From assembly GCA_964016885.1 (NCBI GenBank), contig CAXHJY010000479.1, forward strand, positions 1-18,897: 18,897 nucleotides of DNA. The letters are read 5' to 3'. The first letter of the stretch is position 1. Each line of letters starts with the position of its first letter. This document shows, one piece after another, positions 1 to 18,897 of this stretch. The position numbers were made by a program, and so were the translations under genes. The notes beneath the pieces were generated by a model. The model did not search any database, was not told the origin of the DNA, and saw nothing but the letters and a program-made list of their open reading frames with translations. The stretch comes from Eledone cirrhosa (lineage: Eukaryota).

Positions 1-150
1 CCCGGCACTATAAAAGACAGATTCTATGAGACACTGATGCTCACTACCTCCCAAATAACCGACAGTGACTATATAATTATTGCTGGCGACCTAAATGGTC
101 ACGTTGAACAACATTGTGACGGCTATGACGGAATCCATGGAGGCCATTAT
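1..150 (+). mobile_element. RTE-clade LINE fragment, APE endonuclease domain (truncated by window start and by SINE)
   Basis: Frame 1 reads PGTIKDRFYETLMLTTSQITDSDYIIIAGDLNGHVEQHCDGYDGIHGG. The GD(L/F)NGHV and following GYxGxHGG motifs are typical of RTE apurinic-like endonucleases. Confidence 0.85.
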
Positions 151-164
151 GGATGTATGTATGC

Positions 165-375
165 GGTGGATTGGCAGTATCGGTAGAGTGTCGGACACCA
201 TGCTTTGCAGCATAGAGTTACGGCCATTTACAGTCTGAGTTCAAATCCTGCCGAGGTTAACTTTGTCTTTTATCCTTATGGAGTCGATAAAATAAAGTAC
301 CAGTCACACACTGGGGTCGATTTAATCGCCTTTCCCCTCCCCAGAATTGCTGGCCTTGTGCTTATATATAAAAAC
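165..375 (+). mobile_element. tRNA-derived SINE (long variant)
   Basis: A-box-like TGGCAGTATCGG, B-box GAGTTCAAATCC, body GAGGTTAACTTT...GTCGATAAAATAAAGTACCAGT and 3' TTGCTGGCCTTGTGC. Homologous copies lie at 4150, 4362, 5551 and 2492. Confidence 0.88.
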
Positions 376-650
376 CCTTATCTATGTATGTATATATGTC
401 AGGTCACTGACATACTTCTTTTTCTGTGTTTAAGGGTCTTCACTCTATTGTATAAGCTATGTCATAACATCACCAGGCATGAACACATCTTATATATCCT
501 TATATATTATTTTTAGAATTTCAGTAATTCTAATTTTTATATTTTGGCAGCAGACTTAGCTACATCTAGAAAACCAGAGAACTGAGATGTGTGTTTCGGA
601 ACCAGTTGTTGTTAGTGGGAAATACTGTATGGTGTAAGCACAGGGTCAAG

Positions 651-817
651 TATTCTCCTTCTTCTTCGCTCACTTATTCCTGAGAGGGTCATGAGGGCAG
701 AGTCCTCAATCACGCTTTCTGGCAGATCTTGATGGAAGCAACCATCTCCAACAGATCTGGCTAGACCCTCCAAGTGAGATCAGCCAAGCTGGTGGATGTT
801 ATCCAACCATCTTGCTC
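651..817 (-). mobile_element. 5'-truncated LINE 3' end, RTE clade (Rex3/Expander-like C-terminus)
   Basis: Minus strand reads ARWLDNIHQLG*SHLE...PDLLEMVAS...LRTLPS*PSQE*, resembling the RWxDxI...LRxLPxRP C-terminus of RTE elements. It is followed by a short (GAA)n tail (plus strand CTTCTTCTTC, ~658-667). Confidence 0.6.
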
Positions 818-1690
818 AGGAAATATTGCATGGTGTAACAACAGGATCATGATAGGGAAATATTGTATGGTGTAGTGATAGGGTCAGTGTTAGGGAAATA
901 TTGTATGGTATAGTGACAGGGTCATGATGGGGAAATATTGCATGGTGTAACAACAGGATCATGATAGGGAAATATTGTATGGTGTAACAACAGGATCATG
1001 ATAGGGAAATATTGTATGGTGTAGTGACAGGATCATGATAGGGAAATATTGAATGGTGTAGTGACAGGTTCATGTTAGGGAAATATTGTTTGGTGTAGTG
1101 ACAGGGTTAGTGTTAGGGAAATATTGTATGGTGTAACAACAGGGTCATGATAGGGAAATATTGTATGGTGTAACAACAGGGTCATGATAGGGAAATATTG
1201 TATGGCGTAGTGACAGGGTCAGTCTTAGGGAAATATTGTATGGTGTAGTGACAGGGTCATGATAGGAAAATATTGTATGGTGTAGTGACAGGGTCATGAT
1301 GGGGAAATATTGTATGGTGTAGTGACAGGGTCATGATAGGGAAATATAGTATAGTGTAACAACAGGGTCAGTGTTAGTGAAATATTGTATGGTGTAGCAA
1401 TAGGATCAGTGTTAGGGAAATATTGTATGGTGTAGCAACAGGATCATTGTTAGGGAAATATTGTATGGTGTAGCAACAGGGTCATTGTTAGGGAAATATT
1501 GTATGGTGTAGCAACAGGATCAGTGTTAGTGAAATATTGTATGGTGTAGCAACAGGGTCATTGTTAGGGAAATATTGTATGGTGTAGCAACAGGGTCATT
1601 GTTAGGGAAATATTGTATGGTGTAGCAATAGGGTCATGATAGGGAAATATTGTATGGTGTAACAATAGGGTCAGGATATGGAAATATTGT
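818..1690. repeat. 37/38-bp minisatellite, about 23 copies
   Basis: Consensus AGGGAAATATTGTATGGTGTAGTGACAGGGTCATGAT (37 bp), with 38-bp variants ending CAGTGTT or CATTGTT. One detached unit lies at 617-648. Confidence 0.97.
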
Positions 1691-1951
1691 GGAAATATCA
1701 TTAGATAAAGATTTTCCCAAGGTATGGAGAAAACAAAGTAATTGAACCAGGGGATAAATTGACCAACTGTGAAAGCTATGAAAGCTATGGTTTGTTGTAG
1801 GAATCTAATTTGATCGAAACATCTTTGCTATTGTTGCACATACTAAACAAACTTGAATTAAAACAACGTTAATTATTGAGCTTATGTTGTTGTTTTTCTC
1901 ATCACATAAAAACTATTAAAGTAGAGATTTGATAGAGTTATTCTAACTTAA

Positions 1952-2525
1952 CATAGTATACTACTAAAGTGGTGAATTGGTAGATTAGTTAGAAAGTCTC
2001 ATAGTATACTACTAAAGTGGTGAATTTGTAGATTAGTTAGAAAGTCTCATAGTATACTACTAAAGTGGTGAATTGGTAGATTAGTTAGAAAGTCTCATAG
2101 TATACTACTAAAGTGGTGAATTGGTAGATTAGTTAGAAAGTTTCATAGTATACTACTAAAGTGGTGAATTGGTAGATTAGTTAGAAAGTCTCATAGTATA
2201 CTACTAAAGTGGTAAATTGGTAGATTAGTTAGAAAGTCTCATAGTATACTACTAAAGTGGTGAATTGGTAGATTAGTTAGAAAGTCTTATAGTATACTAC
2301 TAAAGTGGTGAATTGGTAGAATTGTTAGAAAGTCTCATAGTACACTACTAAAGTAGTGAATTGGTAGAGTTGTTATAGTGTCTCATAGTATATGACTAGA
2401 GTGGTGAATTGGTAGAGTTGTTATAGTGTCTCATAGGATATGACTAGATTGGGAATTGGTAGAGTGTTATAGTGTCTCATAGTATACTGCTAAAGTAGTG
2501 AATAGGTAGAAGTTTTAGAATGTCT
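1952..2525. repeat. 48-bp minisatellite, 12 copies
   Basis: Unit CATAGTATACTACTAAAGTGGTGAATTGGTAGATTAGTTAGAAAGTCT starts at 1952, 2000, 2048 and so on to 2432, then 2478. The last units are more diverged. Confidence 0.97.
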
Positions 2526-2655
2526 CATATAATATTTGCAGCATTTTTTTCTGGCTCCCTGCACTCCAAGTTCAAATCCTGTCGGTGTCAGCTTTATCTT
2601 GTCATCTCTTCTTGTTTGATAAATAAAATACCAAATACAATACACTCGGGTGGAT
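2492..2655 (+). mobile_element. Old degenerate tRNA-derived SINE whose head is the last 48-bp unit
   Basis: B-box GTTCAAATCC at 2570-2579, followed by GTCAGCTTT...TGATAAATAAAATACCA...ACACTCGGGT, collinear with the other SINE copies. Confidence 0.75.
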
Positions 2656-3093
2656 TCTCTCGCGTCAGATTTGGACAGGGGAAATAACTCTATGTCTGAC
2701 ATTGGATTTAAGCCAGGTAGAAGGGAAGCAACTCTGAAATGAAAACATTTTCCTTTGGAAAATAGCTAGGAGAAAAGAAGATATTGAAAGCTTGCTTTAC
2801 ATACCACTTATATTATCAATTCATTGTCAATATATATCAACATACATATTTACATAAACCCAGACAGACTGGTGTTAACAGGTATTAATCAGTGTAAAGC
2901 ACAGGTGGATGTTTATGTCAAAGTTTGTATGTTTATAGTAAACATTGACACTGTTTTTCTTATGTTTGCCATACTTATATAAAGTAAACACACATTTTCA
3001 CATAAATTCCCTGCTGTGCTTTACACTGATAAATGTCTGTTACGAGTCTGTTTATGTATATGTGAATATGTATGTTGATATATATTGATAACA

Positions 3094-3893
3094 AGTTACT
3101 AGCTGCAAAAGGTTTTACCCTCAAAATGAAAGGCAGACTGTATGATGCATACATACGAACATCAATGTTGCATGGTAGTGAGACCTGGACGTTGTATACA
3201 GAAGACTTGTGTAGATTAGAAAGAAATGAAGCCTGCATGCTCCAATGGATGTGTAATAGTAATATATGCGAACGGCAAATCATAAACGAATTGAGAGAGA
3301 GGGACTGAGCATAAGAGGAATCAAATGCTGTGTGCAGGAGAGAAGATTACACTAGTTTGGACATGTGATGCATATGAAGGATGAGAGTTGCATAAAAAAA
3401 GGTGCAGAGCGCTCAAAGTCGATGGAAACCTTGGAGTGGGGAGACCCAAGAAGACCTGGGATGAGATGATAAAAGCTGATCTTGCCCAAATGCACCTCTC
3501 AAAGGCGATGACACAGAACCGAGATCTCTGGCGTTACACAATAATACAGAAGACCCGACTTTCCACGGGTACAAGCCGAAGCTGAAACATATATACAATA
3601 TGCCCCTACCACCTCCCACTGTAAAGTGATCGTGTAGGTGTCACAACAAAAAATCACCCAGTCCACACTGTAATTGTGGTTGTGTAGGTGCCACGGTAAA
3701 AAGCAAACAGTACTAACTGTAACTGAGGTTGGCACTAGGAATGGCATCCAGCTGTAGAAACCAAGGTAAAATCAGTTCTGTATGAACAAGACATGGTCAC
3801 CTGACCTGGCATTTCTCACAACAGGACAACTCGTCTAACCCATGCTAGCGTGAAAGAATGGACATAAAACAGTGATAATTATGATGATGATGA
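3094..3893 (+). mobile_element. RTE-clade LINE 3' fragment (post-RT region, 3' UTR, (TGA)n tail), disrupted
   Basis: Reads KGRLYDAYIRTSMLHGSETW...LERNEACMLQWMC and GRPKKTWDEMIKADL across frameshifts and stops. Ends in ATGATGATGATGA. Homologous to 9121-10146. Confidence 0.92.
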
Positions 3894-4149
3894 CAGTGAC
3901 TAAGGTCCTTGTTTATAAACTAAACTTGTGAACATTTTATGACAATACAATGGCTGTGGTCCTTGTTTATAAACCATCTTTGTAGAAGCAGCAGACATTA
4001 GATCTTCTCAGTGAAGTATATTTAATATATATATTGAGACTGTGAGATTGAAGCTGAGCATGGCAAAGACAACTGCAATGACATTCCACCTGAATACCAA
4101 GGGGGCCACACATCAGCTCACTGGCCGTGACAGCTCATCCCTCTAATGT

Positions 4150-4339
4150 AACTGTTTCTACTTTTGGCACAAGGCCAGCAATTATCCCAGTGCATTACTG
4201 GTACTTTATTTTATCGATCCCCGTAAGGAGGAAAGGCAAAGTTAACCTCGGTGGGATTTGAACTCAGATCATAAAGGGCCGTAACTCTATACTACAAAGC
4301 ATGGTGTCCGACTCTCTACCAATACTGCCAATCCACCAC
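4150..4339 (-). mobile_element. tRNA-derived SINE (short variant), full length
   Basis: Reverse complement of the 165-375 family, with GGATTTGAACTC (B-box) and ACCAATACTGCCAATCCACC (A-box head). Confidence 0.88.
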
Positions 4340-4361
4340 TAATATAATCCATCCCTCTCAT

Positions 4362-4504
4362 ATAATTGTTTCTATTTTTGGCACAAGGCCAGCAATTACG
4401 CAGTGCATTACTGGTACTTTATTTTATCGACCCCGTAAGGATGAAAGGCAAAGTTAACCTCGGCGGGATTTGAACTCAGAATGGCAAGGACCGTAACTCT
4501 ATGC
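4362..4504 (-). mobile_element. tRNA-derived SINE, 5'-truncated
   Basis: Closely similar to the 3' part of the adjacent copy. It keeps the B-box and lacks the A-box head. Confidence 0.85.
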
Positions 4505-4964
4505 GTCATCACACCAACATATCTGAAAGTGAAATTGTAAACAGCTGACCTACAGGCAACAACTTGAGTTCTTACATGCACAGATGTTTGCAAGGAACAA
4601 CCTTCTACGCCATTTGGCAAGCTCATCAAGGGTTATTAGTACATCTCACCCAAGATACCAATGCCCTAGCCTTAATCTAAGGGCTGCTGCGGCATGCAAC
4701 TTCCCTGCATGGAGCAGGAGCTCCCATACGTAAAAGCTAAATACATCCCTAAACAATACTTAAGGCTCATCAACAGATGTCTTCATCGTACACCAACTGA
4801 GTATCTACCTGTGCTTCAGGTATTGCTGCTGCATCATTTCATAGAAAGCACTACACGCACAGGTTGGTAACCAAGGCCTCAATAGGCCCAAGTCATCCAC
4901 TTAATTACATAGCTGAAGATTCTCAGTTATTAAACCCACATGGCTTAATGTCATGTCACCCTTC

Positions 4965-5159
4965 CAGGTCTGTCAATCTCTAAAAACCCAAACGAGGAAT
5001 ACCATGAAAAAAAGTGCCCCAAAACGGAGAGAAATGAGGCAAAGTGGGAAGATTTTACATAATAAAAGCTATACCCATTTTTCAAAAGAGAAGGCATCTC
5101 TCACCCACCTATAGTGGTTGGGCGATCTCCCCAACGGACGGGGAGAGTTGACAGGTCTG
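4965..5159. mobile_element. Putative MITE with ~16-bp imperfect TIRs (hAT-like CAG termini)
   Basis: Left end CAGGTCTGTCAATCTC; right end GAGAGTTGACAGGTCTG (reverse complement CAGACCTGTCAACTCTC). No clean 8-bp TSD. Confidence 0.55.
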
Positions 5160-5355
5160 CCTTTCATAGAAAGCATCACACACACACAAACACACATGTT
5201 GGTAACTCAATAGAGCCAAGTCATCCACTCCATGATATGACTAGGGATTCTCAGCTACTGAGCAAACATCGTTTCATGTCATGCTGCCCTTTCTCTTGTC
5301 ACACAGTAAAGATGCAAGACTCAAATTTCAATATGCTTCAAACGTGGATAGCTGG
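5160..5355 (+). mobile_element. Second Ingi/Vingi-like fragment, paralogous to 4837-4964
   Basis: Shares TTTCATAGAAAGCA, GTTGGTAAC, CCAAGTCATCCACT, GATTCTCAG and ATGTCATG in order with 4837-4964. Reads SHPLHD...RFMSCCPF. Confidence 0.6.
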
Positions 5356-5451
5356 CAATAGATATAACGACCCAACAGAGCCTTATACGGCAGACGTTTG
5401 CTTTACAAGGTCGAAATTCGACGTTTGATCCCATTGTATGTCACCTTAGAT

Positions 5452-5520
5452 CAGAGGTTCTCAAAATTTTGGGGCCACGTCCCCACTCACGGCCCCATCA
5501 TACCCTCAGCGTCCCCACCC
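5452..5520 (+). mobile_element. Solo hAT (Charlie-like) terminal sequence
   Basis: CAGAGGTTCTCAAAATTTT preceded by CCTTAGAT (8-mer with central TA). No partner TIR was found. Confidence 0.4.
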
Positions 5521-5550
5521 CTATTTCCGGAGAAATACACAAATTATAAA

Positions 5551-5730
5551 TGATAGTATCGGTAGAGGGTCGGACGCCATGCTTTGTAGCAAAGAATTAC
5601 GACCCTTTATGGTCTGAGTTCAAATCCCGCTGAGGTTAACTTTACCTTTCATCCTTACGGGGTCGATAAAATATAGTACCAGTAATACACTGGGATGATT
5701 GCTGGCTTTGTGCCAAAAGTAGAAACAATT
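5551..5730 (+). mobile_element. tRNA-derived SINE (short variant)
   Basis: AGTATCGGTAGAG head, GAGTTCAAATCC B-box, GGGGTCGATAAAATATAGTACCAGT, and 3' end TGTGCCAAAAGTAGAAACAATT. Confidence 0.88.
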
Positions 5731-6194
5731 AATATATATATAATATTATATATATAAATAAATATAATATCGGAGAAAGCTTTTTAGCGATACTCCGGCC
5801 AAATTCCAACTCACTCAACAAACATTAGGAAATAAGTGATTATATTCCCAATTATGTGTTCGGGGTGCTAACTAAAAGTATTGCGTGGAAAATTGGCTGT
5901 ATTATTTCAAATGAGACATATCTAATATATCTTTTCCCAGACGGACGTCTCGTTTCATTATAGGACTCCTACAATTTGGGTGAAATTATACCAATTTATG
6001 TAGGAGCTTGTATACCATCAATAGATATATATTCAAGTGGGCTCCTATAATTCATCAGTGGGTATATATTTTTATTTTACTATATTTATATATATACGTA
6101 TCATTTGATATTTAATTTACTATTATATCATAAGCATACAATACTATAATAATAATTCATGGCGTCCCCCAATCCGAATTTATTTTCATACTCC

Positions 6195-6223
6195 GCGAAT
6201 TTCGTTATGACGGAATTTCACTG
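6195..6223. mobile_element. Solo Tc1/mariner (pogo/Tigger-like) TIR
   Basis: GAATTTCGTTATGACGGAATTTCACTG|TA, the same TIR family as 7387-7570, flanked by TA. Confidence 0.55.
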
Positions 6224-6974
6224 TATATATAAACAGTAGCAGATGCTGAGAATGGTAGTGTTCAATTACTTTGAGGAAGAAGCAAATTTGAATTGATGGA
6301 ATGAGTACAGCACGGAAAAGAAAGGTCACGTGTCAATCGGTCCCATGATTCATTTGTAACAACATTTTTGCCACCATGATTTATTTAAAACATTTTTATT
6401 TCCACCATTCTTTTGAAACGCAACATTTATACAGCATTGTCAAGAAACTCAACTTTGTGAAGAAACGCAAAAGAAGAAAAAAAGGAATACTTAAAGCCAT
6501 AATAAACGGTAATTAATTATTGTATCAATTAATTATAGAATGTATATAAATTTTAACAGTATATATATGTGTGTATTTAAAATGCTGGAGAGAACAACAA
6601 AGATTTATGAATACATATATATTTATTGGCTGACAAGTTGTTTCAAATATTATACGGACATAGAAGTTGAGATATCGAATATAAAACGATATTAGTACAT
6701 TAAAAATAAATAAATATGTGTGTCAATATTTTCATCAGAACCTAAACAAAAATTCTTAAATCAGAATGTATCCCCGAAGTGAAAAACTTACTTTCCATAA
6801 ACTCTCTTTTCATCTAATCGCATGGCTCGCTAGTCTAGCAATCTATATGCATTGAGCACACTAACCTTGTCTCTACTGGCTAGTAATCTGCATAACTAAT
6901 CACTTTTCTTTCCTCCCGATTAGCTTACTTGCTATTTACTCTGCTTATATAAATGTATGTATACATATCTCTCC

Positions 6975-7200
6975 CAGATGACCGCTTGAATACGCAAGTG
7001 TAAATTTTTACCTCCACAATTTTTTTTTCATTTTCCCCTGTTCCTTCCTCTTATCACCCTTTACTTTCTAATTTCTTTTATTTCTAACTATCTAACTTGT
7101 GATGAAGGACTAGTGTCCGAAATATTAAGACACTCTTCCTGCTATTTCAAGTGTTAAATTAATACATTTCTTCCATGTAATGTACCGTTTGTTTTATTAT
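6975..7200 (+). mobile_element. Possible Penelope-like pseudo-LTR remnant with two degenerate hammerhead-like motifs
   Basis: gTGATGA-A-GGAC-tagt-GTCC-GAAA-TAT-TA at 7099-7127 and CaGATGA-C-CGCTTG-aatacg-CAAGTG-tAAA at 6975-7004. Both cores carry mutations. Confidence 0.45.
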
Positions 7201-7238
7201 TTCTGTTTACCTTTTATATATATATATATGTGTGTGTG

Positions 7239-7311
7239 TGTGTTACGTATTTCTGTAGAAAAGGTAAAGGGAAGAAGAGTGCTCTATGTATAGTACAGAG
7301 CTATTTAATTA
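7239..7311. repeat. Dispersed ~70-bp repeat, same family as both arms of 7974-8117
   Basis: TGTTACGTATTTC...AGAGTGCTCTATGTATAGTACAGAGCTATTTAATTA matches 7976-8046. Confidence 0.75.
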
Positions 7312-7386
7312 TGTAATAAACAACACAATATAATTATTCCATTACCAAAGATTATATAAATATATATATATACATACATATGTATA

Positions 7387-7570
7387 CAGGTAAAATTCCG
7401 TTATAAATAATACCATTATGACGAACTTTTCAGTATAACGAAATTTCTTTTCAATCACCGAGGACGCTCAATTTGTTTTGGACAACTTCGTTATAATTTT
7501 TCGTTTACAACGAACTTTTTTTATACCGCATGAATTTCGTTATAACTGAATTTCGCTCTCGCTCTCTCTG
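7387..7570. mobile_element. pogo/Tigger-like MITE with TA target site
   Basis: TA|CAGGTAAAATTCCGTTATA at the left. TATAACTGAATTTCGCT(ctc expansion)CTG|TA at the right. Internal repeated TA(T)AACGAA-like motifs. Confidence 0.6.
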
Positions 7571-7572
7571 TA

Positions 7573-7635
<63 letters not shown>
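7571..7635. repeat. (TG)n(TA)n microsatellite
   Basis: Direct observation. Confidence 0.97.
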
Positions 7636-7639
<4 letters not shown>

Positions 7640-7906
7640 AGGGGGTAAGGTTCTTTACAAAGGAGGTTATAGTAAAAAGTAAGAATGCGCGGAAATGTAT
7701 TTAAAGAATCTGTTTCACTTCTTTGATGCGTCAAAGTGACATTGAAAAAAGATCATTTTTTAAAGAGTGTTTTATAAAGTATATAAAATGTTATCGGTTT
7801 CGATGTAATCTATCTAATCAAATATTACAATTAAAATGTTAAAAAGAATTAAAAATTAAGTGTTGAAGAAGGTCTGTTCATATTTCGTGCTGGGAGGAAA
7901 TATGAA

Positions 7907-7907
<1 letters not shown>

Positions 7908-7963
<56 letters not shown>

Positions 7964-7978
7964 TATGTGTGTGTGTGT
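7908..7978. repeat. (TA)n(TG)n microsatellite
   Basis: Direct observation. Confidence 0.97.
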
Positions 7979-8117
7979 TAGGTAATTCCGAAGGAAAAGC
8001 AAAGGAAAAAAGAGTACTCTATGTATAAAACAGAGCTATTTAATTAATTAGCTAATTAAATAGCTCTGTTCTATACATATAGCACTCTTTGTTTGTCCTT
8101 TGGAATTACATAACACA
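7974..8117. repeat. Long imperfect inverted repeat (arms ~65-73 bp, almost no spacer)
   Basis: Left arm TGTGTTAGGTAATTCCGAAGG...CAGAGCTATTTAATTA; right arm TAATTAAATAGCTCTG...CCTTTGGAATTACATAACACA. Confidence 0.9.
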
Positions 8118-8570
8118 TAAATAGCTCCTAACGGGAATGATCGACACAAATTCTGCATATCTATGAGATTGGCATCTTCCAGTCTGACAAGTTCAGCACT
8201 CTACAGTTCTAAGGAAATTTACCAACACTAACTATGGATTTATATGAAATGGATTACTCTGTTAAAAACATCCCGACACCCTCTAATCTTCTTATACCAA
8301 AATGTTAACTAATTAAATATATATATAACTTTGATAGGTTTCCACCAGGCCATGTCTAACTTAATAGCACCACCTGGAAAAGTCTTTCAAATAGGGATTT
8401 GGACACCATGGCCCACTCAAGTAGTTGCTGTTCTTGATTTTGTAGCTGTTGCTGTTGTTGGAGCGCTTGACCAATATTTGAAGAAAAAATATAGCAAAGT
8501 TTTTCAAAATGACTCTGAATTAATTTGAAAGAGACGTCGATATGTTTAAGTTTGCTGCGTATCTGCTTAA

Positions 8571-8766
8571 CCCTTTAGCGTTTACATTACTCTATATATA
8601 CTATCTTACATAATTATCTCACATAATATTGAATCAATGAGATTTTGATGTTATTTATTTTGAGAACAATACCTTAATATTGGTATAAGTGGACAGTTAT
8701 GGCCAGTTTGAACAGAAAGAGGTAAGAGAATTCTGGCCAGATACAGCTGGTTTAAATGCTAAAGAG
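8571..8766. mobile_element. piggyBac-like MITE (196 bp)
   Basis: TTAA|CCCTTTAGCGTTTA ... TAAATGCTAAAGAG|TTGA: 14-bp TIR with 2 mismatches, and a TTAA target with one mutation on the right. Confidence 0.75.
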
Positions 8767-8996
8767 TTGACAGACCGCGTATTGAGTATTTGCGCCGTTT
8801 TTTTTTTTTTTCGGCAATATCGTTCAGACATGAAGTGTCTGTTTTCTGTTTTACGGTAGAGAAAACCATGCATTTATTAAGAGGTCAATTTCATTATCTG
8901 ACCAATTTCGTTTGTTGTAAGCCTGCTGGTTAGTCGTCATTTAAAAAAAAAATATATGTATATATTCTTTCTTATGTGTGTGAAGATATTAAAGAA

Positions 8997-9001
<5 letters not shown>

Positions 9002-9043
<42 letters not shown>
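9002..9043. repeat. (TA)n microsatellite
   Basis: Direct observation. Confidence 0.97.
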
Positions 9044-9046
<3 letters not shown>

Positions 9047-9120
9047 TCTCTTGCGGGTGTGAGTTTTTGGTTATTTGAGATATTAAAGAACAGGTGTATA
9101 TAATAATGTGTGTGTGTGTG

Positions 9121-10146
9121 TCATCATCATCATCGTTTAACGTCCATCTTCCACGCTAGCATGGGTTAGACGGGAGTTGTCCCACTTGATGCAAGGTTGG
9201 TCGGGTGACCGTGTCTTGCTCATATAGGACTATCTGGCAGGTTTTCTACGGCTGGATGCCCTTCCTAACACCAACCACATTTAGGGTATGGAACTGGGAA
9301 CTTTTTACCGTGTTACTTACACGACCACATTACAACGTGGACTGTGTATTTTTTTTGTTATGACACCTACACGATCTCGATCTCATTATCTCATTTATTT
9401 GGACTGGATGCTGTGGTACCAACTTTACAGAGAGAGGGTGGTGTTGGTGGGAGTGGGAGGATAGGGTAGGGGTAGTGGATTGGGGTGTATATTTGGTTAA
9501 GAGGTGCCTACTGACTGTAGGTTTCGCTTTGTACATAGGCAAGGCGGGGCTTCTGTATTACTGCGTGGTGCCAAAGATCTCGGTCCAGTGACATTGCTTT
9601 AGAGAGGTCCAAGTGTGTAAGGTCGGAATTTATCAAATCGTCCCAGGTTTTTCTGGGTCTACCTACTCTGTAACTTCCGTCAATTTTGATCGCCCTGCAC
9701 TTTTTTATACAGCTGTCGTTTTTCATGCGCATCACGTGGCCGTACCAACGTAGTCTTCTCTCAAGTAAACAGCATCTGATCCCTCTTATTCCTAATTTCT
9801 CACTTAGTTCATTTATGCTTTGCTGTTCACGTATGTCCAACGGAGCATGCATGCTTCGTTCCTTTCCATCCTACGCAGGTCCTCTGCACACAATGCCCAT
9901 GTCTCACTGCCATGTAATATTACTGTTCGTATGCAGGCATCATACAATATGTCTTTCATTTGTAGAGAGAAACCTTTTGTGGCCAACAGCGATATAAGCT
10001 CTCTGAACTTTTTCCATCCCGTTCTGACTCTAGCTACTGTACTTTCAGAGAACCCTCCACCACTGCTGATTTTGTCACCCAGGTAACGGAAGGTGTCCAC
10101 TATTTCTATAGAACCATCTGGGCAATGGAATGAGCTAGTATCCTGG
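9121..10146 (-). mobile_element. 5'-truncated RTE-clade LINE (RT thumb region to 3' UTR, (GAT)n tail), disrupted
   Basis: Reads DTFRYLGDKISSGGG...ARVRTGWKKFREL...LHGSETW and RRLRWYGHVMRM...GRPRKTWDDLINSDL. Plus-strand TCATCATCATCATC at 9121-9134 is the tail. Confidence 0.95.
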
Positions 10147-10147
10147 T

Positions 10148-10355
10148 GACACTTGCTACTTATGCTGTGGACACTTGCTACTCATGCTGTGGACACTTGC
10201 TACTCATGCTGTGGACACTTGCTACTCATGCTGTGGACACTTGCTACTCATGCTGTGGACACTTGCTACTCATGCTGTGGACACTTGCTACTCATGCTGT
10301 GGACACTTGCTACTTATTCCTGTGGACACTTGCTACTTATCCTGTCGACACTTGT
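10148..10355. repeat. 22-bp minisatellite, 9 copies plus a partial
   Basis: GACACTTGCTACTCATGCTGTG starts at 10148, 10170 and so on to 10302, then 10325, with a partial at 10347. Confidence 0.97.
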
Positions 10356-10435
10356 ATATATACGTATGTATGTGTATATGTATATATGTGTGTATATATA
10401 TATATGAATGTGTGTATGTATGTATATGTATATGG

Positions 10436-10484
<49 letters not shown>

Positions 10485-10502
10485 CACATATACATACATA
10501 CA
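10356..10502. repeat. Compound TA/TG/CA microsatellite
   Basis: Direct observation. Confidence 0.95.
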
Positions 10503-10503
10503 T

Positions 10504-10825
10504 TTAACTCACTCAATATGCAAATTAGGCTGCTCAGCCGTTAATTTTCATAAGGAAAGTATATACTTTCGAACGTTCAACTATCTGGCAGATGGGTAAA
10601 CGGTGCTGATGATAGCTAACAAGCTTGAAACTAGTACATCGTTCCTGTGTCAGTGTTGAACAAAAAGGTGACGTGGTTGCCTTAACACCGTATGGCATAA
10701 ATTCAGGCTGTCCGATTTGTTGACAAACAAACGAACAAAGCAGGCGTTATAATAAACGTCGGCTAAACTGATGCGTGCATATATGTATGTGTACCTGTAT
10801 GCATGTGTATATATATATGTATATA

Positions 10826-10875
<50 letters not shown>

Positions 10876-10990
10876 TGCTACTGTACGTCTGTATACATAT
10901 ATGTATGTACGTATACATACATACTTACATTTAAGTAAGTGCCATACTAAGAGTGAGAAATGAAATTTCGTTTTCATTTTTTTTTTCAAC
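10504..10990 (+). mobile_element. Diverged monomer (copy A) of the hammerhead-containing repeat (retrozyme-like)
   Basis: Collinear with the 434-bp unit at 16467-16900, from TTAACTCACTC to GAAATGAAAT..CGTTT, with an internal (TA)n tract and many substitutions. Confidence 0.85.
10575..10661 (+). ncRNA. Type I hammerhead ribozyme (copy A), predicted cleavage after A10636
   Basis: CGGTG-CTGATGA(10606-10612)-T-AGCT-aaca-AGCT-T-GAAA(10627-10630)-CTAG-TA^CATCG. Helix I is CGGTG/CATCG, extended by CTGGCA/TGTCAG and GTTCAAC/GTTGAAC. Confidence 0.88.
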
Positions 10991-11101
10991 TTATATTTAT
11001 ATATATATATATAGGAAAATGTTTAACCCACTCTACTACACTTAGTATTGAGTATTCTGGTGCGTTATGGTCCATCTGGTTATTTACCACACTTCCTTCG
11101 T

Positions 11102-16143
<5,042 letters not shown>

Positions 16144-16236
16144 TACTAGTTTCAAGCTTGTTAGCTATCGTCAGCAACGTATACCTTCCTGCCAGATTGT
16201 TGAACGTATATACTTACCTTATGCATATTAACGGCT
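16144..16236 (-). mobile_element. Inverted 93-bp fragment of the retrozyme-like unit, ending at the hammerhead cleavage site
   Basis: Exact reverse complement of 16499-16591. It contains the core (TCGTCAG at 16168-16174) but lacks the 3' strand of helix I. Confidence 0.92.
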
Positions 16237-16529
16237 ACTCAGCCGTTAATATGCATAAGGTAAGTGCTAGACACTACGGCTTAATACGGGATGTTTGTTT
16301 ACAAACACACCGAGCATTATAATAAATGTTCGGTGAATCCATACGTACATATATATATGTGTGCATGTCGTGTACATACTTATATTTAAGTAACAGCCGT
16401 ACTAAGAGTGGGAAATGAAATATCGTTTCATTTTTTCTGTTTATCGTTTTCGGTGCACCCGGCCGATTAACCCACTCGATATGCAAATTGGGCTACTCAG
16501 CCGTTAATATGCATAAGGTAAGTATATAC

Positions 16530-16616
16530 GTTCAACAATCTGGCAGGAAGGTATACGTTGCTGACGATAGCTAACAAGCTTGAAACTAGTACAGCGTTCC
16601 TTTGTCAGTGTTGAAC
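16530..16616 (+). ncRNA. Type I hammerhead ribozyme, predicted cleavage after A16591
   Basis: CGTTG-CTGACGA(16561-16567)-T-AGCT-aaca-AGCT-T-GAAA(16582-16585)-CTAG-TA^CAGCG. Helix I is extended by AAGG/CCTT, CTGGCA/TGTCAG and GTTCAACA/TGTTGAAC. Confidence 0.9.
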
Positions 16617-16963
16617 AAACGAGCAACGGTGGTTGCTAGACACTACGGCTTAATACGGGATGTTTGTTTACAAACACACCGAGCATTATAATAAATGTTC
16701 GGTGAATCCATACGTACATATATATATGTGTGCATGTATGTATATATATATATATATATATATATACATACTACTGTACGTCGGTATACATATATGTATG
16801 TACGTGTACATACTTATATTTAAGTAACAGCCGTACTAAGAGTGGGAAATGAAATATCGTTTCATTTTTTCCGTTTATCGTTTTCGGTGCACCCGGCCGA
16901 TTAACCCACTCGATATGCAAATTGGGCTACTCAGCCGTTAATATGCATAAGGTAAGTATATAC

Positions 16964-17050
16964 GTTCAACAATCTGGCAGGAAGGTATACGTTGCTGACG
17001 ATAGCTAACAAGCTTGAAACTAGTACAGCGTTCCTTTGTCAGTGTTGAAC
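16964..17050 (+). ncRNA. Type I hammerhead ribozyme, predicted cleavage after A17025
   Basis: Identical to 16530-16616, 434 bp downstream (core at 16995-17001). Confidence 0.9.
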
Positions 17051-17244
17051 AAACGAGCAACGGTGGTTGCTAGACACTACGGCTTAATACGGGATGTTTG
17101 TTTACAAACACACCGAGCATTATAATAAATGTTCGGTGAATCCATACGTACATATATATATGTGTGCATGTATGTATATATATATATATATATATACATA
17201 CTACTGTACGTCGGTATACATATATGTATGTACGTGTACATACT

Positions 17245-17455
17245 TATATATATATATATATATATATAGCATATATATATATATATATAGCATATATATA
17301 TATATAGCATATATATATATATAGCATATATATATATATATAGCATATATATATATAGCATATATATATATATAGCATATATATATATATAGCATATATA
17401 TATATATAGCATATATATATATATAGCATATATATATATATAGCATATATATATA

Positions 17456-17491
<36 letters not shown>

Positions 17492-17509
17492 CATATATAT
17501 ATATATATA

Positions 17510-17540
<31 letters not shown>

Positions 17541-18378
17541 GCATATATATATATATAGCATATATATAGCATATATATATATATATAGCATATATATAGC
17601 ATATATATATATATATAGCATATATATATATATATAGCATATATATATATATAGCATATATATATATATATATATATATAGCATATATATATATATAGCA
17701 TATATATATATATATATAGCATATATATATATATATATATAGCATATATATATATATATAGCATATATATATATATAGCATATATATATATATATATATA
17801 TAGCATATATATATATATATATATAGCATATATATATATATATATAGCATATATATATATATATAGCATATATATATATATATATATATATATAGCATAT
17901 ATATATATATATATATATAGCATATATATATATATAGCATATATATATATATATATAGCATATATATATATATATATATATAGCATATATATATATATAG
18001 CATATATATATATATATATAGCATATATATATATATATAGCATATATATATATATATAGCATATATATATATATATAGCATATATATATATATATATATA
18101 GCATATATATATATATATAGCATATATATATATATATATATAGCATATATATATATATATAGCATATATATATATATATATAGCATATATATATATATAT
18201 ATATATAGCATATATATATATATATATATAGCATATATATATATATATATATATAGCATATATATATATATATAGCATATATATATATATATATATATAG
18301 CATATATATATATATATATATATAGCATATATATATATATATATATAGCATATATATATATATATATATATATATAGA

Positions 18379-18420
<42 letters not shown>

Positions 18421-18681
18421 CATATATATATATATATATATATAGCATATATATATATATATATATAGCATATATATATATATATATATAGCATATATAT
18501 ATATAGCATATATATATATATATATATAGCATATATATATATATATAGCATATATATATATATATATAGCATATATATATATATATATAGCATATATATA
18601 TATATATATAGCATATATATATATATATATATATATAGTATATATATATATATATATAGCATATATATATATATATATATA

Positions 18682-18712
<31 letters not shown>

Positions 18713-18897
18713 GCATATATATATATATATATATATAGCATATATATATATATATATAGCATATATATATATATATATATAGCATATATATATATATATA
18801 TATATAGCATATATATATATATATAGCATATATATATATATATAGCATATATAGCATATATATATATATATAGCATATATATATATATATAGCATAT
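17245..18897. repeat. Second GCA(TA)n array, same polarity, running off the window end
   Basis: TAGCAT-punctuated (TA)n. It begins where the last 434-bp unit breaks off at TACTTATAT. Confidence 0.97.

Follow-up and report, generated by a model that had tools for sequence, protein, structure and literature searches.

The analysed window is a stretch of 18,897 nt from Eledone cirrhosa (the whole of contig CAXHJY010000479.1, forward strand), and carries two insertions of a short, ribozyme-bearing repeat, a near-monomer (copy A) and a tandem insertion (insertion B). Their features, in window coordinates, are as follows.

10504..10994 (+): copy A, a near-monomer belonging to the young A subfamily (Ay), with TA-rich runs on both flanks
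10508..10514 and 10951..10957 (+): long-range stem CUCACUC/GAGUGAG; lineage B shows a double change from U-A to C-G
10575..10661 (+): rod that extends helix I (GUUCAAC...GUUGAAC) and pairs the sequences flanking the cleavage site
10601..10641 (+): type I hammerhead of copy A, with helix I CGGUG/CAUCG and core CUGAUGA
10665..10683 (+): hairpin AAGGUGAC/GUUGCCUU; all subfamilies keep a hairpin here despite a register shift
10689..10697 and 10940..10947 (+): long-range stem CGUAUGGCA/UGCCAUAC; C-G to U-A double change in Ay
10743..10760 (+): hairpin with an AUAAUA loop; both-sided changes in five of the nine pairs of the helix
10775..10875 (+): length-variable internal (TA)n/(RY)n block, masked when selection was tested
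11105..18897 (unstranded): (TA)nGC satellite, the insertion site of B, which separates A from B
16143..16236 (-): inverted arm of insertion B, joined to the satellite and ending at the predicted cleavage site (GUA|C)
16225..17247 (+): insertion B, of the young By subfamily, made up of two 434-nt tandem units and a partial one

Ribozyme cores occur in the window at 10606, 16561 and 16995 on the forward strand and at 16174 on the reverse strand, those at 16561 and 16995 lying in insertion B, the 3' end of which reads ..CATACTTAT. Copy A passes through the predicted cleavage site and ends at a preferred 3' end (..CAACTTAT). As it is approximately 22 nt short of a monomer and contains a single ribozyme, copy A by itself would not release a unit-length RNA. 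The two copies share 307/374 nucleotides (82 % identity with TA runs collapsed), and all of the motifs cited in the original prediction are present in A and B where it had placed them. Copy A had there been regarded as a diverged copy; it is instead a young member of its own lineage, with three differences from its subfamily consensus, of which the one outside the TA block breaks a stem pair. The core difference between A and B is confined, as predicted, to position N7 (CUGA(U/C)GA), with helices II and III identical, and the hairpins lie at 10665, 10716 and 10743 in A and at 16622, 16663 and 16681 in B. By contrast, the reading of TTTGT-tg-ACAAA as a change in the loop only does not hold, given that a 2-nt loop is impossible and the element folds with a 4-nt loop; the homology of this region is moreover ambiguous, since lineage A grew it by local duplications. 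When compared with shuffled sequences, the ribozyme strand folds with z = -3.0 (A) and -3.5 (B), and the opposite strand with z = -1.5 (A) and -2.9 (B). An apparent terminal redundancy at 11023 was rejected, as the sequence belongs to another repeat; positions 11026-11103 of the window hold a fragment of approximately 78 nt of a common repeat that is unrelated to the retrozyme and is matched at 83-92 % by dozens of the retrieved flanks.

The ribozyme has the CUGANGA...GAAA...UH core and the helices I to III of a type I hammerhead, with helix I open. In copy A, a 4-bp helix II (loop AACA) is closed by U10.1·U11.1 and followed by GAAA, helix III is the palindrome ACUAGU, and cleavage is predicted after GUA (10636|10637). 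The U·U takes the place of the closing pair G10.1-C11.1 and is non-canonical, but is a known natural variant; hammerheads closed in this manner have been described (Perreault et al. 2011, PMC3088659). An Rfam search with the ribozyme returned a match to Hammerhead_HH9 below threshold only (18.5 bits against a gathering value of 52; E = 0.017), while among the matches listed for the whole window there were only microsatellite-driven miRNA matches. In the predicted lowest-energy fold of the monomer the core CUG pairs with UAG, which would be inactive. A double hammerhead appears feasible in a dimer, at a calculated 4.9-6.0 kcal/mol above the free lowest-energy fold, and these modelled energies are in line with the dimer-dependent cleavage of motifs with a short helix III (PMC4209133, PMC7229834). 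Eight of nine Xenopus retrozyme dimers reportedly remained uncleaved in vitro (bioRxiv 2026.07.22.740005).

The units are short, tandemly arranged and free of ORFs, and every one of them has a type I hammerhead. Together with the many dispersed loci and the highly self-paired monomer (z of -3.0 and -3.5), these are the features of non-LTR retrozymes, whereas the LTR retrozymes of plants carry type III hammerheads in their LTRs, together with a PBS and PPT. The repeat (~420-480 nt) is thus probably a non-autonomous non-LTR retrozyme, an element of a known kind, and a probability of roughly 0.8 is given to the explanation as a whole, namely that of a non-autonomous non-LTR retrozyme which is mobilised by a Penelope-like element (PLE) and selected for its fold. 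Both the retrozyme class and the hypothesis of PLE mobilisation have already been published. In metazoan non-LTR retrozymes (Cervera & de la Peña 2020, PMC7229834) circular RNAs were demonstrated, while for the present family a circle is proposed; this family differs further in its 420-480-nt monomer, internal TA block, U10.1·U11.1, resolved ladder of subfamilies and number of cores (at least 26,671). Neither octopus nor cephalopod is mentioned in the text of that article, and the words ribozyme, hammerhead and retrozyme are all absent from the main text of an Octopus vulgaris repeat annotation (PMC13282606). The hammerheads of PLE pseudo-LTRs (Cervera & de la Peña 2014, PMC4209133) share the short palindromic helix III and the predicted need for a dimer, and include families with covariation within genomes. 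In contrast to these, the present ribozyme has no bulge before position 10.1 and no G10.1-C11.1, and is unattached to an ORF in the junctions read.

A search of the 3.0-Gb genome with copy A gave 1,255 candidates, the best 40 of which, the ones scored, are ~100 % identical to it, with many of these 40 found in arrays with a period of ~479. Exact cores number at least 26,671 genome-wide (13,887 with loop AACA and 12,784 with loop AADA), compared to none in a backwards control. The sampled loci are the first places returned, nearly all on a single contig (C1), with one copy taken per locus. The alignment comprised 157 copies, to which 23 older copies were added later, and fifteen subfamilies were delimited by hand on a FastTree tree, with two loci (L064 and L094) left ungrouped. 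Copies diverge from the consensus of their subfamily by 0.4-4.6 %, and the subfamilies are arranged in two ladders. The oldest (P, Q and O; ~3-5 % from consensus) are the source of lineage A (C, Aoo, Ao, Am and Ay) and lineage B (Bo, Bi, Bm and By; By 0.4 %), with copy A of the window belonging to Ay and insertion B to By. A fold is shared across thirteen consensuses, with some hairpins shifting register between subfamilies, and in Bm and By one arm of the GAAAGU/ACUUUC hairpin is gone through an 8-nt deletion. CUGANGA, GAAA and the helix III palindrome are constant in 15/15 consensuses, where the later subfamilies had been located through the core and P through its flanks, with the motifs still there. 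Two or more cores occur in 72/155 loci. In addition, one array (G000:C1:51772498-51791725) has more than thirty exact B-type cores over at least 19 kb, with a period of ~428.

The original prediction of a G·U to U·G double swap in helix I between A and B is correct for the end states, with pair 3 being G·U in A (CGGTG at 10601 and CATCG at 10637) and U·G in B (CGTTG at 16556 and 16990, with CAGCG), but not as a single event, given that lineages A and B changed separately from an ancestral G·U. Pair 3 is G·U in P (13/17 copies), A-U in C (11/13), G·U in the later A subfamilies and U·G in By. The ancestral state is G·U; lineage A passed from it to A-U and back to G·U, and lineage B reached U·G, probably through a rare U·U. 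Genome-wide, the old core occurs with U·G (5,281 matches), A-U (2,156), U·U (210) and A·G (77) at this pair. Of 25 U·U matches, five occur on the ancestral O1 background, two on O2 or C and eighteen on B; thirteen of the latter eighteen have a sibling in the same array with a G on the 3' side, and look like later mutations. These counts suggest that the mismatched intermediate was real, with few copies left. Variation among the older subfamilies extends to core positions 10.1, 11.1 and 17. P has C·A at 10.1·11.1 and GUU at the cleavage site, Q combines U·U with GUU, and U·U and GUA are found in all later subfamilies; the intermediate between C·A and U·U, C·U, was found in one copy. GUA is cleaved better than GUU. 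U·U has been reported as the most active mispair at the hammerhead closure (PMC3088659), and while the natural U-U closure is common to that report and this repeat, its origin from C·A is here visible in the older subfamilies.

Selection on structure was assessed by comparing fixed changes, i.e. those between successive consensuses, which have passed through retrotransposition, with private changes, the singletons of a copy which arose later. For both, only the fold predicted for the parent consensus served as the reference, with the TA block, the core and sites adjacent to indels left out, and scoring removed twelve indel-adjacent changes, eleven duplicates and one change with a gapped partner. 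Fixed changes fell at unpaired sites in 47 cases, kept a pair in 30 (16 single changes and seven doubles) and broke one in 18, compared to 244, 158 and 349 private changes, respectively. The ratio of kept to broken pairs thus differs between fixed (30:18) and private (158:349) changes (P = 2e-5), also when each double is counted once (23:18; P = 0.0017), outside the ribozyme rod (28:15 versus 130:277; P = 3e-5), and when rooted on P without helix I pair 3 or CpG sites (25:17 versus 135:347; P = 7e-5), pair 3 being left out of the last test because some loci had been chosen for mismatches there. By permutation, 0.66 double changes would be expected (maximum 4 in 5000) where seven were observed, one of which reverses another, and 54±5 pair-breaking changes where 20/119 were observed. 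Two of the seven doubles, overlooked in the original prediction, are long-range and span ~250 and ~440 nt in copy A. Among 21 representatives, 10/118 pairs vary on both sides (5/500 shuffles) and pair-type diversity is not above that of the shuffles (426/500), with the control in both cases ignoring relatedness. The asymmetry between G·U and A·C is not significant (fixed 11:3, private 124:108; P = 0.096).

Selection on RNA structure is thus supported beyond the ribozyme, by a test of a kind that comparing just two copies would not have allowed, so that the body of the RNA can be regarded as functional rather than as a spacer. It is strong but not absolute, with about a fifth of the fixed changes breaking pairs, and its predicted extent, across the whole monomer, was put too strongly, since 18 of the 95 scored fixed changes break a pair of the parent and Bm and By have lost a hairpin arm. 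The paired changes might also have arisen on the DNA, where template switching between quasi-palindromic arms, or their conversion, would repair them with no selection on the RNA; this would suit the many stems that are local hairpins, the better-than-shuffled folding of both strands in B and a G·U bias of only P = 0.096. Such repair should, however, touch private mutations too, and 349/507 of these at paired sites break the pair; it would have to act over the ~250 and ~440 nt spanned by two of the doubles, and it would not favour the 16 fixed single-side changes between G·U and Watson-Crick pairs. DNA-level repair is accordingly considered highly improbable as the source of the pattern. In the main texts of the mostly openly readable papers surveyed, the supplements of which may list the family, no prior comparison of fixed and private changes with respect to structure was found, nor a paper on compensatory change at the level of subfamilies.

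The insertions are located in (TA)n, and have the microsatellite target, TA flanks and, often, the inverted arm of PLE-type insertions. Tandem and inverted insertion in microsatellites has been described as a PLE trait, and (TA)n targeting as one of the Hydra clade (PMC8557442). An inverted arm occurs in 83/179 loci. Target-site duplications are indiscernible within (TA)n. That two subfamilies had inserted within 6 kb of each other was borne out, with A and B 5.1 kb apart, and is unremarkable as (TA)n is targeted and other sampled loci also hold two (e.g. L086 and L094). Approximately 130 of the 183 mapped 3' ends (top 25 end sequences) cluster at two internal sites that are rich in U/A and lie 200-320 nt beyond the cut. 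A single end of the 183, that of the inverted B arm in the window, lies at the cleavage site, and priming at the cleaved 3' end was thus rejected as the rule. Among 30 loci selected as carrying an altered base at the cut none was 5'-truncated there, compared to ~7/30 at a control site 6 nt downstream. With ends at internal sites and no 5' truncation at the cut, the template would have been continuous across it, either as a circle or as an uncleaved multimer. The latter, a linear multimer with a weak or vestigial ribozyme and a fold kept for recognition by the reverse transcriptase (RT) only, bears on the cleavage and circle step alone. It would account for insertions that pass through the cleavage site, for the predicted misfolding of the core in the monomer and for the spread of the oldest subfamily with C·A and GUU, but not readily for the constancy of the core motifs and the helix III palindrome in all fifteen consensuses, P having been found through its flanks and the later subfamilies through the core, or for the B arm that stops exactly at the cut. 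An uncleaved template is therefore rather unlikely.

A candidate for the mobilising element is a PLE that combines an RT-type ORF and a CxCX5C linker with a hammerhead at its 3' end, helix III of which is palindromic. It looks recently active, as the best 40 of its 1,910 candidate copies, the ones scored, are 99-100 % identical. With the Hydra clade of EN+ PLEs (Craig et al. 2021, PMC8557442) it shares the CxCX5C linker, the hammerhead at the 3' end, insertion in (TA)n and a C-terminal endonuclease-like region with CxxC and CxH; the candidate is provisionally placed in this clade by its motifs, and its ORF has no match in Pfam or NCBIfam. In two of 179 loci the retrozyme is fused to this PLE with no TA run between them. 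A retrozyme array directly adjoins the PLE ORF in one (L078), and a fragment of the ORF adjoins the 5' end of an Ay monomer in the other (L075). Nested insertion was rejected for both loci. The mobilisation of vertebrate retrozymes by PLEs has been proposed (Li et al., bioRxiv 2026.07.22.740005), with monomers, dimers and multimers as observed here; their link was drawn from co-occurrence and pLTR homology, whereas here it is drawn from two fused insertions, with no sequence homology detected between the repeat and the one PLE compared.

The two fusions could instead have resulted from deletions between neighbours, with the RT supplied by another PLE (e.g. a Neptune/Nematis-like one) or by a LINE. 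The same PLE lies near ten other loci at a distance of at least 115 nt, (TA)n sites are common to several PLE families, and the overlap of 0-1 nt at the fusion junctions fits either process. Against deletion, both fusions have the PLE 3' end as one outer end and a preferred retrozyme end as the other, and neither of the interrupted elements resumes on the far side. For the identity of the partner, which is the only step concerned, this alternative comes close to even odds. A further possibility is that the repeat represents the pseudo-LTR of an unsampled autonomous PLE and the arrays its 5'-truncated ends, given that both the inverted arms and the (TA)n targets are characteristic of PLEs (PMC8557442), and that 24/57 Xenopus retrozyme families match transposable elements at their termini, nearly all of these PLEs (bioRxiv 2026.07.22.740005). 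However, PLE-like ORF matches were found in only 30/267 loci (overlapping and not independent), none of the approximately ten junctions read has the repeat as the 3' repeat of the ORF, with the PLE ends carrying other hammerheads, and the arrays are head-to-tail monomers devoid of coding sequence. A pseudo-LTR origin is thus improbable, and the Hydra-type PLE is retained as the candidate mobiliser of a separate retrozyme.

Several other elements share these targets. PLE ends with a GIY-YIG-like ORF and hammerheads of their own occur in the same TA runs at three loci (L100, L021 and L061), and are presumably Neptune/Nematis-like. Further families of U10.1·U11.1 hammerheads are found in (TA)n (L041/L042, also L099, L002, L022 and L085), and the tandem unit with an inverted arm at L042 represents a second retrozyme-like family. 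At L096:3500-3560 a retrozyme arm directly adjoins, with no intervening TA run, fragments of other repeats that target (TA)n, which may reflect further template jumps.

A pathway can be proposed in which tandem copies are transcribed and two hammerheads pair via the palindromic helix III, cut after GUA and release monomers of ~430-480 nt. The helix I rod would then keep the ends together for ligation into a compact, multi-stem circular RNA. A PLE protein with RT and GIY-YIG domains, most likely of the young Hydra-type family, may nick (TA)n, with the RT priming at one of the two U/A-rich sites of the RNA and copying around the circle or along a multimer. Such copying would yield tandem insertions that are permuted and in many cases carry an inverted second arm, and the fusions of PLE and retrozyme would reflect template jumping by the Hydra-type RT. 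As only correctly folding RNAs would found subfamilies, the fold would be preserved by the changes that become fixed, whereas copies once inserted would decay neutrally. The most specific form of this proposal is that a circular ribozyme RNA uses a helper with which it has no sequence kinship, a Hydra-clade Penelope element whose RT copies it by internal priming and template jumps, and that the genome records its stepwise optimisation, with stems repaired by double changes and the core passing from C·A/GUU to U·U/GUA. This is advanced tentatively, and somewhat against the odds. If true, an RT partner would be named for the first time for an animal retrozyme, and a dated series would be available in which selection at the RNA level could be tested. 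On two questions, that of the enzyme responsible for inserting animal retrozymes and that of a circular template, the family offers a candidate enzyme and ends that map the priming sites, while its fifteen natural subfamily states allow cleavage and fold to be compared.

The remainder of the window holds further repeats. A degenerate hammerhead-like motif (GUGAUGA-AGGAC-UAGU-GUCC-GAAAU) at 7095-7200, in a repeat shared with L144, L162, L157 and L173, is probably a decayed PLE end. Two decayed LINE RT ends, which we take to be RTE-like, are located at 3066-3560 (+) and 9508-10181 (-), the second interrupted by a 22-nt tandem repeat (10148-10354). Copies of a SINE-like repeat occur in both orientations at 156-313, 4219-4504 and 5555-5692, with tails that presumably resemble octopus repeats. 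Finally, minisatellites of 37 and 48 nt with a strong G skew occupy 819-1690 and 1952-2529, respectively.

What the first reader, a model, noticed from the sequence alone, without database searches (positions are those of the whole stretch)
16467..17249. 434-bp tandem repeat encodes a type I hammerhead ribozyme: candidate new retrozyme/circular RNA family
Seen in sequence: each unit has a complete hammerhead core (CUGACGA, GAAA, GUA cleavage triplet), a long open helix I, a 4-bp helix II with an AACA loop and a minimal helix III. Two identical ribozymes lie 434 bp apart, so a read-through transcript would self-excise a 434-nt monomer (16592-17025). Established knowledge: tandem non-coding repeats with type I hammerheads (newt satellite 2, Schistosoma SM-alpha, Dolichopoda pDo500, metazoan non-LTR retrozymes) are processed to monomeric or circular RNAs. 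They are thought to be mobilised by autonomous retroelements such as Penelope-like elements. Inference: this is a young member of such a family in a probably cephalopod genome. The class is known; I cannot tell from the sequence whether this family has been described.
Basis: partly seen in the sequence, partly recalled or inferred. Interest (0 to 1): 0.92.

Follow-up and report, generated by a model that had tools for sequence, protein, structure and literature searches.

The report
Hammerhead retrozyme with Penelope insertion footprint
A 434-base non-coding repeat with a hammerhead ribozyme motif, present over 13,000 times in this animal genome, was likely pasted into TA repeats by the enzyme of a Penelope-type jumping gene copying a multi-unit or circular RNA; self-cutting and RNA circles are predicted, not shown.

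Summary
In detail: two identical type I hammerhead motifs lie 434 bp apart. The 31-nt core occurs 13,428 times in the genome. In 117 sister loci, arms are 5'-truncated, sit head-to-head (71 of 73 opposed pairs) and end in (TA)n at two fixed sites 59 nt apart; 43 of 44 pairs use one of each. This is the published 'tail' footprint of Penelope-like elements (PLEs), several young families of which are present. DNA ends do not pile up at the cut site, so cut linear monomers are not the main template. One A-to-G hyper-edited copy repeats 15 of 16 edits lap after lap (fits a circle) and is fused to a PLE family with the same tail length; another edited copy has unlike laps (fits a linear multimer). 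No RNA evidence was obtained. Verdict: new member of a known kind (animal non-LTR retrozyme), with useful mechanistic footprints. The scan found this family before on other contigs of this genome.

The parts
16144..16236 (-). Inverted arm (monomer positions 342-434); carries a hammerhead core but ends at the predicted cut site, so it lacks the 3' strand of helix I
   Evidence: (I17, I18: 94 nt, 100% complementary); base 16143 is shared with the satellite
16237..16368 (+). 5' junction of the forward arm: monomer 338-366 joined to 44-146 (111-nt deletion removing a whole ribozyme), followed by a 65-nt deletion
16369..16591 (+). Partial unit, monomer 212-434
16529..16616 (+). Hammerhead 1 (type I; core 16561-16591; predicted cut 16591/16592)
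16592..17025 (+). Full 434-nt monomer between the two cut sites; 37% GC, longest ORF 55 aa; internal TA-rich hairpin about 16710-16815
16820..16878 (+). 59-nt 'tail' between family end A (monomer 228 = 16819) and end B (monomer 287 = 16878)
16963..17050 (+). Hammerhead 2 (core 16995-17025; predicted cut 17025/17026)
17026..17249 (+). Last partial unit, ending at family end A in (TA)n
10501..10994 (+). Older-subfamily copy: 5'-truncated, intact core at 10606-10636, ends at end B next to TA
11105..18897 (.). (TA)n-GC satellite that hosts the young insertion

Best explanation
This is one young insertion of a high-copy, protein-free repeat with a type I hammerhead motif, likely written into TA repeats by the reverse transcriptase and endonuclease of a Penelope-like element acting in trans on the repeat's RNA. 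Shown: copy number, two fixed 3' ends 59 nt apart, head-to-head arms with one end of each kind, random 5' ends, TA targets, no pile-up of ends at the cut site, A-to-G hyper-edited copies, young PLE families with the same layout. Inferred: a PLE protein (probably a dimer) cuts both target strands and starts cDNA at two internal RNA sites (A and B), each strand running through the ribozyme junction until it truncates, and the two cDNA 5' ends are joined. Inferred: the template is an uncut multimer in some events and a ligated monomer circle in others; circles would come from cleavage by paired (dimeric) hammerheads followed by host ligation. Some arrays later grow by DNA-level duplication. Best candidate partner: PLE family Z (weak). 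About 0.9 for PLE mobilisation through RNA, about 0.6 for a circle among the templates.
For: 13,428 core and 33,879 tail matches, controls 0. Sample 1 (60 loci, 104 arms): 33 end at 228, 32 at 287; 35 head-to-head, 0 tail-to-tail; 21 of 22 pairs with two canonical ends are A+B. Sample 2 (57 loci, 90 arms): 22 and 29; 36 against 2; 22 of 22 A+B; together p 2.6e-12. This matches the inverted copy, tail and two RT start sites described for PLEs (PMC8557442, PMC3846280, PMC11167929). Autonomous-type PLEs in G000 show the same two ends in TA, with open frames of 713-1096 aa. 5' ends at the cut site 6 of 30 read (132 hits) against 9 of 30 (184 hits) at a control site. L344: consecutive laps share 15 of 16 A>G changes among 38 A sites (p 1.6e-8 if sites were uniform) but few other changes, and the array is fused on the same strand to a family-Z fragment; tail lengths 60 for both the retrozyme and Z, 38-92 for six other families. 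Double changes keep pairs 3-401, 254-315, 55-242, 94-105; circular fold z -4.7 without the TA hairpin.
Against: L370, also edited, has three changes in one lap that the overlapping lap lacks, which a monomer circle cannot give. Period-2 arrays L080 and L119 read best as DNA-level duplications, so long arrays do not prove rolling-circle copying and L344 could be an early duplication. The active ribozyme fold is 6.8 kcal/mol above the lowest fold; in PMC11167929 cleavage was not needed for insertion in vitro, and 8 of 9 Xenopus retrozyme dimers did not cleave (preprint 10.64898/2026.07.22.740005). No parent pLTR was found: no significant alignment to the 3' regions of N1-N5, the Poseidon-like family or Z, only a 22-nt motif shared with the Hydra-like family (p 0-0.03, uncorrected). 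The Z fusion is a single case and could be a nested insertion with a deletion; two other loci are fused to Hydra-like fragments. Core constancy is partly circular, as most loci were picked on core motifs. 45 of 194 arms end at neither site.
Confidence: 0.65

Rival explanations
1. PLE-mobilised element whose only template is an uncut linear multimeric transcript; the hammerhead is a weak or protein-dependent relic of a pLTR and no circle matters.
For: L370 laps differ; no excess of ends at the cut site; weak predicted fold; cleavage dispensable for a PLE in vitro (PMC11167929); DNA-level array growth occurs.
Against: L344 laps share 18 of their edits while carrying distinct later changes; L369 pieces share four A>G changes (messy junction); one private change runs through all units of L348, L358 and L368; a pure multimer route can only shorten arrays; three arms end exactly at the cut site against none at a control site (not significant).
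Confidence: 0.24
2. The repeats are only the truncated ends (pLTR stumps) of an autonomous PLE family that I did not sample.
For: Only the best 150 of 10,595 GIY-YIG candidates were scored; other PLE families leave such stumps.
Against: In tandem copies end B runs straight into the next unit with no ORF; in the 30 tail-selected loci the contexts that were printed showed units, inversions or flanks, no ORF upstream (output partly cut).
Confidence: 0.05
3. A SINE-like element moved by a LINE (RTE fragments lie in the window), with inversions from twin priming.
For: RTE-like fragments at about 3066-3540 and 9508-10181 (recognised by eye; no Pfam hit).
Against: Two fixed internal ends, both pointing outwards, with a tail on one arm are described for PLEs, not LINEs; no poly(A) or shared LINE 3' end was seen.
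Confidence: 0.03
4. A minisatellite that spreads at the DNA level, with a chance hammerhead-like motif.
For: No Rfam hammerhead hit; arrays do duplicate in place.
Against: Dispersed copies with fixed ends, strand-specific A>G hyper-editing and compensatory changes point to an RNA intermediate.
Confidence: 0.03

Closest known systems
Animal non-LTR retrozymes (coral, mussel, axolotl Rtz331/Rtz353, newt satellite; PMC7229834; preprint 10.64898/2026.07.22.740005)
   Same: Short non-coding tandem unit, low GC, type I hammerhead in each unit, self-paired predicted circle, thousands of copies, PLEs in the same genome. Helix III resembles HHR_Amex1 (one pair plus palindromic tetraloop); the U-U at the base of helix II resembles HHR_Amex2.
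   Different: Here cleavage and circles are untested. The texts I read argue for PLE mobilisation from co-occurrence and pLTR similarity; they do not report fixed A/B ends, head-to-head arms or edited laps. No parent pLTR was found here.
Endonuclease-bearing Penelope-like elements (Poseidon of Anolis, PMC11167929; Adineta Penelope, PMC3846280; Neptune, Hydra, PMC8557442)
   Same: Inverted 5'-truncated copy, partial tandems, tail on one end, AT-rich or (TA)n targets, hammerhead near the end.
   Different: No ORF; tail 59-60 nt instead of 30-40; hammerhead has the longer helix I of retrozymes.
Non-autonomous Chlamys PLE derivatives such as MRC1 (PMC8557442, passage)
   Same: Protein-free, multicopy head-to-tail insertions made by PLE machinery.
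   Different: Those share 3' sequence with their autonomous partner and mostly lack hammerheads; this one has a hammerhead and no identified parent.

Membership tests
Animal non-LTR retrozyme | Type I hammerhead core in at least two consecutive tandem units | tested here: met
   arrays of up to 14 units read elsewhere
Animal non-LTR retrozyme | Short monomer (150-450 bp), GC below 50%, non-coding | tested here: met
   434 nt, 37% GC, longest ORF 55 aa; older subfamily 466-538 nt spacing
Animal non-LTR retrozyme | Predicted highly self-paired circle that leaves the hammerhead able to fold | tested here: met
   z -4.7 against 40 shuffles, compensatory pairs; helices I and II form in the circular fold, the core competes with an alternative pairing
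Animal non-LTR retrozyme | Self-cleavage as monomer or dimer | not testable with these tools
   bench assay needed
Animal non-LTR retrozyme | Expressed as linear and circular RNA | tested here: inconclusive
   no RNA holder listed; indirect signs only: L344 for, L370 against
Animal non-LTR retrozyme | No LTR, primer-binding site or polypurine tract; long TSDs when present | not tested
   no PBS/PPT search was run; TSDs cannot be read inside (TA)n
PLE-type insertion | Inverted 5'-truncated copy joined head-to-head | tested here: met
   71 head-to-head, 2 tail-to-tail
PLE-type insertion | Tail on one end only (two RT start sites) | tested here: met
   43 of 44 pairs with two canonical ends are A+B; the window's own inverted arm is an exception
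PLE-type insertion | AT-rich or (TA)n target | tested here: met
   124 of 149 canonical ends run into TA repeats (68 of 78; 56 of 71)
Autonomous PLE | ORF with RT and GIY-YIG | tested here: not met
   no ORF in the element; not filed as autonomous
Derivative of a named PLE family | Sequence homology to the pLTR of an autonomous family | tested here: not met
   eight families compared; unsampled families remain
Rfam hammerhead families | Covariance-model match | tested here: not met
   no hammerhead family among 4 matches at E<=10; the motif is assigned from its core and helices

The most novel reading that the evidence does not exclude
The family preserves a genomic record of the full retrozyme cycle: dimer-cleaved monomers are ligated, some circles are A-to-I edited (including the cut-site A, which would lock the circle), and one PLE family (Z, same 60-nt spacing, fused to an edited array) copies them round and round from two start sites on both strands of a TA break. 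That would name the enzyme and the template of an animal retrozyme.
Probability: 0.25. Interest if true: 0.8.

Novelty: new member of a known kind. Interest (0 to 1): 0.58.

Why it matters
How animal retrozymes get back into the genome is proposed but not shown in the papers I read. This family gives nucleotide-exact predictions (RT starts at monomer 228 and 287, TA target, candidate enzyme with open frames in the same genome) that the existing in vitro PLE assay can test, and edited copies offer a sequence-only way to count circular against linear templates. The window's copy is also one of three seen whose second arm ends at the ribozyme cut, a possible trace of cleavage in the germ line.

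Tried and rejected
Rfam scans gave no hammerhead (one search listed 150 of 458 matches, mostly TA-driven miRNA models). DNA search of G000 was empty because common words are skipped. Cut site as the normal element end: rejected (2 of 71 read among 76 hits, plus the window; control 0 of 25; the TA before the cut could also prime by microhomology). Period-2 arrays as circular dimers: rejected in favour of DNA duplication. A general A>G excess (210 against 125) falls to p 0.016-0.08 without L182 and A17-selected loci and is absent in the older subfamily, so I do not rely on it. L249 is hyper-edited but mosaic and was not counted; rows for L353, L354, L360, L361, L366 and the first unit of L369 ran across inversions and were ignored. 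Retrozymes beside PLE ORFs in L161 and L162 are separate insertions. A 19-nt insert and single-base indels at the cut site (L051/L052, L039, L179, L183) were not tested against a background. No Pol III A box; one weak B-box-like match. The protein search gave no host name that fixes the taxon.

Full report
Observation. The two hammerhead motifs are there as described: core 16561-16591 and 16995-17025, 434 nt apart, the units differing by one base and 4 bp of TA. The parts read ACGUUG / CUGACGA / U AGCU AACA AGCU U / GAAA CUAG UA / CAGCGU: 6-bp helix I with an interrupted distal stem, 4-bp helix II on a U-U mismatch, and a helix III of one pair around a palindrome. PMC4209133 (passages) describes this as the metazoan type I layout that cleaves poorly alone and better as a dimer. 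Rfam does not detect it. The insertion is larger than reported: 16144-16236 is an inverted arm ending at the cut site, followed by a fold-back at a small hairpin, deletions of 111 and 65 nt, and a forward arm to 17249. An older copy at 10501-10994, not selected by any motif search, differs at one base of the 31-nt core (N7) while the whole alignment is about 79% alike, and swaps a U-G pair of helix I for G-U.

Copy number. G000 (3.0 Gb) holds 13,428 exact matches to the core, 8,365 to a young-subfamily junction motif and 33,879 to a tail motif; reversed controls give 0. These are lower bounds on units, not counts of loci.

Insertion anatomy. I took all 59 clusters among the first 100 matches listed plus one and mapped ends on the monomer (position 1 = 16592). 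Of 104 arms, 33 end at 228 (A) and 32 at 287 (B); 37 and 41 fall in the wider A and B classes, 26 elsewhere. All 35 opposed pairs are head-to-head, and 21 of the 22 with two canonical ends are A+B (L101/L102 and the two halves of L083 look like duplicates and were not removed). A second sample picked on other motifs (57 loci after dropping 3 repeats, 90 arms) gave 22 at 228, 29 at 287, 19 elsewhere, 36 head-to-head against 2 tail-to-tail, 22 of 22 A+B. 5' ends are scattered. Most canonical ends run into (TA)n and themselves end in TAT, so the last bases may be primer microhomology. This is the layout described for endonuclease-bearing PLEs: inverted 5'-truncated copy and a tail on one end (PMC8557442, passages and section 11; PMC3846280, passages); PMC11167929 (parts 1-2 of 4) showed in vitro that the tail is the distance between two internal RT start sites and that both strands are cut and extended. 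The window's forward arm ends at A; its inverted arm is atypical.

Resident PLEs. A GIY-YIG search gave 10,595 candidates, 150 scored. In 50 loci I distinguished five families with a Cys-rich linker (N1-N5, called Neptune-like from the motif in PMC8557442) and a Poseidon-like one, a very abundant family with the Hydra motifs and many 713-aa frames (Pfam does not call it) and family Z (14,800 candidates, frames up to 1029 aa; RVT_1 below cut-off, GIY-YIG motif seen by eye and by tblastn; clade not assigned). N1-N5, the Hydra-like family and Z show two alternative ends in TA, and N1-N5 and Z a hammerhead-like motif read by eye. None is clearly homologous to the retrozyme. Tail lengths between anchors of my choosing (about +/-2 nt): retrozyme 60, Z 60, N3 64, N1 45-49, N4 44, N2 40, N5 38, Hydra-like 92.

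What was the template? A cut monomer would stop cDNA at position 1. 5' ends there were 6 of 30 read (132 hits) against 9 of 30 (184 hits) at control position 384, scored by eye: no pile-up, so the enzyme usually runs through the junction, on an uncut multimer or a circle. Arms ending at the cut site are rare: 2 of 71 read plus the window, against 0 of 25 at a control site; all three are the short second arm of a head-to-head pair whose other arm ends at A or B. This is suggestive only. Following a lead from earlier notes (e1-8806368, e1-8803865) I screened 273 young and 212 older units for A>G runs and 25 further loci. L344 has two laps that share 15 of 16 changes among 38 A sites, a third partial lap sharing 3, an inverted piece with the same changes, and the cut-site A changed in both laps; non-A>G differences are mostly private. 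That fits repeated copying of one edited monomer. That A>G runs on the sense strand mark ADAR editing is my own knowledge. L370 is edited too, but its laps differ, which needs a multi-unit template. L369 leans to shared laps but has a messy junction. L080 and L119 show that arrays also duplicate in DNA, which is the main caveat for L344. L344 is fused at monomer position 90 to a 5'-truncated family-Z fragment on the same strand, with no retrozyme remainder in the 4.2 kb printed downstream: a template jump or a nested insertion with deletion.

RNA structure. Among 189 units, subfamily-level changes fall on 0 of 27 core and stem positions against 65 of 311 elsewhere (p 0.004, but most loci were chosen on core motifs), and double changes keep pairs 3-401, 254-315, 55-242 and 94-105, while some predicted pairs are broken in the older subfamily; these are a few inherited events, not independent ones. 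The active ribozyme fold costs 6.8 kcal/mol in a model without tertiary contacts, and a transcript read through from the satellite would pair the inverted arm with ribozyme 2, so this locus would yield a monomer only from an internal start. No promoter was identified and no RNA data were obtained.

Comparison and novelty. It meets the sequence-level criteria of animal non-LTR retrozymes (PMC7229834, passages and parts 2-4 of 6; preprint 10.64898/2026.07.22.740005, parts 1-3 of 5; review PMC7761336, passages). Those texts propose PLE mobilisation and circular templates without showing them. Nine searches (listings only, except for the papers named) found no paper on an octopus or cephalopod retrozyme or on PLE-type ends or edited laps of retrozymes. 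The supplement of PMC7229834 could not be read, bioRxiv supplements are closed, those of PMC8557442 were not requested, and Repbase and Dfam were not available; any of them may list this family. The scan has already described this family (e1-8665316) and sister families in this genome and in others; my end mapping preceded those look-ups, the editing test followed them.

Verdict. Real, young, very abundant retrozyme of a known class; PLE mobilisation about 0.9, a circle among the templates about 0.6, family Z as partner about 0.3. Interest 0.58.

Noticed in passing
window 11013-11104: Truncated end of another abundant TA-inserting element; its motif occurs on 33 of 740 locus strands and elsewhere forms fold-back pairs, probably another PLE-mobilised non-autonomous family.
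   Followed up: partly
window 3066-3540 (+) and 9508-10181 (-): Decayed RTE-like LINE fragments, recognised by eye; no Pfam hit for the two frames tested.
   Followed up: partly
window 156-330, 4140-4505, 5555-5730: Several copies of one dispersed SINE-like repeat in both orientations (I7, I13, I19, I20).
   Followed up: no
window 819-1690, 1952-2529, 10148-10354: Minisatellites of 37-38, 48 and 22 bp.
   Followed up: no
L151, L157, L169 (3' regions of PLE families N3, N2, N1): Hammerhead-like motifs with U3-A8 in place of C3-G8, and in N2 a further core change (read by eye).
   Followed up: no
L267, L270 (Hydra-like family): Very large, young Hydra-like expansion (85,406 first-look candidates, many 713-aa frames at 96-98% identity), although the clade was described from few families; its end has only a non-canonical hammerhead-like motif.
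   Followed up: partly
L051/L052, G000:C2 about 365.19 Mb: The same 19-nt insert exactly at the cut site in both opposed arms, so it was in the template; possibly a ligation or template-jump scar.
   Followed up: partly
L131, L156, L160, L167, L170: At least three further hammerhead-bearing repeat families with longer helix III or II, unrelated in sequence.
   Followed up: no
L386: In tandem family-Z copies the open frame begins inside the pLTR and runs through the tail, and includes long Asn/Thr/His-rich stretches.
   Followed up: no
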